From a virus: a stretch of 64,000 nucleotides of DNA. The translations under genes were made by a program, and so were the position numbers. The notes under the pieces were generated by a model, which did not search any database, was not told where the DNA came from, and saw only the letters and a program-made list of their open reading frames with translations. Below, piece after piece: positions 1 through 64,000 of the stretch. The stretch lies in UHGV virus genome UHGV-0033546; one strand, given 5' to 3'. Position 1 is the first letter of the stretch. The number at the start of each line of letters is the position of its first letter.

Positions 1-2
1 TT

Positions 3-614
3 GTATGGCAAGACATCATGGGAGTTAACATGATGGACTATGATATGATGATAAATCAAGAACCATATCCAATGATTGTAGGTGAGCCAACTTTAATAGG
101 TCAATTCGTCCAAGAATTAAAATATCCATTAGCATATGATTTTGTTTGGTTGACTAAATCAAACCCGCATAAACGTGATCCAATGAAAAATGCTACTATC
201 TATGCTCATTCATTTTTAGATTCTTCATTACCAATGATTACTACAGGAAAGGGTGAAAACTCTATTGTAGTGTCAAGGTCAGGTGCTTATTCTGAAATGA
301 CTTATAGAAATGGATATGAAGAAGCTATTCGTCTTCAGACTATGGCGCAGTATGATGGTTACGCTAAATGTTCTACTGTCGGTAATTTTAACTTGACTCC
401 TGGCGTTAAAATTATTTTTAATGATAGTAAAAACCAATTTAAAACAGAATTTTACGTTGATGAAGTTATTCACGAATTATCAAATAATAATTCCGTAACT
501 CATCTTTATATGTTCACTAATGCAACGAAACTGGAAACAATCGACCCAGTTAAGGTTAAAAATGAATTTAAAACTGATACTACCACTGAAGAAAGTAGTT
601 CTTCCGATAAGTAA
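3..614 (+). CDS. 27: baseplate hub subunit gp27, C-terminal part (start lies outside window)
   Basis: ORF open to window edge, ends TAA 612-614, overlaps downstream gp28 start; assigned by synteny with 28-29-48-54. Confidence 0.6.
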
Positions 615-1095
615 TAAAGAAGTTTCTATTCCTAAGATGGGTCTTAAACATTATAACATTTTAAAAGATGTTAAAGGTCCTGATGAAAATTTAAAGCTTC
701 TTATTGATTCTATTTGTCCGAATTTATCACCGGCAGAAGTTGATTTCGTTTCTATTCATTTATTGGAATTTAATGGAAAGATTAAATCTCGTAAAGAAAT
801 AGATGGTTATACTTATGACATTAATGATGTTTATGTGTGCCAAAGATTAGAATTTCAATACCAAGGAAATACATTTTATTTTAGACCTCCTGGAAAATTT
901 GAACAATTTTTAACTGTAAGCGATATGTTATCCAAATGCTTGCTTAAGGTCAATGATGAAGTTAAAGAAATTAATTTTCTTGAGATGCCAGCATTCGTTT
1001 TAAAATGGGCAAATGATATTTCTACAACTTTAGCAATTCCTGGCCCTAATGGTCCAATAACCGGAATTGGCAATATTATTGGATTATTTGAATGA
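562..1095 (+). CDS. 28: baseplate hub distal subunit gp28
   Basis: ATG at 562 preceded by AAGG; 177 codons matches T4 gp28 length; stop overlaps gp29 start (ATGA). Confidence 0.7.
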
Positions 1096-2864
1096 AAAAG
1101 CCACAAGAAATGCAAACAATGCGTAGAAAAGTCATTTCAGATAATAAACCAACACAGGAAGCGGCTAAAACCGCTTCTAATACTTTATCTGGTCTTAATG
1201 ACATTTCTACAAAATTAGATGATGCTCAAGCTGCTTCTGAATTAATAGCTCAGACTGTTGAAGAAAAATCAAATGAAATAGTTGGAGCAATTGATAACGT
1301 TGAAAGCGCAGTAAGTGATACTACTGCCGGTTCTGAGTTAATTGCTGAAACTGTCGAAATTGGCAACAATATTAATAAAGAAATCGGTGAATCGCTCGGA
1401 AGTAAATTAGATAAATTGACAAGTTTACTGGAGCAAAAAATTCAGACAGCTGGAATTCAGCAGACTGGAACGAGTTTAGCAGTAGTCGAAAGCGCTATTC
1501 CTGTTAAGGTGGTTGAGGATAATACAGCTGAATTTGTTGGTCCTTTATTACCGGCTCCTGAAGCAGTTAATAACAACCCAGATGCTGATTTTTTCCCTAC
1601 TCCTCAGCCAGTTGAACCAAAACAAGAGTCTCCAGAAGAGAAGCAAAAAAGAGACGCATTTAACTTAAAAATATCTAATGCATTAGATAAATTAACAAAG
1701 ACAGTTGATTTTGGATTTAAGAAATCTATTTCAATTACTGATAAAATATCTAGCATGCTATTTAAGTATACCGTCAGTGCTGCTATTGAAGCTGCTAAAA
1801 TGGTTGCATTGATAATGGCTGTTGTTATTGGAATAGACCTGCTGATGGTTCATTTTAAATACTGGTCAGATAAATTTTCAAAAGCCTGGGATTTATTTAG
1901 CACTGATTTTAAAACTTTCTCAAGCGAAACAGGAACTTGGGGTCCTTTATTACAAAGCATCTTTGAATCTATTGATGAAATTAAAAAGTTCTGGGAAGCT
2001 GGAGATTGGGGCGGATTAACAGTAGCTATTGTTGAAGGGCTTGGAAGTGTTCTTTATAATTTAGGAGAGCTTATTCAATTAGGTATGGCTAAATTATCTG
2101 CAGCAATTCTTCGAGTCATTCCTGGCATGAAGGATACTGCTGATGAAGTAGAAGGAAGAGCATTAGAAAATTTCCAAAATTCTACTGGAGCATCTCTTAA
2201 TAAAGAAGACCGAGAAAAAGTAGCAAATTATCAAGATAAACGAATGAATGACGATCTTGGCCCAATAGCAAAAGGATTAGACAAAATTGCGAACTGGAAA
2301 ACTCGTGCATCTAACTGGATTCGTGGCGTTGATAATAAAGAAGCACTAACTACCGACGAAGAACGTGCAGCAGAAGAAGAAAAATTAAAGCAACTTTCAC
2401 CAGAAGAAAGAAAAAATGCTTTAATGAAGGCTAATGAAGCCCGTGCCGCGATGATTCGTTTTGAAAAATACGCTGATTCGGCTGATATGAGTAAAGACTC
2501 AACGGTTAAATCAGTTGAAGCTGCCTATGAAGACCTTAAAAAACGAATGGATGACCCGGATTTAAATAATTCACCGGCAGTTAAAAAAGAACTTGCTGCT
2601 AGATTTTCTAAAATTGATGCTACTTATCAAGAGCTCAAGAAAAATCAGCCTAATGCCAAACCTGAAACTTCTGCTAAATCACCGGAAGCAAAACAAGTCC
2701 AGGTAATAGAAAAGAACAAAGCACAGCAAGCTCCTGTTCAACAAGCATCTCCTTCGATCAATAATACTAATAATGTTATTAAGAAAAATACTGTCGTTCA
2801 TAATATGACACCCGTAACGAGCACGACTGCTCCTGGTGTATTTGATGCGACTGGAGTTAATTAA
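1092..2864 (+). CDS. 29: baseplate hub / tail-length determinator gp29
   Basis: 590-aa ORF, same length as T4 gp29; synteny. Confidence 0.85.
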   Translation: MKKPQEMQTMRRKVISDNKPTQEAAKTASNTLSGLNDISTKLDDAQAASELIAQTVEEKSNEIVGAIDNVESAVSDTTAGSELIAETVEIGNNINKEIGESLGSKLDKLTSLLEQKIQTAGIQQTGTSLAVVESAIPVKVVEDNTAEFVGPLLPAPEAVNNNPDADFFPTPQPVEPKQESPEEKQKRDAFNLKISNALDKLTKTVDFGFKKSISITDKISSMLFKYTVSAAIEAAKMVALIMAVVIGIDLLMVHFKYWSDKFSKAWDLFSTDFKTFSSETGTWGPLLQSIFESIDEIKKFWEAGDWGGLTVAIVEGLGSVLYNLGELIQLGMAKLSAAILRVIPGMKDTADEVEGRALENFQNSTGASLNKEDREKVANYQDKRMNDDLGPIAKGLDKIANWKTRASNWIRGVDNKEALTTDEERAAEEEKLKQLSPEERKNALMKANEARAAMIRFEKYADSADMSKDSTVKSVEAAYEDLKKRMDDPDLNNSPAVKKELAARFSKIDATYQELKKNQPNAKPETSAKSPEAKQVQVIEKNKAQQAPVQQASPSINNTNNVIKKNTVVHNMTPVTSTTAPGVFDATGVN

Positions 2865-2872
2865 GGAATAAT

Positions 2873-3967
2873 ATGGCAATTGTTAAAGAAATAACTGCTG
2901 ATTTAATTAAAAAGTCTGGTGAGAAAATTTCAGCCGGACAGAGTACTAAATCAGAAGTAGCAACTAAAACATACACTGCCCAGTTTCCAACTGGGCGTGC
3001 TAGTGGTAATGACACTACAGGGGACTTCCAGGTAACAGATCTATATAAGAATGGATTATTATTTACTGCATACAATATGTCATCTAGGGATTCTGGAAGT
3101 CTTAGAACGATGAGATCTAACTACTCTTCTTCATCTTCGAGTATTTTACGTACAGCTAGAAACACTATCAGTAATACAGTATCAAAACTATCAAATGGAT
3201 TAGTATCAGATAATAATTCAGGAACAATAAGTAAAGTTCCTGTTGCAAATATTCTTTTACCTAGATCTAAATCTGACGTCGATACGTCATCACATAGATT
3301 TAATGATGTTCAAGATAGTCTTATTACAAAAGGCGGAGGTACTGCTACTGGTGTGCTAAGCAATATGGCTTCAACCGCAGTATTTGGAGCATTGGAAAGT
3401 ATAACACAAGGTATAATGGCTGATAATAATGAACAGATTTATACTACAGCCAGAAGTATGTATGGCGGTGCTGAGAATAGAACTAAAGTGTTCACTTGGG
3501 ATTTGACTCCGCGTTCAACAGAAGATTTAATGGCTATTATTAATATCTATCAGTATTTTAATTATTTTTCTTATGGTGAAACGGGTAAATCTCAATATGC
3601 TGCTGAAATAAAAGGATACTTAGATGAGTGGTATCGTTCTACATTTATTGAACCATTAACTCCAGAAGATGCAGTTAAAAATAAGACGTTATTTGAGAAA
3701 ATGACATCGAGTTTAACGAACGTTCTAGTAGTTTCAAACCCGACAGTTTGGATGGTGAAAAACTTTGGTGCAACATCTAAGTTTGATGGAAAAACGGAAG
3801 TATTTGGCCCATGCCAAATACAGAGTATCAGATTTGATAAAACACCAAATGGTAATTTTAATGGATTAGCTATTGCTCCAAATCTTCCTAGTACATTTAC
3901 CCTTGAGATTACTATGAGAGAAATTATTACGTTAAACCGTGCTTCTTTATATGCGGGGGCTTTCTAA
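2873..3967 (+). CDS. 48: baseplate tail-tube junction protein gp48
   Basis: 364-aa ORF, same length as T4 gp48; synteny. Confidence 0.85.
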   Translation: MAIVKEITADLIKKSGEKISAGQSTKSEVATKTYTAQFPTGRASGNDTTGDFQVTDLYKNGLLFTAYNMSSRDSGSLRTMRSNYSSSSSSILRTARNTISNTVSKLSNGLVSDNNSGTISKVPVANILLPRSKSDVDTSSHRFNDVQDSLITKGGGTATGVLSNMASTAVFGALESITQGIMADNNEQIYTTARSMYGGAENRTKVFTWDLTPRSTEDLMAIINIYQYFNYFSYGETGKSQYAAEIKGYLDEWYRSTFIEPLTPEDAVKNKTLFEKMTSSLTNVLVVSNPTVWMVKNFGATSKFDGKTEVFGPCQIQSIRFDKTPNGNFNGLAIAPNLPSTFTLEITMREIITLNRASLYAGAF

Positions 3968-4932
3968 TGTATTCTTTAGAGGAATTTAATAACCAAGCAA
4001 TAAACGCAGACTTCCAACGCAATAATATGTTTAGTTGCGTTTTTGCGACAACTCCATCAACTAAAAGCTCTTCGTTGATAAGTTCAATTAGCAACTTTTC
4101 TTATAATAACTTGGGCCTAAATTCAGATTGGTTAGGACTAACTCAAGGCGATATTAATCAGGGAATTACCACGTTAATTACTGCTGGCACACAAAAACTG
4201 ATAAGAAAATCAGGGGTTAGTAAATATCTTATTGGTGCTATGAGTCAACGTACAGTTCAAAGTTTATTAGGCTCATTTACAGTTGGTACATATTTAATTG
4301 ACTTCTTTAACATGGCGTATAACTCATCTGGTTTGATGATATATTCTGTAAAAATGCCAGAGAATAGATTATCCTATGAAACTGACTGGAACTATAACTC
4401 TCCTAATATTCGTATAACTGGAAGAGAATTAGACCCTTTGGTTATTTCATTCAGAATGGATTCAGAAGCATGTAACTATCGTGCAATGCAAGACTGGGTT
4501 AACTCCGTTCAAGACCCAGTAACTGGACTGCGTGCTTTGCCGCAAGATGTCGAGGCAGATATTCAGGTTAATCTTCATTCTCGCAATGGATTACCACATA
4601 CTGCGGTGATGTTCACTGGATGCATTCCAATATCAGTGAGCGCTCCTGAGTTATCATATGACGGAGATAACCAAATAACTACATTTGATGTTACTTTTGC
4701 GTATAGAGTCATGCAGGCTGGAGCAGTTGATAGACAAGCTGCCCTTGAATGGCTTGAATCTGCTACTATAAATGGTATTCAAAGCGTTCTCGGAAATAGT
4801 GGAGGTGTTACTGGACTATCTAATTCGCTTTCACGACTTAGTAGATTAGGGGGAACTGCAGGAAGCATTTCAAATATTAATACTATGACAGGAATTGTCA
4901 ATTCGCAAAGTAAAATATTAGGAGCAATATAA
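3967..4932 (+). CDS. 54: baseplate tail-tube initiator gp54
   Basis: 321-aa ORF (T4 gp54 about 320 aa); start overlaps gp48 stop (TAATG). Confidence 0.85.
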   Translation: MYSLEEFNNQAINADFQRNNMFSCVFATTPSTKSSSLISSISNFSYNNLGLNSDWLGLTQGDINQGITTLITAGTQKLIRKSGVSKYLIGAMSQRTVQSLLGSFTVGTYLIDFFNMAYNSSGLMIYSVKMPENRLSYETDWNYNSPNIRITGRELDPLVISFRMDSEACNYRAMQDWVNSVQDPVTGLRALPQDVEADIQVNLHSRNGLPHTAVMFTGCIPISVSAPELSYDGDNQITTFDVTFAYRVMQAGAVDRQAALEWLESATINGIQSVLGNSGGVTGLSNSLSRLSRLGGTAGSISNINTMTGIVNSQSKILGAI

Positions 4933-4936
4933 CAAT

Positions 4937-4966
4937 GGGGACCTTTCGGTCCCCATATTTTTATTT
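4937..4966 (+). terminator. rho-independent terminator after gene 54
   Basis: hairpin GGGGACC-TTTC-GGTCCCC at 4937-4954 followed by ATATTTTTATTT. Confidence 0.55.
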
Positions 4967-5251
4967 ACGGAATGAAATAAAAGCAGCAACTGAAGCAACT
5001 AAACTGTCTTCAATATAAACTTCAATTTTTACCGGAGCTTCTGACTCAAATTTACCTGTTACTACACCTTGGAAAATGCTTTCAGTCTGTTCTGGCTTTG
5101 AAAAATTTTCAGAAGGAAAAATTCCGAACTTTTTATCTGTTCCAAAAATTTTGATAAATTCATCATAAACTGCTTCATTGAAAGCGTTATCAGCGGGAAT
5201 AACGCCCTCAACGACGAGTTCTTGACCTAAAAAGCGCAAAGAAGATTTCAT
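4961..5251 (-). CDS. hypothetical early protein (96 aa)
   Basis: ATG at 5251, GAGGAA RBS, early-type promoter immediately upstream. Confidence 0.5.
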   Translation of the reverse strand: MKSSLRFLGQELVVEGVIPADNAFNEAVYDEFIKIFGTDKKFGIFPSENFSKPEQTESIFQGVVTGKFESEAPVKIEVYIEDSLVASVAAFISFRK

Positions 5252-5282
5252 TTTGTGTTCCTCATATTATGTCAGTAAGACT

Positions 5283-5312
5283 ATTATAACACAACACGAG
5301 GGACTTGTAAAC
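5283..5312 (-). promoter_or_regulatory. T4-type early promoter (GTTTAC -35, 18 bp, TATAAT -10)
   Basis: - strand GTTTAC at 5312-5307 and TATAAT at 5288-5283; module near-identical to the one upstream of alc. Confidence 0.5.
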
Positions 5313-7369
5313 TACATCTTGAACTTTTTAGACATTCCGTTGATGTTAACCAAAGAAGCCAATATTTGAGAAACTTCGTTTTCCTCTTCTTTTGATTCTT
5401 CTACAAGGAATTGATTAAACCCAGCCATTGGACGAACTTCACCAGTTTCCATTAGATGATCGCCATCATATACTGATTCTTCTAATTGTTCAGAAGGAGG
5501 AACGATTGTGCCTTCGATTAGATACTTATTATAAGCAGTTTCTTTCGTCATGTACGTACTTACTTTATTAATCTTCAGTAAAATTCCACGTGGCAAAATA
5601 ACTTCAGCTTCGGATGGAAATCCTGATAAATGACCTGGAACGATAACTTTAACTCGTTCAGCTCCTTTAATTACCATACCTACATTAGTTTCAGCGTCTT
5701 CATTCGCATATGTAGAATGACTACCCATATGCATTAAATCTTCGGCATCAACTGAACCTTCTCCTTCGCCAGAAAATACTGCTCCGGAATCATCTAAGGC
5801 CATATAATTTTTACCATACTCACCAAAGATATTTGGTTTAAGTGATGTCGATACGAAGTTCTTGAAATAGAACATTTTATTTTCAATGTTATGACGCAAA
5901 GTTTTAAAGGTAACTTCTTGCCCGCGATAAAGAGTAGTTCCTGGAGGAAGAACTGAACCTTTAGTAAATGCAGAATCTAACGCTTCGATGTTCTTAATAG
6001 CACGTTCCATATATTCTTCACGGGTGGAATCTGGTTTACCTAAAAGGAACGAGTTCATTTCAACATATGAATCTGCACAATACTCTTCAATTACATCAGA
6101 CTCAGCCTGAGTTAATCCTTTTGGAGTTACTTCAGTGCTTGCATATTCATACGCCTGAGCAGCGGATTCATCAATCAATTTATAAATTCCATTCATTACA
6201 AATTGAATAATAGCTGTCTTTTCATCTGGTGTAGCTTTAGAACCTTTAACTAAATCATTGATAATTTTCTTAATAACATCAAAGCTATTAGAAATATTAA
6301 TATCAGCAAGATCGCTTAAAATTTTATCAGCTTTATAATTAAAAAATTCTTTATTCTTTGAATATTCCTGAGAACCTTGATATGATATATCGCTCTGCAA
6401 CTTGATAGATGGATCACGTAAACGTGCATGAGCCAATGCAATATGATTTCTGAAGCTTTCTAATTCATAATCGCTAGATTTAAAACGAGAAGCACTTCTC
6501 ATACCACCGATAGCTCCTTTGCTGAAGTTTGAACCAACTTGAATAACACCAGAGTTCATCGGTCCTTCTGCTTTATATACCGGAACTTTAGATTCAAACT
6601 CTTGATATTTCTTGGCAGCGAAGCTATCACCCTGAAGTGAAGCATCAACAGTAGAATATTGAGCTTGTGCTGCTAATCGACGACTAATTTTAGTTTTTTG
6701 AATAACAGCTTGATCCGTACGCTTATCATTTTCTAAAGCAATAGAAGCAGCAACAGCAACAGCTTTAGGAACAGCATTGCCTGTTTTAACGTCTACATAA
6801 ACATCACCGACCTTTGATTCAACTTTTGTGAATAGCTCTGTTGAAATAGGAGGTACACCTGGAATGTCTTCTAAGTTAGCATTTTTACGGTAAACCATAA
6901 TATATGCATACTTTTTATCATAATCCCAGATTTCCTTTAAAAGAACGTATCGACCTGCTCCTTTAGTACGTACTAAACGGTCAGCAATAACTTGCAATTG
7001 ACGAGCTGCGCCATTTGTTTTACTCTTTAGTACGCGGAATAAGCATGCATCAATTTTATACTGTTTCATTGTTTGAAGAGCAGTATCAAAAACCGCATTA
7101 ATGACACCAATTGGATTTCCACCTAAGTTTTTAAGTTTAACTAATGATAGTTTCTCATTAACACCTATCATTACGACATGCATCATTTTATCGCCTGGCT
7201 TAACGTTTTTATTTGTATCACCACCAGAGGTGTATGTACAAAATCTAAATCCAGGAAGCACGCTTTCTTCACCGGCTTGAATAGCAAAAATTTGAGGTAT
7301 TTTATGCTTAGGATTTAAGTTAACAACCGGCGCCGAAGCGCCGTCAAATAATTCTGTAATAAGTTCCAT
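5312..7369 (-). CDS. Alt-like ADP-ribosyltransferase paralog (internal head protein family)
   Basis: 685-aa ORF; N-terminal ~250 aa closely parallel the upstream Alt (MELITELFD..., CTYTSGGDTN, KIDAC, GRYVLLKE, DYDKKYAYI), C-terminal half diverged; AAGGAT RBS. Confidence 0.75.
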   Translation of the reverse strand: MELITELFDGASAPVVNLNPKHKIPQIFAIQAGEESVLPGFRFCTYTSGGDTNKNVKPGDKMMHVVMIGVNEKLSLVKLKNLGGNPIGVINAVFDTALQTMKQYKIDACLFRVLKSKTNGAARQLQVIADRLVRTKGAGRYVLLKEIWDYDKKYAYIMVYRKNANLEDIPGVPPISTELFTKVESKVGDVYVDVKTGNAVPKAVAVAASIALENDKRTDQAVIQKTKISRRLAAQAQYSTVDASLQGDSFAAKKYQEFESKVPVYKAEGPMNSGVIQVGSNFSKGAIGGMRSASRFKSSDYELESFRNHIALAHARLRDPSIKLQSDISYQGSQEYSKNKEFFNYKADKILSDLADINISNSFDVIKKIINDLVKGSKATPDEKTAIIQFVMNGIYKLIDESAAQAYEYASTEVTPKGLTQAESDVIEEYCADSYVEMNSFLLGKPDSTREEYMERAIKNIEALDSAFTKGSVLPPGTTLYRGQEVTFKTLRHNIENKMFYFKNFVSTSLKPNIFGEYGKNYMALDDSGAVFSGEGEGSVDAEDLMHMGSHSTYANEDAETNVGMVIKGAERVKVIVPGHLSGFPSEAEVILPRGILLKINKVSTYMTKETAYNKYLIEGTIVPPSEQLEESVYDGDHLMETGEVRPMAGFNQFLVEESKEEENEVSQILASLVNINGMSKKFKM

Positions 7370-7372
7370 GAT

Positions 7373-9466
7373 TTATCCTTGAACGAACTTGTAAGGCATG
7401 TTTGTAATATCTATGCAAGACGCAATAATTCCAAGAGATGATTCTACTTTTTGTTTAACATTTGATGAAACAAATGATGCAAAGTCAACTCTGTTTTCTG
7501 TTTCAATATCACCTGTCATTGCAACTACTTCGCCGGTTTCCATTAAACGGTCTCCGTCATAGATTACCGATTCGGTGAGTTCTTCCGTAGTCATAACTTC
7601 AGCTTGAATGAGTTTTGTATTATTAGATGTTGTTCCGTCATTATTAGAAGCATCAGTTATTTTATTAACTTTGACCATCAATCCGCGCGGTAGAATAACT
7701 TCAGCTTCTGTTGCTATTCCGAGACTTCCTGGATATACAACATTAACTTTATGAGCTCCATCAATTGCCCATCCTATTTGAACTTTAACGTATTCAGGAT
7801 TTTCTTTATACGCTCTTATTTCATTTGGATTAATAGTTATTCCTTCTTCATTTTTATCAACTGTTAATTCATTACGAGCTTCTGGTTCTAAAAGACCAAT
7901 ACCAGCATGTGTAATTCCAAAACGTCCAAAAATGATAGGAGTTAAAGAAGTAGATACAAAATTTCTGAAATAGAACACTTTATTTTTAACTAGTGCTTCG
8001 TATATAGGAGCAGTCATACTTTGAGCACGATAAACTGTGATGCCTTCCGGTATACGGTCACCATTTTCAAAAGCTGAATCTAAGTTATTTATAGCAGATT
8101 CAATTTCTTTTTCACTCATTACATCATATCGTTCTGGATTGTAACGACCTAAAAGAAGATTATTGATGTCAGTATATCCTGAACCGCAATATTCTCTAAT
8201 GCCACGCTTTTGTAATGGAGTATATTTAGAACCATCGCGGGCAATAGTAATATCAATCATTGAACCAGCACCAATTCCAGAAAAACTGTAAATCATTCGT
8301 TTGAGGAATTTAGTTTTTGCTGCGTTCCAGGAATTTTTAGTTATTTCTTCCCAGACTTCATCTGGTTGTCCTTTACGGGTTTTATTATGACTAGCAAGCC
8401 ATTTATCTTTATAATCTTCAAAGAATTTATTAACAGCTGCTGCGTATTTCTCTAAACATTTTATTGAAGTAGTTGGTTCATTTTTAATCGCGTTAAAAAT
8501 TACATCTTTAATTTTTTCTGAAACTTCACCGACTTGACTCATTGGAAAGAATTTATAGTCATAGTGAAGTTCATCTGCAGTTCCTTCAGCAATAATTTTT
8601 GCTGCCTTAGTTTTAGAAGCCAATGAATTAATTCCAAGTTTCATTTCTTCTGCTTCGGGAATTAAAGGAGCGGTGGCAGGTTTATTGAAATTAGCTGCGG
8701 TAGATTCATACTTCTGGAATAATTCACTTTCAAATCTAGAAGATTCTAATGATTGACTTTGCGCAATTGCTCTACGGGAAATTTTAACTTTAACGATTAC
8801 AGCTTGGTCAGAACGTTTATCGTTTTCTTGCGCAATAGATGCTGCAATTGCCTCATTTTTAGTTACTTGAGCTCCGGTATCTTTATTGATATAAACATCA
8901 CCGACCTTCGATTCAACTTTAGTAAAGAGCTCGGTACTAATTTCCGGAACTCCTGGAATGTCTTCTAGTGATACATTTTTGCGATGTATAAGAATATATG
9001 CATACTTTTTATCGTAATCCCAGAGTTCCTTAAGAAGGACGTATCTGCCACCTGAGCGACTACGGATAAGTCTATCAGCAATAAGTTGAATTTGTCGAGC
9101 TTGGCCAGCGGTTTTAGACTTAAGAATACGGAGCATGCAGGCATCAATTTTATATTGACGCATTGTTTGCATTGCAACAGTAAAAACTGAATTGATATAA
9201 TTAATTGGGCTTGGACCAAGACCTTTTAGTTTAGCAATTGAACCTTTAGCAGTTAATGTAAAAGGAACAATATGCATCATTTTATCGCCCATTTTTAAAT
9301 CACGGTTAGTATCACCTCCGGATGTATAGGTACATAAACGAAAGCCTGGTTGTTCAATTGCATCATCAACATGAACTGAAAAAATTTGCGGTATTTTCTT
9401 CTTTGGATTTAAGTTTGTAATCGGAAGAGTAGTATCTTCGTCAAATAATTCTGTAATAAGTTCCAT
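7373..9466 (-). CDS. alt: Alt ADP-ribosyltransferase (packaged internal protein)
   Basis: 697/698-aa ORF starting MELITELFDEDTTLPITNL as recalled for T4 Alt; late promoter upstream; tandem ATG, second has better RBS spacing. Confidence 0.85.
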   Translation of the reverse strand: MELITELFDEDTTLPITNLNPKKKIPQIFSVHVDDAIEQPGFRLCTYTSGGDTNRDLKMGDKMMHIVPFTLTAKGSIAKLKGLGPSPINYINSVFTVAMQTMRQYKIDACMLRILKSKTAGQARQIQLIADRLIRSRSGGRYVLLKELWDYDKKYAYILIHRKNVSLEDIPGVPEISTELFTKVESKVGDVYINKDTGAQVTKNEAIAASIAQENDKRSDQAVIVKVKISRRAIAQSQSLESSRFESELFQKYESTAANFNKPATAPLIPEAEEMKLGINSLASKTKAAKIIAEGTADELHYDYKFFPMSQVGEVSEKIKDVIFNAIKNEPTTSIKCLEKYAAAVNKFFEDYKDKWLASHNKTRKGQPDEVWEEITKNSWNAAKTKFLKRMIYSFSGIGAGSMIDITIARDGSKYTPLQKRGIREYCGSGYTDINNLLLGRYNPERYDVMSEKEIESAINNLDSAFENGDRIPEGITVYRAQSMTAPIYEALVKNKVFYFRNFVSTSLTPIIFGRFGITHAGIGLLEPEARNELTVDKNEEGITINPNEIRAYKENPEYVKVQIGWAIDGAHKVNVVYPGSLGIATEAEVILPRGLMVKVNKITDASNNDGTTSNNTKLIQAEVMTTEELTESVIYDGDRLMETGEVVAMTGDIETENRVDFASFVSSNVKQKVESSLGIIASCIDITNMPYKFVQG

Positions 9467-9489
9467 CATATCCTCTCTAGTGTTTATTC

Positions 9490-9497
9490 TATTTATA
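9490..9497 (-). promoter_or_regulatory. late promoter TATAAATA upstream of alt
   Basis: + strand tatttata at 9490-9497 = TATAAATA on - strand, about 25 nt upstream of alt ATG. Confidence 0.5.
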
Positions 9498-9502
9498 AAA
9501 TT

Positions 9503-9520
9503 AAAGGCCCGAAGGCCTTT
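9503..9520 (-). terminator. stem-loop / probable terminator
   Basis: AAAGGCC-CGAA-GGCCTTT hairpin followed on - strand by AATTTTATAAAT. Confidence 0.45.
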
Positions 9521-9707
9521 AATAATCTAATGGTAAGAGAGTACGGTATATTTCAAACTTTGGACCTTTTTCATAGGCATCAAATGTTTCTGTAAATTTA
9601 TTATAAGCGTATGCATCTACAAATTCAAGCATGATTTGTGATACAGAAGTAGAAACATCTCCGCCTTCTTTTTGAGCTACAACAATTGTTTCTAAGTAAG
9701 CTTTCAT
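9519..9707 (-). CDS. hypothetical protein (62 aa) downstream of ligase
   Basis: ATG overlaps ligase stop (ATGA), implying translational coupling. Confidence 0.5.
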   Translation of the reverse strand: MKAYLETIVVAQKEGGDVSTSVSQIMLEFVDAYAYNKFTETFDAYEKGPKFEIYRTLLPLDY

Positions 9708-11167
9708 AGACCAGTTACCTCATGAAAATCACCAAATACATCCTCGAATGTATTAGCTTTAGTTTTATCTTCACGCAAACGAATCGCAATTGGAAGAAAT
9801 AATTTAACGTAATCAGCGCGACCATCAGATTTTAACCAACCGTTGCATTCGCACTCTAGAATTTTTCCAATATAATAATTTTGGTTTTCCATGATGCGAG
9901 TACGGTCAAGTTCGTGTGATTTTACACCGGCTTTATCTTTTAAGCCTGAACCAGCATTTACTTTAATTTTTCCACACTCTGACTCGAGAATAAATCCACC
10001 CGCTTTAGTAGGGTCTTTACGGTGAGGATAAATTCCTACAATTTTTAAATCAACATCAATTACTTCTTTAAATTTATAGAGATTTTTTGAACGAGCATTT
10101 TCCCATAACCCATCGACGTTTTTGAGAATAATACCTTCAAGACCTTGGTCAATATATTTTTTATAAATTACCTTGGCTTCGTCTAAATTATTTACTACCT
10201 GGTTTTCAATTAAAATTACTTTGTCATATCCTGATGTCATTTGTTCTAATTTAGAAAAACGTACATCATACTTCAAACGAAATGCTGGAAGACCGTATAT
10301 TTCTACCAACGGAACATAATCCCATACCTGAAACTTCATGCATTGAGCTTCTTTTTCAGAAATGGTTCCTTTTAAGGATTTATTGGCGATTCCATTAGAA
10401 GTAGTACGAGATTCCGCTACTTCAGCGAATTCTTTAGCTTTACTAATTTCAGGATAAGCATCAAAAAGAAAATCTAGGCCTTCTGGTTCCTTTTTAACTT
10501 GCTCATGGTATACCAATTCGCCATCAATTAACACACCTTCTGGATGAATCTGGCGGGCTTCAGCGGTCATTTTGATTAACTCTTCTTTAAGAAAATCTAA
10601 TCCTAGATATTCATTACCAGCTCGTGATAAAAGACGAACATCGTCTAATTCATCACCTCTGATTTCAGCAAAACACCGAGCTCCATCTGCTTTTAACTGT
10701 GCAAAGGCTGGAAATTTGATATTCTTATTAATGCCTTTTTCGTCATAAGAACTTGCAAGCATTTGAGGTTGTTCAGGAATTAAACCTGGCCAGACTTTGT
10801 TTGCAATAGATACAGAAGCACCACATTCAAGGTCTCGCATCATCACTCGACGCAAAACTTCAACATCATCTTTTTTACCGTCAGTAATATAACCAATTAA
10901 TTCTTCAATTGCCGCATTTCCGGTTAATTTCCGAGTAGCTAACGTGAATTCAATAAAATCAAGCATATCGGTAATAGTCAACATTCCAAAACTCTGGGTG
11001 GCAATGCCGGGTTTAGGCCATTTTTTGATATAATACTGCAACCCGCGAGAATAAGTTAGACGATATACTCGTTTAAGCAATTCATTATCTTTATTCTTTT
11101 CAAGAATTGCCTGCTTCTGCTTAGTTGAACCAATAGATGCTATTTCATTCAGAATTTTAAGAATCAT
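9704..11167 (-). CDS. 30: ATP-dependent DNA ligase
   Basis: 487-aa ORF; sequence matches T4 DNA ligase as recalled, incl. adenylation motif KADGARCF. Confidence 0.95.
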   Translation of the reverse strand: MILKILNEIASIGSTKQKQAILEKNKDNELLKRVYRLTYSRGLQYYIKKWPKPGIATQSFGMLTITDMLDFIEFTLATRKLTGNAAIEELIGYITDGKKDDVEVLRRVMMRDLECGASVSIANKVWPGLIPEQPQMLASSYDEKGINKNIKFPAFAQLKADGARCFAEIRGDELDDVRLLSRAGNEYLGLDFLKEELIKMTAEARQIHPEGVLIDGELVYHEQVKKEPEGLDFLFDAYPEISKAKEFAEVAESRTTSNGIANKSLKGTISEKEAQCMKFQVWDYVPLVEIYGLPAFRLKYDVRFSKLEQMTSGYDKVILIENQVVNNLDEAKVIYKKYIDQGLEGIILKNVDGLWENARSKNLYKFKEVIDVDLKIVGIYPHRKDPTKAGGFILESECGKIKVNAGSGLKDKAGVKSHELDRTRIMENQNYYIGKILECECNGWLKSDGRADYVKLFLPIAIRLREDKTKANTFEDVFGDFHEVTGL

Positions 11168-11433
11168 TATTCATCCTTCAGAGTTTGGTTTACAGCTCTA
11201 TTATAAATCAATTCATCATTAAGCTCAGTCAAAGACCTATGATATGTAGTTCTAACTTTATTTCCTTGCATCCAGTGCTTGATATAAATGAAACCTTGCT
11301 CTACACATTTTTTAAAAATTCGTTCGTCTTTTTGAGCTCGGAATTCTGGATTGCATCTAAAAAATTGATTTACGTGACCGTAATCACGTGTAGTATTACC
11401 TTCATTTTCATAAATAGTATGAACAACAAACAT
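11167..11433 (-). CDS. hypothetical protein (88 aa)
   Basis: ATG start; TAATG overlap with upstream ORF. Confidence 0.5.
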   Translation of the reverse strand: MFVVHTIYENEGNTTRDYGHVNQFFRCNPEFRAQKDERIFKKCVEQGFIYIKHWMQGNKVRTTYHRSLTELNDELIYNRAVNQTLKDE

Positions 11434-12275
11434 TAGAATGCTCCTTGGAAAATATTATCAGCACTAGTAGGTCTATTATACAAATACTCTATGCCACCAG
11501 GTTTAATATAGTTCCATGTATGAAATGGATGCACATGATATGGATGTGTATAATATGGATGGTATGGATTTAATCCAGGAGTTCTCCAGGTAGTATTCCA
11601 ACGAAAAGAATCGTTTTTAATCATCTTCTCAATTACATCTTTTATTGCTTTTTCACTATCAAAACTTTCTTTATTTTCCTTTGGTGAAAAAAGCTTATTT
11701 TCTATATCATTCCATGTATAAACTCGCTGAGCAGTTTTTGGAATATTGTCACGCTCTCCTCGAGTCATCCAATAAACAGGAACATTTAATATTTCACTCG
11801 CATGATCACAATGATGAGCGAGATCGTCAATATAACAAATTACATTATATTTCTCTTTTGCCTTTTTGAACAACTCTTCTTTTGAAGAATCATGTCCACA
11901 CATCATTACTTCTGAGAAGGCACCAGGAAAAAGAGCATTCAAATTAAATTGACGATTTAACAGAGCATCAATAGAATCACCCAGTGCTGTAACAGCAACA
12001 AAATTATAATCTTCTTTTAATTTGTTAATTACACACAGGGCATCTTTGTACGGAGACAAGTAACGAATAAAATCTGATCGATTGTATTTTTCAATTAACT
12101 TGACGCCAAGTTCTTCATCGCAATTAAAAAGTTTACCTGGAGAAATAAATTTCTCATCTTGGATCATTTTTAAAATATGTTCTAACGGAAGATTATATTT
12201 CTGAGCAAAATAAGGAAGGCCCGATTGCCAGCTTAAACATACTCCATCAATATCAGTTAAAATAGTAGGCTTCAT
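11433..12275 (-). CDS. HAD-superfamily hydrolase-like protein (possible 5-prime nucleotidase) with His/aromatic-rich C-terminal tail
   Basis: 280 aa; N-terminal LTDIDGV resembles HAD motif I (DxDGx), later YIDD resembles motif IV; tail PYHPYYTHPYHVHPFHTW. Confidence 0.55.
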   Translation of the reverse strand: MKPTILTDIDGVCLSWQSGLPYFAQKYNLPLEHILKMIQDEKFISPGKLFNCDEELGVKLIEKYNRSDFIRYLSPYKDALCVINKLKEDYNFVAVTALGDSIDALLNRQFNLNALFPGAFSEVMMCGHDSSKEELFKKAKEKYNVICYIDDLAHHCDHASEILNVPVYWMTRGERDNIPKTAQRVYTWNDIENKLFSPKENKESFDSEKAIKDVIEKMIKNDSFRWNTTWRTPGLNPYHPYYTHPYHVHPFHTWNYIKPGGIEYLYNRPTSADNIFQGAF

Positions 12276-12730
12276 AGAGAGTCTCTTAATAGGTTTAACA
12301 CATCAATAAATTCAGCTTCGGTTAGTATTGTATCATCTTTTGTTAGACCACTAGCCATGCTATGCTTCAAAACTTTTCCTTTCGAGGCTTGTAATGCATC
12401 GCGAAAGCCCCTGTTTTGGAACGCTGCTTCAAAATATGCATTTGTGTATAATTCTTTCCACGCTGGAGAGTATCTTGAAAACGGAGTTCCAAGCCAGAAG
12501 AGGGTCCCACGGTCCTGAGCTCTAGCATAAGACCTTCCAGCTTGTTGGGCGGCAAGCCCGGATAACCCAAATATACGACGTTGCTGTTCAACATTTTTCA
12601 CCTTGCAACCTTGGAGGAATCCTTCGAGACCTCCAAATTGAATGCCATCCATAATGAAAGGCCATTGGGCGAAATTACTTAATGCGCATGATGGCCATCT
12701 AAAATTGCTTCTAATCTCTAACTCAGACAT
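12272..12730 (-). CDS. NADAR / YbiA-like (DUF1768-like) protein
   Basis: 152 aa from first ATG (track start is TTG); segment LSNFAQWPFIMDGIQFGGLEGFLQGCKV resembles the YbiA motif FSNFAAWPIKVDGKTWPTSEHYFQAQKF, recalled from memory. Confidence 0.5.
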   Translation of the reverse strand: MSELEIRSNFRWPSCALSNFAQWPFIMDGIQFGGLEGFLQGCKVKNVEQQRRIFGLSGLAAQQAGRSYARAQDRGTLFWLGTPFSRYSPAWKELYTNAYFEAAFQNRGFRDALQASKGKVLKHSMASGLTKDDTILTEAEFIDVLNLLRDSL

Positions 12731-12929
12731 TTTCAATACTTATAATTTCAACATCAGCCCAATGACCATAGCAAGGAAGACGAAATTCAACTGGCCAATC
12801 ACTACCTTTTTCTAGTATAATAGACTTAACTTGTGGTTCTTCATGTTCATCAGTATATGGATTTTTATCTGTTACTTTATATGTGACCTTAATGTACTGA
12901 ATTCCAAAAATCTTATTAATTATATTCAT
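12723..12929 (-). CDS. hypothetical protein (68 aa)
   Basis: ATG start; packed between neighbours. Confidence 0.45.
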   Translation of the reverse strand: MNIINKIFGIQYIKVTYKVTDKNPYTDEHEEPQVKSIILEKGSDWPVEFRLPCYGHWADVEIISIENV

Positions 12930-13123
12930 ACTAATTCCTTTAATCCGTAAATAGGAGATAATTCATCACCCATACGAAGGTCTTCATTTCCATCTACCCA
13001 GGAAACAATATAAGCCTCCTTTATTTGAATACCACTCCATTTAAATGGAGGTAGAACCTTAGAAATTAATCCAGGTATACCGACTCCCTTTAATTCAACA
13101 GTTTGACCTAAAAAGAATTTCAT
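12926..13123 (-). CDS. hypothetical protein (65 aa)
   Basis: ATG start; overlaps neighbours by 4 nt. Confidence 0.45.
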   Translation of the reverse strand: MKFFLGQTVELKGVGIPGLISKVLPPFKWSGIQIKEAYIVSWVDGNEDLRMGDELSPIYGLKELV

Positions 13124-13410
13124 TAGAACCTCATCTGAAAGCCATGTGATTTAACATTACCACCATCAATATCAGAAATATTGATTTCACACGCAATTGA
13201 AGGATCAATGTCAATTTCACGATTAAGTTTAGCGATAGCTAAAGTATCGCGCCCATTTACGGTACGGAATTCTAAAGGACAAACCAAATTAACGTAGTTC
13301 TTAATCGATTCGCGGGTAGGTTGCAAATGAGCAGGAAGGTCTTTAGGCGCCTTAGAGAAAACCACTTCACAGAAATTTTTGCGAGTATCAAAATAAGTAG
13401 TCATAAACAT
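13123..13410 (-). CDS. hypothetical protein (95 aa)
   Basis: ATG with GAGGAAA RBS. Confidence 0.5.
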   Translation of the reverse strand: MFMTTYFDTRKNFCEVVFSKAPKDLPAHLQPTRESIKNYVNLVCPLEFRTVNGRDTLAIAKLNREIDIDPSIACEINISDIDGGNVKSHGFQMRF

Positions 13411-13451
13411 AGTATTTTCCTCAGTAAGGGGCCGAAGCCCCTCATTTCATT

Positions 13452-13817
13452 TTAAATATCAAATTCGTTAAGAACTACATCAAAGATTGCTTCAAGATGC
13501 TCAGGTTTAGCTCTGTTACTCAGAATATGACGAATCCAAGTTTTAACTAAGAGTTTACGATTAACACCATTCCAGCAAGGATGAGTCCCTAAATCGCGTT
13601 GACGAAAATCATCATCCAGAGCGATTTTGAAGTTTGAACCTTCCATTGTGATTGAAACCGTGATGCCATTTTCAAATCGCATATAAACGTAGTTAGGAGT
13701 CATATACTGTTCAATTTCGCATACTGATCCATTTTGATGTTTCCAAAGGCAGATGGTATCAATAGAACCTGCAATACCATTAGAAACATATTTACGTTCG
13801 AAGTTGATGTAGTTCAT
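13452..13817 (-). CDS. hypothetical protein (121 aa)
   Basis: ATG with GGAGA RBS; early promoter upstream. Confidence 0.5.
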   Translation of the reverse strand: MNYINFERKYVSNGIAGSIDTICLWKHQNGSVCEIEQYMTPNYVYMRFENGITVSITMEGSNFKIALDDDFRQRDLGTHPCWNGVNRKLLVKTWIRHILSNRAKPEHLEAIFDVVLNEFDI

Positions 13818-13853
13818 TTTATTCTCCAGGATGTTTAATTGCGGTACAGGTAT

Positions 13854-13882
13854 ATAATATCATGTCCTGTACCAAAGTAAAC
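13854..13882 (-). promoter_or_regulatory. T4-type early promoter
   Basis: - strand GTTTAC (13882-13877), 17-bp spacer, TATTAT (13859-13854); -10 bracketed by 8-bp inverted repeat GGTACAGG/CCTGTACC (13843-13873). Confidence 0.45.
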
Positions 13883-13886
13883 TGTT

Positions 13887-14255
13887 TTATGCAACTTTAA
13901 TCCAATTATCTAAATTTAAAACACCTTTGGCTTTCATTTTTTCGATCAGGTTATCTGCGGTAATGCGTCCATTTTGATACCATGTAACATCTTCAGCGTA
14001 ATCAGTTTCTTCGTCAACGTATGTTTCTGAACGAATTTTACCTGTGATAATAGTTTTTAATTCGTATGTGTCGCCTGTGAAAAAGTTAGTTAACATGATT
14101 TTCCAAGAGAAATCATCAGAAGGACCCTCAGGAGTCATGCAACCTACAAATTCAAATTGTTCTTTATATAAATGCCACTGAAGTTCTTTAGTTTCGATAG
14201 CTTTATAGCCGTCGTGATCTTTACCTTTGATGTATGAGTTAAGATTGATTTTCAT
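13887..14255 (-). CDS. hypothetical protein (122 aa)
   Basis: ATG with AGGAGA RBS. Confidence 0.5.
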   Translation of the reverse strand: MKINLNSYIKGKDHDGYKAIETKELQWHLYKEQFEFVGCMTPEGPSDDFSWKIMLTNFFTGDTYELKTIITGKIRSETYVDEETDYAEDVTWYQNGRITADNLIEKMKAKGVLNLDNWIKVA

Positions 14256-14282
14256 TTTATTCTCCTTTGTTTGTGTAAGATA

Positions 14283-14312
14283 ATACTATCACAAAGGAAC
14301 TATACTGTAAAC
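14283..14312 (-). promoter_or_regulatory. T4-type early promoter
   Basis: - strand GTTTAC at 14312-14307 with TAGTAT/ATAGTA 17-18 bp downstream. Confidence 0.4.
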
Positions 14313-14327
14313 AACTTTGTGCAATCT

Positions 14328-14361
14328 TTGGAAAATAAAAAAGGACTCCCGAAGGAGTCCT
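14328..14361 (-). terminator. rho-independent terminator
   Basis: hairpin AGGACTCC-CGAA-GGAGTCCT (14342-14361) followed on - strand by TTTTTTATTTT. Confidence 0.55.
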
Positions 14362-14365
14362 CAAC

Positions 14366-14542
14366 TTATGCTTTCTGCTTACCAAAACGAGAAGCATCAT
14401 CTCGAAGAACCGCACGTGCTCGGCGCATGATCTTCTCAACAGTTTGATTGATACGAGAGTTCGACCCACGCTTGTAACCAGCGCGTTTAGAATCACCAAT
14501 TTTCTTTTCAACTGCTTTCTTTGCTTTAGCTTGTTTTGCCAT
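14366..14542 (-). CDS. small basic protein (58 aa; T4 30.9-like position)
   Basis: first ATG at 14542 (track ORF extends upstream); MAKQAKAKKAVEKK..., very lysine/arginine rich. Confidence 0.5.
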   Translation of the reverse strand: MAKQAKAKKAVEKKIGDSKRAGYKRGSNSRINQTVEKIMRRARAVLRDDASRFGKQKA

Positions 14543-14831
14543 TATAAATTCTCTTTTAAATGAAAATGCAGGACTTATTGGCATTGCCTGCGCAAGCCCT
14601 CAAGGGGGTACTTAGGTTTTGAATATTTACCGACAGGATAACCATAAACCTCGTCATCATACCACCAAGACTTACACAGATAACACTTTTCTGACGCATG
14701 ATAGTAACATTCAAGAGGTACACCATAAAACTGCCGGGGTCTTAAAACTATAATGATTCGCAAATCATCAATCAGACAGTTCGATGGCTCCTCGATTTTA
14801 GCTCACACTAAGGCAGTGAATCTCCAATAAA

Positions 14832-15080
14832 TTACTTCAATGTTACCACAAAGTGACGAACTGCTTTTCGTGCGGCAGAAGCCAGAGGCTTAGCATATTT
14901 AAGCTCATCTTTTTCCTGAAGCTCAGCAGCTAATGCAGTTTGTGCAGGATTCAGATGTTTGAAATAACGCAGGATTTCAAGAGCTTCGGCTTCAACATCA
15001 ATAGATGCGCCATAGTTTTCGTGACCATTATTCCATGCGTTTCGTTGCAGTTCAAGAGCGTGTTGTAATTGTTTAATCAT
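14832..15080 (-). CDS. rIII: lysis-inhibition accessory protein rIII
   Basis: 82-aa ORF, same length and map position (just downstream of gene 31) as T4 rIII. Confidence 0.75.
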   Translation of the reverse strand: MIKQLQHALELQRNAWNNGHENYGASIDVEAEALEILRYFKHLNPAQTALAAELQEKDELKYAKPLASAARKAVRHFVVTLK

Positions 15081-15198
15081 TTAAAAATTCTCGTTAGAGA
15101 TTAAAACTCGGTAGTCACGTTCTTCTGAATTTCATCTTCTTTCGACAGATCTCTCAGTTGTAGACTACCACATAGAATTGAAACTCAATTCATATTAT

Positions 15199-15206
15199 TA
15201 TTTATA
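15199..15206 (-). promoter_or_regulatory. late promoter TATAAATA
   Basis: + strand tatttata at 15199-15206, immediately after gene 31 stop and upstream of rIII. Confidence 0.4.
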
Positions 15207-15542
15207 TCACTTATAAAGACATGGAATAGCTTTATAGTGACAGGTAACGAATTTTTGTTTAATTTCTTTTGGCTGCTTAAGACCCAGAGCTACAAAAGGA
15301 TGCGGAACGTTTCGAATTTGACCAACTGGAAGAGAAGTCAAATCACCAACTTCACAGAAACCTTCAGGAACATCAGGACCAACAGAGTGAACTACACACA
15401 GTTCAGGAACTTCACCTTGAACACGTTTACCGATAATAAGTCCTGATTCTGTAACTTCTTCATCACCGGCTTGTGCAGGTTCAGAAACTAAAATCACATA
15501 TTCACCGACAGCACGAATTGGTAGCTGTTGTACTTCAGACAT
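15207..15542 (-). CDS. 31: co-chaperonin GroES-like gp31
   Basis: 111-aa ORF, same length and position as T4 gp31. Confidence 0.85.
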
Positions 15543-15572
15543 CGTTTTTCCTTTTTGTTAGCAGATGAATTA

Positions 15573-15597
15573 ATAATAACAAATAATTCTTAAAGCA
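15573..15597 (-). promoter_or_regulatory. MotA-dependent middle promoter (MotA box TGCTTTA + -10 TATTAT)
   Basis: - strand aaTGCTTTA at 15597-15591, 12-bp spacer, TATTAT at 15578-15573, upstream of gene 31. Confidence 0.45.
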
Positions 15598-15598
15598 T

Positions 15599-15907
15599 TT
15601 ATTTACCAATAAATTGAAGCAAATGCTCAACTTTCATACCATTAACGGAAATCAATTTGTCAATAGAAAAACCTCGCCATGCGCCAAGCTCAACATCAAA
15701 TACTGGAATCATATCAGTAGATTCTTTCCGAGCAGATTCAGTCAATTTACCAGTTTGCATGGTTGGCATAAAGTCCGCATCACGAGTGCCTTTCATAGTA
15801 CGAATAGTACCATCAGACTTTTCAAAAACTACGTTTGAAATACCCATGGACAATTTAGTTTTCAAAATTTCACGAATTGCTACTTTCTGTTCAGTTGTCA
15901 GTTTCAT
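15599..15907 (-). CDS. hypothetical protein (102 aa)
   Basis: ATG start, compact arrangement. Confidence 0.5.
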   Translation of the reverse strand: MKLTTEQKVAIREILKTKLSMGISNVVFEKSDGTIRTMKGTRDADFMPTMQTGKLTESARKESTDMIPVFDVELGAWRGFSIDKLISVNGMKVEHLLQFIGK

Positions 15908-16144
15908 TTATTTACCTATTACAGTTTTAATATGGGTTGTTCCACGCTCTTTAAGAGTGGAAAGCAATTTTTGGCATTTTTCTAAATCAGATTTCCAACT
16001 ATATGGTCTATCAATACTAGTCCAATCAGTTTTATAATACTGTTTCCATTTAGAGAAAAAATATTTCTTATACTCTACAGCAAATGAAATATTCTCGTTA
16101 GAATAAGAACTGATTGCTGTGAGCTGTACCAAACGAAATTTCAT
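15908..16144 (-). CDS. hypothetical protein (78 aa)
   Basis: ATG start; abuts cd stop. Confidence 0.45.
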   Translation of the reverse strand: MKFRLVQLTAISSYSNENISFAVEYKKYFFSKWKQYYKTDWTSIDRPYSWKSDLEKCQKLLSTLKERGTTHIKTVIGK

Positions 16145-16725
16145 TATTCACCACAGAATTCGTTGATATTTTCCCAGTTTAACTTATTCAAGTTTTTCTT
16201 AGGAACATTAAACACTTCAATACCCGCATTTCGCAGAATATCATCCCAGCCAGGTTTATTTTTATCGTATGTTTCGCAATAAACCAGCTTTTTAATACCG
16301 GATTGAGCTATCGCTTTTGCACAATCTGGGCAAGGAGAAAGTGTTACATACATAGTAGCACCTTCAATTGAAGAACCGTTTCGTGCAGCAAACAAAATCG
16401 CATTTAGTTCAGCATGAATTTCATTTTTAGACGACCATTCAGAGTGAGCGCTGCGGTGTTCTTTCGCTAAGACAAAACGATCGGCTGAACCAAATGATAC
16501 GCATTCAGGCTTATGACCTTGAATGATAGTATGTTTAGGCTTATTCAACAACCAACCTTGCTCAGCAGCATAATCACAACAGTTCACACCCCCTGCGGGT
16601 GAACCATTATATCCGGTAGAAATAATACGTCCATTCTTTTCAATTACTGCTCCTACCTTCCAGGAGCAACATTTTGATTCCTGTGATACTAAATATGCAA
16701 TTTGAAGTACTGTACTCGCTTTCAT
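16144..16725 (-). CDS. cd: dCMP deaminase
   Basis: 193-aa ORF; cytidine/dCMP deaminase zinc motifs HAELNAI and PCPDCAKAI; T4 cd position. Confidence 0.85.
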   Translation of the reverse strand: MKASTVLQIAYLVSQESKCCSWKVGAVIEKNGRIISTGYNGSPAGGVNCCDYAAEQGWLLNKPKHTIIQGHKPECVSFGSADRFVLAKEHRSAHSEWSSKNEIHAELNAILFAARNGSSIEGATMYVTLSPCPDCAKAIAQSGIKKLVYCETYDKNKPGWDDILRNAGIEVFNVPKKNLNKLNWENINEFCGE

Positions 16726-17060
16726 TTCATAATCACCAGATAAGCGGATTTAGCAGTTTCAACACGATAAATTTCGTGACGAAGTTTAGTTATACTTTTA
16801 ATAACAGAACTAATTATATTCTGCCCATCTTTAAAGCGGTTTTTCTTATCAATAAAAACTGCGCCAGTCATCTTTTTGTGAAGCTCAACTGGATACTTCG
16901 TCACAATAATAGCATCATACACAGAAGGATGAATACTATTCACTAGAGTGTCGTTCATTAAAGTTATTCTAATGAACTGTGCTGTTTCAGAGTCAAGCGC
17001 TCTATGATCGCCAGTATCATTTTCAAGACAATTATCAATTATATCAGTTAAATTCATCAT
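16722..17060 (-). CDS. hypothetical protein (112 aa)
   Basis: tandem ATG start; 4-nt overlap with cd. Confidence 0.5.
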   Translation of the reverse strand: MMNLTDIIDNCLENDTGDHRALDSETAQFIRITLMNDTLVNSIHPSVYDAIIVTKYPVELHKKMTGAVFIDKKNRFKDGQNIISSVIKSITKLRHEIYRVETAKSAYLVIMK

Positions 17061-17293
17061 AGTACGCCATACACCCTTTGTGCTTCAACTAATCCATCAA
17101 AATCCAATTTGAGATGTGTTATTTGGTCACCATCACCTGGATTCACAATTACTAATACTGAACGAGGAGTTTCGGTAATAACGCGAACCGATGTTTCTGG
17201 AAATCGTTCAGAAACCTTATTTACTAATTCCTGCGCAAATAGTTTAACTTTTTCTTGGAATTCTTTAACAGTAATTGGTTTTTCACTTAGCAT
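17057..17293 (-). CDS. hypothetical protein (78 aa)
   Basis: ATG start. Confidence 0.45.
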   Translation of the reverse strand: MLSEKPITVKEFQEKVKLFAQELVNKVSERFPETSVRVITETPRSVLVIVNPGDGDQITHLKLDFDGLVEAQRVYGVL

Positions 17294-17817
17294 GTTGATC
17301 CCAGCTCCTTACTTTCAACGTTTTTAACTAATTTAACAGAAACTAATTCGGCATCTTGGGTAATCATTACCGGACCTTCTTCATACTCTTCAAGATATTC
17401 TAGAGCTTTCTTTTTAGCTTCTTCCTTCGTATCAGTTTGAGCATAGATATAAAACATGCAACCACCAGTAATACCTACTACTTTCCACTTAATTTCTTTA
17501 TCAGTTTTAATTTCAAATTTACTGACAGAATCATCCTTTTGAACTTCTTCGAAAAAAGAATATTCTAACATATAAGCAATTGAAAATAACGGGCTAACTT
17601 TATAGGATTCGCCCATTACATCAACAGCTTTATACCAGCAGTCATCAATTTCGCGTTTAATGCTAATAACATTCTTTGCAGGGTCAATTTTTACTTTAAA
17701 TGAATTTTCCCCAATAAACTGGGCAATTCGTTTATTAGCCCCGCAAGTTTCATTAAAAATATCTTTATATCCAGCTTTAAAGCGATAAACCTTATCTTCT
17801 TCAAACCATTCGCTCAT
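17287..17817 (-). CDS. hypothetical protein (176 aa)
   Basis: ATG start; early promoter upstream. Confidence 0.5.
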   Translation of the reverse strand: MSEWFEEDKVYRFKAGYKDIFNETCGANKRIAQFIGENSFKVKIDPAKNVISIKREIDDCWYKAVDVMGESYKVSPLFSIAYMLEYSFFEEVQKDDSVSKFEIKTDKEIKWKVVGITGGCMFYIYAQTDTKEEAKKKALEYLEEYEEGPVMITQDAELVSVKLVKNVESKELGSTC

Positions 17818-17847
17818 TTCAATTTCCTCGTTTGTTTTGGTAGAGCC

Positions 17848-17877
17848 ATAATATCACAACTCTACCGTAAAGTAAAC
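17848..17877 (-). promoter_or_regulatory. T4-type early promoter
   Basis: - strand GTTTAC (17877-17872), 18 bp, TATTAT (17853-17848); -10 bracketed by inverted repeat GGTAGAG/CTCTACC. Confidence 0.45.
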
Positions 17878-17879
17878 TA

Positions 17880-18155
17880 TTAAATCGCTTTAAATTCCGC
17901 AGTTTGAGATTCAAAGCGAATGTCGCCTTTAATGACTAGCTCAGCATCAAGACCAAATACGACAATGATATGCGCGGAACCTGGATACAGCGTAATGGCA
18001 ACAGAATCCACCTGGTCTGGAAGCAAAGTGTTCAATACATGAGTCACTTGAGCATGAATTCGAAGCTCAGCTGCGTTATCAAGCTTTTCAAACATATTAT
18101 TAGCGATAATTTGGCTAAACACTACTTCTACGATTTTAGAGTAAGTCGGAAACAT
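17880..18155 (-). CDS. hypothetical protein (91 aa)
   Basis: ATG start. Confidence 0.5.
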   Translation of the reverse strand: MFPTYSKIVEVVFSQIIANNMFEKLDNAAELRIHAQVTHVLNTLLPDQVDSVAITLYPGSAHIIVVFGLDAELVIKGDIRFESQTAEFKAI

Positions 18156-18157
18156 AT

Positions 18158-18358
18158 TTACCTCACATAATTTTCTTCAAGCCAATCAATAACATCCAAC
18201 GCATTATCAAAAGTTGCGCCATCTACCTTGTCTTCTGTTTCATAATCAAGAACATCTAAACCTACTCTTCCATTAACAATAGGCCATAAACAAAATAGAT
18301 ATTTCTTTTCTTTTTCAATTTTATCACAAAGTCGATAAATCTTTTCTATGTTATTCAT
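18158..18358 (-). CDS. hypothetical protein (66 aa)
   Basis: ATG start. Confidence 0.45.
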   Translation of the reverse strand: MNNIEKIYRLCDKIEKEKKYLFCLWPIVNGRVGLDVLDYETEDKVDGATFDNALDVIDWLEENYVR

Positions 18359-18547
18359 AAGTTTTCCATGGTAAAGGCAGTTTAGTTTTCTTTACTGTTA
18401 GTTCAACATCAGGATTCTTTTCTCTTAATTTAAGGCATTCCTCCCAAGCTCTGATTTCACTAGTGAATACGCAAAATTGCCCATTACTAGTACCAACTAA
18501 ACCACTATTTACAATAACAATAGACCAAGTTTCATGATGCCACGCCA

Positions 18548-18548
<1 letters not shown>
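18351..18548 (-). CDS. hypothetical protein (65 aa)
   Basis: ATG at 18548 overlaps pseT stop (TAATG); the longer track ORF would run 30 nt into pseT. Confidence 0.4.
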
Positions 18549-19752
<1,204 letters not shown>

Positions 19753-19755
19753 TTA

Positions 19756-19986
19756 TTATTTCTCAACCAATGATTGAATATAATCATGCAGGTCTTTAGA
19801 TGCTTTACCCCACTTATTTTGATATTCATTTTTGAGATTAGCGCGTGATTGAGCTAATAAAACATCATTAGTTGGAGGTAAAGATTCTAATCGCTGAATC
19901 TGACGTCCATAAATCATTGCAGCCATCTCGGATTCATAAATCAATCCTTTGAGATGTTCAAATTGATGCCATGAAATCATTTGCAT
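19756..19986 (-). CDS. hypothetical protein (76 aa)
   Basis: ATG start. Confidence 0.45.
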   Translation of the reverse strand: MQMISWHQFEHLKGLIYESEMAAMIYGRQIQRLESLPPTNDVLLAQSRANLKNEYQNKWGKASKDLHDYIQSLVEK

Positions 19987-20276
19987 TTATCCTCTTTTAA
20001 ATCTGCACGATAATAACATATCATAGTTTTCTGATCATGTACATATCGTTTTACATCATTAAGCCAAATACGAAACTCCTGAGAATCTTCAAATGGCATA
20101 CCGACCCAAGCTTTACCATCAATAACTTTAACTTGCCAAGATAGTTTAGCTTCGTCATATGACTTTATTTGCACAGGCCAATTAGGATGAACTGTTTCTT
20201 TCTTTACTTCTAGAGGCTTTGTCGAACAACCAACTAGAAGACCAATAGATAATATTACTGCAGATAATTTAATCAT
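19977..20276 (-). CDS. outer-membrane spanin (o-spanin) lipoprotein
   Basis: 99 aa; signal peptide with lipobox LLVGC; start overlaps upstream i-spanin stop (ATGA); separate-gene spanin architecture. Confidence 0.6.
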   Translation of the reverse strand: MIKLSAVILSIGLLVGCSTKPLEVKKETVHPNWPVQIKSYDEAKLSWQVKVIDGKAWVGMPFEDSQEFRIWLNDVKRYVHDQKTMICYYRADLKEDKCK

Positions 20277-20626
20277 TTAGAAAGGTCCTGGATGTCTTCT
20301 GCGAACTTATTGAAGGAGTTGTTGATTTGTTTTTCAACCAATCCTGGCTTACGAGCCACCACATCCGCCTTCTTTGCATCTTTGCGCAGTTTTTCATTTT
20401 CACGCTCAATAGCAGCAATTGCCTCACGATTTTTATTATTCATCGCATCAATATAATTATACTGAATTCGCAAATTATTTAATGCTAAAGCGTTTTCATT
20501 GGCCGTTTTTGTAATTTCTACAACAGACGTTTCTAATCTTTCAATTTTATTTTTTAAAATTAAAGAAGTTCCGCCCAATGCAATTACAATTAATAACAAG
20601 CCTGTTGTCGTATTACTTAATTGCAT
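20273..20626 (-). CDS. inner-membrane spanin (i-spanin)
   Basis: 117 aa; N-terminal transmembrane helix (GLLLIVIALGGTSLIL) followed by charged coiled-coil region; immediately upstream of lipoprotein partner. Confidence 0.6.
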   Translation of the reverse strand: MQLSNTTTGLLLIVIALGGTSLILKNKIERLETSVVEITKTANENALALNNLRIQYNYIDAMNNKNREAIAAIERENEKLRKDAKKADVVARKPGLVEKQINNSFNKFAEDIQDLSK

Positions 20627-21123
20627 AAAGTTTTAATAACCTCTATAATATCGTCTTGAGAAAGACCGTTAATTAAAATATGATGTTCAGCAGGAGATTT
20701 AGAAATTTTAAAGCATGCCTCAACATCTTCTGCCATATCCGATGCACTACGATTTGGATTACTAATTCCAAGACGATGCTTTCCTGTCAAAGGATTAACG
20801 ATAATATAACATTTACAGTTGTTAATATGAACATTAGGTTGAGTCTGATTAATGAACACATCACAATCATATTTCGCAAGCTGATTTTCTAAAAAGACTT
20901 TCATCTCCTCAACCGCATCAGGAAGCATATCACGGGCTTGCTCAAGACGACGATTTCGATATTCTTTAATGGTCGTTTTCCGCTTGACTTGTTTAGCTAA
21001 ATCTTTCTTAAGATCGGTGATATATCCAACTCGACGATTTCCTTTGAATACAGAAATCCCATCTGTATTATCACCGTATGCTTCAACGACCATTTCAGTA
21101 GTAATAAGCTGCAAATCCATCAT
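20617..21123 (-). CDS. alc: Alc transcription-unfolding protein
   Basis: 167/168-aa ORF in the T4 alc position between pseT region and rnlA. Confidence 0.75.
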   Translation of the reverse strand: MMDLQLITTEMVVEAYGDNTDGISVFKGNRRVGYITDLKKDLAKQVKRKTTIKEYRNRRLEQARDMLPDAVEEMKVFLENQLAKYDCDVFINQTQPNVHINNCKCYIIVNPLTGKHRLGISNPNRSASDMAEDVEACFKISKSPAEHHILINGLSQDDIIEVIKTLCN

Positions 21124-21151
21124 AAAGTCCTCATGTTATGTCAGTAAGACT

Positions 21152-21181
21152 ACTATAACACAACATGAGGGACTTGTAAAC
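21152..21181 (-). promoter_or_regulatory. T4-type early promoter (duplicate of module at 5283-5312)
   Basis: - strand GTTTAC (21181-21176), 18 bp, TATAGT (21157-21152); ~55 bp incl. leader near-identical to 5252-5312. Confidence 0.5.
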
Positions 21182-21184
21182 AGC

Positions 21185-22767
<1,583 letters not shown>

Positions 22768-22772
<5 letters not shown>

Positions 22773-22795
22773 AATAAAATGGGCCTTGCGGCCCA
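22768..22795 (-). terminator. stem-loop / probable terminator after nrdB
   Basis: hairpin TGGGCC-TTGC-GGCCCA (22780-22795) followed on - strand by ATTTTATTAT. Confidence 0.45.
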
Positions 22796-22799
22796 CTCC

Positions 22800-23966
22800 T
22801 TAAAAATATTTTTTAAAACTCATCATAACTTTATCATCAACATCATTATCAATCTGTGCTACAAGGTAAGATGACAGTTCTACTTCTTGTGGCGCGGATT
22901 GAACATTATCAGAATTAAGATATTCACGAATCCAAGGATACGGGTGTTTAACCGGAGCATCGGTAATTGGGCATGGAAGACCGCACTGTTTCATACGAGA
23001 TACAGTTAAGTAATCAATAAAGCTCCACATGCTATTTGTATTTAATCCAGGAACATCACCGTCTTTAAATAAATGAACTGCCCAATCTTTTTCTTGACGG
23101 TTAACTTCCATGAAAATATCAACTGCTTCTTGTTCGCACTCTTGGGCGATTTTAACCCATTCATCACCATCAGTTCCAAGTTGAAGTTGACGAATAATAT
23201 ATTGGGTGCCTTTAAGATGAAGCTGCTCATCGCGCGCAATGAACTTCATAATCTTAGCATTACCTTCCATGATTTCCATGTTCTTATGGAAGTTAAATGT
23301 ACATGCGAAAGATACGTAAAAACGAATAGCTTCCAGTGCGTTGATTACGTGCAGGCAGAGGTAAAGAGAGCGCATTAGTTCACGTTTAGCTCTTTGCTCA
23401 GCATCTTTATCAACTAAAGTTAGACCTTGGTCTTTATAATACTTAGCCATGTCTTTGGTATTTTCCCAGGCACGGGTTTTAATCAGAACATCATCGTAAT
23501 AATGACCGATAGATTCAGCGCGTTTCATAATAGCTTCATCTAATACAATCTCATCAAACACCTTCGATGGATCAGTATAAAGATTTCGCATGATATGAGT
23601 ATATGAACGGCTGTGAATAGTTTCACTAAAAGTCCATGTAGCAACCCATGTATCAAGACTTGGGTCTGAAATTAATGACATAAGTACAGCAGACGGTGCA
23701 CGCCCCTGAATGCTATCCAAAAGTGATTGATACTTCAGGTTATTAGTAAAAATATTTTGCTGATACTGAGGAAGCTTGTTAAATTGTGCAGCATCCATCA
23801 TCAAGTTTACTTCTTCAGGACGCCAAAAGAATGATAAAGATTTCTCAGTAAGTTCTTCAAATACTCTATGTCGTTGAATATCATAACGCGCAATACCAAG
23901 ACCTGAACCAAAAAACATAGGTTCTTTTAAAACATCAACTGGATTTGTATTAAAAACTGTGCTCAT
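22800..23966 (-). CDS. nrdB: ribonucleotide reductase beta subunit (uninterrupted, no intron)
   Basis: continuous 388-aa ORF, the length recalled for spliced T4 NrdB. Confidence 0.9.
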   Translation of the reverse strand: MSTVFNTNPVDVLKEPMFFGSGLGIARYDIQRHRVFEELTEKSLSFFWRPEEVNLMMDAAQFNKLPQYQQNIFTNNLKYQSLLDSIQGRAPSAVLMSLISDPSLDTWVATWTFSETIHSRSYTHIMRNLYTDPSKVFDEIVLDEAIMKRAESIGHYYDDVLIKTRAWENTKDMAKYYKDQGLTLVDKDAEQRAKRELMRSLYLCLHVINALEAIRFYVSFACTFNFHKNMEIMEGNAKIMKFIARDEQLHLKGTQYIIRQLQLGTDGDEWVKIAQECEQEAVDIFMEVNRQEKDWAVHLFKDGDVPGLNTNSMWSFIDYLTVSRMKQCGLPCPITDAPVKHPYPWIREYLNSDNVQSAPQEVELSSYLVAQIDNDVDDKVMMSFKKYF

Positions 23967-24017
23967 AAATTTTCCGCTTAGTTAATAGATAGTGACTCGT
24001 CCGTGAGTCAAATTATA

Positions 24018-26282
24018 TCATAATTTACAAGATGAACAATCTTCAGCTTTTGGAGTTTCTATTTCATAATCATCAGTACCAGAACCATCACGGGTATTAT
24101 GATAATAGAAATTTTTTCCGCCAAAATACCAAAAATACAAAAGGTCATCAATCATTATTGACATTGGAACCTTTCCTTTTGGAAAAATCTGTGGGTCATA
24201 ATATGTATTCGCTGAAGCTGATTGACATACCCATTTAAGCATAATAGCTACCTGCGTAAGATAAGGTTTATTACCTTTCTTAGCTAATTTCCACGTATAA
24301 TCATATAGGTCTATGTTATGTTCAATATTGGGCACGACTTGATTAAAGGAACCCTCTTTTGATTCTTTAACAGAGACTGGTCCACGTGGAGGCTCGATAC
24401 CGTTTGTACTGTTAGAAACTTGGGAAGATGACTCACATGGCATAAGTGCTGATAATGTGCTATTACGGATGCCAAAGAGCTTAAGGTCTTCCCGCAGCGA
24501 CGACCAGTCACAAACGTATTTTGGAGCTGCGATTTGGTCAATCTTTTTATTGTACCAGTCGATAGGTAATTCGCCTCGAGACCAACGAGTGTCTGAATAA
24601 TATTCGCAAGGTCCTTTTTCTTTGGCGAGCTTAATGGATGCTTTAATGAGTCCATACTGTAATCTCTCAAATAGTTCATGTGTTAAATCGTTAGCATCTT
24701 CATAAGAAGCGAAGTTACTTGCCAGCCAAGCTGCATAGTTAGTAACACCTACGCCAAGGTTTCGACGCTTTTTAGCTTTTTCTGCTTCAGGAACAGGATA
24801 TCCTTGGTAATCCAATAGATTATCAAGAGCGCGAACTTGAACTTCTGCCAATTCATTAATTTTATCTTGGTCTTGCCAATCGAAGTTATCTAACACAAAT
24901 GCAGATAATGTACACAATCCAATTTCAGCATCAGGACTATTCACGTCATTTGTTGGAATAGCGATTTCACAACACAAGTTACTCTGACGAATAGGTGCCT
25001 TTTCACGAATAAATGGCGTATAGTTATTCGTATTATCAATGAACTGCACATAAATCCTTGCTGTTCCTGAGCGTTCAGTCATGAGCAATTCAAATAGTTC
25101 ACGGGCTTTAATACGCTTTTTACGAATATTAGGGTCTTTTTCTGCTGCTTCGTATAATTCACGGAAACGGTCTTGGTCTTTAAAATAAGAATAATAAAGC
25201 TCTCCACCCATTTCATGTGGACTGAACAAAGTAATGTAATCGTTCTTTCCGAATCGTTCCATCATTAGGTCATTAAGTTGAACGCCATAATCCATATGAC
25301 GGATACGGTTTTCTTCTACACCTTTGTTATTTTTCAAAACGAGAAGATTTTCAACTTCCAAATGCCAAATAGGATAATAAGCAGTAGCAGCGCCGCCACG
25401 AATTCCACCCTGTGAGCATGATTTAACAGCAGTCTGAAAATGTTTCCAAAAAGGAATGACACCAGTATGACGCACTTCACCCATACCAATCTTAGAACCT
25501 TCGGCACGAATCATACCAACGTTAATACCAATTCCAGCGCGTTTGGAGATATATTCAACAATTGAAGCAGAAGCCTTATTGATAGACTTCAATGAATCAC
25601 CTGCCTCAATAACAACGCATGAACTAAATTGTCGAGTCGGAGTACGGCAACCAGCCATAATAGGAGTTGGTAATGAAATCTGTCGAGTAGATACTGCTTC
25701 ATAAAAACGGATAACATGTTTTAATCTATCAACAGGTTCATCTTGATGCAATGCCATTCCAATAGTCATAAATGCAAACTGTGGAGTTTCATAAATTTGA
25801 CCAGTGGTTTTATCTTTAACTAGATATTTTTCCTTTAGCTGCATCGCCCCGGAATAAGTAAATTCCATATCCCGCTCATGCTTAATTTTTGATTCTAAAA
25901 ATGTAATTTCTTCTGCAGAATATTTTGATAACAGTTCAGGGTCATATTTCCCTGCATTTACACAATAAGAAATATGGTCAATAAATGAACGTGGTTCATA
26001 CTGTCCATAAACATGCTTACGAAGAGCAAACATTAAACAACGCGCAGCTACATATTGATAATCAGGCTCTTCAACCGAAATAGAATTCGCAGCAGCCTTA
26101 ATGACAATAGTCTGAATATCATCAGTTGTCATTCCATCACGGAGATAAGATTTAATATTTTCATATAATTCATAAGGATCGACTGATGTTCCTTCAGCTG
26201 CCCAAGATAAAACTTTAATAATTTTTTGCGGGTCAAAGCTCTGAGAAACACCACTACTTTTGATAACATTAATTAATTGCAT
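24018..26282 (-). CDS. nrdA: ribonucleotide reductase alpha subunit
   Basis: 754-aa ORF, class I RNR large subunit, T4 nrdA position. Confidence 0.9.
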   Translation of the reverse strand: MQLINVIKSSGVSQSFDPQKIIKVLSWAAEGTSVDPYELYENIKSYLRDGMTTDDIQTIVIKAAANSISVEEPDYQYVAARCLMFALRKHVYGQYEPRSFIDHISYCVNAGKYDPELLSKYSAEEITFLESKIKHERDMEFTYSGAMQLKEKYLVKDKTTGQIYETPQFAFMTIGMALHQDEPVDRLKHVIRFYEAVSTRQISLPTPIMAGCRTPTRQFSSCVVIEAGDSLKSINKASASIVEYISKRAGIGINVGMIRAEGSKIGMGEVRHTGVIPFWKHFQTAVKSCSQGGIRGGAATAYYPIWHLEVENLLVLKNNKGVEENRIRHMDYGVQLNDLMMERFGKNDYITLFSPHEMGGELYYSYFKDQDRFRELYEAAEKDPNIRKKRIKARELFELLMTERSGTARIYVQFIDNTNNYTPFIREKAPIRQSNLCCEIAIPTNDVNSPDAEIGLCTLSAFVLDNFDWQDQDKINELAEVQVRALDNLLDYQGYPVPEAEKAKKRRNLGVGVTNYAAWLASNFASYEDANDLTHELFERLQYGLIKASIKLAKEKGPCEYYSDTRWSRGELPIDWYNKKIDQIAAPKYVCDWSSLREDLKLFGIRNSTLSALMPCESSSQVSNSTNGIEPPRGPVSVKESKEGSFNQVVPNIEHNIDLYDYTWKLAKKGNKPYLTQVAIMLKWVCQSASANTYYDPQIFPKGKVPMSIMIDDLLYFWYFGGKNFYYHNTRDGSGTDDYEIETPKAEDCSSCKL

Positions 26283-26599
26283 AAGTCCTCAACTTGAAAA
26301 TCGTCTTTAAACAATCGGTTAACTATATGAGCTATTATATCACCATGACACGGCTTTGGTTTACATGTGCATCCTAGCCTCATTCCACGTAAAGGCTCTA
26401 AATGTGCTTTAGTTATTTCTCCGGATTTAATTCGACGTATAAAATCTTTTTTGAATAATTCAATGGCAGCCTCCCGGCTGCCAGCATCTTTACCGACGTA
26501 ATTTCCCCAAAATGTACCACGGTGAATATTAACATCAAAGTCGGATTTATATTTATTCACTACCCGGCATAGACGGCCCGGTTGGTAATAATTCTTCAT
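26273..26599 (-). CDS. hypothetical protein (108 aa) with C-terminal Cys/His cluster
   Basis: ATG start; motif [13 protein letters not shown]. Confidence 0.5.
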
Positions 26600-26816
26600 A
26601 TTGTTGTTCCGTTAAAACAGTAATATCATAATAACAATCAGAAGAAGTTTTAACTGTGGAAATTTTATTATCAAAATACTCACGAGTCATTTTATAAGTA
26701 TAGTATTTTTTACCATAAATGATAATAGGCTGATTTGGTCCTGGAACTTCTAACTCACTTGGATTAGGAAGTGTAAAAAGAACGACACCAGAAGTATCTT
26801 TAAATCGTAAAATCAT
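26553..26816 (-). CDS. hypothetical protein (87 aa)
   Basis: first ATG at 26816 with GAGGAT RBS (track start is TTG); overlaps downstream ORF. Confidence 0.4.
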
Positions 26817-26836
26817 ATATCCTCGCAATAATAAAA

Positions 26837-27696
26837 TTACACCGCCATTTTTCCTTTAATTGGCGGATGAGATACATAGTTGTTAAGAACAAAATTATGC
26901 GGCTTTGCGAATTGACTCAACCAAAATACCTGCGATTCTGTGTCCCATTCATCAAATTCATCTGGAAATTTTAATTGCAATTCACATAAATCCATAGGTT
27001 CACGGCGTAAAATTTCTTTACATTGTTCTACGTGATTCATATAGATATGAGTATTACCACCAGAAAATATCAAATCTCCAGGAATAAGATTACACATCTT
27101 AGCTACAATATGAACTAATGCAGCATATGATGCAATATTAAATGGAAGACCGAGAAAAACATCTACCGAGCGTTGATACCACTGCAAATCTAAATATCCA
27201 TTACGAACATTAAATTGATAGAACATATGACAAGGTGGTAATGCCATATATTTAAGTTCAGCTGGATTCCATGCAGAAACAATTTGACGTCTATCATTTG
27301 GCAGTTTTTTAATACGATCAACAACTTCTATAATTTGGTCTACACCGCCAAAATCGCGCCATTGTTTTCCATAAATTGGACCAAGTTCACCACTATGGTA
27401 TCCTAAATCTTTTGCTTGATTTTCGTAATTTTCATCCCAGACTGTTTTGCCTTGAATTAATGAATCATGTTGAATTAATCGCAAATCATTGACATTTGTA
27501 CTTCCCGATAAAAACCATATTAGCTCAGCAATGCAAGCTTTCCAGGCAAGCTTCTTAGTTGTTACTGCAGGAAAACCTTTAGTTAAATCCCAGCGTAATT
27601 TAGTACCGAACAAAGCAATTGTTCCTGTGCCTGTTCGGTCGTCGGTTTCGTAACCATTTTCCAGGATATCTTTAATTAAAAATTGGTATTGTTTCA

Positions 27697-27697
<1 letters not shown>
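26837..27697 (-). CDS. td: thymidylate synthase (uninterrupted, no intron)
   Basis: 286 aa from ATG at 27697 (MKQYQ...); continuous ORF; track start is TTG. Confidence 0.9.
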
Positions 27698-28819
<1,122 letters not shown>

Positions 28820-28911
28820 TATATTTTCCTCAAATTCATTTAAATCAAGACTATGCAATTTTTAAAGCATTGCATAATAGAATTCATCATTCATAAACTC
28901 AAATACAAAAA

Positions 28912-29271
28912 TTATATTATCTCCCATCGAAAAGGGTCAGGAGCATATCCGATAGAGTTAATCATTTTAACTAAAGTTACCATTCCTTTGTTAACTGCTT
29001 GTGCGATTTCATCAAAAACTTCATCGCTATCATCATAAAGGTCATTAAAAAGTTCTAACACGTTCTTCTGAACTTTTAATTTATGACCAACAATCTCGCC
29101 TACAGTAAATTCGTTTCCGCCGATTCCAGTGTAAAACGTAATTACACCAGTTAACAGACTTTCGCGAGAATCTAGGTCATGTGATAAATTAATATAAGCC
29201 ATCCCGGGTGCAGTTTTAAGTTGGCAACGAATTCTTACTTGAGTAATTCCGGTTACATGAATGTCGGACAT
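28912..29271 (-). CDS. hypothetical protein (119 aa)
   Basis: internal ATG at 29271 with GAGGAAA RBS; upstream track extension overlaps next gene. Confidence 0.5.
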   Translation of the reverse strand: MSDIHVTGITQVRIRCQLKTAPGMAYINLSHDLDSRESLLTGVITFYTGIGGNEFTVGEIVGHKLKVQKNVLELFNDLYDDSDEVFDEIAQAVNKGMVTLVKMINSIGYAPDPFRWEII

Positions 29272-29281
29272 ATTATTTTCC

Positions 29282-29521
29282 TCACGCTTTCTTAGCGACT
29301 TTCCAGTCAGCTTTAAATTGGTCAACGTCAGAGTGATGAATCCAGAAACCAGATGAGCTACCATCTTCATAAAGAGGACAACCATCACACTCATCTTCCC
29401 ATCCCATATCACGTAAAAGATGTTCAGCTTTTTCAATGAGTTCAGAATCTTTACCGATGATATTAAAATACCATTTACCTCTAACTTCTGAATCTTTGAT
29501 GCTCTGGCGTTGTAATCTCAT
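29282..29521 (-). CDS. hypothetical protein (79 aa)
   Basis: ATG at 29521 with GAGGAG RBS; early promoter upstream. Confidence 0.45.
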   Translation of the reverse strand: MRLQRQSIKDSEVRGKWYFNIIGKDSELIEKAEHLLRDMGWEDECDGCPLYEDGSSSGFWIHHSDVDQFKADWKVAKKA

Positions 29522-29547
29522 TTTATTCTCCTCAAGTTGATAGGGTA

Positions 29548-29577
29548 ATAGTATCACACTACTACCCTGTTGTAAAC
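29548..29577 (-). promoter_or_regulatory. T4-type early promoter
   Basis: - strand GTTTAC (29577-29572), 18 bp, TACTAT (29553-29548); -10 bracketed by inverted repeat AGGGTA/TACCCT. Confidence 0.45.
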
Positions 29578-29579
29578 AA

Positions 29580-29840
29580 TTATTTTTGAATTTTATCGAG
29601 CCACTTACCAAGCTTAATCATTTCTTTAGTAGCCTTTTCCATACTTCTGAACTTAACCAATAGAGGATAGGTATCGACACCCATAACTAAACTGGTTACA
29701 AGACTGTGTTCACCCACAAGCCATAACGAATACGTTTGAATATCGAGTCCGTAATTTCTGTCTTTATGGACCCGTACACCCATCACTTCAAATTTCTCAC
29801 TAGCTTTTTCTACCGCATCCAGGAAATCATCTTTAGTCAT
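29580..29840 (-). CDS. hypothetical protein (86 aa)
   Basis: ATG at 29840 just after upstream stop, AAGG RBS. Confidence 0.45.
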   Translation of the reverse strand: MTKDDFLDAVEKASEKFEVMGVRVHKDRNYGLDIQTYSLWLVGEHSLVTSLVMGVDTYPLLVKFRSMEKATKEMIKLGKWLDKIQK

Positions 29841-29841
29841 A

Positions 29842-30228
29842 TTAGGCCTTAAAAGTTTTTCGCAAAAGTTCAATGATTTCATCTACATTGTTTTCGTCAA
29901 CAATGCAGTGAATTTTTGTTACGCCAGAAACTATACCTTCATTAGCGGATTGAGGCTTTTCTAAAGTTACCTCAGTAAAGTATTTGAATTCTTCAGAGTA
30001 AATCTCAAAATACGTCTCAAGTGGGCCACCCGCCATGTATTCAGTGCCGTCTTCCATAGTTACACGTACCACACAGTCACCAGCACAATCATCACTTTCC
30101 ATTTCATCTACAACAAAACTAGGTCCGTGCTTCTCTATTAAATTTAGCATCATTACATTGCAACGGCACTCGTTAGCAAAGTCATTTTTAAATAAAGGGT
30201 TAATGATATAAGTTTTTCCAACTTCCAC
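29842..30228 (-). CDS. hypothetical protein (128 aa, GTG start)
   Basis: GTG start with GAGGAAAT RBS 6 nt upstream; no in-frame ATG near. Confidence 0.45.
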   Translation of the reverse strand: MEVGKTYIINPLFKNDFANECRCNVMMLNLIEKHGPSFVVDEMESDDCAGDCVVRVTMEDGTEYMAGGPLETYFEIYSEEFKYFTEVTLEKPQSANEGIVSGVTKIHCIVDENNVDEIIELLRKTFKA

Positions 30229-30272
30229 TTTGATTTCCTCATTTTAATAGGGGCTTGATAGCCCCTTGATAA

Positions 30273-30500
30273 TTATTGTTCAATCAGTCCCATGTAAAAT
30301 TCTGCGTCTTCAGAATCCATGTCATCACAATATTTACTAGCCATAAAGTGGGTGAGGTCTTCAAGAGGACCTTTAATGACAATTTGAATACTCCAAAACT
30401 TAGAATCTTGCACGCTTGTGATGCTAAGTTCAGGATAACGATTACGAATAATCTCTTCAATGTATTCAAAATCAACAATGTCAATATCAACTTTAGCCAT
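30273..30500 (-). CDS. hypothetical protein (75 aa)
   Basis: ATG at 30500 with AGAGGAAA RBS; track N-terminal extension is translated promoter. Confidence 0.45.
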
Positions 30501-30543
30501 ATTATTTTCCTCTTTAATCATCAGCAGTATTGCCGATAGTTGT

Positions 30544-30573
30544 ATAGTACCATGGAAGGACAAGGATGTAAAC
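30544..30573 (-). promoter_or_regulatory. T4-type early promoter
   Basis: - strand GTTTAC (30573-30568), 18 bp, TACTAT (30549-30544); upstream A/T tract. Confidence 0.5.
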
Positions 30574-30591
30574 CGTTTTGTGAAAAAATTT

Positions 30592-30622
30592 TTGAAATAA
30601 AAAGGGGACCCTAGAGGTCCCC
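30592..30622 (-). terminator. rho-independent terminator after gene 32
   Basis: hairpin GGGGACC-CTAGA-GGTCCCC (30604-30622) followed on - strand by TTTTTTATTTC. Confidence 0.6.
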
Positions 30623-30644
30623 GATTAATTAGTAATATAATCTA

Positions 30645-31553
30645 TTAAAGGTCATTCAAAAGGTCATCCAGGTCCGTGTCATCAGCACTAGATGAACTGC
30701 CAGAGCTTGAGCTCATAAAATCATCTTCAGTTTTTGTATTGAAGTCATCAACATTGAATGCATCCAAATCATCAGCAACTTTATCAGCTTTCTTAGCGGC
30801 AGTCGCTGCCGCACCACCCATAACAGCAGTTCCCATAACTTGACTGAACTTCGTGCTCAGTTCTTCAAACGATTTGAATTTATCTTTAGAAGTCATTTCA
30901 GAAAGGTCAACCATTTGTTCGAACAGTTCTTTCTGGAAAGATTCATCATCAATGTTTGGAATCGCAGATTGATTCAGGAATTTAGATTCGTCGTAGTTAC
31001 TAAAACCAGAAACTTGTTTAACTTTCAGTACAAAGTTAGCACCTTCCCACGGACAAGTTACATCAACCGGAGTTTCACCCATTTCGACATCAACTGCAAT
31101 CATTGCATTGATTTTATCCCAGATTTTCTTACCGAAACGATATTTAAATACTTTACCTTCATTTTCTGGAGCAGCTGGGTCTTTTACAACAAGAATATTA
31201 GCCCAGTAAGAAGTTTTACGTTTAACAAGACCGTATTCTTTATTGTCAGTGTTGTACAAATCATTTTTACTGATGTACTGACATACTGGGCAAGAATCGT
31301 AATCACCATGGGTAGATGAGCATGTTTCAATATACCATTTACCATTTTTCTTGAAACCGTGATTTACAAGAATTGCGAACGGTGCTTGTTCATCATTTTT
31401 AGACGGAAGAAAACGAATTACTGCTTGACCGTTACCCGCATTGTCGAGTTTCAGTTTCCACTCGCCTTTATCTTCAGAAGAAAAACCACCTTTATTTCCA
31501 GCCAGTTTAGCCATTTGTGCAGCAAGTTCAGCAGTAGATTTACGTTTAAACAT
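30645..31553 (-). CDS. 32: single-stranded DNA-binding protein gp32
   Basis: 301/302-aa ORF; sequence matches T4 gp32 as recalled (zinc ligands CPVC, acidic Ser/Asp-rich C-terminus). Confidence 0.95.
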
Positions 31554-31590
31554 TTTATTTCCTTTTTAATTTAATTAACAGTTGGTGCTA
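31554..31590 (-). promoter_or_regulatory. gene 32 mRNA leader / translational operator
   Basis: leader reads GUUAAUUAAAUUAAAAAGGAAAUAAAAUG, the unstructured A/U-rich gp32 autoregulation site. Confidence 0.5.
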
Positions 31591-31602
31591 TGACACTTTA
31601 CC

Positions 31603-32235
31603 TCATAGCTGGCATAATTTACAATACTCTGGGTCTTCGAGAGGTATCCAACCTGAGTTGAAATACTTTACCATCGATTTAGCAGTTGTATCAGTTATAT
31701 TTATATTACCTTTAACTCTTCGCCATCCAGGAGTTTTACCGTACAGATTAGAAGATAATAATAACACATAATTCTCGTAAGCAATATGAGATAATTTCCA
31801 AGACTCTATATTAGCTCGTGATGTTTTCCAAGGTCTGAAATCGTCACGGTTCATATAATTAGCCAATCTCATATGCTCTCTAACTTCCGGGTCTTTGGCT
31901 GGATGAGTTTCACCACTCACACCAAATCCACCGCCAGCATATACCAGATTAAAATAGTCTGGATTATCTCTGGCATTTACTTCAAGTTGATATTTTCGCT
32001 CTGCTTCAATAACATCCAAGTCATCATCAATTTGAATTATTTTAACGCTCGGTTTTTGAAGCATTACCGCATTCAAAAATCTTTTTTGTTTACATGAGCT
32101 CCAATATTCCTTTCCGGAAGAGTCATATATTATTCCGTTCTCAAATGAGCAATTTAATTTACTACCGATATAGTAGTATGGCGGAGTCTTATTTTTGACA
32201 CGGTCTTCAAATGTAAACCAATATACTATATTCAT
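31603..32235 (-). CDS. segG: GIY-YIG family homing endonuclease (Seg-like, segG position)
   Basis: 210 aa; N-terminal IVYWFTF...YYYIGSKL resembles GIY-(x)n-YIG motif; sits between 32 and 59 as T4 segG does. Confidence 0.55.
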   Translation of the reverse strand: MNIVYWFTFEDRVKNKTPPYYYIGSKLNCSFENGIIYDSSGKEYWSSCKQKRFLNAVMLQKPSVKIIQIDDDLDVIEAERKYQLEVNARDNPDYFNLVYAGGGFGVSGETHPAKDPEVREHMRLANYMNRDDFRPWKTSRANIESWKLSHIAYENYVLLLSSNLYGKTPGWRRVKGNINITDTTAKSMVKYFNSGWIPLEDPEYCKLCQL

Positions 32236-32236
32236 A

Positions 32237-32890
32237 TTAATACTTGCAAGATTTCACAGTTTCAATGAAAACATTTTTAGCTTTCTGTGAATCAATATTT
32301 AAAATTTTTCTATAAGCCTTTAACTTTATAGAATAATTATTCCAGACTAAATTATCAGTCTGTTCATCATGTTTATCAATTATATTTAAAAACGAATCAA
32401 GCAAGATAAACGTCTCAAACGAAATTATGTTCGATTGAAGTAGTTTAAAAATATAACTTGACTGAACCTTTGGATTATATTCAAAAATTTCTTTAAAAGC
32501 AGAAACTTCAACTTTTTTACTAAAATAATAAATGTTGCGAATATCTTCTTCAAACTTAAATTTAATTTGCTTTAAGCGTCCGATATATTCACGATAAAAC
32601 ACAAGTGCATCAGCGTCAGAGATGTCACCAATCCAAGCATCTTGGTTAGCAACCAAATTGCTTATAAAGATTAAAGCAAGTTCCTTTAATTTATATTTTT
32701 CTGATAACTTCTGAAAAAAATACTTATCCCTTCGCTTTTGATAAGCGGCATCAGACACCCGCATGCACCAATTATACTTAATTACATCATACTTTCCATT
32801 CATATGTTGTTTTATCATTAAGTATAATTTATAAACTGATTTACCATCAATGTATCTTTCACCACCAGCAGGCATGCGGAGTTTAATCAT
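32237..32890 (-). CDS. 59: helicase loader gp59
   Basis: 217-aa ORF, same length and position as T4 gp59. Confidence 0.85.
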   Translation of the reverse strand: MIKLRMPAGGERYIDGKSVYKLYLMIKQHMNGKYDVIKYNWCMRVSDAAYQKRRDKYFFQKLSEKYKLKELALIFISNLVANQDAWIGDISDADALVFYREYIGRLKQIKFKFEEDIRNIYYFSKKVEVSAFKEIFEYNPKVQSSYIFKLLQSNIISFETFILLDSFLNIIDKHDEQTDNLVWNNYSIKLKAYRKILNIDSQKAKNVFIETVKSCKY

Positions 32891-33225
32891 AATAGAAAAT
32901 CTAATGTATTAGTTTTTTCACAACGAACGACAGAAGGACGTAAAAGATTTTCGTCAATAGCTTCTGACTGAATTTTTTCAATTATACCCGAAGGAATAAA
33001 TTTAGCAAATTGAGTTTCAGGAATAGAATTTTCTTCTAAGAATGCTGTTGTAGCTTCAAGATAACTCATTCCAAACTCTTCTACCATTTTTTCAATGATA
33101 AATCCATTTTCTTGACGATCAAGAAGCTTTGCTATTTCATCCTTTTCTTTCTTAATTGAAAGTTCTTTTTCTGAAAGACCGGCCTCATCGACCGGACGAA
33201 TATCATTTAGAGAAAACTGTGTCAT
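32887..33225 (-). CDS. 33: late transcription co-activator gp33
   Basis: 112 aa from ATG at 33225 (MTQFSLNDIRP...); track adds 3 codons. Confidence 0.8.
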   Translation of the reverse strand: MTQFSLNDIRPVDEAGLSEKELSIKKEKDEIAKLLDRQENGFIIEKMVEEFGMSYLEATTAFLEENSIPETQFAKFIPSGIIEKIQSEAIDENLLRPSVVRCEKTNTLDFLL

Positions 33226-33472
33226 AAAGTTCAACTACCTCTTCAGTTTCAGCTTCAAACACATCACGGTTATCTTTATGATACAAAGCTAACAGACGAT
33301 TAAACATCTTGCCATCAACACCAAGTTCATCTTTGGCGCGAATTCGAATATCTTTAATCAATTCATTATAACCGGAAATTTTCAGTTTATGATCAGATGC
33401 TTCTTTAATAAATTTAGCCAAATCTTCGCCATGGATAGCTTCATCAAATTCAACCATTTCTTTTTTAGCCAT
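33203..33472 (-). CDS. dsbA: dsDNA-binding protein DsbA
   Basis: 89-aa ORF, same length and position as T4 dsbA. Confidence 0.75.
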   Translation of the reverse strand: MAKKEMVEFDEAIHGEDLAKFIKEASDHKLKISGYNELIKDIRIRAKDELGVDGKMFNRLLALYHKDNRDVFEAETEEVVELYDTVFSK

Positions 33473-33480
33473 TATTCACC

Positions 33481-34398
33481 TCAAAATTCATTAATGCTAT
33501 TAGTTAATTTAGAAAGACCCGCTTTTACAAAATATGAATAAATTTTGCCACGCGGTGGTAATTTATATGAATTATAGTAATTCACAATATTTGAAGCAAT
33601 ATTATCAGGAATATAATCAAAATCAATTAGAACTAGATTTTCTTTATAACGATTATATTCAGATTCTGTGAGAAGCACCTTAGCTTGCTCACGGTCATTA
33701 GCAATAGCTTCAACGATTGAAGTTTTCATTGAAGGGGTTCGTTCACCATCGACTTTGGTAAACCAAAAGTCAGATCGTACTTTAACTGAAGCAACGTTAT
33801 CCTTTTTATCGCCTTTAAGGATTTTAGTCATACAGTCAATTTCGGCAGAACCGCTTTTAATTTTAACCCATTTCTTATGCATCGGTGACCATTGCTTAAC
33901 ATTTGGGTATTTGTGAAGTTGAGTAAAGTCACCATCCGACGAAATGATTAAAATCTTATGTCCTTCTAAAGAGAACTTTTTAACAAGAACAGCAATATGG
34001 TCATCTGCTTCATACTTATCGATATCCATAACAATGTATGGCATATAAGCTTTCAATTCATCTATAACTTTATGGCTGGATTCAAAATAACCTTCCCAGT
34101 CCCAAGTAGATTCTTCTCGTGCTTTTCCGCGGTTTTTCTTGTAATAATATGCGAAATCACGGCGCCAATATCCAGATTTCGCATTATCAATACACAGCAC
34201 GATTTTAGTGTATCCAAGCGTTTTTGCTTTTTTGACATTAAACTTAATTGAGTTCAATATCAAATGACGAACCATTGATAAATTAATTTTTTCTTTATCT
34301 GGGAAGTTTACCAAAGCAGTTGAAAGTGCAATTTGACTAAAGTCAATAAAGCAAATTCCTTCTTTGTAATCTTCATCCAGCATCATTTCTAAATCCAT
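33481..34398 (-). CDS. rnh: RNase H (5-prime to 3-prime exonuclease, FEN family)
   Basis: 305 aa from ATG at 34398 (MDLEMMLDEDYKEG...); track start is TTG. Confidence 0.9.
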   Translation of the reverse strand: MDLEMMLDEDYKEGICFIDFSQIALSTALVNFPDKEKINLSMVRHLILNSIKFNVKKAKTLGYTKIVLCIDNAKSGYWRRDFAYYYKKNRGKAREESTWDWEGYFESSHKVIDELKAYMPYIVMDIDKYEADDHIAVLVKKFSLEGHKILIISSDGDFTQLHKYPNVKQWSPMHKKWVKIKSGSAEIDCMTKILKGDKKDNVASVKVRSDFWFTKVDGERTPSMKTSIVEAIANDREQAKVLLTESEYNRYKENLVLIDFDYIPDNIASNIVNYYNSYKLPPRGKIYSYFVKAGLSKLTNSINEF

Positions 34399-34460
34399 AT
34401 GAACCTCGTTCAATTAGTGAGATTTCTATTATATACCATCCGAATCTTAAAGTAAACAAG

Positions 34461-34468
34461 TATAAATA
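34461..34468 (+). promoter_or_regulatory. late promoter TATAAATA for gene 34
   Basis: TATAAATA 35 nt upstream of gene 34 ATG, with GGAG RBS between. Confidence 0.6.
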
Positions 34469-34502
34469 CTTATTATTGAAAACACAATAGGAGCCCGGGA
34501 GA

Positions 34503-37500
34503 ATGGCCGAGATTAAAAGAAAGTTCAGAGCGGAAGACGGTCTGGACGCAGGTGGCGATAAAATAATCAACGTAGCTTTAGCTGATCGTACCGTAGGAAC
34601 TGACGGTGTTAACGTTGATTACTTAATTCAAGAAAACACAGTTCAACAATATGATCCAACTCGTGGATATTTAAAAGATTTTGTAATCATTTATGATAAC
34701 CGCTTTTGGGCTGCTATAAATGATATTCCAAAACCGGCAGGAGCTTTTAATAGCGTACGATGGAGAGCGTTACGTACTGATGCAAACTGGACAACTGTTT
34801 CATCAGGACCGTATCAATTAAAATCAGGCGAATCAATTTCGGTTAACACTGCAGCTGGTAATGACATTACATTTACTTTGCCATCTTCTCCAATTGATGG
34901 TGATACTATAGTTCTCCAAGATATTGGAGGAAAACCTGGAGTTAACCAGGTTTTAATTACAGCTCCGGTACAAAGCATTGTAAACTTCAGAGGTCAACAA
35001 GTACGCTCAGTACTAATGACTCATCCAAAATCACAGATAGTTTTAATTTTTAGTAATCGTCTGTGGCAAATGTATGTTGCTGATTATAGCAGAGAAGCGG
35101 CAGTTGTAACGCCAGCGAGTCTTTATCAAGCGCAATCAAACGATTTTATCGTGCGTAGATTTACTTCTGCTTCAGCAATTAATATTAAACTTCCGAGATT
35201 TGCTAATCACGGGGATATCATTAATTTCGTTGATTTGGATAAATTAAATCCTCTTTATCATACAATTGTTACTACATATGATGAAACGACTTCAGTGCAA
35301 GAAGTTGGAACTCATTCCATTGAAGGCCGTACATCTATTGATGGTTTCTTGATGTTTGATGATAATGAGAAACTGTGGAGATTGTTTGACGGGGATAGTA
35401 AAGCCCGTTTACGTATCATAACGACTAATTCAAACATTCGTCCAAATGAAGAAGTTATGGTATTTGGTGCGAATAATGGAACAACTCAAACGATTGAACT
35501 TCAGCTTCCGACCGATATTTCCATTGGTGATACTGTTAAAATTTCCATGAATTATATGAGAAAAGGACAAACAGTTAAAATCAAAGCTGCTGGTGAAGAT
35601 AAAATTGCTTCTTCAGTTCAATTGCTGCAATTCCCAAAACGTTCAGAATATCCGCCTGAAACTAAATGGGTGACTGTTCAAGAATTAGTTTTTAATGGCG
35701 AAACCAATTATGTTCCAGTTTTACAGCTTGCTTATATCGAAGATTCCGATGGAAAATATTGGGTTGTACAGCAAAACGTTCCAACTGTAGAAAGAGTAGA
35801 CTCTTTAAATAATTCTACCAGAGCAAGATTAGGCGTAATTGCTTTAGCTACACAGGCTCAAGCTAATGCAGATTTAGAAAATTCTCCACAAAAAGAATTA
35901 GCAATTACTCCAGAAACGTTAGCTAATCGTACTGCTACAGAAACTCGCAGAGGTATTGCAAGAATAGCAACAACTGCACAAGTTAACCAGGATACTACAT
36001 TCTCTTTTGCAGATGACCTTATCATCACTCCTAAAAAGCTGAATGAAAGAACTGCTACAGAAACTCGCAGGGGTGTCGCTGAAATTGCTACGCAGCAGGA
36101 AACTAACACAGGTACTGATGATACTACAATCATCACTCCTAAAAAGCTTCAAGCTCGTCAAGGTTCTGAGTCATTATCTGGTATTGTAACTTTTGTATCT
36201 ACTGCAGGTGCTACTCCAGCTTCTAGTCGTGAATTAAATGGTACAAATGTTTATAATAAAAATACTAATAATTTAGTAGTTTCACCTAAAGCCTTGGACC
36301 AGTATAAAGCTACTCCAACACAACAAGGTGCGGTAATTTTAGCAGTTGAAAGTGAAGTAATTGCTGGACAAAGCCAAGAAGGATGGGCAAATGCGGTTGT
36401 AACGCCAGAAACGTTACATAAAAAGACATCAACTGATGGAAGAATTGGTTTAATTGAAATTGCTACGCAAAGTGAAGTTAATACAGGAACTGATTATACT
36501 CGTGCAGTCACTCCTAAAACTTTAAATGACCGTAAAGCAACTGAAAGTTTAAGTGGTATAGCTGAAATTGCTACACAAGTTGAATTCGACGCAGGCGTCG
36601 ACGATACTCGTATCTCTACACCATTAAAAATTAAAACTAGATTTAATAGTACTGATCGTACTTCTGTTGTTGCTCTATCTGGATTAGTTGAATCAGGAAC
36701 TCTCTGGGACCATTATACCCTTAATATTCTTGAAGCAAATGAGACACAACGTGGTACACTTCGTGTGGCTACACAAGTTGAAGCTACTGCAGGAACATTA
36801 GATAATGTTTTAATAACTCCTAAAAAGCTTTTAGGTACTAAATCTACCGAATCGCAGGAAGGTGTTATTAAAGTTGCAACTCAGTCTGAAACTGTGACTG
36901 GAACGTCAGCAAATACTGCTGTATCTCCAAAAAATTTAAAATGGATTGTGCAGAGTGAACCTACTTGGGCAGCTACTACCCTGGTAAGAGGTTTTGTTAA
37001 AACTTCATCTGGTTCAATTACATTCGTTGGTAATGATACAGTTGGGTCAACGCAGTCATTAGAATTATACGAAAAAAATAGCTATGCAGTATCGCCATAT
37101 GAATTAAACCGTGTATTAGCAAATTATTTGCCGTTAAAAGCAAAAGCTGCAGATAGTAATTTATTAGATGGTCTAGATTCATCTCAGTTCATTCGTAGGG
37201 ATATTGCGCAGACGGTTAATGGTTCACTAACCTTAACCCAACAAACGAATCTGAGTGCCCCTCTTGTATCATCTAGTACTGCTACGTTTGGTGGGTCAGT
37301 TTCAGCAAATAGTACATTAACTATTTCTAATACTGGAACAGCAACTCGATTGATTTTTGAGAAAGGACCTCAAACTGGAACAAACCCAGCCCAAACGATG
37401 ACTGTCAGAGTGTGGGGAAATCAATTTAGTGGGGAATCAGACACGACACGTTCTACTGTATTTGAAGTTAGTGATGAAACATCTAGTCATTTTTATTCTC

Positions 37501-38372
37501 AGCGCAATAAAGCCGGAAATATAACATTTAATATCAACGGTACAGTAACTCCGATAAATGTTAATGCTTCAGGAACATTGAATGCAAATGGTGTAGCAAC
37601 ATTTGGTAATTCAGTTACTGCAACTGGTGAAATTATTTCTCGAAGCGCAAATGCTTTCCGTGCTATTAACGGAAATTATGGTTTCATTGTTCGCAATGAC
37701 GGATCAGTAACGAATTTTATGCTTACTGCATCAGGTGATCAGACTGGTGGATTTAATGGATTACGCCCATTAGCTATTAATAATGCATCTGGTCAAGTAA
37801 CGATTGGTGAAAGCTTAATAATCGCCAAAGGTGCTACTATAAATTCAGGTGGTTTGACTGTTAACTCGAGAATTCGTTCTCAGGGCACTAAAACATCTGA
37901 CTTATATACCCGTGCGCCAACATCTGATACTGTAGGATTCTGGTCAATCGATATTAACGATTCAGCCACTTATAACCAATTCCCAGGTTATTTTAAAATG
38001 GTTGAAAAAACTAATGAAGTGACTGGACTTCCATATTTAGAACGTGGCGAAGAAGTTAAATCTCCTGGTACACTGACTCAGTTTGGTAACACACTTGATT
38101 CGCTTTACCAAGATTGGATTACTTATCCAACAACTCCAGAAGCGCGTACCACTCGCTGGACGCGTACATGGCAGAAAACCAAAAACTCTTGGTCAAGTTT
38201 TGTTCAGGTATTTGATGGAGGTAACCCTCCTCAACCGTCTGATATCGGTGCTTTACCATCTGATAATGCTACAATGGGTAATCTTACCATTCGTGATTTC
38301 TTACGAATTGGTAATGTTCGCATTATTCCTGACCCAGTGAATAAAACTGTTAAATTTGAATGGGTTGAATAA
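34503..38372 (+). CDS. 34: long tail fibre proximal subunit gp34
   Basis: 1289-aa ORF, same length as T4 gp34; internal tail-fibre repeats. Confidence 0.95.
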   Translation: MAEIKRKFRAEDGLDAGGDKIINVALADRTVGTDGVNVDYLIQENTVQQYDPTRGYLKDFVIIYDNRFWAAINDIPKPAGAFNSVRWRALRTDANWTTVSSGPYQLKSGESISVNTAAGNDITFTLPSSPIDGDTIVLQDIGGKPGVNQVLITAPVQSIVNFRGQQVRSVLMTHPKSQIVLIFSNRLWQMYVADYSREAAVVTPASLYQAQSNDFIVRRFTSASAINIKLPRFANHGDIINFVDLDKLNPLYHTIVTTYDETTSVQEVGTHSIEGRTSIDGFLMFDDNEKLWRLFDGDSKARLRIITTNSNIRPNEEVMVFGANNGTTQTIELQLPTDISIGDTVKISMNYMRKGQTVKIKAAGEDKIASSVQLLQFPKRSEYPPETKWVTVQELVFNGETNYVPVLQLAYIEDSDGKYWVVQQNVPTVERVDSLNNSTRARLGVIALATQAQANADLENSPQKELAITPETLANRTATETRRGIARIATTAQVNQDTTFSFADDLIITPKKLNERTATETRRGVAEIATQQETNTGTDDTTIITPKKLQARQGSESLSGIVTFVSTAGATPASSRELNGTNVYNKNTNNLVVSPKALDQYKATPTQQGAVILAVESEVIAGQSQEGWANAVVTPETLHKKTSTDGRIGLIEIATQSEVNTGTDYTRAVTPKTLNDRKATESLSGIAEIATQVEFDAGVDDTRISTPLKIKTRFNSTDRTSVVALSGLVESGTLWDHYTLNILEANETQRGTLRVATQVEATAGTLDNVLITPKKLLGTKSTESQEGVIKVATQSETVTGTSANTAVSPKNLKWIVQSEPTWAATTLVRGFVKTSSGSITFVGNDTVGSTQSLELYEKNSYAVSPYELNRVLANYLPLKAKAADSNLLDGLDSSQFIRRDIAQTVNGSLTLTQQTNLSAPLVSSSTATFGGSVSANSTLTISNTGTATRLIFEKGPQTGTNPAQTMTVRVWGNQFSGESDTTRSTVFEVSDETSSHFYSQRNKAGNITFNINGTVTPINVNASGTLNANGVATFGNSVTATGEIISRSANAFRAINGNYGFIVRNDGSVTNFMLTASGDQTGGFNGLRPLAINNASGQVTIGESLIIAKGATINSGGLTVNSRIRSQGTKTSDLYTRAPTSDTVGFWSIDINDSATYNQFPGYFKMVEKTNEVTGLPYLERGEEVKSPGTLTQFGNTLDSLYQDWITYPTTPEARTTRWTRTWQKTKNSWSSFVQVFDGGNPPQPSDIGALPSDNATMGNLTIRDFLRIGNVRIIPDPVNKTVKFEWVE
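35880..36910 (+). repeat. tandem tail-fibre repeat units inside gene 34
   Basis: repeated protein motif ...TATETRRG[IV]A.IAT......ITPKKL...; exact 20-bp DNA repeats actgctacagaaactcgcag at 35931 and 36051 and atcatcactcctaaaaagct at 36021 and 36130. Confidence 0.6.
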
Positions 38373-38380
38373 GAGGTATT

Positions 38381-39496
38381 ATGGAAAAATTTATGGCAAA
38401 GTTTGGACAAGGATATGTCCAAACGCCATTTTTATCGGAAAGCAATTCAGTAAGATATAAAATAAGCATAGCGGGTTCTTGCCCGCTTTCTACTGCAGGA
38501 CCATACGTTAAATTTCAAGATAATCCTGTAGGAAGTCAAACATTTAGTGCAGGTCTTCATTTAAGAGTTTTTGACCCTTCCACGGGAGCATTGGTTGATA
38601 GTAAGTCATATGCTTTTTCTACTTCAAATGATACAACATCTGCTGCTTTCGTTAGTTTCATGAATTCTTTTTTAAACAATAGACTTGTTGCTATATTAAC
38701 TAGCGGAAAGGTTAATTTTCCTCCTGAAGTAGTATCTTGGTTAAGAACAGCAGGAACATCTGCTTTTCCATCTGATTCTATATTGTCAAGATTTGATGTA
38801 TCATATGCTGCTTTTTACACTTCTTCTAAAAGAGCTATTGCATTAGAACATGTTAAACTGGGTAATAGAAAAAGCACAGATGACTATCAAACTATATTAG
38901 ATGTAGTATTTGATAGTTTAGAAGATGTTGGAGCGACAGGATTTCCTAAAAGAACATATGAAAGCGTTGAGCAATTTATGTCAGCTGTTGGTGGAACTAA
39001 TAACGAAATTGCGCGTTTACCAACTTCATCCGCGATAAGTAAACTTTCTGACTACAATTTAATTCCTGGAGATGTGCTTTATCTTAAAGCACAACTATAT
39101 GCTGATGCTGATTTACTTGCTCTTGGAACTACGAATATATCCATTCGATTTTATAATGCATCAAATGGATATATTTCCTCAACACATGCTGAGTTTACTG
39201 GACAAGCTGGGTCTTGGGAATTAAAAGAAGATTATGTAGTTGTTCCTGAAAATGCAGTAGGATTTACGATATACGCACAGAGAACTGCACAAGCGGGTCA
39301 AGGCGGTATGAGAAATTTAAGCTTTTCTGAAGTGTCAAGAAATGGCGGCATTTCAAAACCTGCTGAATTTGGCGTCAATGGTATTCGAGTTAATTATATC
39401 TGCGAATCTGCTTCACCTCCGGATATAATGGTACTTCCTACGCAAGCATCGTCTAAAACTGGTAAAGTGTTTGGACAAGAATTTAGAGAAGTTTAA
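38381..39496 (+). CDS. 35: long tail fibre hinge protein gp35
   Basis: 371-aa ORF (T4 gp35 372 aa); GAGG RBS. Confidence 0.9.
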   Translation: MEKFMAKFGQGYVQTPFLSESNSVRYKISIAGSCPLSTAGPYVKFQDNPVGSQTFSAGLHLRVFDPSTGALVDSKSYAFSTSNDTTSAAFVSFMNSFLNNRLVAILTSGKVNFPPEVVSWLRTAGTSAFPSDSILSRFDVSYAAFYTSSKRAIALEHVKLGNRKSTDDYQTILDVVFDSLEDVGATGFPKRTYESVEQFMSAVGGTNNEIARLPTSSAISKLSDYNLIPGDVLYLKAQLYADADLLALGTTNISIRFYNASNGYISSTHAEFTGQAGSWELKEDYVVVPENAVGFTIYAQRTAQAGQGGMRNLSFSEVSRNGGISKPAEFGVNGIRVNYICESASPPDIMVLPTQASSKTGKVFGQEFREV

Positions 39497-39500
39497 ATTG

Positions 39501-39530
39501 AGGGAGCCTTCGGGTTCCCTTTTTCTTTAT
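39501..39530 (+). terminator. rho-independent terminator after gene 35
   Basis: hairpin AGGGAGCC-TTCG-GGTTCCCT followed by TTTTTCTTTAT. Confidence 0.55.
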
Positions 39531-39535
39531 AAATA
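39528..39535 (+). promoter_or_regulatory. late promoter TATAAATA for gene 36
   Basis: TATAAATA 24 nt upstream of gene 36 ATG. Confidence 0.55.
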
Positions 39536-39558
39536 CTATTAAAATAAAGGGGCATACA

Positions 39559-40215
39559 ATGGCTGATTTAAAAGTAGGTTCAACAACTGGAGGCTCTGTC
39601 ATTTGGCATCAAGGAAATTTTCCATTGAATCCAGCCGGTGACGATGTACTCTATAAATCATTTAAAATATATTCAGAATACAATAAACCACAAGCTGCTG
39701 ATAATGATTTCGTTTCTAAAGCTAATGGTGGTACTTATTTAAATAAAGTAATTTTTAATAAAGGAATGACTGTTCCTGGTGCTGGGTCAGGTGACAACGG
39801 TATTTTTGCCGGTCCTGGTGATAATGCCACGTATGATACTACAAATATGGATATTGTTTCATGGTATGGTATCGGCTTTAAATCATCACAAGGAACAGCA
39901 GGTAGAACTGTAGTAATTAACACACGAAACGGAGATATTAGCTCAAAGGGTGTAATTGAAGCATCACAAATACGCGCAACTTCATTATCCCCAGTAAATA
40001 ATTATGACCTTACGAGAAAAGATTATGTTGATGGAGCAATAAATATTGTTACAACAAACGCAAACTCTAGGGTGTTACGCTCTGGAGACACTATGACAGG
40101 AAATTTAACTGCGCCAAACCTTTTTTCACAGAATCCTGCATCTCAACCCTCACATGTTCCGCGATTTGACCAAATCGTAATTAAGGATTCTGTTCAAGAT
40201 TTCGGCTATTATTAA
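39559..40215 (+). CDS. 36: long tail fibre distal connector gp36
   Basis: 218-aa ORF (T4 gp36 about 221 aa). Confidence 0.9.
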   Translation: MADLKVGSTTGGSVIWHQGNFPLNPAGDDVLYKSFKIYSEYNKPQAADNDFVSKANGGTYLNKVIFNKGMTVPGAGSGDNGIFAGPGDNATYDTTNMDIVSWYGIGFKSSQGTAGRTVVINTRNGDISSKGVIEASQIRATSLSPVNNYDLTRKDYVDGAINIVTTNANSRVLRSGDTMTGNLTAPNLFSQNPASQPSHVPRFDQIVIKDSVQDFGYY

Positions 40216-40223
40216 GAGGACTT

Positions 40224-43200
40224 ATGGCTACTTTAAAACAAATACAATTTAAAAGAAGCAAAACGGCAGGTCAACGTCCAGCTGCTTCAGTATTAGCCGA
40301 AGGTGAATTGGCTATAAACTTAAAAGACCGTGTACTTTTTACTAAAGATGACCAAGGAAATATTATTGATTTAGGTTTTGCTAAAGGCGGTAGTATTGAC
40401 GGGAATGTTATTCATAAAGGCAATTATAACCAAACTGGCGATTATACTTTAAACGGTACATTCACCCAGACTGGTAATTTTAATTTAACCGGTATTGCTC
40501 GAGTAACTCGTGATATTATTGCTGCTGGCCAGATTATGACTGAAGGCGGAGAACTTATTACAAAAAGTTCAGGTACATCACATGTTCGTTTTTTCGATGG
40601 CAATAGCCGCGAACGCGGAATCATTTTTTCTCCTGCTAATGATGGATTAACTACACAAGTAATTAACATCAGAGTTCAAGATTACAAAGCCGGTTCGGAA
40701 AATACTTTTTCTTTTAGCGGTAATGGTCTTTTCACATCGCCGGAAGTTTCTGCATGGAAATCTATGTCAACTCCCCAGATTTTGACTAACAAAGTCATTA
40801 CTAATAATAAATCTACGAGTGATTATGACATTTATTCGATGGCAGACAATGTTCCACTGTCTGAAAGCACTACTGCTATTAATCATCTACGCGTCATGCG
40901 CAATGCAGTCGGTTCTGGTATTTTCCATGAAGTTAAAGATAATGATGGAATAACTTGGTATAGTGGAGATGGATTAGATGCTTATCTTTGGTCATTTACC
41001 TGGAGCGGCGGAATTAAATCAAGCCACTCAATTTCTATCGGTTTAACACCCGGTAATAAAGATTATTCAATATTAGGACCATCTAGCATTGCTTTAGGAG
41101 ATAATGATACTGGATTTAAATGGCATCAAGACGGATATTATTTCAGCGTTAATAATGGAACAAAAACGTTTTTATTTAGCCCTAGCGAAACAACTAGCCT
41201 AAGAAAATTTGTAGCTGGATATTCTACTAATGGAACCGATTTAACTACTCCTCCGACTGAAAACTATGCTCTTGCTACTGTCGTGACATATCACGACAAT
41301 AACGCGTTTGGAGATGGTCAGACTCTTTTGGGGTATTATCAAGGCGGTAGATATCACCATTATTTTCGTGGAAGAGGAACAACTAATATTAATACCGCTG
41401 GAGGATTATTAGTTACTCCTGGTAATATTGATGTTATTGGCGGTTCTGTTAATATCGATGGTAGAAATAATGCTTCTACATTGCTATTGAAAGGTAACAC
41501 AACTGGTAGTAGTTCTGTGGATAACATGACAATTTCTGTGTGGGGTAATACATTTACTAATCCTAGCGAAGGTAATCGCAAAAATGTCATGGAAATTTCC
41601 GATGCAACTAGCTGGATGAGCTATATTCAAAGACTTACTACTGGTGAAGTAGAAATGAATGTTAACGGTTCATTTGAATCATCTGGTGTTACTGCTGGAA
41701 ATAGAGGAGTTCACACAACAGGTGAAATTTCATCTAGTGCCGTGAATGCACTCCGTATTTGGAATGCAGATTATGGGGCCATTTTTAGACGTTCAGAAGG
41801 TAATCTTCATATTATTCCAACTGCTTATGGTGAAGGCAAAAATGGTGATATTGGTCCACTTCGTCCATTTAGTATTGCTTTGGATACTGGTAAGGTTGTT
41901 ATTCCTGACTTGGATTTAAGTTATGCTTCTTTTGCCGCAAACGGTTATATTAAATTTGGCGGTCATGGCGCAGGTGCCGGCGGTTATGATATTCAGTATG
42001 TTCAAGCGGCTCCTATTTTCCAGGAAATCGATGATGATGCTATAAGCAAATATTATCCTATTGTTAAACAGAAGTTTTTAAATGGTAAAGCCGTTTGGTC
42101 TTTAGGTACTGAAATTAATTCTGGTACATTTGTTTTACATCATTTGAAAGAAGATGGTTCACAAGGCCATACATCAAGATTTAATGCTGACGGTACAGTC
42201 AATTTCCCCGATAACGTTCAAGTCGGTGGTGGTGAAGCTACTATTGCTCGTAATGGTAATATTTTCTCAGATATTTGGAAATCGTTTACTTCAGCAGGAG
42301 ACACTACAAATATTCGCGATGCGATAGCTACTCGTGTTGCCAAAGAAGGCGATACGATGACTGGCAAATTAATCGTTAAAAGAGGCTCTGACGCTATTAA
42401 CATTGCTGCCGATGAAAATGATTCTGGCTATTTACTTGGAACATCGGGTGGAGCGAATTCATGGTACATCGGTAAAGGAGGAGCAGATGACACTGCTTCA
42501 TTTTATAATTTCAAAACTACCGCAGGAATTACTCTTAATAGTGTAGGTGATATTGATTTTAATGTTAAAAATCAATCTACTGCCGCTTCATTAAATTTTT
42601 ATCGTTTATATTTAAATGGAAGACAGTGGACAGCTACACAAGGTCACGGCTATAATAATCAATGGCAAACAGAAGCCCCATTCTTCGTTGACTTTGGCGA
42701 ATCTGTTCCGAAAGATAGTTATATGCCTATAATTAAAGGAAGAAGCCAAATCATTAACGAAGGATATGCCACAAAGGCAGATTTTGGTATTATTCGATTG
42801 GGTGGAAATGCTACTTGGGGAAATGCAGTAATTCGTGTTGGTTCTGCGGAAAGCGGAGATAGCAGTCATCCTAATGCAATATTTGTGTTTCAGGCTAATG
42901 GCGATTTTAAAGCTCCGGCTGGCCTTCGTGCTGGTGTTAACTTGGGTGTCGGCACAATTCCAATATGGGGCGGAGCATCTATCGCCATCGGTGATGATGA
43001 TACCGGTTTAGTTCATGGCGGCGATGGTCGAATTAATATGTATGCTAACGCGCAGCATATTGCATCATGGGGCGCGGGCTATCAATCTCATCCGGGCCTT
43101 TGGGATTCAAATGGGGCTCTTTGGACAGAAGTTGGCAAAGCAATTATTTCTCATGGCCATTTAGTTCAGGCGAATGACAGTTATTCCACATATGTCCGTG

Positions 43201-43550
43201 ATGTTTATGTCCGCTCTGATATTCGTGTTAAAAAGGACCTTGTTAAATTTGAAAATGCTTCTGAGAAGCTTTCTAAAATTAACGGTTACACTTATATGCA
43301 GAAGCGAGGTCTAGATGAAGACGGTAATCAGAAGTGGGAACCTAATGCCGGTTTAATTGCTCAAGAAGTTCAAGCTATTTTACCTGAATTAGTTGAAGGC
43401 GATCAGGATGGTGAAGCTTTACTTCGTTTGAACTATAATGGTGTAATCGGTTTAAATACAGCTGCTATCAATGAGCATACCGCAGAAATTGCAGAACTTA
43501 AATCCGAAATTGAAGAGCTTAAAAAATTAGTTAAATCATTGTTAAAATAA
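40224..43550 (+). CDS. 37: long tail fibre distal subunit gp37 with C-terminal intramolecular chaperone domain
   Basis: 1108-aa ORF; last ~111 aa (from SDIRVKKD at 43215) carry peptidase-S74/IMC-like motifs SDxRx[14 protein letters not shown] and a C-terminal coiled coil. Confidence 0.9.
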
Positions 43551-43554
43551 AATG

Positions 43555-43570
43555 AGGGGCTTCGGCCCCT
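43555..43570 (+). other. GC-rich stem-loop between genes 37 and 38
   Basis: AGGGGC-TTCG-GCCCCT; no T-run follows, GGAGG RBS of gene 38 immediately downstream. Confidence 0.4.
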
Positions 43571-43581
43571 TGGAGGTTTAT

Positions 43582-44376
43582 ATGGCAGTTGAAGGACCGT
43601 GGGTAGGATGGTCTGCAAGGGTACAGACTGGAGACCCTTGGATGGCAGGAGCAGCCGTAAGATTAAGAATGGGTGTTCCGTTTTGGATGAGTAATATGAT
43701 AGGTCGATCTGTTGAAGTAATTCACACACTTGGAGCGGACCATAACTTCAATGGTCAATGGTTCCGAGATAGATGTTTTGAGGCAGGTAGTGCACCTATA
43801 GTGTTTAATATTACCGGAAATTTGGTATCATATTCTAGAGACGTTCCTTTATTCTTTATGTATGGAGATACACCTAATGAATATGTTCAGTTGAATATTG
43901 GTGGTGGCGTCCATATGTGGGGTAGAGGTGGACAAGGTGGATGGACTCATTCCGGCGGAGATGGTAATGGTCAACAAGGTGGTCATTGTATTCAAAATGA
44001 CATCGGTGGACGATTAAGAATTAATAACGGTGGAGTAATTTGCGGCGGAGGTGGAGGCGGAGGTGGTATCGCTTATCGTCCCCACTCTGGTGCAAATTGG
44101 CAAGATATTGGTGGTGGTGGAGGAAGACCATTTGGACCAGGTGGAGGCGGAGGTTATTCCGGCGGCGCAGCTTCTTATGATGGCCCAGGAGGTGGTTATA
44201 ATTATGGTAATGCTCACTCTGGACAAGGTGGTGATGCTGGCGCAAATGGACAAAATGCCTGGCATGATGGCGGTAAAGTACTAAAAGTCGGTGCTGGCGG
44301 AGCTGCTGGTTATGCCGTCATAGGGTCCGCTCCAACATGGCAAAATGTTGGAGTAATATATGGTCCAAGAGTATAA
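43582..44376 (+). CDS. 38: receptor-recognising adhesin gp38 (T2-type, glycine-rich motifs)
   Basis: 264 aa from ATG at 43582 (GGAGG RBS); C-terminal half has poly-Gly blocks [23 protein letters not shown] separated by short variable segments. Confidence 0.8.
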
Positions 44377-44406
44377 TTTGAATAAATACCCTTAAAAGGA
44401 GGGTCT

Positions 44407-45063
44407 ATGGCAGCACCTAGAATATCATTTTCGCCCTCTGATATTCTATTTGGTGTTCTAGATCGCTTGTTCAAAGATAATGCTACCGGGAAAGTTCTTG
44501 CTTCCCGGGTAGCTGTCGTAATTCTTTTGTTTATGATGGCGATTGTTTGGTATAGGGGAGATAGTTTCTTTGAGTACTATAAGCAATCAAAGTATGAAAC
44601 ATACAGTGAAATTATTGAAAAGGAAAGAAATGCACGCTTTGAATCTGTCGCCCTGGAACAACTCCAGATAGTTCATATATCATCTGAGGCAGACTTTAGT
44701 GCGGTGTATTCTTTCCGCCCTAAAAACTTAAACTATTTTGTTGATATTATAGCATATGAAGGAAAATTACCTTCAACAATAAGTGAAAAATCGCTTGGAG
44801 GATATCCTGTTGATAAAACTATGGATGAATATGCAGTTCATTTAAATGGACGTCATTATTATTCCGACTCAAAATTTGCTTTTTTACCAACTAAAAAGCC
44901 TACTCCCGAAATAAACTACATGTACAGTTGTCCATATTTTAATTTGGATAATATCTATGCTGGAACGATAACCATGTACTGGTATAGAAATGATCATATA
45001 AGTAATGACCGCCTTGAATCAATATGTGCTCAGGCGGCCAGAATATTAGGAAGGGCTAAATAA
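44407..45063 (+). CDS. t: holin T
   Basis: 218-aa ORF, same length as T4 holin; one N-terminal TM segment then large periplasmic domain; GGAGGG RBS. Confidence 0.9.
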   Translation: MAAPRISFSPSDILFGVLDRLFKDNATGKVLASRVAVVILLFMMAIVWYRGDSFFEYYKQSKYETYSEIIEKERNARFESVALEQLQIVHISSEADFSAVYSFRPKNLNYFVDIIAYEGKLPSTISEKSLGGYPVDKTMDEYAVHLNGRHYYSDSKFAFLPTKKPTPEINYMYSCPYFNLDNIYAGTITMYWYRNDHISNDRLESICAQAARILGRAK

Positions 45064-45336
45064 TTACTTGTTTGTATACATCTCTAGATATCGATATACA
45101 CCCTCAAAACCCTCGTTGAATTCGTCGATGAGGGTTTTCTTATCTTCCTGAGTTAATTCAGAAACAATTTTACGGAATGAATTCTGATTTAACTTTCTAC
45201 CTTCATGCGTTACTCCAATCTCATTCAGAAATGCAATAAAATTAGCACGATTCTCAACAATATCTTCTCGGGAAAATTTAATCAAAATAGACGCAACAGT
45301 AATAATTTCACGAACTGTATCAATATTTTTATTCAT
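45064..45336 (-). CDS. asiA: anti-sigma70 factor AsiA
   Basis: 90-aa ORF starting MNKNIDTVREIITVASILIKF..., as recalled for T4 AsiA. Confidence 0.9.
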   Translation of the reverse strand: MNKNIDTVREIITVASILIKFSREDIVENRANFIAFLNEIGVTHEGRKLNQNSFRKIVSELTQEDKKTLIDEFNEGFEGVYRYLEMYTNK

Positions 45337-45348
45337 TAACTATACCAC

Positions 45349-45501
45349 TCAATTAGTTGACTTTGTTATAATATCATCAGACGTTTGATTTGTAAACTGG
45401 TCTGCGGTATTTTCTTCAAAAATTTTTTCTACGAATTCTTTGAACGACTTACGTTCCTGAGCTACATTATGCTCGATTACTTTTTCAAGATTATGACTCA
45501 T
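45349..45501 (-). CDS. hypothetical small protein (50 aa)
   Basis: ATG overlaps arn stop (ATGA); not in six-frame track (below length cutoff); its 3-prime end contains the asiA promoter. Confidence 0.35.
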   Translation of the reverse strand: MSHNLEKVIEHNVAQERKSFKEFVEKIFEENTADQFTNQTSDDIITKSTN

Positions 45502-45776
45502 TCGAAATAATCTTCAATTTCGTAATCATGGACATAAATCATTATAGTTTTTAATACATCATCAATACTTTTTCCTGGCGCTGGAATTACATAAAAATAT
45601 CTTGCTTTTGAGAGGTCTTTATAAGTTCCAACCAAGAAATCATTATTCTCGAGATGTAGTTCTTCAACTAATTCATTAACAATTGAATGATATAGATTTG
45701 GTAGAAACTTATATAGCTTTTCTAGAATATCAATTTTGATTGTGTATTGAACCACAGACTGAGAATCAATAATCAT
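45498..45776 (-). CDS. arn: Arn, anti-restriction (McrBC inhibitor)
   Basis: 92-aa ORF in T4 arn position next to asiA. Confidence 0.75.
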   Translation of the reverse strand: MIIDSQSVVQYTIKIDILEKLYKFLPNLYHSIVNELVEELHLENNDFLVGTYKDLSKARYFYVIPAPGKSIDDVLKTIMIYVHDYEIEDYFE

Positions 45777-45854
45777 AGACCTTCCCCCTTATGTTTCTGT
45801 TTGTGATTAGATTCTTTAAACGCTTTCTTCTTATCTTTATGAACAGAAGCTTTA

Positions 45855-46079
45855 TTAAAATTGTGCTTTGCGACTAAATTGTTCATAGTGTTGAATTACC
45901 TCTCTTAAACATTTGCATGTGAATGAAAACTTTTTAGCTACACCACATTCAAATATATGTTCTCTTAAATCACGTGTGTCAGTATATCCCATCTCAACAA
46001 TAAAGTGTCTTATTAGATTTTTATCTTTATCATTGAGAGAATTAAAATAATCGGATTTTGAATTAATTTCCCTGGCCAA
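45855..46079 (-). CDS. hypothetical protein (74 aa from TTG, or 45 aa from first ATG)
   Basis: no ATG at track start; first ATG at 45992. Confidence 0.35.
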   Translation of the reverse strand: MAREINSKSDYFNSLNDKDKNLIRHFIVEMGYTDTRDLREHIFECGVAKKFSFTCKCLREVIQHYEQFSRKAQF

Positions 46080-46359
46080 ATTGAATCACCTTCAGTTGAC
46101 GTTTTAATTCTTTTATCATTTCTTCGTTCATCGCAATATAAAGATCGCGTAAAGCGGGTTTTAGCATTCCATTTACTGGAGAACTAAATGGGCACACATA
46201 ATCTTTTCCTACGAGCCTTTTAGCGAATTCCATATCACAAAACTGAAATGCTGGTTCATTGGCATAAATGCCCCAATTAGTTGACATCATTTTATTGGCA
46301 TATTCCAGTGCCTGGATTTGATTCTTAATTCCATCAATTTGAAACTTTTTAATATTCAT
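46063..46359 (-). CDS. hypothetical protein (98 aa)
   Basis: ATG start. Confidence 0.5.
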   Translation of the reverse strand: MNIKKFQIDGIKNQIQALEYANKMMSTNWGIYANEPAFQFCDMEFAKRLVGKDYVCPFSSPVNGMLKPALRDLYIAMNEEMIKELKRQLKVIQFGQGN

Positions 46360-46820
46360 TAGTAAAGGTCCTCAGAGTAAAGTTCTTTTTCACTACCACC
46401 ACGTTCAATACGTACTTGTCCGGCGTAAGTTGCAATAATCATTGCTTCTTCACGTGTCCAATAATTACTATATTGGTCAATAAACCCTTGGTCATCATCA
46501 CAAACTTGTTGAGTAACTAATTGAGGTTTAACTACATCTAAAACTTCTGCCATATCTTTAGAATAATGACGAGCACCTGGAATAACAAGAGTTCGTCCAT
46601 CTTTTAGTTTAAAACGGTTGGCTGCGCAAACAATTCGTCGTTGATACTTTTGGTTTTCGTCCCAATATGCAGACTGCCAACAAATTTCAGGAACTTCTTT
46701 CAGAATATCTTCTTCTGTGCATTTATAACCATGTGCTTTAAATTTTTCAACAAGACTTTCTGGAGTTTCACGAGATAAAGGAACATTCAGCATTTTTAAA
46801 CGATTAATAAATGGGTTCAT
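46359..46820 (-). CDS. hypothetical protein (153 aa)
   Basis: ATG start, coupled to neighbours. Confidence 0.5.
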
Positions 46821-47146
46821 TTAAACCATCCTTTAATACGCTGCCACAAAGTTTTCTGTTGAGCTTTGTTAACACCAATTGAGCGAATAACTGGTTGAGA
46901 TTCCTGGAATTCTTTATAATCAGCAAGGTAAATTTCGTAAGCCGATTGAACAAAGGTACTAATCGCTGCCATGAAGTTCTTGCGAATTCCCATAGAGGCT
47001 TCAGAACCACCACGGATGATTAAATATTTGCCAGTCTTAATCTTTACGATAGTTCCAAGATAAGCTCCATGGTACCAGATGTCCCATCCCTCTTGAGTGG
47101 GTTCTGCACAACGACGAAGTTCATTAACAATTTCTAACTTGTTCAT
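46817..47146 (-). CDS. hypothetical protein (109 aa)
   Basis: ATG start. Confidence 0.5.
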
Positions 47147-47156
47147 TATTTATTCC

Positions 47157-47792
47157 TCACAGTTCAGATGCTACGGTGATTACTGCTTCAATGTTTTCTG
47201 CTGAGCGTTTAATGTCAAGATACACATTACCGTTTTTAGCAATTTTACATGACATTCCGATATCAGTAAATTTCTGAATATGATGTTCCATCATTTTGTA
47301 TCCAAAAATTCGCATATTTCCATTGTTGTTAATTTCAAAATTGCGAATTCCATGAGTGCGTTTTTCTAAAATAGCAAGATAGTTACTGCGGTAAGTTTCA
47401 ACCTTTTTAAGAACAAATCCATTTTCATCTAAAAGTTTTAACATGAGGTCTTTATCTTCTTCCATATCGGAAGTAATCTCACGAGCTTTACGAGTTGCTC
47501 GTTTTTTCAGAAGTTCCGGAGCATTTTCTTGTGCGTATAAAGTTGCTGCATTTGAAATAATATCCTGGGCTTCACCAGTAATGATTAATCCATCACCTGA
47601 TTTCTCCACCAGGCCTTTTTTAATCAATACCCCAATATTACTATTAACTACTGCGTTACCTAAATCTGGATGCACCTCACGAACTTCTGCAGCTGTAATG
47701 AAATCTTTCTTAGCAATGGTAATTAAAATCGCAGCAGTTTTTTCATTCAGAACATCGTTAGAAGCTTTGATGATGTAAGTTACTTTAGACAT
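47157..47792 (-). CDS. motA: middle-transcription activator MotA
   Basis: 211-aa ORF, same length and position as T4 MotA. Confidence 0.9.
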   Translation of the reverse strand: MSKVTYIIKASNDVLNEKTAAILITIAKKDFITAAEVREVHPDLGNAVVNSNIGVLIKKGLVEKSGDGLIITGEAQDIISNAATLYAQENAPELLKKRATRKAREITSDMEEDKDLMLKLLDENGFVLKKVETYRSNYLAILEKRTHGIRNFEINNNGNMRIFGYKMMEHHIQKFTDIGMSCKIAKNGNVYLDIKRSAENIEAVITVASEL

Positions 47793-47833
47793 TTTCTAAT
47801 CTCCGTAATTCTGTATCAGTAGTTGATAGTTGT

Positions 47834-47863
47834 ATAGTACCACAGTATGCTTTGGTTGTAAAC
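47834..47863 (-). promoter_or_regulatory. T4-type early promoter (motA)
   Basis: - strand GTTTAC (47863-47858), 18 bp, TACTAT (47839-47834); conserved leader ACAACTATCAACTACTG. Confidence 0.5.
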
Positions 47864-47880
47864 CGTTTTGTGAAAAATTT

Positions 47881-47914
47881 TTGAAATAAAAAAAGGGAGA
47901 GCCTCGGCTCTCCC
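47881..47914 (-). terminator. rho-independent terminator
   Basis: hairpin GGGAGAGCC-TC-GGCTCTCCC followed on - strand by TTTTTTTATTTC. Confidence 0.6.
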
Positions 47915-47919
47915 TAAAA

Positions 47920-48069
47920 TTACTGCATGACTGTGATAACTGTCATGATAACACGTTGAATTCCGAATGCAAGAAGACCTCCTGCTACGGCAGGAACAAC
48001 ACCTAACCCCGCCAGTAAAATGCCACCGGATACTAATGCGGCGCTTGTAATACCAATGAATGGACTCAT
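47920..48069 (-). CDS. small hydrophobic membrane protein (49 aa)
   Basis: MSPFIGITSAALVSGGILLAGLGVVPAVAGGLLAFGIQRVIMTVITVMQ; ATG overlaps gene 52 stop (ATGA); not in track. Confidence 0.45.
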   Translation of the reverse strand: MSPFIGITSAALVSGGILLAGLGVVPAVAGGLLAFGIQRVIMTVITVMQ

Positions 48070-49394
48070 TTGATTTCCTCTAAATCTTTGGTGTATTCTG
48101 TAACTACATCAGTAGTTTTCCAATATTCGTTTTCTTCTTTTTTAGCTTTAGCTTCTTCAGCAAGTTTCTTTGCTTCGTCGGAAGTCATATGAAAAATATT
48201 CATTCCAACTAGTTTATCAACATAAGAAGAATACATATCAATTTTAGAAAGTTCTTCAGTCAGTTCTTTACGAGTTTTACCTTGCACAACAATTTCACCT
48301 GAAATTACTTTCTTAATGAAATGCGCCTTGGCAAAGGCTAAACGAAATGCTGATTCAGTTTCTTTGATTTTGTTATCAATTCGTTTTTGGACATAAGTTT
48401 TACGAACTTCAACGAAGTCTTTGATTAAATCAACTACGTTATCGTAAACTTGTAGTTTTCCTTTCTCATTAATAACGGTAATATTCTGGGAACGACGCTC
48501 AATCAACCCGAAGTCTTTCATAATTTTTGCATGGCGTTCTTCTTCGTTATCGCTTAAGGAATATTCTTTACGGAATTTAACTTTGAAGCCAAAACCATGC
48601 TCACCGCAAGCATCATCCCACGTAATAAAGCCTTTATCTTCAAGCGGGTCTAAAATTTTGCTCACGTAAGTTTCACGATCATACTTATACGGAATCTCAG
48701 TGATATGCATTTGAGTTCGTGAAGTAAACTTATATGTTCCACGAATTTCATATTGTCCATCAATTTCAACGACTTCACCGCGAAATTCTGGGAATTCTAC
48801 CTTCGGTTTAGTTACTTTCTTTCCTTGAAGAGCTTGTAGTACAGCTTTCTTGACAGAAGAAACACTATGAGGAAGAATGTAAGTTGCATAACCAGTTGCA
48901 ATACCGGAAACACCGTTAAGAAGAACAGTAGGAATAATAGGCAAATAGAAAGCAGGCGGAATGTGTTCTTTATCTTGATGTATCGGAGCATATTCAGTAT
49001 CTTTATATACACTATAGAAATTTTTACTTACACGAGCAAAAATATAACGACTTGCCGCTGCTTTTTGAACGGTACGGGAACCAAAGTTTCCTTGACCATC
49101 TAACAAAGGAAAGTTATTATTCCAAGTGTTAGCCATCAAAGCACCTGCGTCTTGCGCAGAGTTTTCACCATGATGATATCCAAGGTCTGCGACACCACCT
49201 GCAATAGAAGCGAGTTTGTGAAACTTATCTTTATTTCCTCGTGCCAAATCAAGAGCTCGAGCAATAACAAATCGTTGAACTGGCTTAAATCCATCAATCA
49301 TATTTGGAATAGCACGATTTTCAACCGTGTACATAGCATAAGCCAATGCTTCATTATCAATGATACTTTTTAAATCGCGATTATTCAGTTGCAT
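48066..49394 (-). CDS. 52: DNA topoisomerase II medium subunit gp52 (GyrA-like)
   Basis: 442-aa ORF, same length and position as T4 gp52. Confidence 0.9.
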   Translation of the reverse strand: MQLNNRDLKSIIDNEALAYAMYTVENRAIPNMIDGFKPVQRFVIARALDLARGNKDKFHKLASIAGGVADLGYHHGENSAQDAGALMANTWNNNFPLLDGQGNFGSRTVQKAAASRYIFARVSKNFYSVYKDTEYAPIHQDKEHIPPAFYLPIIPTVLLNGVSGIATGYATYILPHSVSSVKKAVLQALQGKKVTKPKVEFPEFRGEVVEIDGQYEIRGTYKFTSRTQMHITEIPYKYDRETYVSKILDPLEDKGFITWDDACGEHGFGFKVKFRKEYSLSDNEEERHAKIMKDFGLIERRSQNITVINEKGKLQVYDNVVDLIKDFVEVRKTYVQKRIDNKIKETESAFRLAFAKAHFIKKVISGEIVVQGKTRKELTEELSKIDMYSSYVDKLVGMNIFHMTSDEAKKLAEEAKAKKEENEYWKTTDVVTEYTKDLEEIK

Positions 49395-49398
49395 AAAT

Positions 49399-49539
49399 TT
49401 ACCATACTAGTGAATGTAGTGCCATAATAACATCAGAAATGAAAAGCACGACTTGAATTAATCCGAACATTACTCCATAATATAGTGCTACCAATAAAGT
49501 AGCAAGGACTAATGAATAGCCCAAGATTTTCTTAATCAT
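49399..49539 (-). CDS. small hydrophobic protein (46 aa)
   Basis: MIKKILGYSLVLATLLVALYYGVMFGLIQVVLFISDVIMALHSLVW; not in track. Confidence 0.45.
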   Translation of the reverse strand: MIKKILGYSLVLATLLVALYYGVMFGLIQVVLFISDVIMALHSLVW

Positions 49540-49693
49540 TTTTAATCATCTTAAGTAAGCCAACAGAAGTAGAAAGCACCCAGGCAATAAACAGAAAACT
49601 TAAGAATACTGGACCTGGGGCCCACACGCCTAAAAAGAAGCAAACCGAACAGACAATAGCCGTAATAAGTTCAATAAAAACCAGAATAACCAT
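49532..49693 (-). CDS. ac: small membrane protein, likely Ac (acridine sensitivity)
   Basis: 53 aa, two hydrophobic segments, GAGGAAAA RBS; position between 52 and stp as T4 ac. Confidence 0.5.
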   Translation of the reverse strand: MVILVFIELITAIVCSVCFFLGVWAPGPVFLSFLFIAWVLSTSVGLLKMIKND

Positions 49694-49703
49694 GTTTTCC
49701 TCA

Positions 49704-49781
49704 TTAGCGTCCGAAGACGCCTTTAGTTTTAAAATTATTACGATAGAATTGCATCACATGTTCGTTATGAAAATTACTCAT
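49704..49781 (-). CDS. stp: Stp peptide (activator of host PrrC anticodon nuclease)
   Basis: 25-codon [28 protein letters not shown] as recalled for T4 Stp; start overlaps ndd stop (TAATG). Confidence 0.7.
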
Positions 49782-50236
49782 TAATATGCCTGCAAAACGA
49801 ATTTAAAGTTATCAGCCAACATACGGTTCATTTCTTCAAGCGTTTGATACTCAGAATGATGATTACGAGTAAACGCTAAAGCTAACTGACCTTTTCCAAA
49901 TCCCGTCGTCAGAGGTTTCATCTTAGAAGCAGGAAGATAAAATACTGCGTATGGAACATTGTTATTTGCAATAGTACGTGCAAGCTGAGACCGACGTTGA
50001 CGAATATGACTTAGAACTGCACTGAACCCTTGCTTAGAACGCTGATTACCTACATAAAATCGTGCAGATACGCATGGACTACTAAATGGACCACCGAGTT
50101 TACTCACTAAAAAGTAAAATCCAGGTTTAGACAAAATGTCTTTGTGCGGAGTTCCCAAAAACCACTCACCACCCTTGATTGTACCAATAACAGTAGCACC
50201 TGCGTTGTTAAGATCAGTAACAGTCATATATTTCAT
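49781..50236 (-). CDS. ndd: nucleoid disruption protein Ndd
   Basis: 151 aa from ATG at 50236 ([13 protein letters not shown]...) with GAGGAAA RBS. Confidence 0.85.
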
Positions 50237-50296
50237 ATTAATTTCCTCTAAATTATTTTCTACTCCAAGGCCGCATGAATACACACGGCCATTAAA

Positions 50297-50512
50297 TTAA
50301 TCGTCGCAGTCGACGCTCAATTCCCAAAACTCTTCTACAGTATAAGTTTCAGTATCATTTTCAATACAGAAACGTTCATTACTGTTATTTGCTAAAGTAG
50401 CATTAACTGTCGGTTTCTCGCTAGTGCTCTTAAGAGGTGAAATACGAATTAATTGATCACCATTATCTAAACAGAAAATTTCGCCAACTTTTACATCTTT
50501 AAAAATTTTCAT
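50297..50512 (-). CDS. hypothetical protein (71 aa)
   Basis: ATG with GAGGTG RBS. Confidence 0.5.
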   Translation of the reverse strand: MKIFKDVKVGEIFCLDNGDQLIRISPLKSTSEKPTVNATLANNSNERFCIENDTETYTVEEFWELSVDCDD

Positions 50513-50520
50513 AATTCACC

Positions 50521-50631
50521 TCAGGGAGTATAAAATCCAAATGCAGTTGTTGACCATCCCATCCAATACGGAAAATTTGCACCAATGTAAAACATAAGAA
50601 TATAAAACCAACCGCTCAGTAAATTCATCAT
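50521..50631 (-). CDS. tiny hydrophobic peptide (36 aa)
   Basis: MMNLLSGWFYILMFYIGANFPYWMGWSTTAFGFYTP; ATG overlaps upstream stop (ATGA). Confidence 0.4.
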   Translation of the reverse strand: MMNLLSGWFYILMFYIGANFPYWMGWSTTAFGFYTP

Positions 50632-50825
50632 TTTACACCATTCCAAATTGTTTCAACCACAGATTTTAAACCATTTTGATGAATATCCATTCCGACTACC
50701 GCCATCAAATAGATTCCAACTACAACTGAACCTAAGGCAAAAATCAGCATGAAAATGAATAAAGCCGGAAAAATATTATCGAAAAACCATTCAATAAATG
50801 TAAAAGCACTGCGTTTACGCTTCAT
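50628..50825 (-). CDS. small membrane protein (65 aa)
   Basis: first ATG at 50825 with GAGGAAA RBS (track start TTG); one TM segment. Confidence 0.45.
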   Translation of the reverse strand: MKRKRSAFTFIEWFFDNIFPALFIFMLIFALGSVVVGIYLMAVVGMDIHQNGLKSVVETIWNGVK

Positions 50826-50832
50826 GTTTTCC

Positions 50833-50946
50833 TCACATAAATCCAAAGTAAGCGTTTAATACATCAATCATTAAAACGATTGGGAATATACTCAAAACTA
50901 CTAGTATTATAACTACATTCCATATAGCTTTAACAATCTTTTTCAT
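50833..50946 (-). CDS. tiny membrane peptide (37 aa)
   Basis: MKKIVKAIWNVVIILVVLSIFPIVLMIDVLNAYFGFM; ATG at 50946 with GGAGGAA RBS; track ORF upstream part is translated promoter. Confidence 0.45.
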   Translation of the reverse strand: MKKIVKAIWNVVIILVVLSIFPIVLMIDVLNAYFGFM

Positions 50947-50974
50947 TTTCTGTTCCTCCGCAGTTGATAGAGTA

Positions 50975-51004
50975 ATAATACCACAGAGGAACAGTCTTGT
51001 AAAC
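50975..51004 (-). promoter_or_regulatory. T4-type early promoter
   Basis: - strand GTTTAC (51004-50999), 18 bp, TATTAT (50980-50975). Confidence 0.45.
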
Positions 51005-51011
51005 AACTTTT

Positions 51012-51110
51012 TTAAAAATATTCGTAATAAATGTGAATACCAACTACTACCGCTGAAACTTGCGCAACCCACCATGCACAAGCAATAAGCACAGAATTCA
51101 AAATTTTCAT
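51012..51110 (-). CDS. tiny hydrophobic peptide (32 aa)
   Basis: MKILNSVLIACAWWVAQVSAVVVGIHIYYEYF; ATG overlaps upstream stop (ATGA). Confidence 0.4.
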   Translation of the reverse strand: MKILNSVLIACAWWVAQVSAVVVGIHIYYEYF

Positions 51111-51193
51111 AATAACCTCATTACAAAAGTAAATGTTAAACAAATTACTGGAATACTAATTAACCAAACAAAACACCACCACAATGAACTCAT
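51107..51193 (-). CDS. tiny hydrophobic peptide (28 aa)
   Basis: MSSLWWCFVWLISIPVICLTFTFVMRLL; ATG overlaps upstream stop (ATGA). Confidence 0.4.
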   Translation of the reverse strand: MSSLWWCFVWLISIPVICLTFTFVMRLL

Positions 51194-51453
51194 AGTTCAA
51201 TCTCAGCGATTTTCATTTCATTACTATTAATAGCCGCTTTAAGACTATCTGAAAGAATTACACACCAGTGGTCATTCATATGACCATTAACTAAGCGTGT
51301 AATTTCTTCAGGAGTTGAAAAATAAGGCGTATCAGACTCCCAATGCGATAGTCCCAAGCGAGTATAAATCATACCTTCATCATCGCTAGAATATTCAACT
51401 GACACAAACTCATCAGTTATTTTATGTTTAGCGTAATAAAATTTAAATTTCAT
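51190..51453 (-). CDS. hypothetical protein (87 aa)
   Basis: ATG at 51453 with GGAGGAG RBS; track N-terminal extension is translated promoter. Confidence 0.5.
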   Translation of the reverse strand: MKFKFYYAKHKITDEFVSVEYSSDDEGMIYTRLGLSHWESDTPYFSTPEEITRLVNGHMNDHWCVILSDSLKAAINSNEMKIAEIEL

Positions 51454-51480
51454 TTTTACTCCTCCGTAGCTGATAGTTGT

Positions 51481-51510
51481 ATAGTACCACAGTCCTTGTG
51501 GTATGTAAAC
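51481..51510 (-). promoter_or_regulatory. T4-type early promoter
   Basis: - strand GTTTAC (51510-51505), 18 bp, TACTAT (51486-51481); inverted repeat ACCACA/TGTGGT in spacer. Confidence 0.5.
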
Positions 51511-51527
51511 CGTTTTGTGAAAAATTT

Positions 51528-52085
51528 TTAAATGGAAAGATACCATCCATTGTAGTTGCTTTTTCTTACAACCTTACGAAGGTCTTCTCTATCACCGATG
51601 AACTTCGGAGTGTACTGGATGACGCCTGGATGAATTTCTTTAGTGTTGAATATAATTATACAGTCTGCGACTTGATGATTCAGAATGGGCCCTAGATTTA
51701 TTCCAGAACCGTATGGATACTCTCCGCTGCATCCTGTTGTTACAGAAATCCAACGTGAGTCGGTTTGATGTGTCTTAACTTCTACACGAAGCCCGCAATA
51801 TCTTGGATGCGCCAATACATCCCATGCGTATGTATACGGGTCATTAACATCCTCTTGGCCTTTGTTAACATACCCGCTTAGCCAATCTGCTACAAAAAAT
51901 TCTGCGTACACCGCGATACGGCATCTTTCGATAACTTCTGCTTTATCCTGGTTCGGGTTTTGTTTTAAAGAGTATCTTGCTGTATCAGCAATTTTGACCT
52001 TCATTTCACTAGTCAAGTCACTGTTCGATAGGGTAAATATCGGAATCTGAAATAGTCTCTGTAGCCCCGGATTCGTTTTCTGCAT
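51528..52085 (-). CDS. denB: endonuclease IV
   Basis: 185-aa ORF in T4 denB position between ndd cluster and rIIB. Confidence 0.8.
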   Translation of the reverse strand: MQKTNPGLQRLFQIPIFTLSNSDLTSEMKVKIADTARYSLKQNPNQDKAEVIERCRIAVYAEFFVADWLSGYVNKGQEDVNDPYTYAWDVLAHPRYCGLRVEVKTHQTDSRWISVTTGCSGEYPYGSGINLGPILNHQVADCIIIFNTKEIHPGVIQYTPKFIGDREDLRKVVRKSNYNGWYLSI

Positions 52086-52347
52086 TTAAACTTTCCTTTT
52101 TACCACTAAGATAAGCGTTATACACTTTAAGAGTACCATAGTAAATTCGATCATTTTCATCTAAAGAATTACGATCAAGTTCATCGAGCTCCTTTTTATC
52201 CATGACTATAATATCATTGCAGTAAAGAAACCCAAGTTTTTCGTGACCAAACTCAAATTTATTGCAGTACACAATATTAGCATGATGGTTTCCGTGCAGT
52301 TTAATCTCTTTTATGTCGGAATCACCGATATTCATACAATAAATCAT
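52018..52347 (-). CDS. hypothetical protein (109 aa)
   Basis: ATG with AAGGAAAA RBS; 3-prime end overlaps denB start by ~68 nt. Confidence 0.45.
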   Translation of the reverse strand: MIYCMNIGDSDIKEIKLHGNHHANIVYCNKFEFGHEKLGFLYCNDIIVMDKKELDELDRNSLDENDRIYYGTLKVYNAYLSGKKESLNAENESGATETISDSDIYPIEQ

Positions 52348-52385
52348 AATTTTTCCTTAAAACAAAAGGGCCGAAGCCCCTTATT

Positions 52386-52580
52386 TTATTTGAATTGTGC
52401 AATTCTTTTCTCTAAACAATCTGCGTAAGATTTCATTGAGATGAACTGTGAAAGCAGCAGTTCTTGCTCAACTGCACTAACTGTTAGAAACTTTGTGCTT
52501 TCTAAAAATTTACTCAGTGCATTAATTTTGAGCAGCAATTGATCGTATTCTTCTTTTACTCGTGCTTGATAACCTAACAT
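52386..52580 (-). CDS. hypothetical protein (64 aa)
   Basis: ATG with AGGAAAA RBS; flanked by GC hairpins. Confidence 0.45.
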   Translation of the reverse strand: MLGYQARVKEEYDQLLLKINALSKFLESTKFLTVSAVEQELLLSQFISMKSYADCLEKRIAQFK

Positions 52581-52608
52581 AATTTTCCTTAGTTAAGGGC
52601 CGAAGCCC

Positions 52609-53547
52609 TTATTTAAATTGTTCAGTAACGTCTTCAACTACTTCGTATTGGCAGGTACGCATTTTAGCATCGTTGTAATCAATCGGAATTGATACTACAT
52701 CGCGAGGATGCACTTTAACTTTTACAACTCGGCTGGTTGAACTGCCAAAGTGACGAATATAAGATTTAGAACACACATGCAGACCACGAGAACAAGTCTG
52801 TGTATCATCGTCATTCACACGAGTACGTGGCATTTTAACTACTTTACCCGGACTGTTATCAAAGGTATTTGAGTGACAGTCAAAGTAATTGCTGCGAACT
52901 ACTTTCCAAGCATAGAAGTAGCCGTCTTCTGTAATTTCAATATCGTTTGCTACCAAGAAATCAAAGAGTCGAGATACCGCTTTTTGGCTCGGGTTTTCCA
53001 ACAGATTTTCCAAGAATGGAAAATAAAATTCAAAGTTTTCGCCTTTTTCCATCGAGTCAAGAATACGATCAACTAAACCAGATCGCAATTCAATATTTTG
53101 ATAGAACAAGCTTCCACCTTCAATTCGAACATCACCGGAAATATATTTTTCAACAGCGCGACGAACGTTAATTTTTTGTGCAGCTTCTTCCAACTTATCT
53201 GCAACAAGCAGATTAAGAATTTCCTGGAAGTTTGAATGAGTATTAGGAGTTGCGTTATAAGTTACACCGTCAACAGTAATTGAAATGAATTTTTTAGATG
53301 CATTCCAAATAATGTCAGATTTAGTAACTGGAGCAATAACTGCATCGCTATTAACTTTAACTGTAATATCACCGCTAATAGTAACTTTAGAGTGTTCAGC
53401 TTCTTCAGCATTTTTCAAAACACGACGGATTGTGTCCACCGATACACCTTGCCAATCAGCCAATTCCTGTTGGGTGTAATTACCACTTGAATACAGTTTA
53501 ACAATTTCAGCTTGTTCGTTTTTGGTGAGGCATTTAATATTGTACAT
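52609..53547 (-). CDS. rIIB: rIIB membrane-associated protein
   Basis: 312-aa ORF, same length and position as T4 rIIB. Confidence 0.9.
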   Translation of the reverse strand: MYNIKCLTKNEQAEIVKLYSSGNYTQQELADWQGVSVDTIRRVLKNAEEAEHSKVTISGDITVKVNSDAVIAPVTKSDIIWNASKKFISITVDGVTYNATPNTHSNFQEILNLLVADKLEEAAQKINVRRAVEKYISGDVRIEGGSLFYQNIELRSGLVDRILDSMEKGENFEFYFPFLENLLENPSQKAVSRLFDFLVANDIEITEDGYFYAWKVVRSNYFDCHSNTFDNSPGKVVKMPRTRVNDDDTQTCSRGLHVCSKSYIRHFGSSTSRVVKVKVHPRDVVSIPIDYNDAKMRTCQYEVVEDVTEQFK

Positions 53548-53558
53548 AATTTTCCTTA

Positions 53559-55736
53559 TTAGGCCGCAAGGGCCTTCATAGTTTTAGCGATTTGGGAAAC
53601 TTCATCATCACTTAAAGAGTTGCGATAACCGATGAAGTCGGAAACAATACGGAATTTCTTGGTAAACTCAGCAACCATTTTATCACTGTTTTTTGAAGCA
53701 TTATTTGATAATACATCAAAAAGATTAGTTACTGTCCAGATGTCATGACCGATGGTACCTTTTCCACCGTTGAAATATATACCCTGCAATGAACTAACCA
53801 TATTACCAAGGCGAGTATATTCTTCAGAAACTTCATCTACACTGAAGTACTTCATCATAAAATCGAGTTCAGGATACTTAATAATTTTATCAATATATCG
53901 TTTAGCTGAACTTGAATAACCTACATACTTATCATAATCTACAGCATCAAAAGCATCTACATATAAATCACGCAGAGTTTCAAAAATACATTGGCACTGA
54001 TCAAGTTCTTTTACCTTTTTCTGCAAAAGCGGACGAATAACATAAAATTTATTAATGCCAATAAGATTAGCCATACGAATCAAAATATTCATAGATGGAT
54101 GACAAAGAGATGTAGTACCATCCATAGAAAAAATATCAGAACGATGCATATACGCTACATACCCAGTAATTTCATCTGCTTCTGATGTGAGCGTAAATAA
54201 TTCCTCTTTTTCCCAGCGCCCGTCTTTAATTTCAAACTTAAATGCAGTGGCAGCTTTAGGACGAGGAGCTTTACTTTTAACTACCTTCGGAATATAACTT
54301 TTAACTAAAGCTTCAATTTCTGACAAATAATGAATGTTAACTTCATCACTTTCAAACATTGCCATAATATCAGGGAGTAAATCAATCTGCGATTCTACTT
54401 CCGGATTAATAAACAGAAGACGCTCATTATGATGAATATTCAAAGTGTTGTTAAATTCTTTATCATCTAACGCATGCGCTAATCCACGGACAATATTAAC
54501 ACGATTTTTAATATTATCAATAACAATATTAATTTTTGTTGTATTAATACCAAACAGACGATAACTTGATGCAACGGCTGAAGTTTCATGACTTTGCTTA
54601 ATGCGTTTCAGTCGAGGGTCAAGATTTACTTCATACACAACTCCTGCATTGCATAACTTACTGTCAGGTTCAAACATGCTTTGCATTTTCTTATATGACA
54701 GATTTTTAGTCGTGAATTTGACTGAATTACTAATCATATAATCTCGAGCAGAATATCCCATCTTCATCAATTCACGGTATGTATGACGAGGAGATGTAGA
54801 TTCTTTAAATCGTTTTACATCTTCATTGAATGCCTTCTCACTAAGCTCTTTAACACGCTCAATAATATTTTTACGAGTACGATCATCTAGTGAAAGAGCC
54901 TCGCGAGATGGAGCAATATCAAGTGAACCCATTGGAAACTTAATATAATTCACTTCATTGCGAATGCTTAGCCAGTTACGGTCTCTAATAACACCATCGA
55001 TAGGATAAACAATACCACCATAGATAGCGTACAATCCACCACGATCTGGCCAGTATCTTTCTGGATTTACGCCGTAATAATCATCGAAATCCGGAAAATA
55101 ATCAATTTCGCGGTCAAGACCATTAATGATAGCCAAATCTTTGAACGGTCGCATGATATAAGAAACTTCATAAGCAAAGTTTCTAAAGTCTTTTTCTTCA
55201 ACTGGAACTACGATTTCAATACCAGTTTTATCATCTGGACCCATTTCTTTTACGAATGTAGGTTTAATCTGCGGCCCGTCACCATCCATGTAAGCTACAT
55301 AACCACGAATTTCACCTTTATGATATGAAGTAATACTAAATGTATCAGTATAACTAAACGGAGATTTAGAACCTAAACCAAACCCACCAATGAAATCGTT
55401 AGATTCAGCCTTAGATGAACTAAAGTATGAATTATACAACCCGGGAGAATTATCATCACCTTGAATATCAAAATCACTCATACCCGGACCAAAATCTCGA
55501 CAAACAAATCGCGGATCTAATCGTCCTGGAACTTGTACGATAAATTTTTCAGGATTTCCATTGAGAGCATGGGCATCAATCATGTTGGTAATCAATTCAC
55601 GGACTACTGCGCGAATCTTGTTTGTATACAAATCAGATGACAGAATTTTAAATACTTTAGGAGATGCTGTGATGCTAAATGCTTTTGATTTAGAACCATT
55701 ACCAAGAATTGTTTCTTTTTCAGTGGTGATAATCAT
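53559..55736 (-). CDS. rIIA: rIIA protein
   Basis: 725-aa ORF, same length and position as T4 rIIA. Confidence 0.9.
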
Positions 55737-55746
55737 AATTTCCTCA

Positions 55747-55950
55747 TTAATTCATATTACGCTTAATAACTTCAGCAACTTCTAGTAATTCATCTTTAGT
55801 TGCAGTGTCGGATTGAATTCTATCTCTAATATCTTTAAAGCGGTTTTTAAATTCTTCTGCTTCTCCCATATCGAAAAAGCGTTGAATGATTCTATATTCT
55901 CGATGAACTGCTTTATCAAAAAGTTCTAAATTTACTCTGTATGATTTCAT
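55747..55950 (-). CDS. hypothetical protein (67 aa)
   Basis: ATG start directly upstream of rIIA. Confidence 0.5.
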
Positions 55951-55975
55951 TTCAATATCCTCATTTGCCCAATTA

Positions 55976-56005
55976 ATTATACCACATCCTTGTGGTAAAG
56001 TAAAC
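55976..56005 (-). promoter_or_regulatory. T4-type early promoter (rIIA region)
   Basis: - strand GTTTAC (56005-56000), 18 bp, TATAAT (55981-55976); inverted repeat ACCACA/TGTGGT in spacer. Confidence 0.5.
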
Positions 56006-57822
56006 TACTGGCTCATCCATTCTTTACGAAGGTCAGCATTATCTCCCATGAGCATTTCAAAAAGTTCTTTCCAATTCTCAGGAAGTTTAACAACATCATA
56101 TACTGGGTTTTGAATCATCTCACGATATTCAGATTTTTCCAAAGAGCCAAGTCCCTTAATATAACGGATGCTATGTTTAGGTAGAGCATCTTTGGCACTC
56201 TCATATTCAGCGACTGTATAAAACCATTCTTGTTTTTTACCGACCTGAGCGATGATTACAGGAGTTTTGACGAAACGAATTCTTCCTTGTTCAAACAGTT
56301 CTGGCCAATTACTAAAAAATCCGAGCAGAGAAGGATAAATGCTTCCTAGACCATCGTGATCAGCATCGGTCATAATAGCAATATTATGATAATTCAAGTT
56401 TTCAGCCTTTTCACCAAGAACTAATCCAGTGATTGCGCAAATATCAAACAGTTCTTTGTTTTTAAGCATATCAGCATATGACATACCCCAACTGTTAAGA
56501 ACTTTACCACGCAATGGATAACCACCATGAAGTTCTTTATCACGAACATCAATAAGATATCCGATAGCAGAATCACCCTCAGTCAAGAAAAGAGTCGTGT
56601 CAGCATCTTTACCACAAAGATTCGCTTTAATATGTTTATGAACCTTAGCTTTAGAAGCCTTTTTAGCTGCTTTAGTTTCTGCTGCCTTTTCTGCCGCCAA
56701 TTTACGAGCTAATGCTGCTTCAATAATTGGCATTAAAATTGCTTCATTATTTAGAATAGCGCGTGAAATCTTTTTAGCATCAAGTTGAATATGGCTACGG
56801 ATTTCACCAAATGGAGAAGTCAAACGCTCTTTAGTTTGAGAATCAAATCGCATGTTTTTCATATCACGAACAAACATAACGATAGTCAAACATTCTTTAA
56901 CACGTGCTTTAGTTACATCAATTTTGAACTTACGTTTGATTTGTGGAATAAGGTCTTCACAAATATCATCCATAACGCAGTCAATGTGATGGCCACCATT
57001 CTTAGTATGAATGTTATTGACGTATGTTAATTGACGAAAACCATCCGGTGAACGACCAACCGCAATAGAACAATTTTCTTGTTCTTGAACGATAGCGTGC
57101 TCATCATATTGGCGTGCGTATTTCTTAAAATTACCCTGAACCTTTTTACCATTAAAGGTAAATTGAATATCAGGATAAACTACCGCAAGTGTCTGGAGAC
57201 GATCTAGTGTAATGTCAAGATAAACCTGAGACAGCTCATTAGTTTCAAATGACATAAAATCAGGAATGAAAGTAACACGAGTTCCTTTCCATTTTCCAGG
57301 AATAGTTTCCCATGATTTATTTTCCATGCCATTTGAACAACGAACTACAATATTATTTTGACCATCACCAGTTTCACCGACAAACATCACAGAAAAAATA
57401 TTTGTCAAACTAGAACCAACACCATTCATACCGCCAGTGACGCGTTCTTTATCATCACCAAAGTTACCACCAGCTTTTGGAATAGTCCAGGCAGCAACAG
57501 GACCAGGAATTTCTTCACCAGTAGGTGTTTTAACCATCGCTTGTGGAATACCGCGACCGTTATCTTCAACTGTTACTTGATTGTTTTTAATAGTAACATT
57601 AATTTTATTTGCGAATTTAAACTTAGTACGAATACCTTCATCTACTGAGTTATCGATAATTTCATCAATAAGCTTAACAAGACCAGGTACATACTGAACA
57701 CTTTCCCATTTACCAAACAGAAAGCGCTCATGCATTTCATTAGCTGAAGAGCCAATGTACATGCCGCTACGCTTTTTGATATGTTCAATATCGCTCAGAA
57801 TTTTAATTTCATTCTTAATCAT
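56005..57822 (-). CDS. 39: DNA topoisomerase II large subunit (GyrB-like), unsplit gene 39
   Basis: 605 aa from ATG at 57822 (track start is GTG); GHKL ATPase N-terminus and Toprim C-terminus in one ORF. Confidence 0.9.
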   Translation of the reverse strand: MIKNEIKILSDIEHIKKRSGMYIGSSANEMHERFLFGKWESVQYVPGLVKLIDEIIDNSVDEGIRTKFKFANKINVTIKNNQVTVEDNGRGIPQAMVKTPTGEEIPGPVAAWTIPKAGGNFGDDKERVTGGMNGVGSSLTNIFSVMFVGETGDGQNNIVVRCSNGMENKSWETIPGKWKGTRVTFIPDFMSFETNELSQVYLDITLDRLQTLAVVYPDIQFTFNGKKVQGNFKKYARQYDEHAIVQEQENCSIAVGRSPDGFRQLTYVNNIHTKNGGHHIDCVMDDICEDLIPQIKRKFKIDVTKARVKECLTIVMFVRDMKNMRFDSQTKERLTSPFGEIRSHIQLDAKKISRAILNNEAILMPIIEAALARKLAAEKAAETKAAKKASKAKVHKHIKANLCGKDADTTLFLTEGDSAIGYLIDVRDKELHGGYPLRGKVLNSWGMSYADMLKNKELFDICAITGLVLGEKAENLNYHNIAIMTDADHDGLGSIYPSLLGFFSNWPELFEQGRIRFVKTPVIIAQVGKKQEWFYTVAEYESAKDALPKHSIRYIKGLGSLEKSEYREMIQNPVYDVVKLPENWKELFEMLMGDNADLRKEWMSQ

Positions 57823-57859
57823 CACTTATCCTCGTTTGGTTTCGGGAATATTATACTCC

Positions 57860-57892
57860 GGTAATCATAAAGCTAAAGGCCCGAAGGCCTTT
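57860..57892 (-). terminator. stem-loop / possible terminator
   Basis: hairpin AAAGGCC-CGAA-GGCCTTT (57875-57892); T-run is on + side, weaker on - side. Confidence 0.4.
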
Positions 57893-58152
57893 TATTTAAA
57901 ACGGATAGTCGAATCCTTGAAGAATAGACCAGAACATACGGTTCCTTCTACTTTCTGCCCGGTAGGTCCAATAGCACGAAATCCAGTATGTTGGAAATCA
58001 TTTTCAGAGCAACCGAACCAATTGTATCCAGTGATTTCAATATTAGTAAAACCGCTTGAAGACAAAACTCTAGTTGCGTTATCAGCATCAGTACATCCTG
58101 CTAAAGACACCGCTAATACTAATGCTGCGATAGAACGATTAATATATTTCAT
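57892..58152 (-). CDS. small lipoprotein (86 aa)
   Basis: ATG at 58152 (track start is GTG); signal peptide with lipobox LAGC. Confidence 0.5.
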   Translation of the reverse strand: MKYINRSIAALVLAVSLAGCTDADNATRVLSSSGFTNIEITGYNWFGCSENDFQHTGFRAIGPTGQKVEGTVCSGLFFKDSTIRFK

Positions 58153-58157
58153 AGTTT

Positions 58158-58532
58158 TCACTTAAATTTAATTGCTTGAAGGAGACTAATAATTCTCAAG
58201 CGACTTCCTTCATCTTTAACTGTAAAGGAAAGAGGGTCACCAGATTTCATAGTGATAGTGCATTCAAAATCAAAACCTTCGGGAACTTCTTCGAAGAAGT
58301 CAAATTCTTCATCATAAATTAAAACTTCACTCCGCAGACTGTGAAGAATTTTTCCAGCATTTCTGCTAGTTGCTGTACTAATCATTGTAACATTATGACC
58401 TTTCATATCTTCAACGATAAATTCGCTTGTAGATATTACGGCATTAATAGAACCATTCCTATTACTAGCAGAAAGTAGATATTTCTTTTCTTCGCCTTCG
58501 CGAATACGATATTTCTTACCGATTTTAAACAT
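58158..58532 (-). CDS. hypothetical protein (124 aa)
   Basis: ATG start. Confidence 0.5.
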   Translation of the reverse strand: MFKIGKKYRIREGEEKKYLLSASNRNGSINAVISTSEFIVEDMKGHNVTMISTATSRNAGKILHSLRSEVLIYDEEFDFFEEVPEGFDFECTITMKSGDPLSFTVKDEGSRLRIISLLQAIKFK

Positions 58533-58534
58533 AA

Positions 58535-58711
58535 TTACCCTTTAAGTAAGTCGTAAAATCCACCATTCACATGCTTAGGAGCGGAAGGCCGACGAGTAGA
58601 CAGACGATGACATTTAGGGCAAACATCATTTTCTCGTTCAGAAATCTTTTTAATTTTTTCATATTCATGCCCGCAATCTTCGGATTGGCATTTATAATCA
58701 TACATCGGCAT
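58535..58711 (-). CDS. zinc-ribbon protein (58 aa)
   Basis: MPMYDYKCQSEDCGHEYEKIKKISERENDVCPKCHRLSTRR...; two CxxC pairs; not in track. Confidence 0.5.
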   Translation of the reverse strand: MPMYDYKCQSEDCGHEYEKIKKISERENDVCPKCHRLSTRRPSAPKHVNGGFYDLLKG

Positions 58712-58713
58712 AA

Positions 58714-59118
58714 TTATTCCTTAAAATGAGCTTTCAACATCTGATACAAGGACCATGCCTGTTCATTATTTTCAATAGTAACTTTCATGACCGGGAATTC
58801 TGTGAAATCTTCTATTTGTTCTTGCTCTTCAGCTGCCTGATATGGGTTTTCCACTTCATCAAAGAACCCAGCTTCGTTAGTAGAAAGCCAAATAAAGTTT
58901 TCGTCAAGGATATCACCATGTGTTGCATATCCAATTGTGCCAGTAGATGTCACAATTTTAGTAGGACGACCAAGATGGTCAACATCTAAAATTTTAAAAG
59001 GATGCATACCTAAACGGCGTGCATAAATTCCGTTATCAGTATGGTCTTTAATAAAATTTTCTTGAGCTTGTTTATTTTTAAATTGATACCATTTATTAAC
59101 TTCAAATTTAATAGCCAT
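58714..59118 (-). CDS. hypothetical protein (134 aa)
   Basis: ATG start. Confidence 0.5.
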
Positions 59119-59333
59119 TAATAAATTTCCTTCCAGTAAGTTGTGCCATCTTCAGTAATTTCACGAAATACACCGTAAATTGGTTGTTTATCATCAACCT
59201 TTTCATACACATAAACTGAAGTCAAGTGAGTAAACTTAGCAGTGTGTTCCTTTTGAACTACTACCAAATCTGGATCGAATAATACATCTTCAAATTCGTC
59301 ATTAGTGCAATTCTGAACCGTTTTATGTTTCAT
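59118..59333 (-). CDS. hypothetical protein (71 aa; possibly Cef by size and position)
   Basis: ATG start; size equals T4 Cef as recalled. Confidence 0.45.
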
Positions 59334-59346
59334 TACAATTTCCTCA

Positions 59347-59616
59347 TTAATTGAACAGTGGAGCGATGCGTTTCAGAAGAGTAGCAGCACCTTTGGCGAA
59401 TTTTACATCATGAAAAACAGTTTCTTCTTCCGTTACAACACGAGCTTTAATGTTTTCACAATCCCAATTTTTGCGAACAATCTTCAAAAGCTGCAGTAAA
59501 TCTTTACATTCAGCAATATCGATAACACATCCACGAGAATCTTCCATTATCGCACGATAACCATAAGCCATACCATAATCGTTGAAAGATTGCTCGATGA
59601 TAATTAAGTTTTCCAT
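59347..59616 (-). CDS. hypothetical protein (89 aa)
   Basis: ATG at 59616 with GGAGAA RBS; track start is TTG. Confidence 0.45.
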   Translation of the reverse strand: MENLIIIEQSFNDYGMAYGYRAIMEDSRGCVIDIAECKDLLQLLKIVRKNWDCENIKARVVTEEETVFHDVKFAKGAATLLKRIAPLFN

Positions 59617-59640
59617 TTTATTCTCCAAGTTGTTTTCTAT

Positions 59641-59683
59641 ATCAGTAGTTGATATTGATATAGTACCATAATCAACTACTGAT
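59641..59683 (-). repeat. perfect 13-bp inverted repeat enclosing a promoter -10-like element
   Basis: ATCAGTAGTTGAT (59641-59653) and ATCAACTACTGAT (59671-59683) are exact reverse complements; loop has TACTAT; right arm equals the conserved early-leader motif. Confidence 0.6.
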
Positions 59684-59714
59684 GTATATAGTTTTATGAA
59701 AAAAATTTTAAACT

Positions 59715-60212
59715 TTATGCACAGCGAGCTCGGCTATAATGTTTAATCCAACTTTCAGGAATGACTTTGTATGTTCCTAAAAATACCACGTTATACAGCT
59801 TAACACCATCTTCTACCCATTGATCAGTAATGTATGCACACATAGCGCGAGTACGATGTTTTTGAACAACCCCTTCCTCATCTTCAGTAAATTCGAATTC
59901 ATAAGGAGCAACGAACTTAATAGCCTGACCGAGTTTCCACTTAAAGTCTACACCTACATGCGAAGTATCAATCGTCTCAATTCCTTTAGCGGGAACAGCT
60001 TTCAAAAACGCAGATTCAAGAAATTTCGCACGAACATAGCCAAACTGAGGTTTAGACTTTCCATCTTTAGGAATGATACGCACTTTTACTTCAGAATCTT
60101 CATCTTTAACGCCATGTTTGAGCTGAATGCTTACAATTTCGACCAATTTTCCTGCTGCTTTAGAACGGGATTTATCAGATACACGAGCAATTTCACCAAT
60201 ATTAATAATCAT
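59715..60212 (-). CDS. motB: MotB-like protein (165 aa)
   Basis: size (T4 MotB 162 aa) and position between gene 39 region and dexA; assignment by synteny only. Confidence 0.45.
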   Translation of the reverse strand: MIINIGEIARVSDKSRSKAAGKLVEIVSIQLKHGVKDEDSEVKVRIIPKDGKSKPQFGYVRAKFLESAFLKAVPAKGIETIDTSHVGVDFKWKLGQAIKFVAPYEFEFTEDEEGVVQKHRTRAMCAYITDQWVEDGVKLYNVVFLGTYKVIPESWIKHYSRARCA

Positions 60213-60255
60213 AGTTATCTCTCACTTGTTAAAAAGATTTATACTCCACAGGACC

Positions 60256-60285
60256 ATTATACTCTGGTCCCAAGAGTTTGTAAAC
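60256..60285 (-). promoter_or_regulatory. T4-type early promoter
   Basis: - strand GTTTAC (60285-60280), 18 bp, TATAAT (60261-60256); -10 bracketed by GGACC/GGTCC inverted repeat. Confidence 0.5.
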
Positions 60286-60287
60286 TA

Positions 60288-60830
60288 TTAATTCAAAATA
60301 GCTACCACCGCACTACGGGGTACTACACTAAAATCACCTGCATGAACAACGTTCAGGAGTTCAACACCATCTTCAATCCACTGGTCTGTTACCCAACCAC
60401 AGACCGAAATAAATGGGGTCTTGATAGCTACAGCACGAGTCAAAAGGTCAGTGGGATCGCATTCTTGGAAGAGGATAAACTCTGCTTCAAAGACTATAGT
60501 TTTAATTACTTCATCATTATCTAAGCGTTGTGCTCGAATCACGTAAGCTTTATTCTTATCATGCCAATTACTTTTTGAAAAACTTTTAACCACAAACTCG
60601 CCTTCACCGAAAGCATCAGTCAATGCTTTATAACCCAAATTTAGTTCAGCAGTTTTAATTTCAGTTTCAACCAGTTTGTATGTTTTGCCAGTTTCGATGG
60701 TCCGAGCAGTCATAAATGTTTCCTTAATTTCTAATGGTTTAACAAGAGTGCCGTACATGCTTGCTATATCCATATCAAACGGTTTATCTACAGGATTCGG
60801 CGTGTATTCAGGATTATAATTAAATTTCAT
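60288..60830 (-). CDS. hypothetical protein (180 aa), paralog of downstream MotB-like ORF
   Basis: shares C-terminal motif TDQW[VI]EDGV.L.NVV with ORF 59715-60212. Confidence 0.5.
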   Translation of the reverse strand: MKFNYNPEYTPNPVDKPFDMDIASMYGTLVKPLEIKETFMTARTIETGKTYKLVETEIKTAELNLGYKALTDAFGEGEFVVKSFSKSNWHDKNKAYVIRAQRLDNDEVIKTIVFEAEFILFQECDPTDLLTRAVAIKTPFISVCGWVTDQWIEDGVELLNVVHAGDFSVVPRSAVVAILN

Positions 60831-60832
60831 AA

Positions 60833-61345
60833 TTATCTCATTTCAATAAAATCTACAAGTTCAGCATGGGATTTACGGAACATTACTTGATGCCCACCAA
60901 TGATAACTTCATCTTCAGGAACTTCATAAATCGCAATGTACATTCCACGATCTTTTAAGTCTTCACGCTCTTCTCGAGTGAACCATCTCATCATATCATA
61001 TTCACTAGCGAAAGCAAAATGATATAATGCAATAAACCACAATGGAATGTAATTTTCAAATCGTGAATAATCTTTATTCCATTTAGTTTTAATAGCATCA
61101 TTAGCATTTTCAACTAATAACTTATCATCGTGTGGAATAGGAATACTTTCATGGCTTTCATAATTATCGCTATGATGATGAAATGACGATGAATTAATAC
61201 CGCAAAATTTTAGCCAAGTTCGAGTTTTCATAGAATCAAATCCACGATAAGGAGTTGATTGAACGCATAACTCTTGCCTAATTTTCACTATACCACTATC
61301 ATCGTTTAATGCGCTAAACGATGATTCAACACGATAAATTTTCAT
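60833..61345 (-). CDS. hypothetical protein (170 aa)
   Basis: ATG at 61345 with GAGGAT RBS; track N-terminal extension (TTG) is translated promoter. Confidence 0.5.
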   Translation of the reverse strand: MKIYRVESSFSALNDDSGIVKIRQELCVQSTPYRGFDSMKTRTWLKFCGINSSSFHHHSDNYESHESIPIPHDDKLLVENANDAIKTKWNKDYSRFENYIPLWFIALYHFAFASEYDMMRWFTREEREDLKDRGMYIAIYEVPEDEVIIGGHQVMFRKSHAELVDFIEMR

Positions 61346-61372
61346 TTTATTATCCTCAGTAGCTATGGTGTT

Positions 61373-61402
61373 ATAATACCACAACTAACTGAGGAAGTAA
61401 AC
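61373..61402 (-). promoter_or_regulatory. T4-type early promoter
   Basis: - strand GTTTAC (61402-61397), 18 bp, TATTAT (61378-61373). Confidence 0.5.
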
Positions 61403-61408
61403 AACTTT

Positions 61409-62092
61409 TTATCGTTTTGTTGGAAGAGATAGAGGATCGCACTCTTCCTCTGACGGAGCATCTTCAAGACCCATAGCATATCGCAAAGCATACTTCATCA
61501 TCAGGATGTCTTTCGCACAGTCATGAATAGAATCATGTGCAACGAATCCATTTAAGGTTCCCTTTGGAAGAGGACATGTGGTCATATCACGAACAAGCAG
61601 AAGTGCTTCAATTCTGGTACGAATATCACGTTGATTCCAGAATTTACAAGGTTCTAACTTAAATGTATCAAGCTCATTCTCGGAAACGCCGTTAAGACGT
61701 TGAATATCGCGAATGAGATCGACTAAAATTGGAAAATCAAACGACATTCCACGGCACCAGCCTTGAGATTTCCAAGGATCGATGTTATGTGCGTTGATGT
61801 AATCATTAAATTTTGCAATACCATCGATAGTGCTTACATCTTCATCTGATGGTGCAATATTTTTTCGAGCTTCAGGAGATTGATTTTTCCACCATTCGAT
61901 AGTGCTTTTAGTAAAAAGACGTTGTCCTTTTTGGCTTTTTAAATCAAATTTGATTTTAATGCCACGTGAAACTAATTCATCGAATGTTTCAACTACTTCT
62001 GGATTAGGGTCAAAGGCAATAACGGCCAAATCAATAACCGCTGCTTTTTCACCACTTCCCATTGTTTCAAAATCTATAATAAAATCAAACAT
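61409..62092 (-). CDS. dexA: exonuclease A (DEDDh 3-prime to 5-prime exonuclease)
   Basis: 227-aa ORF, same length and position as T4 dexA; N-terminal FDFIIDFETMG. Confidence 0.85.
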   Translation of the reverse strand: MFDFIIDFETMGSGEKAAVIDLAVIAFDPNPEVVETFDELVSRGIKIKFDLKSQKGQRLFTKSTIEWWKNQSPEARKNIAPSDEDVSTIDGIAKFNDYINAHNIDPWKSQGWCRGMSFDFPILVDLIRDIQRLNGVSENELDTFKLEPCKFWNQRDIRTRIEALLLVRDMTTCPLPKGTLNGFVAHDSIHDCAKDILMMKYALRYAMGLEDAPSEEECDPLSLPTKR

Positions 62093-62334
62093 TAAATTTT
62101 CCTCGCTAAATCACGAATTTGACCTACAGTATAATCTTGGATATAAACTTTATTAATGGGCTCATCAATAAATTTTGCCATAGATTCAATATCTTTTTGT
62201 ATCTCTTCAAGACTGTATACTATCTTTAAAGCTTTTTCGCGAATAGTAACATTATCAGGTCCTGGATTTTCTTGAATGACAGCTTTGACATTTGTCATAA
62301 GAGATTTAAACTGGTACCAATTTAATTCAATCAT
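62092..62334 (-). CDS. hypothetical protein (80 aa)
   Basis: first ATG at 62334 (track start GTG). Confidence 0.4.
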   Translation of the reverse strand: MIELNWYQFKSLMTNVKAVIQENPGPDNVTIREKALKIVYSLEEIQKDIESMAKFIDEPINKVYIQDYTVGQIRDLARKI

Positions 62335-62572
62335 TAATAACCGCCTTATAAAGATGGCTAATTTCACCTAAAACATAATCACTGATTGTAACAGTTTTCA
62401 CTTCACCACAAAAGAATTCTAGAGCAATTAAGTCTCGTTCAATTTCTTCCAATTGAAGCATCAACTTGCCCGATTTAATTTTTACATTTGTACGATTTTT
62501 ACTATAAGCTATTTCATAAATTTCGCTAACTTTATCCTGAAGAAGATAAAACTGATCTTTAGTTATTTCCAC
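62327..62572 (-). CDS. hypothetical protein (about 81 aa, GTG start)
   Basis: GTG at 62572 preceded by GAGGAAG RBS; no in-frame ATG nearby. Confidence 0.35.
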   Translation of the reverse strand: MEITKDQFYLLQDKVSEIYEIAYSKNRTNVKIKSGKLMLQLEEIERDLIALEFFCGEVKTVTISDYVLGEISHLYKAVIND

Positions 62573-62819
62573 GAATAGCTTCCTCAAATTTAATTAGTAA
62601 TTTACAGACACTTTCATCTAATGTAATTACCGTATCTGTATTACTATGATATGATTGTTTTTCAATTCGTTTAATTGCTAGTATAGTATCACTTATAAGA
62701 TAAAGCTTATGAAGGAGCTCAGCTCCTGTTACCATAACATTAAGATTGTCTTGCTTATTAGTATGCTTCCTTATACCATCTATTAGACGATTTAAATATT
62801 TTGAATTGATGTTAATCAT
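62559..62819 (-). CDS. hypothetical protein (86 aa)
   Basis: ATG start just downstream of dda stop. Confidence 0.45.
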   Translation of the reverse strand: MININSKYLNRLIDGIRKHTNKQDNLNVMVTGAELLHKLYLISDTILAIKRIEKQSYHSNTDTVITLDESVCKLLIKFEEAIRGNN

Positions 62820-62825
62820 ATAGCC

Positions 62826-64000
62826 TCACACATAAAACACATCATAACGACCACGGGTGACACCAACATAAAGAAGTTGTTGAGCTAATTCAGCATCTGC
62901 ATAATGAATACAAGGCGTATAGATGAAAGCACGGTCTACAGACATGCCCTGAGCTTTATGGAATGTCGATGCAGGAAGTGCTTTCACTTTACTAAACTGT
63001 GATTTAGCATCCCAAAAATCACTCCATGGAGCTTTTCCGCCTTTGTTCCAATTTTTATAAGTTTCTGCCGTTTTACCTAAAAATAGGTTAAACTTATACA
63101 GCTCTTCATCAGATGAAATTATTTTAATCTTTTCACGATAATATTCATCATCGCCGTAAGTTTCTACTGTTAAATCCCAATGACGAATTAGATATTCTCC
63201 AGAAACACCACGAGCTTTAACAAAGGTTGATGTATACTCTGCTTCTATAATACGAACTAATTGTCCGTTGTTAAAAATAATTTCTGATACAGGCTTTCCA
63301 TCAATTTTATATGTTTTAATTAATGGTTCCTGCATTACAATAATTTCACCAACGATAAAATCTTTATCAGTTTCAAAAATCTTTTTACGAATGATGCTAT
63401 TTAACTTGTCAACAGATTTATTCGTAAATGCCATTACACGATTTTCAAACAAATCATCTAGTGATTTTACGATTGAAAAATAATTTACCATAAAATCGCG
63501 TAAAGCAGTATCACCAGTAAATCCACGTACTCCATGCCCGTCAACAACTTTATCATAAATCCACTTACCGTTGCGAACATCAGTAGCTACATCAATAATA
63601 GGAGCATTACTGCGTTTAACTTCAGTGAGTTCACACTGATAAAAGTCTTTGTGCGTAAAGAATGGACTGATATAAGCAGTGTTTTCTCCTGGGTCAACGG
63701 GTCTAATTTGCTTATTATCACCTATTCCAATTATAGTACACCACGGCGGGATAGTTGAAAGCAGAATTTTAAATAGCTTTCTATCATACATTGACACTTC
63801 GTCGCAGATTAATACTCTGCATTTAGCTAAATCCGGTACTTCTTTTTGTTCAAAAAGAACGTTTTCTTCATATGTTACCGGGTTAATTTTGAGAATACTG
63901 TGAATAGTACTCGCTTCTTTCCCCGATAGTTTTGAAAGAATCTTTTTAGCCGCATGTGTAGGAGCTGCTAAAATAATACCAGTTTCGCCTGTAGATATTA
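62826..64000 (-). CDS. dda: Dda DNA helicase, C-terminal part (start lies beyond window end)
   Basis: reading frame open to window edge; ...PTHAAKKILSKLSGKEASTIHSILK...GVTRGRYDVFYV matches T4 Dda as recalled. Confidence 0.9.
   Translation of the reverse strand, partial: ISTGETGIILAAPTHAAKKILSKLSGKEASTIHSILKINPVTYEENVLFEQKEVPDLAKCRVLICDEVSMYDRKLFKILLSTIPPWCTIIGIGDNKQIRPVDPGENTAYISPFFTHKDFYQCELTEVKRSNAPIIDVATDVRNGKWIYDKVVDGHGVRGFTGDTALRDFMVNYFSIVKSLDDLFENRVMAFTNKSVDKLNSIIRKKIFETDKDFIVGEIIVMQEPLIKTYKIDGKPVSEIIFNNGQLVRIIEAEYTSTFVKARGVSGEYLIRHWDLTVETYGDDEYYREKIKIISSDEELYKFNLFLGKTAETYKNWNKGGKAPWSDFWDAKSQFSKVKALPASTFHKAQGMSVDRAFIYTPCIHYADAELAQQLLYVGVTRGRYDVFYV

Follow-up and report, generated by a model that had tools for sequence, protein, structure and literature searches.

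The window (the whole stretch of viral DNA analysed, 64,000 nt, UHGV-0033546) comes from a T4-like phage, a Tequatrovirus, and carries a tandem pair of intact Alt-type ADP-ribosyltransferase (ART) genes, as had been stated in the original prediction. The two genes, here called altA and altB, are co-oriented on the minus strand and are separated by an intergenic gap of 3 nt. They are flanked by alt.1/gene 30 and by alt.-3/gene 54, are encoded on the other strand from 48–54 and lie behind a late promoter, which is the position of the T4 Alt family; gene position and order match those of T4 and RB14. The features of the locus are as follows:

9503–9520, minus strand: terminator-like GC-rich hairpin AAAGGCC-TTCG-GGCCTTT with a T-run behind it (read from the sequence), immediately downstream of alt.1 and immediately upstream of the late promoter
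9490–9497, minus strand: TATAAATA, a match to the T4 late-promoter consensus; the altA start codon lies 24 nt further downstream
9471–9477, minus strand: altA Shine-Dalgarno sequence GAGAGGA (read from the sequence)
7373–9466, minus strand: altA (697 aa, 77.9 kDa), ortholog of T4 alt, Alt-family ADP-ribosyltransferase
8086–8093, minus strand: second TATAAATA, within altA; altB starts approximately 717 nt downstream
7376–7380, minus strand: altB Shine-Dalgarno sequence AAGGA, spaced 6 nt from the ATG and directly adjoining the stop codon of altA (7373–7375)
5312–7369, minus strand: altB (685 aa, 75.8 kDa), full-length form of the T4 alt.-1/alt.-2 gene, Alt-family ADP-ribosyltransferase
5283–5311, minus strand: sigma-70/T4-early-type promoter TTTACA-17 nt-TATAAT, the -10 element being preceded by TG (11/12 positions match), beginning directly after the altB stop and serving alt.-3
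4961–5251, minus strand: alt.-3 (96 aa, DUF5498, PF17602 at 1.4e-64), final gene of the late transcription unit, at an identical position in T4 and RB14
4935–4956, both directions: bidirectional terminator hairpin separating alt.-3 from gene 54; going downstream from altA and altB, it is the first site of terminator type

Two in-frame ATG codons are available for the start of altA. The open reading frame list gives 7373..9469 (minus strand, 698 aa); start at the second ATG (9466) yields 697 aa, is better placed with respect to the GAGG element (spacing of 5 nt, versus 2 nt for ATG 9469), and is equivalent to the start used in the RB14 annotation. Both predicted frames were found, and only the combination of 698 aa with an end at 9466 is slightly inconsistent, because 9466 is the second in-frame ATG.

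The late-promoter site equivalent to 9490–9497 also precedes alt in T4 and in RB14. The hairpin at 9503–9520 was absent from the list of terminators given by the consensus scan; according to Nolan 2006 (PMC1524935), T4-like genomes conserve a terminator ahead of alt. The same scan gave no terminator between altA and altB and none before 4935–4956, and this, together with the 3-nt gap, fits co-transcription of both genes from the late promoter at 9490–9497. The ribosome binding site claimed for altB is present (AAGGA, 7380–7376). The accompanying claim that altB has no promoter is not strictly true, because the second TATAAATA lies within altA at 8086–8093. This internal site may be an extra late promoter or a chance match: TATAAATA occurs seven times in the window versus 8.8 occurrences expected by chance, and the internal copy is kept in RB14 and missing from the T4 allele. 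If active, it could provide extra altB transcripts, and altB might then not rely entirely on the upstream promoter.

Each gene is predicted to encode a five-part enzyme of approximately 76–78 kDa, consisting of a MELITE propeptide, an alpha/beta N-domain (PF26846, Tevenvirinae-specific), a variable helical region, a C3/VIP2-type ART domain and a C-terminal propeptide. The parts and motifs were assigned as follows:

altA, parts: propeptide MELITE 1–6; N-module 7–240; variable helical region 241–412; ART domain 413–628; C-terminal propeptide 633–697
altA, catalytic motifs: R480 (8027–8029), STS 505–507 (7946–7954), EAE 587–589 (7700–7708)
altA, putative gp21 site: LTE 630–632 (7571–7579)
altB, parts: propeptide MELITE 1–6 (7352–7369); N-module 7–240 (6650–7351); variable helical region 241–415 (6125–6649); ART domain 416–625 (5495–6124); C-terminal propeptide 632–685
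altB, catalytic motifs: R482 (5924–5926), STS 507–509 (5843–5851), EAE 587–589 (5603–5611)
altB, putative gp21 site: LEE 629–631 (5477–5485)

Both proteins show full-length homology to the T4 Alt family, including its Tevenvirinae-specific N-terminal region, and matched phrog_802 ("Alt-like RNA polymerase ADP-ribosyltransferase") over residues 1–696 (altA, 1e-271) and 1–685 (altB, 7e-256). PF26846 (Tevenvirinae_ADPRT) is a precomputed annotation on close full-length homologs of the window proteins, and PF03496 (ADPrib_exo_Tox) was matched at 7.8e-37 by altA and at 1.9e-20 by altB. A C-terminal ART domain belonging to the R-S-E clade and carrying Arg, Ser-Thr-Ser and Glu-x-Glu was located in both, as the earlier analysis had proposed to check, and these motifs are invariant across a 23-sequence alignment. 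In the R-S-E clade the ExE motif is associated with arginine specificity, and altA and altB are accordingly predicted to be NAD+-dependent Alt-family mono-ADP-ribosyltransferases acting on arginine residues of host proteins. The second frame thus has a complete ART core: in the AlphaFold model of altB (pLDDT 73.9) the C-terminal domain matches Vis, Certhrax, C3bot, CDTa, iota Ia and VIP2 (lowest Foldseek E-value 7.5e-7), and the model is disordered at residues 1–11 and 630–663, around both putative gp21 sites, and at residues 517–540. The last of these belongs to an insertion of approximately 50 residues between the STS motif and the ExE strand that distinguishes the window proteins from the C3-like and binary-toxin enzymes (PF03496), with which they share the fold and the R, STS and ExE motifs at a sequence identity of only 14–20%. 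The C3-like enzymes are furthermore secreted, whereas the window enzymes would be delivered from a phage head and are fused to a phage-specific N-module. That altA and altB are two intact genes of the Alt family is practically certain.

The tandem pair as such is already known and is annotated in about 300–400 phage records. It was described in Nolan 2006 (PMC1524935) and, at 43.29% identity, for phage 6phi13 in a 2026 paper (PMC13600099), and is annotated as alt plus alt.-2 or, in RefSeq, as two copies of "Alt-like RNA polymerase ADP-ribosyltransferase". More than 300 records contain it, including T2, RB14, RB51 and RB68; in these four and in about 300–400 other Tequatrovirus genomes the genes, their order and the 3-nt spacing are the same (DNA identity 96%, amino acid identity 97–98%), with no substantive difference. 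The window is a slightly divergent member, with approximately 95–96% DNA identity to the nearest records.

The proposed comparison with T4 Alt and with the alt.-1/alt.-2 region identified altA as the alt ortholog and altB as the full-length source of the T4 relic. T4 Alt (gpAlt, NP_049811; NAD+--arginine ADP-ribosyltransferase) shares with altA the locus, the R/STS/ExE core, the ITE-6 and LTE motifs and the late promoter, and shares the five-part architecture with altB. The N-module of altA is 99% identical to that of T4 Alt and the remainder 58%, approximately 430 nt in the middle of the two genes being without alignment at the DNA level; the altA allele belongs with that of T2 and RB14 (293 records) and not with that of T4 (212 records). 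Target results obtained with T4 Alt, which is carried into the host with the phage DNA and ADP-ribosylates host proteins including RNA polymerase alpha (PMC9958956, PMC9503650), therefore need not transfer to altA. T4 alt.-1 and alt.-2 (NP_049810, NP_049809), which are recorded as the product of an old duplication of alt's first part, align at high identity to the first approximately 350 nt of altB, and their small-ORF families phrog_23015 and phrog_15247 matched altB (2e-40, 8e-38) far better than altA (1e-21, 2e-19). Window positions 7022..5331 are missing in T4, corresponding to a 1.69-kb deletion between two CTAAA(A/G)AGT microhomologies, and the remnant is also 1 nt short in an A-run, which splits it into two ORFs; the window gene is intact. 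By alignment, alt.-1/alt.-2 is the relic of altB left by this deletion and frameshift.

altA and altB are 42% identical overall (BLASTP, E 1e-161). All N-terminal blocks quoted in the original prediction were recovered in both proteins by BLASTP and alignment, and identity amounts to 67% over residues 7–235, 19% in the middle (residues 240–415), 37% in the ART domain and 45% in the C-terminal tail, which contains the conserved block SV(I)YDGDxLMETGEV. The description "divergent C-termini" is therefore imprecise, because divergence peaks in the middle and the extreme C-terminus is again conserved. The residues ahead of ExE, which correspond to the ARTT substrate-recognition loop of C3-like enzymes, read SGFPSEAE in altB, LGIATEAE in altA and LAPSNEME in T4. 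The effector part of altB is 33–35% identical to those of both altA and T4 Alt, and its N-module 67–68% identical to theirs. With an effector identity of approximately 35% and differing residues before ExE, different host targets for the two enzymes appear somewhat better supported than shared ones. Under the competing explanation, altB would be a redundant dosage copy, with the host proteins modified by altA (RNA polymerase alpha and others) as its targets too, and would merely add injected enzyme. The common family, architecture, arginine-predicting ExE motif and both propeptides would agree with this, as would the good performance of T4 on one copy and the activity of T4 Alt on host proteins beyond RNA polymerase alpha (PMC9503650). 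It is nevertheless improbable in view of the low effector identity and the different pre-ExE residues; moreover, the two effector types are separately conserved across genera (ART-domain identity of 94% between altA and AnYang copy 1 and of 59% between altB and AnYang copy 3), and both genes are under strong purifying selection (dN/dS versus RB14 of 0.052 for altA and 0.057 for altB), which is unexpected for a redundant duplicate.

T4 Alt is present at approximately 40 copies per head and is injected with the DNA (PMC9958956); its cleavage by the prohead protease gp21 at ITE-6 and at LTE-619, some 63 residues before the C-terminus, has been determined by mass spectrometry (PMC5694885), and the mass calculated for the mature protein agrees with the published 68.2 kDa. 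Published work assigns capsid targeting to a short propeptide, as opposed to the putative packaging role of the N-domain 7–240. [LI]xE motifs are frequent (8–10 per protein), so that their presence alone is weak evidence and only aligned positions count; such positions are ITE-6 in both proteins and LTE-632 (altA) or LEE-631 (altB), approximately 55–65 residues from the C-terminus. Natural altA(N)::altB(C) hybrid genes were found in six cases with six different crossover sites, all within residues 43–224, and each of the four that were checked is the sole alt gene at its locus. The gp21 motifs in both proteins, these hybrids and the grouping of N-modules by phage lineage are consistent with the N-terminal part being a shared putative packaging module, and altB is probably packaged and injected. 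For altB, the searchable literature yielded neither an activity assay nor target data nor proteomics of virions. Alternatively, only altA might be injected, and altB, being made late, could act within the producing cell on phage or host proteins, as the non-packaged T4 enzymes ModA and ModB do (PMC9503650). We regard this as unlikely, since altB has an identical MELITE, carries an LxE at the position matching T4 LTE-619, keeps the conserved block of the C-terminal propeptide and shares its N-module with altA at 67% identity, and since the isolates ECML-134 and PST encode, as their only Alt protein, an altB effector on an altA N-module.

The original prediction implies a simple model in which a recent duplication in the phage's own lineage was followed by fast C-terminal divergence; this would account for the tandem layout, the 3-nt spacer, the similar lengths and the shared N-terminus. 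The pair is, however, no recent exact duplicate, as shown by the identity of 42% and by a dS of approximately 1.2 between the N-terminal regions, which is near saturation. The effectors are more similar to their counterparts in a different genus (78% and 55%) than to each other within their own genome (33%), and N-modules show the opposite pattern, with identities within a genome of 67%, 66–88% and 56% versus 41–46% between counterpart copies of different genera; a recent duplication is thus very unlikely. N-modules group by genome or phage lineage and effector modules by type across genera. The comparison indicates that the two effector types are old, are common to another genus and did not arise simply by duplication and divergence, and the N-termini appear homogenised or co-adapted within each genome. 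This pattern points either to cassette exchange or to a duplication that is old and was accompanied by gene conversion or co-adaptation among the N-modules. The 94% identity of the altA ART domain to that of AnYang copy 1 contrasts with 65% for the flanking ligase and gp54. A reading of altB as decaying or catalytically inactive, with a frame that merely happens still to be open here, is hardly tenable: T4 holds just a frameshifted, 1.69-kb-deleted remnant and alt genes are frameshifted or truncated in Melville and ECD7, but the 685-aa frame is intact with all catalytic motifs, has a dN/dS of 0.057, recurs at ≥95% amino acid identity in 396 phage records and supplies the sole effector retained in ECML-134 and PST.

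The picture that we favour, with a probability of about 80%, is that of two intact late genes of the alt family encoding modular enzymes that are processed and injected. Both genes would be transcribed from the late promoter at 9490–9497, with altB translated from its own Shine-Dalgarno sequence at a start 3 nt after the altA stop. The proteins would be built into the prohead core, trimmed by gp21 at ITE-6 and at LTE-632 (altA) or LEE-631 (altB), and injected with the DNA to ADP-ribosylate host proteins at arginine; different target sets would probably follow from the two effector cassettes, which are old and differ from each other. Neither effector is essential, since altB has been lost in T4 and the altA effector in ECML-134 and PST.

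A wider reading, which we put forward tentatively, is that the alt locus is a recombining array of injected effectors, in which a lineage-specific head-delivery module (propeptides plus PF26846), held similar among tandem copies through gene conversion or co-adaptation, acts as the crossover substrate for old, functionally distinct ART cassettes that are swapped, fused, lost and even exchanged between genera, and in which altB would be a second injected ART with a host target of its own, perhaps a component of defence or translation in place of RNA polymerase. A conserved N-terminal module with exchangeable C-terminal cassettes and recombination in the shared module, as in polymorphic-toxin-like arrays, was found here, and tandem arrays hold one to three copies (three in a Dhakavirus genome) with 3-nt gaps between them. 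The logic resembles that of polymorphic-toxin and MuF-type head-packaged effectors (PMC9503650, PMC5512222), which join a conserved delivery module to exchangeable C-terminal toxin domains; the alt locus similarly combines a lineage-specific N-module with exchangeable ART cassettes, recombination in the shared module and one to three tandem copies. The window proteins differ in having no MuF domain, PF03496 and PF26846 being their sole Pfam matches, and the locus differs from polymorphic toxins in that its cassettes all belong to one ART family instead of diverse toxin folds and in that it has no demonstrated immunity gene. No cognate immunity gene was found directly downstream of each cassette, where the gaps are 3 nt; alt.-3, the sole small gene downstream, has no known immunity role and is retained in T4 despite the altB deletion. 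If the array reading is true, the T4 data, obtained with altB lost and a different altA allele, would under-represent the first-minute host takeover by most T-even phages, including T2.

The window was found to be part of a Tequatrovirus (T4-like) genome. The closest database genomes share about 95–96% DNA identity with it (best match: teqdroes, about 95% over 24 kb), and the order of the genes around the tandem alt copies, altA (upstream) and altB (downstream), is that of T4. The features of the locus are as follows:

2873–3967, plus strand, gene 48
3967–4932, plus strand, gene 54
4935–4956, bidirectional hairpin, first terminator-like site downstream of altA and altB on their strand
4961–5251, minus strand, alt.-3 (96 aa, DUF5498)
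5283–5311, minus strand, promoter of alt.-3, near-consensus early type (TTTACA-17-TGTTATAAT), right after the altB stop codon
5312–7369, minus strand, altB (685 aa)
7373–9466/9469, minus strand, altA (697/698 aa)
8086–8093, minus strand, second perfect TATAAATA (T4 late-promoter consensus), inside altA, about 717 nt upstream of altB
9490–9497, minus strand, late promoter TATAAATA, directly after the hairpin that follows alt.1
9503–9520, GC-rich hairpin with T-run, after alt.1
9519–9707, minus strand, alt.1 (Phage_blade)
9704–11167, minus strand, DNA ligase gene 30

Both tandem open reading frames exist as originally predicted. The predicted length of 698 aa for altA stands with the ATG at 9469; the end at 9466 with which it had been paired gives 697 aa instead. 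The start at 9466 is the one annotated in RB14 (a Tequatrovirus relative with the same tandem pair), and its spacing from the preceding Shine–Dalgarno sequence (GAGAGGA) is better than that of the ATG at 9469.

Assignment of both proteins to the ADP-ribosyltransferases (ARTs) was based on profiles, motifs, and fold. PF03496 (ADPrib_exo_Tox, Pfam) was matched by altA (7.8e-37) and altB (1.9e-20), PHROG 802 ('Alt-like RNA polymerase ADP-ribosyltransferase') was matched end to end by both, and PF26846 (Tevenvirinae_ADPRT) was located on the N-terminal part of close full-length homologs. The catalytic arginine (VYR/LYR), the STS motif (FVSTSL), and the ExE motif (EAEVILPRG) are present in both copies and invariant across a 23-sequence alignment; with HMMER, VYR and EAE of altA line up with the corresponding CdtA motifs. 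An AlphaFold2 model of altB (mean pLDDT 73.9, pTM 0.69) comprises an alpha/beta N-domain (residues ~12–195) that is extended by helices to ~240, a helical region (~200–415), and an ART domain (~420–625), for which Foldseek returned Vis, Certhrax, C3bot, CDTa, iota Ia, and VIP2 (E 7.5e-7 to 1e-4). A PDB sequence search with altB gave no match at E<=0.01, and the same search with altA gave only weak CdtA matches, which are superseded by the Pfam and fold searches. The second copy is thus not devoid of an ART core, as shown by its PF03496 match, its R/STS/ExE motifs, and the ART fold of its model. An insertion of about 50 residues lies between STS and the strand leading to ExE (altA ~510–565, altB ~512–560); the Pfam model does not have it, the two copies can hardly be aligned across it (9–19% identity), and in altB it is modelled as disordered at 517–540. 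This insertion is a candidate for the element that sets substrate choice.

The two proteins are 42% identical across their full length (BLASTP, E 1e-161), and the shared N-terminal blocks quoted in support of the original prediction were all recovered in both. Identity is distributed unevenly: 67% over residues 7–235, 19% over residues 240–415, 37% in the ART domain, and 45% in the tail, which includes a conserved SV(I)YDGDxLMETGEV block. Synonymous sites of the N-terminal regions are almost saturated (dS ~1.2), and the pair was ruled out as a recent exact duplicate. Over their first 28 coding nucleotides (MELITELFD) the two genes nevertheless do not differ at all (altB 7342–7369, altA 9439–9466, minus strand), possibly because of gene conversion or because the start of translation or the propeptide constrains the nucleotide sequence.

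Both copies are clearly maintained by selection, with dN/dS against RB14 of 0.052 (altA) and 0.057 (altB). At a protein identity of at least 95%, altB was found in 396 phage records and the altA type of the window in 293; in 212 records of the phage collection the best match to this altA was 60–80% identical, a band that includes the T4-type allele. The tandem pair as such is already known, since RefSeq and GenBank annotations of hundreds of phages include it and it was described in 2026 as 'two paralogous Alt-like proteins sharing 43.29% identity' in a paper that likewise draws an inference of functional divergence (PMC13600099).

Comparison with T4 was carried out at the DNA and protein levels. 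By position altA is orthologous to T4 alt, but the allele differs: the 240 N-terminal residues are 99% identical, the ART domain is only 64% identical, and about 430 nt in the middle cannot be aligned at the DNA level. The T4 annotation attributes alt.-1 and alt.-2 to an old duplication that covered the beginning of alt. DNA alignment identified them as the 5′ end of altB, and the PHROG families of these two small T4 frames match altB far better than altA. T4 is without window positions 7022 to 5331 (1.69 kb), and its deletion junction (T4 locus L001, 3105–3113) is a 9-nt microhomology, CTAAA(A/G)AGT, with window copies at 7022–7031 and 5323–5331. The absence of one A from an A-run splits the T4 remnant of altB into alt.-1 and alt.-2, the latter of which ends in sequence created by the deletion and extends, in a different frame, into the promoter region of alt.-3.

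With regard to expression, the simplest reading of the signals is that altA, altB, and alt.-3 would be co-transcribed from the late promoter at 9490–9497, because the altA stop codon (7373–7375) lies 3 nt from the altB ATG, a late promoter precedes altA, and the first terminator-like site is met only at 4935–4956. The late-promoter element upstream of altA is also present in T4 and RB14, and altB does have a ribosome-binding site of its own, as predicted (Shine–Dalgarno AAGGA, 6 nt upstream of the ATG). The second TATAAATA, at 8086–8093, is conserved in RB14 and missing from the T4 allele; seven occurrences of this element in the window, with 8.8 expected, are within chance. A sigma-70 scan within altA and altB gave nothing above background (22 sites, 18.6 expected), and the MotA-box middle-promoter pattern has no site upstream of either gene, the sole coding-strand site in the region (6621–6644, minus strand) being located inside altB. 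Across the 64-kb window the MotA-box-like pattern TGCTTYA-N11–13-TANNNT occurred 11 times (2.5 expected), an excess consistent with T4-type middle promoters. From its own promoter alt.-3 could be expressed early, in addition to late expression by read-through. Mutants of T4 Alt.-3 with a C-terminal extension escape the CmdTAC ART defence system (PMC11618068).

The T4 prohead core contains Alt in about 40 copies (PMC9958956), and mass spectrometry placed the cuts by the prohead protease gp21 at ITE-6 and LTE-619, yielding a mature protein of 68.2 kDa (PMC5694885); recomputation from the sequence gave the same mass. Both window proteins begin with MELITE and carry L-x-E at the aligned C-terminal position (LTE-632 in altA, LEE-631 in altB), for predicted mature masses of 70.1 and 69.0 kDa, respectively, and the altB model is disordered at residues 1–11 and 630–663. 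These features fit packaging and gp21 processing of both proteins, although they do not amount to proof; no virion proteomics, enzymology, or other experimental work on the second copy was found in the literature searched.

Outside the window, the hybrid and array dynamics of the alt locus are new in this analysis. Clean hybrids with an altA N-terminal and an altB C-terminal part were found six times (homologous proteins P0003, P0004, P0005, and P0007, and Alt of phages ECML-134 and PST), each with one crossover; the six crossover positions all differ and fall within residues 43–224. At each of the four loci checked (L003, L004, L005 of ECML-134, and L006 of PST), no alt gene other than the hybrid lies between alt.1 and alt.-3, as would be expected if tandem direct repeats had undergone unequal crossing-over. 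The six proteins are evidence that unequal recombination has recurred in the N-terminal region which the copies share. For the hybrids in metagenome contigs, collapse of a gene-converted tandem pair retains a small probability. Assembly collapse as the sole cause was rejected: the junctions must exist in DNA either way, the six crossover points come from independent assemblies, and only one alt gene is present at each of the four checked loci, two of which come from deposited isolate genomes (ECML-134 and PST).

The alt locus was also compared across genera. Dhakavirus AnYang (L007, 5995–12255) carries three tandem alt genes with 3-nt gaps, an Aeromonas phage two full copies and a 319-aa open reading frame, a Krischvirus one copy and a C-terminal fragment, and Melville a single, frameshifted copy; alt paralogs of this kind were already noted by Nolan et al. 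2006 (PMC1524935). The N-modules (residues ~7–240) are 67% identical within the window, 66–88% within AnYang, and 56% within Aeromonas phage 31.2, and only 41–46% between Tequatrovirus and Dhakavirus. The effector parts (the regions after the N-module) of paralogs within one genome are 33–41% identical, and between the window and AnYang the ART domains of altA and copy 1 share 94% amino acid identity and those of altB and copy 3 59%. N-modules thus resemble each other most within a genome, whereas effector parts have their counterparts in another genus. The duplication is accordingly old, and gene conversion, co-adaptation to a partner specific to the phage, or both appear to keep the N-termini of one genome alike. 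Between the window and AnYang the ligase and gp54 on either side share 65% identity; at the DNA level the altA effector region (~1.27 kb) reaches 80.6% and the flanks about 66%. For the altA cassette at least, this suggests either unusually strong constraint or an exchange of cassettes between genera. The reading of the alt locus as a recombining array of injected ART effectors, in which altB has a host target of its own, was given a probability of about 0.4.

Alt is the textbook case of an enzyme injected with phage DNA, and functional work on it has been done nearly entirely on T4. The original prediction describes a real pair, identified correctly and interpreted correctly in outline; as a genomic observation the pair is ordinary, because it is already annotated and published, and its practical value is that of a pointer. 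The only intact Alt copy of T4 belongs to a minority allele, and a second paralog, intact and strongly conserved, occurs in the majority of sequenced T-even relatives, among them T2. Studies of early host takeover or counter-defence in phages of the T2 or RB type should consider altB an effector in its own right, and likewise the altA allele that differs from that of T4.

What the first reader, a model, noticed from the sequence alone, without database searches (positions are those of the whole stretch)
11433..12275. HAD-like hydrolase carrying an unusual His/Pro/Tyr/Trp-rich C-terminal tail
The N-terminus has LTDIDGV (HAD motif I-like) and a later YIDD, suggesting a phosphatase or deoxynucleotidase that would fit phage nucleotide metabolism. 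The last ~50 residues (WNTTWRTPGLNPYHPYYTHPYHVHPFHTWNYIKPGG) form a His/aromatic repeat unlike typical HAD proteins, possibly metal-binding or a separate module.
Basis: inference. Interest (0 to 1): 0.45.

Follow-up and report, generated by a model that had tools for sequence, protein, structure and literature searches.

The report
T4 gp30.2: nucleotidase-like phosphatase with floppy tail
This is the T4-type phage gene 30.2, an uncharacterised but ordinary-looking phosphatase most similar to enzymes that remove phosphate from DNA building blocks, with a fast-evolving, probably unstructured tail whose histidines are not conserved.

Summary
The ORF (window 11433-12275, minus strand, 280 aa) is real. 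It is the Tequatrovirus homologue of T4 gene 30.2, lying between adfN/30.3 and 30.1 plus DNA ligase.

**Core (residues 1-195).** It is a confidently modelled HAD-fold phosphatase with a helical C1 cap. All catalytic motifs are conserved: D8-x-D10-G-V, VAVT96, K132, D150-D151. The nearest solved relatives by fold and profile are 5'(3')-deoxyribonucleotidases (cdN/mdN, 3bwv). Pfam's NT5C model does not hit the protein itself, but it hits 23 of 71 distant family members.

**Tail (residues 196-280).** It consists of a helix followed by a low-confidence Pro/aromatic-rich stretch.
- It is present and in frame in every Tequatrovirus checked, but its length varies through 15/24-nt repeat expansion (276-295 aa).
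- dN/dS is 0.18-0.28, against 0.02-0.06 for the core.
- It is absent from RB69-like and non-enterobacterial T4-like phages.
- Close relatives replace its histidines with Q or N, so a conserved metal-binding role is not supported.
- Two short motifs (WxxPxxxx[LYF][KRH][AP][YW][YF] and GGIEYLxNxPT) recur in homologues about 50% identical.
- Long tails co-occur with the downstream gene 30.1.

The substrate and the tail's role remain inferences. T4 30.2 knock-down showed no fitness effect.

The parts
11433..12275 (-). Gene 30.2 homologue, 280 aa plus stop codon
   Evidence: ORF. It is 95-96% nt identical to Tequatrovirus genomes. It matches phrog_420 at E=1e-92. The homologous ORF is annotated '30.2' in phage LZ and T2 records.
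11691..12275 (-). HAD-fold catalytic core with C1 cap (residues 1-195)
   Evidence: AF2 pLDDT is 92-98 over this range. Foldseek hits HAD enzymes in PDB at E about 1e-8. dN/dS is 0.02-0.06.
12240..12254 (-). HAD motif I, D8-I-D10-G-V12 (nucleophile Asp8, acid/base Asp10)
   Evidence: D8 and D10 are invariant in A1 (75 sequences) and A2 (71 distant sequences), and V12 is at least 90% conserved. The motif sits at the end of strand 4-7. Motif definition from PMC3946280.
12018..12236 (-). Helical C1 cap inserted after motif I (residues 14-86), including the near-invariant W16
   Evidence: Helices 16-26, 32-40, 46-49, 54-65, 68-72 and 77-86. W16 aligns with the Phe of 'DGVLADFESGL' in cdN 2jao. W16 is at least 90% conserved in A2.
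11988..11999 (-). HAD motif II, V93-A-V-T96
   Evidence: T96 is at least 90% conserved. It lies at the end of strand 91-96.
11952..11954 (-). R108, a family-invariant basic residue 12 positions after motif II
   Evidence: Invariant in A1 and A2. It aligns with a Lys of 3bwv.
11880..11882 (-). HAD motif III lysine, K132
   Evidence: Invariant in A1 and A2. It precedes helix 133-142.
11823..11828 (-). HAD motif IV, D150-D151 (Mg2+ ligands)
   Evidence: Invariant in A1; D151 is at least 90% conserved in A2. It lies at the end of strand 145-150.
11616..11666 (-). Linker helix, residues 204-220 (FDSEKAIKDVIEKMIKN)
   Evidence: AF2 predicts a helix at 204-220; block 211-220 has pLDDT 84.
11550..11588 (-). 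Tail motif A, W230-RTPGLNPYHPY-Y242
   Evidence: The pattern [WY]-x6-9-[LYF]-[KRH]-[AP]-[YWF]-[YF] recurs in many tailed homologues, often as a C-terminal '..LRAYY'.
11514..11567 (-). Variable-copy Pro/aromatic/His repeat, P237-W254
   Evidence: TRF reports 15 nt x 2.8 copies at 11520-11561. BYEP01 has 24 nt x 3.3 copies at 94% matches. Protein length ranges 276-295 aa in 8 Tequatroviruses, and His is swapped with Q/N.
11466..11498 (-). Tail motif B, G260-GIEYLYNRP-T270
   Evidence: G-[TG]-G-I-E-Y-L-x-x-Q-P-T is conserved in homologues 45-55% identical. It is degenerate (GDAGYFNR[FL]T) in some Tequatroviruses.
11436..11459 (-). C-terminal DNIFQGAF
   Evidence: Identical in all 8 Tequatrovirus tails compared. 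It is not conserved outside the genus.
12272..12736 (-). Neighbour: gene 30.3 = adfN (NADAR, anti-DarTG1). Its stop overlaps the 30.2 start (ATGA).
   Evidence: PF08010 at E=8e-69. Function from PMC11825919. The overlap was read from the sequence.
11167..11433 (-). Neighbour: gene 30.1 (DUF3045, 88 aa). Its start overlaps the 30.2 stop (TAATG).
   Evidence: PF11243 at E=1e-64. Its distribution matches that of long 30.2 tails.
9704..11167 (-). Neighbour: gene 30, ATP-dependent DNA ligase
   Evidence: ORF. The homologous gene is annotated DNA ligase in related genomes. PF01068 is assigned in related loci.

Best explanation
The gene encodes the T4 gp30.2 homologue, a Mg2+-dependent phosphomonoesterase of the HAD superfamily. 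It belongs to a divergent, mostly phage-borne branch whose nearest characterised relatives are the 5'(3')-deoxyribonucleotidases (NT5C/cdN/mdN type). The inferred mechanism follows the usual HAD scheme. Asp8 attacks the substrate phosphate to form an aspartyl-phosphate intermediate. Asp10 acts as general acid/base. Thr96, Lys132 and probably Arg108 hold the phosphoryl group. Asp150/Asp151 hold Mg2+. The helical cap closes over a small substrate, with Trp16 in the position of the cap aromatic that lines the nucleoside pocket in cdN/mdN. The most likely substrates are (deoxy)nucleoside monophosphates, making this an accessory enzyme that trims or cleans the phage-infected cell's nucleotide pool. 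The C-terminal 85 residues are not part of the enzyme fold. They form a helix followed by an intrinsically disordered Pro/aromatic-rich arm carrying two conserved short motifs separated by a repeat of variable copy number. The arm most plausibly docks or regulates a partner; gp30.1 is the leading candidate. It is unlikely to bind metal. Shown here: fold, motifs, family placement, tail conservation pattern, co-distribution with 30.1. Inferred: catalysis, substrate class, physiological role, tail function.
For: Fold: the AF2 core has pLDDT 92-98. Foldseek against PDB returns 114 hits at E<=1e-3, and all 50 listed are HAD-superfamily structures. cdN/mdN (2jao, 2i7d, 4yih, 1q92; rmsd 4.4-4.8, TMt 0.63-0.66) and 3bwv (TMt 0.65-0.71) are the tightest. 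BFVD hits after the orthologues are phage proteins named 5'-nucleotidase or nucleotidase.
Motifs: D8, D10, R108 and K132 are invariant, and V12, W16, T96 and D151 are at least 90% conserved, across 71 members down to about 22% identity. They fit the DXDX[T/V], hhh[S/T] and K..D(X)0-4D definitions for intracellular 5'-nucleotidases (PMC3946280).
Family link: a profile of distant members hits 3bwv 'putative 5'(3')-deoxyribonucleotidase' over its full length at E=5e-7, followed by nucleotide phosphatases and mdN/cdN. 23 of 71 members hit Pfam NT5C, best E=4e-10. The closer-family profile has 2jao as its best PDB hit (E=0.033), with DGVLvkWqSgL aligned to DGVLADFESGL.
Selection: core dN/dS is 0.02-0.06.
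Precedent: phage PBS1 Dtm is an mdN-like, Mg2+-dependent dTMP phosphatase (PMC12697855).
Tail: pLDDT is 43-59. All length variation is in frame and dN/dS is 0.18-0.28, so the tail is translated and weakly constrained. Motifs A and B recur in homologues 45-55% identical. Long tails occur in 26 of 33 loci that have a 30.1 gene, against 3 of 45 without one. There is one joint loss, and phiR1-RT-like phages have a 30.2 whose C-terminal extension weakly matches DUF3045 while they lack a separate 30.1.
Against: No enzymatic data exist for any member. Pfam NT5C, other Pfam models and NCBIfam do not hit the window protein itself, so the nucleotidase assignment is transitive and structural. HAD substrate specificity cannot be read reliably from fold. 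Foldseek E-values to YfnB, haloacid dehalogenases and epoxysuccinate hydrolases are as good as those to cdN.
T4 30.2 knock-down had no fitness effect in the CRISPRi-ART screen (PMC11879866 supplement), so the role is dispensable in the laboratory.
For the tail-gp30.1 idea: an AF2 model of tail fused to gp30.1 left the tail at pLDDT 27-46. RB69-like phages keep 30.1 but have lost the tail. The co-distribution is largely one clade, so there are few independent events. Motif B is degenerate in part of Tequatrovirus itself.
Confidence: 0.55

Rival explanations
1. gp30.2 is a nucleic-acid end-healing 3'-phosphatase that prepares nicks for the adjacent DNA ligase. It would be a second, kinase-less counterpart of T4 PseT.
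For: In 67 of 78 related loci a ligase gene starts within about 600 nt of the 30.2 stop, down to about 31% identity. There is a weak match to phrog_415 'polynucleotide kinase' (E=0.0027, residues 74-167). PNK phosphatase domains appear lower in the BFVD list. One marine viral protein (P0151) fuses a 'DNA polymerase' PHROG domain (E=2e-34) to a 30.2-like HAD domain.
Against: The protein has a 73-residue helical C1 cap. By established knowledge of the HAD superfamily, such caps go with small-molecule substrates, whereas PNKP-type phosphatases are capless. Profile and fold similarity to NT5C-type enzymes is much stronger than to PNK. Gene order in T4-like phages is inherited as a block, so adjacency is weak evidence. 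Distant members sit in other contexts. From general knowledge of T4, these phages already encode PseT; a PNK gene is seen near the locus in L001.
Confidence: 0.12
2. It is a HAD phosphatase for a non-nucleotide metabolite, such as a sugar phosphate, phosphoglycolate, or an FMN/riboflavin intermediate. It might be linked to the neighbouring NADAR protein in the way bacterial YbiA and YigB are.
For: Foldseek E-values to YfnB and other subfamily-IA HADs equal those to cdN. One JGI homologue is labelled 'FMN phosphatase YigB' and a phage hit 'phosphoglycolate phosphatase'. 30.3 (NADAR) directly precedes 30.2 in Tequatrovirus, RB69-like and Acinetobacter phages.
Against: The only significant full-length sequence-profile links are to nucleotidases. 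AdfN is experimentally a DNA ADP-ribosylglycohydrolase, not a riboflavin enzyme (PMC11825919). Many phages with 30.2 have no 30.3 within 4 kb.
Confidence: 0.2
3. The His/aromatic tail is a metal-binding module.
For: The window tail has 5 His in 18 residues (HPYYTHPYHVHPFH), the highest His fraction among the 42 tailed homologues.
Against: His is the least conserved feature. T4 and ESh30 have 2 His in the same stretch, with Q or N at the other positions, although their cores are about 97-99% identical. Mean His content of homologous tails is 1.6%, below that of the cores at 2.6%. No Cys/His pattern is conserved, and AF2 gives no fold.
Confidence: 0.05
4. gp30.2 is the unidentified T-even factor that AdfN (gp30.3) needs for full anti-DarTG1 activity.
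For: The AdfN authors infer a requirement for an additional T-even protein (PMC11825919). 30.2 is translationally overlapped with adfN (ATGA) and is present in RB69, where AdfN-T4 works.
Against: There is no mechanistic need for a phosphatase in removing ADP-ribose from guanine. Co-occurrence is loose: tailed 30.2 genes in Klebsiella-type phages lack a nearby 30.3.
Confidence: 0.04

Closest known systems
Mammalian cytosolic and mitochondrial 5'(3')-deoxyribonucleotidases (cdN/NT5C, mdN/NT5M; PDB 2jao, 2i7d, 1q92, 1z4i)
   Same: Both have a HAD Rossmannoid core plus a small helical C1 cap and are about 195-200 aa. They share DxDGV motif I followed by an aromatic six residues after the second Asp, T in motif II, K, and DD. 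These are the best low-rmsd structural matches, and 2jao is the best PDB sequence hit for the close-family profile.
   Different: Identity is only 14-17%, and Pfam NT5C does not reach any threshold on the window protein. Trp replaces Phe after motif I. Arg108 occupies the position where 3bwv has Lys. The mammalian enzymes have no C-terminal disordered tail. The substrate of gp30.2 is untested.
Bacterial 'deoxyribonucleotidase-like' proteins such as Staphylococcus epidermidis NP_764060 (PDB 3bwv)
   Same: The only full-length significant profile hit in the PDB (E=5e-7, residues 3-197), and the highest TM-score normalised on the target (0.65-0.71).
   Different: 3bwv is itself biochemically uncharacterised. 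It is shorter (180 aa) and has no tail.
Dtm of Bacillus phage PBS1 (dTMP phosphatase, mdN-like HAD)
   Same: A phage-encoded, Mg2+-dependent, mdN-like nucleotidase that was recognised only by structure prediction (PMC12697855). It shows what a phage does with such an enzyme: it removes an unwanted dNMP from the pool.
   Different: Dtm serves dU-DNA synthesis. gp30.2 homologues are found in T4-like phages infecting many different host genera, so a role tied to one base modification seems unlikely (inference; the DNA modification of these phages was not examined here).
T4 PseT (Pnkp) phosphatase domain
   Same: A HAD DxDxT-type phosphatase encoded by the same phages, with weak profile similarity (phrog_415).
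   Different: PseT is capless and fused to a kinase, and it acts on polynucleotide 3' ends. gp30.2 has a C1 cap and no kinase.

Membership tests
HAD superfamily, phosphatase branch | Motif I DxDx[T/V], with the nucleophile Asp and an Asp at +2 (general acid/base of phosphatases) | tested here: met
   D8-I-D10-G-V12. D8 and D10 are invariant in 75 close and 71 distant homologues.
HAD superfamily, phosphatase branch | Motif II: three hydrophobic residues then S/T at the end of a strand | tested here: met
   V93-A-V-T96 at the end of strand 91-96. T96 is at least 90% conserved.
HAD superfamily, phosphatase branch | Motif III Lys and motif IV acidic pair (DD) | tested here: met
   K132 is invariant. 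D150-D151 are invariant in A1, and D151 is at least 90% conserved in A2.
HAD superfamily, phosphatase branch | Rossmannoid alpha/beta core with a cap insertion | tested here: met
   The AF2 model has pLDDT above 90 over residues 1-195. All 50 listed Foldseek PDB hits are HAD-superfamily structures.
HAD superfamily, phosphatase branch | Mg2+-dependent phosphoryl transfer through an aspartyl-phosphate intermediate | not testable with these tools
   Requires an enzyme assay and a D8N control.
NT5C / 5'(3')-deoxyribonucleotidase family (Pfam PF06941) | Match to the curated family model above its gathering score | tested here: not met
   No Pfam family at E<=1 for the window protein. 23 of 71 distant relatives of the same HMMER family do match NT5C at E<=0.01, best 4e-10.
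NT5C / 5'(3')-deoxyribonucleotidase family (Pfam PF06941) | Same core and cap architecture as cdN/mdN | tested here: met
   rmsd 4.4-4.8 A over about 210 columns, with TM normalised on the target of 0.63-0.66. 3bwv is hit over its full length at E=5e-7.
NT5C / 5'(3')-deoxyribonucleotidase family (Pfam PF06941) | Aromatic cap residue next to motif I that lines the nucleoside pocket | tested here: inconclusive
   W16 (at least 90% conserved) aligns with the Phe of DGVLADF in 2jao. The role of the Phe in cdN/mdN is from memory.
NT5C / 5'(3')-deoxyribonucleotidase family (Pfam PF06941) | Hydrolysis of 5'- or 3'-dNMPs | not testable with these tools
   Requires biochemistry.
PNKP-type polynucleotide 3'-phosphatase | Capless (C0) HAD core giving access to polymer ends, usually fused to a P-loop kinase | tested here: not met
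   A helical cap spans residues 14-86. There is no kinase domain. Only a partial weak match to phrog_415, E=0.0027.
His-rich metal-binding tails | Conserved His (or Cys) ligands | tested here: not met
   His positions are swapped for Q/N among Tequatroviruses. Mean tail His content in homologues is 1.6%.

The most novel reading that the evidence does not exclude
The tail may be a rapidly evolving, repeat-expandable disordered arm whose two conserved short motifs recruit the nucleotidase to a phage partner. Candidates are gp30.1 (gained, lost and in one lineage apparently fused together with it), and through it perhaps DNA ligase or AdfN. The 30.3-30.2-30.1-30 block would then work as one DNA-damage or nucleotide clean-up module. 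Under this reading gp30.2 could be the missing T-even factor for AdfN.
Probability: 0.1. Interest if true: 0.6.

Novelty: new member of a known kind. Interest (0 to 1): 0.3.

Why it matters
T4 is the best-studied large phage, yet about half of its genes, including 30.2, have no function. Placing gp30.2 among NT5C-like nucleotidases gives a directly testable activity for a protein present in about 1,450 sequenced phage genomes. It would also add a catabolic step to T4's nucleotide-metabolism enzyme set. The tail data give a clean natural experiment: tailed, tail-less and fused versions can be compared to learn what the neighbouring orphan gene 30.1 does. None of this overturns current understanding. 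The fold assignment already exists as an automatic UniRef name for one Tequatrovirus member, and the gene is dispensable in laboratory infection.

Tried and rejected
1. Direct Pfam, NCBIfam and PDB sequence searches with the single protein found nothing. Profiles and structure prediction were needed.
2. A tail-only profile search of 5.8 billion proteins returned only two fragments of 30.2 itself, so there is no evidence that the tail is a mobile module. The word index produced only 22 candidates, so the sensitivity of this search was low.
3. The search for related loci with the distant alignment A2 failed because it has no conserved 7-10-mer.
4. BLASTP of the phiR1-RT-type extension against gp30.1 was not significant. 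Only a small-database HMM search gave a weak match (15.7 bits), so the 'fusion' is tentative.
5. An AF2 model of a tail+gp30.1 chimera showed no docking; the tail pLDDT was 27-46. A full-length 30.2+30.1 alignment was abandoned because MAFFT misplaced the 30.1 homologues.
6. A Foldseek search with the gp30.1 model found nothing; the best E-value was 1.1.
7. The resemblance between the gp30.1 C-terminal 'EVAYNR' and tail motif B 'IEYLYNR' does not hold across lineages and was dropped.
8. Promoter, terminator and MotA-box scans found nothing on the coding strand in the tail-coding DNA, so there is no sign of an overlapping regulatory element that would explain its odd evolution.
9. PADLOC gave no hits.
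10. Literature: 'gp30.2' occurs in no paper of the library. The Thanatos-1 paper does not mention its homologue.
11. The metal-binding reading was rejected on conservation grounds.
Full report
**What is there**

The finding's coordinates hold a single minus-strand ORF, 11433..12275, of 280 aa.

The gene is tightly packed with its neighbours. Its ATG overlaps the stop of the upstream ORF (ATGA at 12272-12275), and its TAA overlaps the ATG of the downstream ORF (TAATG at 11431-11435). The upstream ORF is Pfam Phage_30_3 (E=8e-69). The downstream one is DUF3045 (E=1e-64), followed by a 487-aa DNA ligase.

The DNA is 95-96% identical to Tequatrovirus genomes such as PE37. 499 phage records cover at least 80% of the gene. 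Phage LZ and T2 records name the homologous ORF '30.2'. So this is the T4 gene 30.2 homologue in the block 30.3-30.2-30.1-30. Gene 30.3 has recently been characterised as AdfN, a NADAR enzyme that removes DarT1-made ADP-ribose from phage DNA (PMC11825919).

**The core is a HAD phosphatase of the deoxyribonucleotidase type**

Searches with the single sequence are silent: there are no Pfam, NCBIfam or PDB hits, only phrog_420 'unknown function'.

A word-indexed search gave 100 homologues. An exhaustive HMMER profile search gave 1,338 cluster representatives at E<=1e-3, most of them 190-215 aa long.

In 75 closer homologues the following are invariant: D8, D10, W16, S18, R108, N111, L112, K132, D150 and D151. 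T96 is nearly invariant. In 71 members down to about 22% identity, D8, D10, R108 and K132 remain invariant, and V12, W16, T96, N111, L112, F120 and D151 are at least 90% conserved. These residues are exactly the motifs that define HAD-type intracellular 5'-nucleotidases: DXDX[T/V], three hydrophobics plus S/T, and K...D(X)0-4D (PMC3946280).

AlphaFold2 with this alignment gives pLDDT 92-98 for residues 1-195. The motifs sit at the ends of strands 4-7, 91-96 and 145-150, and a helical insertion (residues 14-86) follows motif I. This insertion is a C1 cap.

Foldseek against the PDB finds 114 hits at E<=1e-3, and all 50 listed are HAD-superfamily structures. The best E-values go to YfnB and cis-epoxysuccinate hydrolases. 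The tightest superpositions are the 5'(3')-deoxyribonucleotidases cdN/mdN (rmsd 4.4-4.8 A, TM on target 0.63-0.66) and the deoxyribonucleotidase-like 3bwv (0.65-0.71).

Sequence profiles agree:
- The close-family profile's best PDB hit is cdN 2jao (E=0.033), with DGVLvkWqSgL aligned to DGVLADFESGL.
- The distant-family profile hits 3bwv over its whole length at E=5e-7, followed by pyrimidine nucleotidases and mdN/cdN.
- 23 of the 71 distant members individually match Pfam NT5C, best E=4e-10.
- In the viral structure library, the hits after the orthologues are phage proteins labelled 5'-nucleotidase or nucleotidase.

The core is under strong purifying selection, with dN/dS of 0.02-0.06 against seven other Tequatroviruses.

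I conclude with high confidence that the protein is an active HAD phosphomonoesterase, because Asp at +2 marks phosphatases. With moderate confidence I conclude that its substrates are (deoxy)nucleoside monophosphates. It should not be filed as a Pfam NT5C member, because that model does not reach threshold on it. It is a divergent sister branch.

**The tail**

Residues 196-280 lie outside the fold. AF2 predicts a helix at 204-220 and then gives pLDDT 43-59. In residues 223-258 His+Pro+Tyr+Trp+Phe reach 56%, against 18% in the core. The DNA contains a 15-nt tandem repeat (2.8 copies, 11520-11561).

Within Tequatrovirus the tail is always present and always in frame. In 30 of 30 records sampled across the ranking, the tail-coding stretch differs by -12 to +45 nt, always a multiple of three. 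Eight translated examples range from 276 to 295 aa, through one to three copies of NPYYTHPY. BYEP01 has a 24-nt unit x 3.3 copies at 94% matches.

Tail dN/dS is 0.18-0.28. That is relaxed about ten-fold relative to the core, but it is not neutral.

The histidines are the least stable feature. T4 and ESh30 carry two where the window has five, with Q or N at the other positions. Across 42 tailed homologues the mean His content of tails is 1.6%, and the window has the highest value at 5.9%. Pro (10% against 4%) and Trp (3.4% against 1.4%) enrichment are general. This argues against a conserved metal site.

Two short motifs are conserved:
- Motif A is W230-RTPGLNPYHPY-Y242, with the general form [WY]-x6-9-[LYF]-[KRH]-[AP]-[YWF]-[YF]. 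In many lineages it forms the very C-terminus ('..LRAYY').
- Motif B is G260-GIEYLYNRP-T270, G-T-G-I-E-Y-L-x-x-Q-P-T in homologues only 45-55% identical.

The His-rich repeat lies in a variable-length segment between the two motifs. Motif B is degenerate (GDAGYFNR[FL]T) in a subset of Tequatroviruses. A profile of the tail found no other protein carrying it, although that search produced few candidates.

**Distribution and context**

By tblastn the core occurs in 1,457 of 50,697 phage genomes. The hosts are Escherichia, Klebsiella, Shigella, Aeromonas, Acinetobacter, Vibrio and others, plus a few jumbo phages. The gene is almost always annotated as hypothetical.

In 78 IMG/VR loci, a ligase gene starts within about 600 nt downstream in 67. 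The arrangement persists at about 31% identity but not in the most distant members.

Long tails (at least 40 aa) are confined to the enterobacterial T4-like clade, which also has a 30.1 gene directly downstream. They occur in 26 of 33 loci with 30.1, against 3 of 45 without.

On a neighbour-joining tree of the cores the pattern resolves into these events:
- one joint gain;
- one joint loss (L039/L040);
- two tail-only losses (RB69-like phages and L033).

In the phiR1-RT-like lineage a 117-aa extension replaces the tail and no separate 30.1 exists. That extension gives a weak DUF3045 match (15.7 bits), although BLASTP sees nothing.

This suggests, but does not show, that the tail and gp30.1 work together. 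An AF2 model of tail fused to gp30.1 did not dock them: tail pLDDT was 27-46 and gp30.1 was 71-83. Gp30.1 has no structural relatives in the PDB. No promoter-like, terminator-like or MotA-box element overlaps the tail-coding DNA on the coding strand.

**Function in the phage**

No paper in the library mentions gp30.2. In the CRISPRi-ART screen T4 30.2 is listed as unknown function. Its knock-down is 'Not Fit' (score -0.34, p=0.82), while 30.1 is 'Semi-Fit' (PMC11879866 supplement). The gene is therefore accessory in laboratory infection.

A precedent for a phage mdN-like nucleotidase is Dtm of PBS1, which removes dTMP so that dU-DNA can be made (PMC12697855). gp30.2 homologues are spread over T4-like phages of many host genera. 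I therefore infer a general pool-trimming or house-cleaning role rather than one tied to a particular base modification.

**Rivals**

- A ligase-linked DNA 3'-phosphatase. Support comes from adjacency to ligase, a weak PNK profile match, and a marine viral fusion of a polymerase-like domain to a 30.2-like HAD. The C1 cap and the much stronger nucleotidase links argue against it.
- A non-nucleotide small-molecule phosphatase.
- The unknown T-even cofactor of AdfN. This is suggested only by the gene overlap and by the AdfN authors' inference that such a factor exists.

**Verdict**

The HAD/deoxynucleotidase interpretation is supported at the level of fold and family. The metal-binding idea is not supported. 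The tail is a lineage-specific, repeat-variable, probably disordered extension with two conserved short motifs and an unexplained link to gene 30.1.

This is a new, uncharacterised member of a known enzyme kind. One UniRef entry already calls a Tequatrovirus member a HAD-like domain protein. It is useful as an annotation and as a testable hypothesis, but it is not surprising.

Noticed in passing
window 12272-12736 (-): Gene 30.3 is AdfN, the NADAR anti-DarTG1 enzyme. The ORF here is full length (152 aa from the ATG at M3; the ORF listing starts it two codons earlier at a TTG). It is therefore unlike the frameshift-truncated RB69 allele that makes RB69 DarTG1-sensitive (PMC11825919), and this phage would be predicted DarTG1-resistant.
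   Followed up: partly
window 11167-11433 (-); loci L016-L053: Gene 30.1 (DUF3045, 88 aa) has the same clade distribution as long 30.2 tails. It was 'Semi-Fit' in the T4 CRISPRi-ART screen whereas 30.2 and 30 were 'Not Fit'. AF2 gives a moderately confident alpha/beta fold (pLDDT 71-83) with no PDB relative.
   Followed up: partly
P0067/P0069; loci L049, L091 (phiR1-RT/TG1-like Yersinia phages): The 30.2 homologue is 312-328 aa. Its C-terminal extension of about 117 aa weakly matches DUF3045, and the genome has no separate 30.1. This may be a natural 30.2::30.1 fusion. P0014 (302 aa, on a 1.4-kb contig) is a clear 30.2-30.1 fusion, but it could be a sequencing frameshift because the two genes overlap by 13 nt in the related locus L033.
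   Followed up: partly
L004 6001-7776 (P0151, Antarctic marine viral contig): A 591-aa protein fuses an N-terminal domain matching phrog_24943 'DNA polymerase' (E=2e-34) to a 30.2-like HAD domain, next to a PolA-type polymerase gene. By eye the N-domain has a GDxD nucleotidyltransferase-like motif; this was not tested.
   Followed up: partly
P0144 (365 aa), P0082 (347 aa), P0103 (430 aa), P0202 (660 aa): Other 30.2-like HADs carry different extra regions. P0144 has a C-terminal stretch with an 'NGRHR' motif reminiscent of ParB/sulfiredoxin domains (by eye only). P0082 has a Cys-rich end matching phrog_19749. P0103 has a 220-aa insertion but still ends in motif A ('LRATF'). P0202 has a 500-aa N-terminal region of unknown type.
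   Followed up: no
cluster of P0001: The 90%-identity protein cluster that holds gp30.2 also lists 152-aa AdfN/gp30.3 sequences as members. This is presumably a clustering artefact of read-through or merged gene calls across the ATGA overlap. Cluster sizes for this protein (1,386 members) should therefore not be taken at face value.
   Followed up: no
Tequatrovirus loci L009-L012, L015, L018, L019: About half of the sampled Tequatroviruses have a second tail allele, in which motif B reads GDAGYFNR[FL]TSG(SG)DNIFQGAF instead of GGIEYLYNRPTS(A/G)DNIFQGAF. The two alleles do not track repeat copy number, which suggests recombination within the tail-coding region.
   Followed up: partly
window 13427-13442 (+): This is the only terminator-like hairpin in the 9.6-13.9 kb stretch (AGGGGCCGAAGCCCCT followed by a T-rich run). 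It lies on the strand opposite to the genes, so it may be a bidirectional or antisense element between the ORFs at 13123-13410 and 13452-13817.
   Followed up: no

Follow-up and report, generated by a model that had tools for sequence, protein, structure and literature searches.

The open reading frame (ORF) at positions 12272..12730 of the window, the whole 64,000-nucleotide stretch of the viral genome UHGV-0033546 that we analyzed, is the ortholog of gene 30.3 of phage T4, whose product is AdfN, and is thus a rediscovery of a gene that had already been characterized. Drawing on the activity and phenotype of the T4 and T2 proteins, we consider it roughly 93% probable that the ORF is adfN and encodes an orphan phage-type NADAR protein that removes the guanine adducts made by DarT1. 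The protein is identical to T4 AdfN at nearly all positions, is full length, carries the catalytic residues, lies in the T4 gene order and, by structure prediction, has the NADAR fold. The original prediction had worked from a motif of E. coli YbiA to an ADP-ribose-processing enzyme directed against DarT-type toxins; that inference is right, and identity to T4 AdfN, the literature and a fold search all support it, but it holds no novelty, since the fold, the chemistry and the counter-defense role were published between 2023 and 2025.

The 152-residue frame runs on the minus strand from an ATG at 12730, the start annotated for T4 30.3, to a TGA stop at 12274..12272. A TTG at 12736, two codons before this ATG, appears in the ORF listing as an alternative start and would give a protein of 154 residues. 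The segment that had been likened to YbiA is real and corresponds to residues 17-44, which form the most conserved segment of the NADAR core and contain both Glu36 and Lys43. The coordinates of the gene, its junctions, its neighbors and its key residues are collected in the table.

Features of the adfN (gene 30.3) locus in the window
Feature	Coordinates	Strand	Remarks
adfN (gene 30.3) CDS, 152 aa + stop	12272..12730	-	probable phage-type NADAR ADP-ribosylglycohydrolase
Residues 17-44, LSNF...EGFLQGCKV motif, LSNFAQWPFIMDGIQFGGLEGFLQGCKV	12599..12682	-	aligned to YbiA by family profile, hhalign and BLASTP
Glu36, codon GAA, catalytic	12623..12625	-	read from sequence; invariant in the 10- and 60-member alignments
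Lys43, codon AAG, ADP-ribose-contacting	12602..12604	-	invariant or nearly so; at least 90% conserved in 60 sequences
His123, codon CAT, phage-NADAR signature	12362..12364	-	invariant in the 10-member alignment (A1), at least 90% conserved in the 60-member alignment (A2)
Residues 138-152, C-terminal alpha-helix	12275..12319	-	helix 138-151 in the model; intact
Overlap of 8 nt, end of 30.4 with 30.3 ATG, ATGTCTGA	12723..12730	-	sequence and ORF table; likewise in T4
ATGA overlap, 30.3 stop with 30.2 start	12272..12275	-	sequence and ORF table; same 4 nt in T4 and T2
30.2, HAD phosphatase, downstream of 30.3	11433..12275		T4 order
30.1/DUF3045	11167..11433		T4 order
DNA ligase (gene 30)	9704..11167		T4 order

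The gene order 30, 30.1, 30.2, 30.3, 30.4, 30.5, 30.6, 30.7, 30.8, rIII, 31 is that of T4 (NC_000866), with the names from 30.8 onward assigned by ORF position and size, without sequence comparison, and the 2.5 kb surrounding the ORF are ~95-96% identical to many Tequatrovirus genomes. By this synteny the gene does belong to the gene 30 to 31 cluster, as had been predicted. Its description as being next to ligase was looser: the two genes share the cluster, but 30.1 and 30.2 lie between 30.3 and gene 30, and we found no specific support for the DNA-repair role that had been read from the ligase neighbor.

The overlaps that join 30.4, 30.3 and 30.2 are arranged in T4 exactly as they are here. 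At the 30.4/30.3 junction we saw no obvious Shine-Dalgarno sequence for the 30.3 ATG, and the 8-nucleotide overlap suggests that translation of 30.3 may be coupled to that of 30.4. In T2 (NC_054931.1; locus 157..243) the annotated 30.4 is only 87 nucleotides long versus 207 nucleotides here and in T4, so this junction is not conserved in T2, although T2 AdfN is functional. A scan of positions 11000..15800 for sigma-70 promoters and terminators returned sites no more numerous than those in shuffled sequence, and was therefore uninformative on expression. Two G+C-rich hairpins were seen within the region: GAGGACTCCTTCGGGAGTCCTT followed by a T-run on the coding strand (14341..14362, minus), which seems to fall between the 30.9- and 30.8-position ORFs, and the palindrome AGGGGCCGAAGCCCCT (13427..13442), between 30.7 and 30.6. 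Both may act within the 31-to-30 cluster as intrinsic terminators or in RNA stability, with the overall terminator count not above that of shuffled sequence.

The alternative-frame ORF known in the T4 annotation as 30.3' has an open counterpart here (12367..12594, minus strand; 75 aa). Its product is 89% identical to that of T4 (67/75), compared with 97% for 30.3 itself, and the 10 nucleotide differences within the 30.3/30.3' overlap are nonsynonymous eight times in the 30.3' frame versus five times in the 30.3 frame; in these small numbers we found no sign of constraint on the 30.3' frame relative to T4.

Further along the same strand lie two full-length, tandem Alt-type ADP-ribosyltransferase (ART) genes (5312..7369 and 7373..9469, both minus), which encode proteins of 685 and 698 residues that are 42% identical to each other and both match PF03496. 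The 698-residue protein is the ortholog of T4 Alt (70% identical, with the divergence in the middle and ART regions), and its 685-residue paralog sits where T4 has only the remnants alt.-1/-2/-3. The tandem arrangement is common, as ~396 phage records hold a copy that is at least 95% identical.

Orthology to T4 30.3 is carried by the protein sequence itself. Aligned without gaps to T4 gp30.3 (NC_000866), which has the same length, the protein is identical at 147 of 152 positions (97%), and its identity to the T2 allele is also 97%. In Pfam it matches PF08010 (Phage_30_3, 'Bacteriophage protein GP30.3') over all of the profile (positions 1-138 of 138; E = 8e-69; 230.2 bits against a 36-bit cutoff) and falls into PHROG 652, a family of unknown function. 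Five substitutions separate it from T4: V26I, V82T, I104F, K107R and I125M. Methionine at 125 is common to T2 and the Mosigvirus ST0, while the other four are absent from T4, T2 and ST0.

Some database matches cover only residues 1-144, and we considered whether these represent truncated alleles; for ST0, the one examined, this was rejected, as its 30.3 has the full 152 residues and an identical C-terminus. Shortened or fused 30.3 ORFs of 86-126 residues do occur in several Tequatrovirus-like records, some of them joined to PF11097 or to domains of the 30.7/30.8 type (PF06919, PF06019). Judged from these sequences, deletions and frameshifts appear to recur in the 30.3 cluster, which suggests that natural DarTG1-sensitive variants like RB69 arise in this way.

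Placement of the protein in the NADAR family required methods more sensitive than single-sequence searches. A Pfam scan with the protein alone gave no match to PF08719 (NADAR/DUF1768) even at E ≤ 1, the YbiA-type model TIGR02464 remained sub-threshold in NCBIfam (E = 0.15; 12.3 bits against a 73.7-bit cutoff), single-sequence phmmer against PDB sequences returned nothing relevant (the best hit was an unrelated ATP pyrophosphatase at E = 1.3), and PADLOC matched neither 30.3 nor a neighboring protein. A profile search over 1.8 billion representative proteins recovered 1449 relatives, and we used alignments of 10 members (A1) and of 60 members (A2), the latter serving as a profile. With hmmsearch, the top PDB sequence for this profile was E. 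coli YbiA (2b3w; E = 0.0014), in an alignment that spans the flagged motif and pairs its region with YbiA 27-81. PF08719 was weakly matched by 11 of the 60 family members (best E = 1.1e-4), and when hhalign compared the family profile with YbiA of E. coli K-12, the probability was 95.1% over 107 columns (E = 3e-8). Even pairwise BLASTP against K-12 YbiA, a single comparison, aligned residues 18-70 with YbiA 30-83 (19/56 identical; E = 1e-5). The resemblance to YbiA is thus beyond chance, and the proposed check against the NADAR profile had a divided outcome: the literal Pfam scan with one sequence failed, while profile and fold comparisons matched NADAR.

The fold was modeled with AlphaFold2 on the 10-sequence alignment (pLDDT 90.8; pTM 0.86), and the predicted structure is of the NADAR alpha+beta type. 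A fold search with this model reproduced the NADAR assignment, and Foldseek put the same three structures on top. Given that there is no direct match to PF08719 or in PADLOC, the family placement rests on remote homology, fold evidence and orthology taken together.

The hhalign register places Glu36 on YbiA Glu48 and Lys43 on YbiA Lys55. His123 lies in the last predicted strand (residues 120-123 of the model) and, by extension of the same register, stands opposite YbiA Glu125; MAFFT pairs it instead with the adjacent YbiA His126. This last-strand residue is reported to be His in phage NADARs, Glu in YbiA-type proteins and Asp in DarG1-type proteins (PMC11543638, PMC11125620, PMC12945103). In T4 AdfN, the E36A substitution abolishes activity in vitro and also weakens rescue, and K43A leaves only partial rescue (PMC11825919). 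The C-terminus also matters for function: a frameshift in RB69 30.3 yields a protein that is 15 residues shorter and has lost the C-terminal helix, and an RB69-like truncation of AdfN reduces its activity and weakens rescue (PMC11825919). In the protein described here this helix (residues 138-151) is modeled with a block mean pLDDT of ~89-96, and residues 126-152 are identical to those of T4.

The function of the T4 gene has been established genetically and biochemically. Johannesman et al. (Nat Commun 2025; PMC11825919) mapped resistance to DarTG1 to 30.3 through T2xRB69 and T4xRB69 chimeras and renamed the gene adfN, for anti-DarT factor NADAR, a guanine-ADP-ribose DNA glycohydrolase. The knockout plaque assay on DarTG1 hosts that had been proposed as a check is therein already published for both T4 and T2: phages deleted for adfN form no plaques on these hosts, and ectopic AdfN restores RB69 (PMC11825919). 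Purified AdfN strips ADP-ribose from DarT1-modified DNA, the E36A protein does not, and AdfN acts without binding DarT1 (PMC11825919). T4 NADAR hydrolyzes guanosine-ADP-ribose on DNA and RNA but not cytidine-ADP-ribose (PMC11125620, PMC12945103). A transposon screen (HIDEN-SEQ) found that insertions in 30.3/adfN are lost specifically on DarTG1 hosts (10.1101/2025.11.20.689424). DarTG2 is not countered by AdfN (PMC11825919); T4 counters it with tk.4, or AdfM (10.1101/2025.11.20.689424).

In this reading, adfN would be transcribed on the minus strand within the gene 31-to-30 cluster. In a host that carries DarTG1, DarT1 would ADP-ribosylate guanine bases of the phage DNA, and AdfN, with a putative active site of Glu36, Lys43 and His123, would hydrolyze the N-glycosidic bond and release ADP-ribose from guanine. 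Removal of the adducts would allow replication of phage DNA to proceed in these cells. AdfN would in this way target the product of the toxin and not the toxin, much like a type IV antitoxin, and would leave the thymine-modifying DarTG2 uncountered.

Among the alternatives to this reading, the one that survives best, although we consider it unlikely, is that the main substrate is guanosine-ADP-ribosylated RNA, immune signals derived from soluble ADP-ribose or products made by the ARTs of the phage itself, with protection from DarTG1 being one facet of a wider activity. T4 NADAR does remove guanine-linked ADP-ribose from RNA in vitro (PMC12945103), and Iyer et al. proposed from gene context that phages express their NADARs early, together with the ARTs, and that these proteins may favor soluble derivatives of ADP-ribose. 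Also in favor, this phage has its pair of Alt-type ART genes (5312..9469) at a distance of 2.8-7.4 kb downstream of 30.3. Alt, ModA and ModB modify arginine residues of proteins, however, and the ADP-ribosyl-arginine linkage is not known to be a NADAR substrate. Nor is the 30.3-alt neighborhood general, being limited to some T4-like genera with the Aeromonas homolog located elsewhere. On RNA, T4 NADAR is less active than the E. coli C7 NADAR that is associated with DarT1, and the sole known in vivo phenotype is the loss of plating on DarTG1 hosts. A broader substrate range may exist as an additional function.

A different qualification comes from the behavior of AdfN outside T-even infections. 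T4 AdfN did not neutralize DarT1 in uninfected E. coli and rescued non-T-even phages, T5 and Bas25, only poorly (PMC11825919); this did not depend on DNA modification, and Johannesman et al. suggested an unknown T-even partner (PMC11825919). These observations indicate that the picture in which the enzyme alone suffices is incomplete. For full activity in vivo AdfN might need a partner encoded by T-even phages, for which the translationally coupled 30.2 would be one candidate; 30.2 might then act on the damaged site or on the ADP-ribose set free there, or it might help bring AdfN to the phage DNA. Gp30.2 is a HAD-superfamily phosphatase that resembles 5'(3')-deoxyribonucleotidases; it retains every catalytic motif, including the invariant DxD, Lys and DD motifs, and its C-terminal tail is disordered and abounds in His, Pro and Tyr. 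The two genes have a similar distribution (1440 phage records for 30.2 versus 1511 for 30.3) and lie side by side in T4, T2, ST0 and Acinetobacter phage Stupor. About 56 kb separate them in Klebsiella phage KP17, no 30.2 homolog was found within 4 kb of 30.3 in Aeromonas phage 60AhydR15PP, and 30.2 is not named with the DarTG1 results in the text on HIDEN-SEQ (10.1101/2025.11.20.689424). Together these three points make the linkage of 30.2 to 30.3 weak, and we therefore regard the partner as improbable.

Less probable still is that this particular allele has lost some or all of its activity, as in RB69, owing to the four private substitutions V26I, V82T, I104F and K107R. Natural loss-of-function alleles exist, both in the RB69 frameshift and among the many truncated or fused homologs in databases. 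Against this, the ORF here is full length with the C-terminal helix intact and all catalytic residues present, the four substitutions are conservative and affect positions at which family members differ, and of 19 nucleotide differences from T4, 12 are synonymous. We infer that the allele behaves as T4 AdfN. The least probable alternative, a YbiA-like housekeeping N-glycosidase that acts on reactive intermediates of the riboflavin pathway, is effectively refuted by published genetics, as the phage can do without the gene on E. coli K-12 and needs it only with DarTG1 (10.1101/2025.11.20.689424), and it is further opposed by the clustering of phage NADARs apart from the YbiA group (PMC11825919) and by the protein's own sequence, in which the YbiA-type Glu is replaced by His123 and the TIGR02464 score (12.3 bits) fails the 73.7-bit cutoff, features that mark it as not of the YbiA type.

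The assignment of this ORF as adfN has value for annotation. Nearly all phage records among those listed label the gene 'hypothetical protein', and Pfam gives only 'Bacteriophage protein GP30.3', so that pipelines keep missing an anti-DarTG1 factor. A full-length allele with Glu36, Lys43 and His123 would predict resistance of the phage to DarTG1-type defense, which could be useful for choosing therapeutic T4-like phages.

Comparison with other NADAR proteins sets the phage protein apart from the toxin-associated and housekeeping types. The DarG1/BC4488-type NADARs, such as the G. lovleyi NADAR (PDB 8bat) and the E. coli C7 NADAR, are paired with DarT, whereas the phage ORF is an orphan: its neighbors are 30.4 and the HAD-type 30.2, and there is no adjacent DarT1 gene. 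DarG1-type proteins have a catalytic Asp in the last strand where the phage protein has His123, and they carry N-terminal nucleic-acid-binding additions that form a DNA-binding channel, while the 152-residue phage ORF consists of the core only (PMC12945103); the fold alignment to 8bat covers 132 of 219 residues. T4 AdfN cannot replace DarG1 in uninfected cells (PMC11825919). E. coli YbiA (PDB 2b3w; TIGR02464; PF08719) is ~20% identical to the phage protein, with Glu125 against the phage His123, and is a housekeeping N-glycosidase of riboflavin intermediates that also removes cytidine-linked ADP-ribose, which T4 NADAR does not. The Phytophthora nicotianae NADAR (PDB 8bau, in complex with ADP-ribose) is a eukaryotic protein with 19% identity and again Glu125 against the phage His at the last-strand position. 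The likeness to T4 AdfN, by comparison, extends from the position between 30.2 and 30.4 and the same overlaps with both to Glu36, Lys43 and His123, the C-terminal helix and the predicted NADAR fold.

Follow-up and report, generated by a model that had tools for sequence, protein, structure and literature searches.

A T2-type long-tail-fibre tip with a predicted OmpA-binding gp38 adhesin in the Tequatrovirus genome UHGV-0033546

Genes 37 and 38 of the virus genome UHGV-0033546, analysed here as a single stretch of 64,000 nucleotides (the window), in all probability encode a long-tail-fibre tip of the T2 type, in which a gp37 with a self-cleaving Peptidase S74 chaperone carries a docked gp38 adhesin whose receptor is most likely OmpA. 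The genome is that of a Tequatrovirus, and the gp37-gp38 module is the ordinary, well-described tip of the long tail fibre of T2-like (T-even) coliphages, a textbook arrangement. The S74 chaperone mechanism has been known since 2007-2010 and the structure of the gp37-gp38 tip since 2018. Computation established the domains, the conservation of the motif, the fold of gp38 and the degree of identity of its loops; gp37 cleavage, the 3:1 stoichiometry, docking and the receptor are predicted from relatives. Coordinates of the features are collected in Table 1.

By this analogy, gp37 would be made as an 1108-residue precursor, the last 111 residues of which (Ser998 to Lys1108) would act as an S74 intramolecular chaperone, aiding the trimerisation and folding of three gp37 chains, and would then cut themselves free between Arg997 and Ser998 by means of Ser998 and Lys1003. 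The cut would expose a flat gp37 tip ending DVYVR, and one copy of gp38 would dock on this trimeric tip via its Trp-bearing N-terminal domain. In gp38 the C-terminal two-thirds form a polyglycine-II sandwich from five glycine-rich motifs, and four variable loops would project from the sandwich and bind the host receptor.

The gene order g36-g37-g38-t, read from open reading frames and Pfam matches, is the same as in T2 and T6, with gene 38 directly 3' of the S74-bearing gp37 gene and 5' of holin t. By analogy with T4, g36-g37-g38 are probably transcribed from a promoter marked by a TATAAATA box 24 nt upstream of the g36 ATG; since TATAAATA boxes in the window are not above chance (7 found versus 8.8 expected), it is the position of this one that suggests the promoter assignment. 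GC content and GC skew peak at 43500-44500, which reflects the glycine blocks of gp38. The g37-g38 region has 94.5% nucleotide identity to phage Sa45lw, whose gp37 likewise has 1108 aa. An identical gp38 is already present in public assemblies, and no identical gp37 was found in the phage collection.

Table 1. Features of the fibre-tip module and its borders (positions in the window)
Feature	Coordinates	Strand	Evidence
Candidate T4-type late promoter box TATAAATA, upstream of gene 36	39528..39535	+	Exact match
gp36, small distal half-fibre subunit (context)	39559..40215	+	Pfam Phage_T4_gp36, E 2.1e-28
Gene 37, long tail fibre distal subunit precursor, 1108 aa	40224..43550	+	ORF; phrog_1699 full-length, E = 0
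gp37 residues 449-551, domain in common with gp34 C-terminal trimerisation region	41568..41876	+	Pfam Gp34_trimer, E 8.7e-9
gp37 residues 915-997, distal tip of mature fibre, ends DVYVR; predicted gp38 docking surface	42966..43214	+	Aligns with S16 gp37 tip, PDB 6F45_A
Predicted autocleavage site Arg997 / Ser998	43212..43217	+	DVYVR/SDIRVKKD aligned with S16 DLNVS/SDRRIKKD
gp37 residues 998-1108, C-terminal intramolecular chaperone / Peptidase S74 domain	43215..43547	+	Pfam PF13884, E 1.1e-12
Intergenic hairpin, UUCG tetraloop; stem covers spurious ATG 43552-43554	43553..43572	+	RNA fold
Shine-Dalgarno GGAGG, 5 nt upstream of gene 38 start	43572..43576	+	Sequence
Gene 38, T2-type tail fibre tip adhesin, 264 aa	43582..44376	+	Pfam GP38 and Gp38_N
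gp38 residues 1-40, N-terminal attachment domain, wV7/KIT03/AV119 type, Trp7/Trp20/Trp35	43582..43701	+	Pfam Gp38_N
gp38 variable segment 1, residues 120-132	43939..43977	+	100% RB32, AV119, FL08; 8-15% T2, T6, M1, PP01, S16
gp38 variable segment 2, residues 163-176	44068..44109	+	93% RB32, AV119; 86% FL08; 0-14% T2, T6, M1, PP01, S16
gp38 variable segment 3, residues 192-213	44155..44220	+	100% RB32; 86% AV119, FL08; 18-41% T2, T6, M1, PP01, S16
gp38 variable segment 4, residues 224-238	44251..44295	+	100% RB32; 93% AV119, FL08; 0-20% T2, T6, M1, PP01, S16
Holin t, downstream border of module (context)	44407..45063	+	Pfam Phage_holin_T, E 5.4e-117

The body of gp37 resembles that of T4, being 88% identical over the first 60 residues and alike in fibre organisation to about residue 640, and residues 449-551 match PDB 4UXE/5NXF/5NXH (E about 1e-13). 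The T4 gp37 (1026 aa in NC_000866), however, has no S74 domain and possesses its own receptor-binding tip, and the T4 gp38, of 183 aa in the same record, is a chaperone unrelated to the gp38 of the window. The archetype is T2, which has the same gene order, a gp37 C-terminus of NVYIR/SDIRLK plus chaperone domain, and a glycine-rich gp38 (262 aa), although its gp37 is longer (1341 aa, 16-40% identical to that of the window past the first 60 residues), its gp38 (45-46% identical) carries other variable segments and its receptors are OmpF/FadL.

The preliminary description had read gp37 as a protein of 1108 aa with an intramolecular chaperone of the Peptidase S74 kind in its last ~111 residues, from SDIRVKKD at nt 43215, and each part of this reading was confirmed. 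The open reading frame has the predicted length, SDIRVKKD begins at residue 998, and 111 residues run from there to the stop, placing the domain at the extreme C-terminus of a trimeric-fibre subunit. Residues 998-1057 (nt 43215-43394) match PF13884 Peptidase_S74 with 48.5 bits against a curated cut-off of 22, over model positions 1-57 of 58, and a helical tail follows this Pfam core. The dyad of S74 domains, as described for the K1F endosialidase and T5 pb1, consists of a serine at domain residue 1 and a lysine five residues on (S-D-x-R-x-K); its putative counterparts here are Ser998 (nt 43215-43217) and Lys1003 (nt 43230-43232), in SDIRVK. The S, D, R and K of this motif are invariant in the five aligned sequences (the window, T2, T6, S16 and 8JOV).

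The 111-residue domain alone retrieved S16 gp37 from the PDB (6F45_A, E 2.1e-33), and the other matches of this single-sequence search were weak (MYRF, E 0.017; 8JOV, E 0.066). A small profile built from the same five sequences raised MYRF (7DC3) to 1.4e-10 and reached 8JOV and GA-1 (3GUD), with SDxRxK in register, but did not reach K1F endosialidase or T5 pb1; the first residue of the GA-1 chaperone chain in 3GUD, which is the released form, is the serine aligned to gp37 Ser998. The AlphaFold model of residues 910-1108, computed from the single sequence without an alignment, had a pLDDT of 43.5, and so it is homology to solved constructs that points to the chaperone fold of gp37.

Salmonella phage S16 (PDB 6F45; Dunne et al. 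2018) has, like the window, a two-gene gp37-gp38 tip. Its gp37 construct 6F45_A aligns with residues 915-1108 of the gp37 of the window (E 2.5e-45), the cleavage motifs coinciding (SDIRVKKD opposite SDRRIKKD), with the differences that the gp37 tip of the window carries a ~12-residue insertion before the cleavage site, and that the released domain is predicted to have 111 residues rather than 113. According to the summary of Dunne 2018 given in PMC7917993, S16 gp37 is cut between the two serines of DLNVS/SDRRIKK, releasing 113 residues, and the tip that remains after chaperone release is the docking surface for gp38. Cleavage has also been documented for the T2 and T6 homologues (PMC3157838, PMC7917993).

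By analogy, the folding domain of gp37 very probably cuts itself off. That it is instead a degenerate remnant, left uncleaved on the mature fibre, is highly improbable: cleavage here is predicted from sequence, and the structure model of the region had a low pLDDT, but the Ser + Lys(+5) dyad and the full SDxRxK motif are intact, homologues with the same domain are cleaved, and an uncleaved domain would mask the gp38 docking surface. Among relatives, moreover, the domain stays 97-98% conserved even in fibres with a mosaic upstream part. A mosaic pattern is seen against AV119 and FL08, which share only about 50% identity with the window over gp37 residues 701-914. Processing of T2 gp37 was reportedly shown by Drexler, Riede and Henning in 1986.

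The mechanical open reading frame of gp38 (274 aa) starts at ATG 43552, one base past the g37 stop codon. Although the frame is open from there, initiation at this codon is extremely improbable, because the Gp38_N model begins only at residue 11 of the 274-aa frame, annotated relatives all have 262-265 aa, GGAGG precedes ATG 43582 and not ATG 43552, and ATG 43552 lies in the stem of a hairpin (folding energy of 43540-43590, -15.8 kcal/mol, z -1.7). The 274-aa start was accordingly rejected on the Gp38_N register, the hairpin and the position of GGAGG, and ATG 43582 is taken as the real start, giving a gp38 that has the 264 aa first attributed to it and ends at 44376.

Family and fold assignments of gp38 agree, and Pfam scores as strong as those for GP38 here and for Peptidase_S74 above show that these features did not arise by chance. 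It matches Pfam GP38 (PF05268, E 1.6e-68, 231 bits versus a threshold of 25) and Gp38_N (PF21721, E 2.4e-19, 69.5 bits versus 25), as well as phrog_2056 (E 1.8e-110), and sequence searches of the PDB retrieved the receptor-binding domain of PP01 gp38 (9V85, E 1e-73) and S16 gp38 (6F45_D, E 1.7e-48, full-length, about 44% identical). The AlphaFold model (pLDDT 85.9) has just these two as Foldseek matches with E < 0.001 (9V85, E 3.9e-26, TM on target 0.86, the best structural match; 6F45_D, E 5.4e-22, TM 0.82), and supports a fold of beta-helix plus polyglycine-II sandwich. The beta-helix region is 93% identical to that of PP01, whereas the variable segments are 7-41% identical, and the loops of S16 are likewise unrelated (0-36%).

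Glycine makes up 26.5% of gp38 and 36% of residues 110-264, with runs of eight (155-162), five (177-181 and 187-191) and three (107-109 and 203-205), so that the poly-glycine blocks separated by short variable segments reported in the preliminary description were verified. Five glycine-rich motifs alternate with four variable segments. Conservation is 50-100% in the glycine-rich blocks (67-100% without GRM4), versus 0-41% identity to T2, T6, M1, PP01 and S16 in the segments between them; invariant Gly columns occur in 54 homologues. Trp7, Trp20 and Trp35 of the attachment domain are each at least 90% conserved in the same 54 homologues, and the role of the N-terminal tryptophans has been described (PMC7917993). 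The T2-type adhesin layout that had been proposed holds for the architecture, gp38 aligning full-length with T2-type adhesins, but not for the segments, which are of neither T2 nor T6 type (0-27% identity).

A T4-style assembly chaperone, absent from the virion, is what the label "distal long tail fiber assembly catalyst", given to homologues in some GenBank records, would suggest, but this label was inherited from the numbering of T4 genes. The best BLASTP alignment to T4 gp38 covers 20 residues at E 0.85, on which ground the chaperone role was rejected, in agreement with the original reading of the gene; with a family and fold that are those of solved adhesins, gp38 is almost certainly no such chaperone. 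As in T2, T6, S16 and PP01, gp38 would instead sit at the fibre tip of the virion and bind the receptor.

The receptor prediction derives from the variable segments, the boundaries of which were drawn by the present authors from conservation. They were compared with those of RB32, AV119, FL08, T2, T6, M1, PP01 and S16, M1 and Mi (OmpA users) serving as the closest named stand-ins for K3 and Ox2. Segment by segment, none matches T2, T6, M1, PP01 or S16. All four segments are instead of the RB32/AV119/FL08 type. Over residues 105-264, the specificity domain, there is a single difference from RB32, Asn173 (Lys in RB32), in HVS2. The gp38 proteins of RB32 and RB33 reportedly direct binding to OmpA plus LPS (Trojet et al. 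in 2011).

OmpA is required by RB32, which is also LPS-sensitive and whose variable block confers its specificity on RB5; these RB5 x RB32 chimeras support the earlier proposal that receptor specificity resides in the variable segments (PMC3157838). AV119 and FL08 also depend on OmpA (PMC12032242). Because the four loops are nearly identical to those of these three OmpA-requiring phages, OmpA, possibly with a contribution of LPS, is most likely the receptor of gp38.

By whole-protein identity the nearest gp38 homologues are those of O157 typing phage 7, wV7, KIT03 and Sa45lw (98.5-98.9%), followed by AV119 (94%) and FL08 (92%). The closest whole-gene relatives, wV7, KIT03 and O157 typing phage 7, all have O157:H7 as their isolation host. 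A literature search for the receptors of wV7 and KIT03 found host-range data only.

A receptor other than OmpA, bound by the same architecture, is unlikely but is given some weight. OmpC, as in PP01 and AR1, both O157 phages, and in S16 (in which it is the OmpC of Salmonella), would be an example: typing phage 7, wV7 and KIT03 are O157:H7 phages, PP01, the most thoroughly studied T2-type phage of O157, uses OmpC (PMC12892980), namely that of O157, and single residue changes in the variable segments are able to switch the receptor (PMC12032242, PMC3157838). Set against this, the segments that differ so widely from those of PP01 and S16 are 86-100% identical to those of three phages with an experimental requirement for OmpA (PMC3157838; PMC12032242), and OmpA remains the preferred prediction.

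The attachment domain has a different affinity from the specificity block. Residues 1-40 are 92% identical to those of typing phage 7, wV7, KIT03 and AV119, with three private substitutions (A24, V28 and V34), but only 55% identical to those of RB32, the N-terminus of which is, unlike that of the window, T6-type, implying a different gp37 tip partner in RB32. There is a slim chance that the chimera of a wV7/KIT03-type attachment domain and an RB32-type specificity block, with Asn173 and A24/V28/V34, differs from its parents in receptor range: it might, for instance, recognise variant forms of OmpA from O157 or Salmonella, or need both OmpA and LPS. If so, this gp38 would be a natural example of domain shuffling altering host range.

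The gp37-gp38 tip arrangement is already known and raises no new mechanistic question. The value of the assignment is one of annotation, in that it names the host-range determinant of the phage and supplies a receptor prediction, OmpA, which would be of use should typing, biocontrol or host-range engineering with the phage be contemplated.

The window is T-even phage DNA (Tequatrovirus), and over its first 25 kb it shares approximately 95% identity with phages including teqdroes. The module of genes 37 and 38, encoding the long tail fibre distal subunit precursor (gp37) and the tip protein (gp38), matches 639 phage records at the DNA level, the best being Sa45lw and KIT03 (94.3-94.5% identity across all 4153 bases), and gp38 is 98.5-98.9% identical to its counterparts in O157 typing phage 7, wV7, KIT03 and Sa45lw. 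Logan/ENA assemblies contain a protein 100% identical to gp38, and a Logan contig of 6214 bp (ERR7738587) is 100% identical, base for base, to positions 41625-47838; this phage had therefore already been sequenced. Exact copies of the T4 late-promoter box precede genes 34 and 36, the total for the window being not above chance; a scan of the window found no exact box immediately 5' of g37 or g38, suggesting co-transcription of g36-g37-g38. The hinge protein, gp35, has a weak, above-threshold Pfam match (E = 4.7e-7, 30.7 bits versus a cut-off of 27) at residues 58-126 to ILEI, the interleukin-like EMT inducer, an odd label for this protein.

Features of the tail fibre region
Feature	Position	Remarks
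Tail fibre block		g34-g35-g36-g37-g38-t
Late-promoter box TATAAATA	34461-34468	just 5' of gene 34 (ATG 34503)
gp35 coding region	38381-39496	hinge protein
Late-promoter box TATAAATA	39528-39535	just 5' of gene 36 (ATG 39559)
Gene 37	40224-43550	ORF, 1108 residues
gp34-like domain	41568-41876	gp37 residues 449-551; Pfam Gp34_trimer; PDB 4UXE/5NXF
SDIRVKKD motif	from 43215	from gp37 residue 998
GC-rich hairpin, UUCG tetraloop	43553-43572	in the 31-nt g37-g38 spacer, directly 3' of the g37 stop codon
Gene 38	43582-44376	ATG 43582, 264 aa

The reading frame after gene 37 is open from ATG 43552 (274 aa), but this start was rejected in favour of ATG 43582, because the Pfam Gp38_N model starts at residue 11 of the longer frame, annotated relatives have 262-265 aa, GGAGG lies 5 nt upstream of the later ATG, and the UUCG hairpin, which overlaps the first base of this ribosome-binding site, contains ATG 43552 in its stem. 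The fold energy of the hairpin is only modestly better than that of shuffled sequences (z = -1.7). The preliminary description had read the gene coordinates, the protein lengths and the position of SDIRVKKD correctly, and had rightly given T4 gp37 and gp38 as 1026 and 183 aa for comparison.

As a whole, gp37 is a mosaic in the usual T-even manner: across residues 701-914 (42324-42965) it has 97-99% identity with O157 typing phage 7 and Sa45lw and only about 50% with AV119 and FL08, whereas across residues 201-560 its identity with AV119 is 96-98%. An internal domain of gp37 matches the C-terminal trimerisation domain of gp34, the proximal fibre protein; thus, the proximal and distal half-fibres share a trimerisation module.

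The C-terminus of gp37 had been proposed to be an intramolecular chaperone of the S74 type, and homology supports this assignment: Pfam Peptidase_S74 ('chaperone of endosialidase') matches residues 998-1057 (E = 1.1e-12; 48.5 bits, the curated cut-off being 22; model positions 1-57 of 58), the final 111 residues by themselves match C-termini in more than 30 tail-fibre families of PHROG, and residues 915-1108 match the gp37 construct of Salmonella phage S16 in PDB 6F45 (E = 2.5e-45), with DVYVR/SDIRVKKD opposite DLNVS/SDRRIKKD. The S-D-x-R-x-K motif does not vary among the window, T2 (NVYIR/SDIRLK), T6 (DVYIR/SDSRLK), S16 and the PDB 8JOV tail fibre, and a profile built from these five sequences finds the self-cleaving domain of MYRF (7DC3, E = 1.4e-10) and the released GA-1 neck appendage chaperone (3GUD, E = 3.3e-4), the chain of which begins with the Ser aligned with the motif Ser. 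These alignments place Ser998 and Lys1003 where the S74 family has its Ser/Lys(+5) dyad, as described for K1F endosialidase and T5 pb1. T4 gp37 has no counterpart of this domain by sequence comparison. Residues 910-1108, modelled by AlphaFold from the single sequence, gave a structure of too low confidence for use (pLDDT 43.5), so the chaperone fold is proposed from sequence homology. In S16, a 113-residue chaperone is autocleaved between the two serines of DLNVS/SDRRIKKD after trimerisation, which uncovers the surface where gp38 docks (PMC7917993, citing Dunne et al. 2018), and gp37 of T2 and T6 is trimmed by proteolysis before gp38 caps it (PMC3157838, citing Drexler, Riede and Henning 1986); self-cleavage is predicted here by analogy.

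As had been suggested, gp38 is a glycine-rich adhesin and not the T4 chaperone: it matches Pfam GP38 (E = 1.6e-68) and Gp38_N (E = 2.4e-19) and the solved adhesins of PP01 (9V85, E = 1e-73) and S16 (6F45_D, E = 1.7e-48), and has no similarity to T4 gp38 (best E = 0.85). Glycine makes up 26.5% of the protein and 36% of residues 110-264 (runs G8, G5 and G5), and the attachment domain has conserved tryptophans at positions 7, 20 and 35 (Trp7, Trp20, Trp35). The AlphaFold model from 54 homologues is confident (pLDDT 85.9), its sole significant PDB matches being the PP01 and S16 gp38 structures (target-normalised TM 0.86 and 0.82). GenBank labels on homologues vary, among them 'distal long tail fiber assembly catalyst', inherited from T4 gene numbering, and 'tail protein and peptidase', although in this module it is gp37, not gp38, that has the peptidase domain.

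When gp38 was divided by conservation into glycine-rich and variable segments and compared with adhesins of known receptor, its four variable segments were only 0-41% identical to those of T2 (OmpF/FadL), T6 (Tsx), M1 (OmpA), FL18 (OmpA type 2), PP01 (OmpC) and S16 (OmpC); the alignment to T2 and T6 advised in the preliminary description thus gave no match, and its term 'T2-type' holds for architecture but not for specificity. In contrast, the segments are 93-100% identical to RB32, from which residues 105-264 differ solely by Asn173 in place of Lys, and 86-100% identical to AV119 and FL08. RB32 is LPS-sensitive as well as dependent on OmpA, and its variable block carries this specificity along when moved into RB5 (PMC3157838); AV119 and FL08 are OmpA-dependent (PMC12032242). 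Because the segments are nearly identical to those of these three OmpA phages, the receptor of gp38 is probably OmpA. Residues 1-40, however, share 92% identity with O157 typing phage 7, wV7, KIT03 and AV119, but only 55% with RB32; with an N-terminus like that of wV7, KIT03 and AV119 joined to RB32-like residues 105-264, the adhesin is a modular chimera, of a kind described by Trojet et al.

By homology, the module belongs both to the fibres with an S74 domain and to those with a T2-type gp38, its biochemical features being predicted from relatives; the original observation is confirmed and its interpretation supported. Every part of this tail-fibre tip system was known before, and the sole additions are the chimeric make-up of the adhesin and the re-reading of its specificity as of the RB32/AV119 type, hence probably for OmpA, rather than that of T2 or T6.
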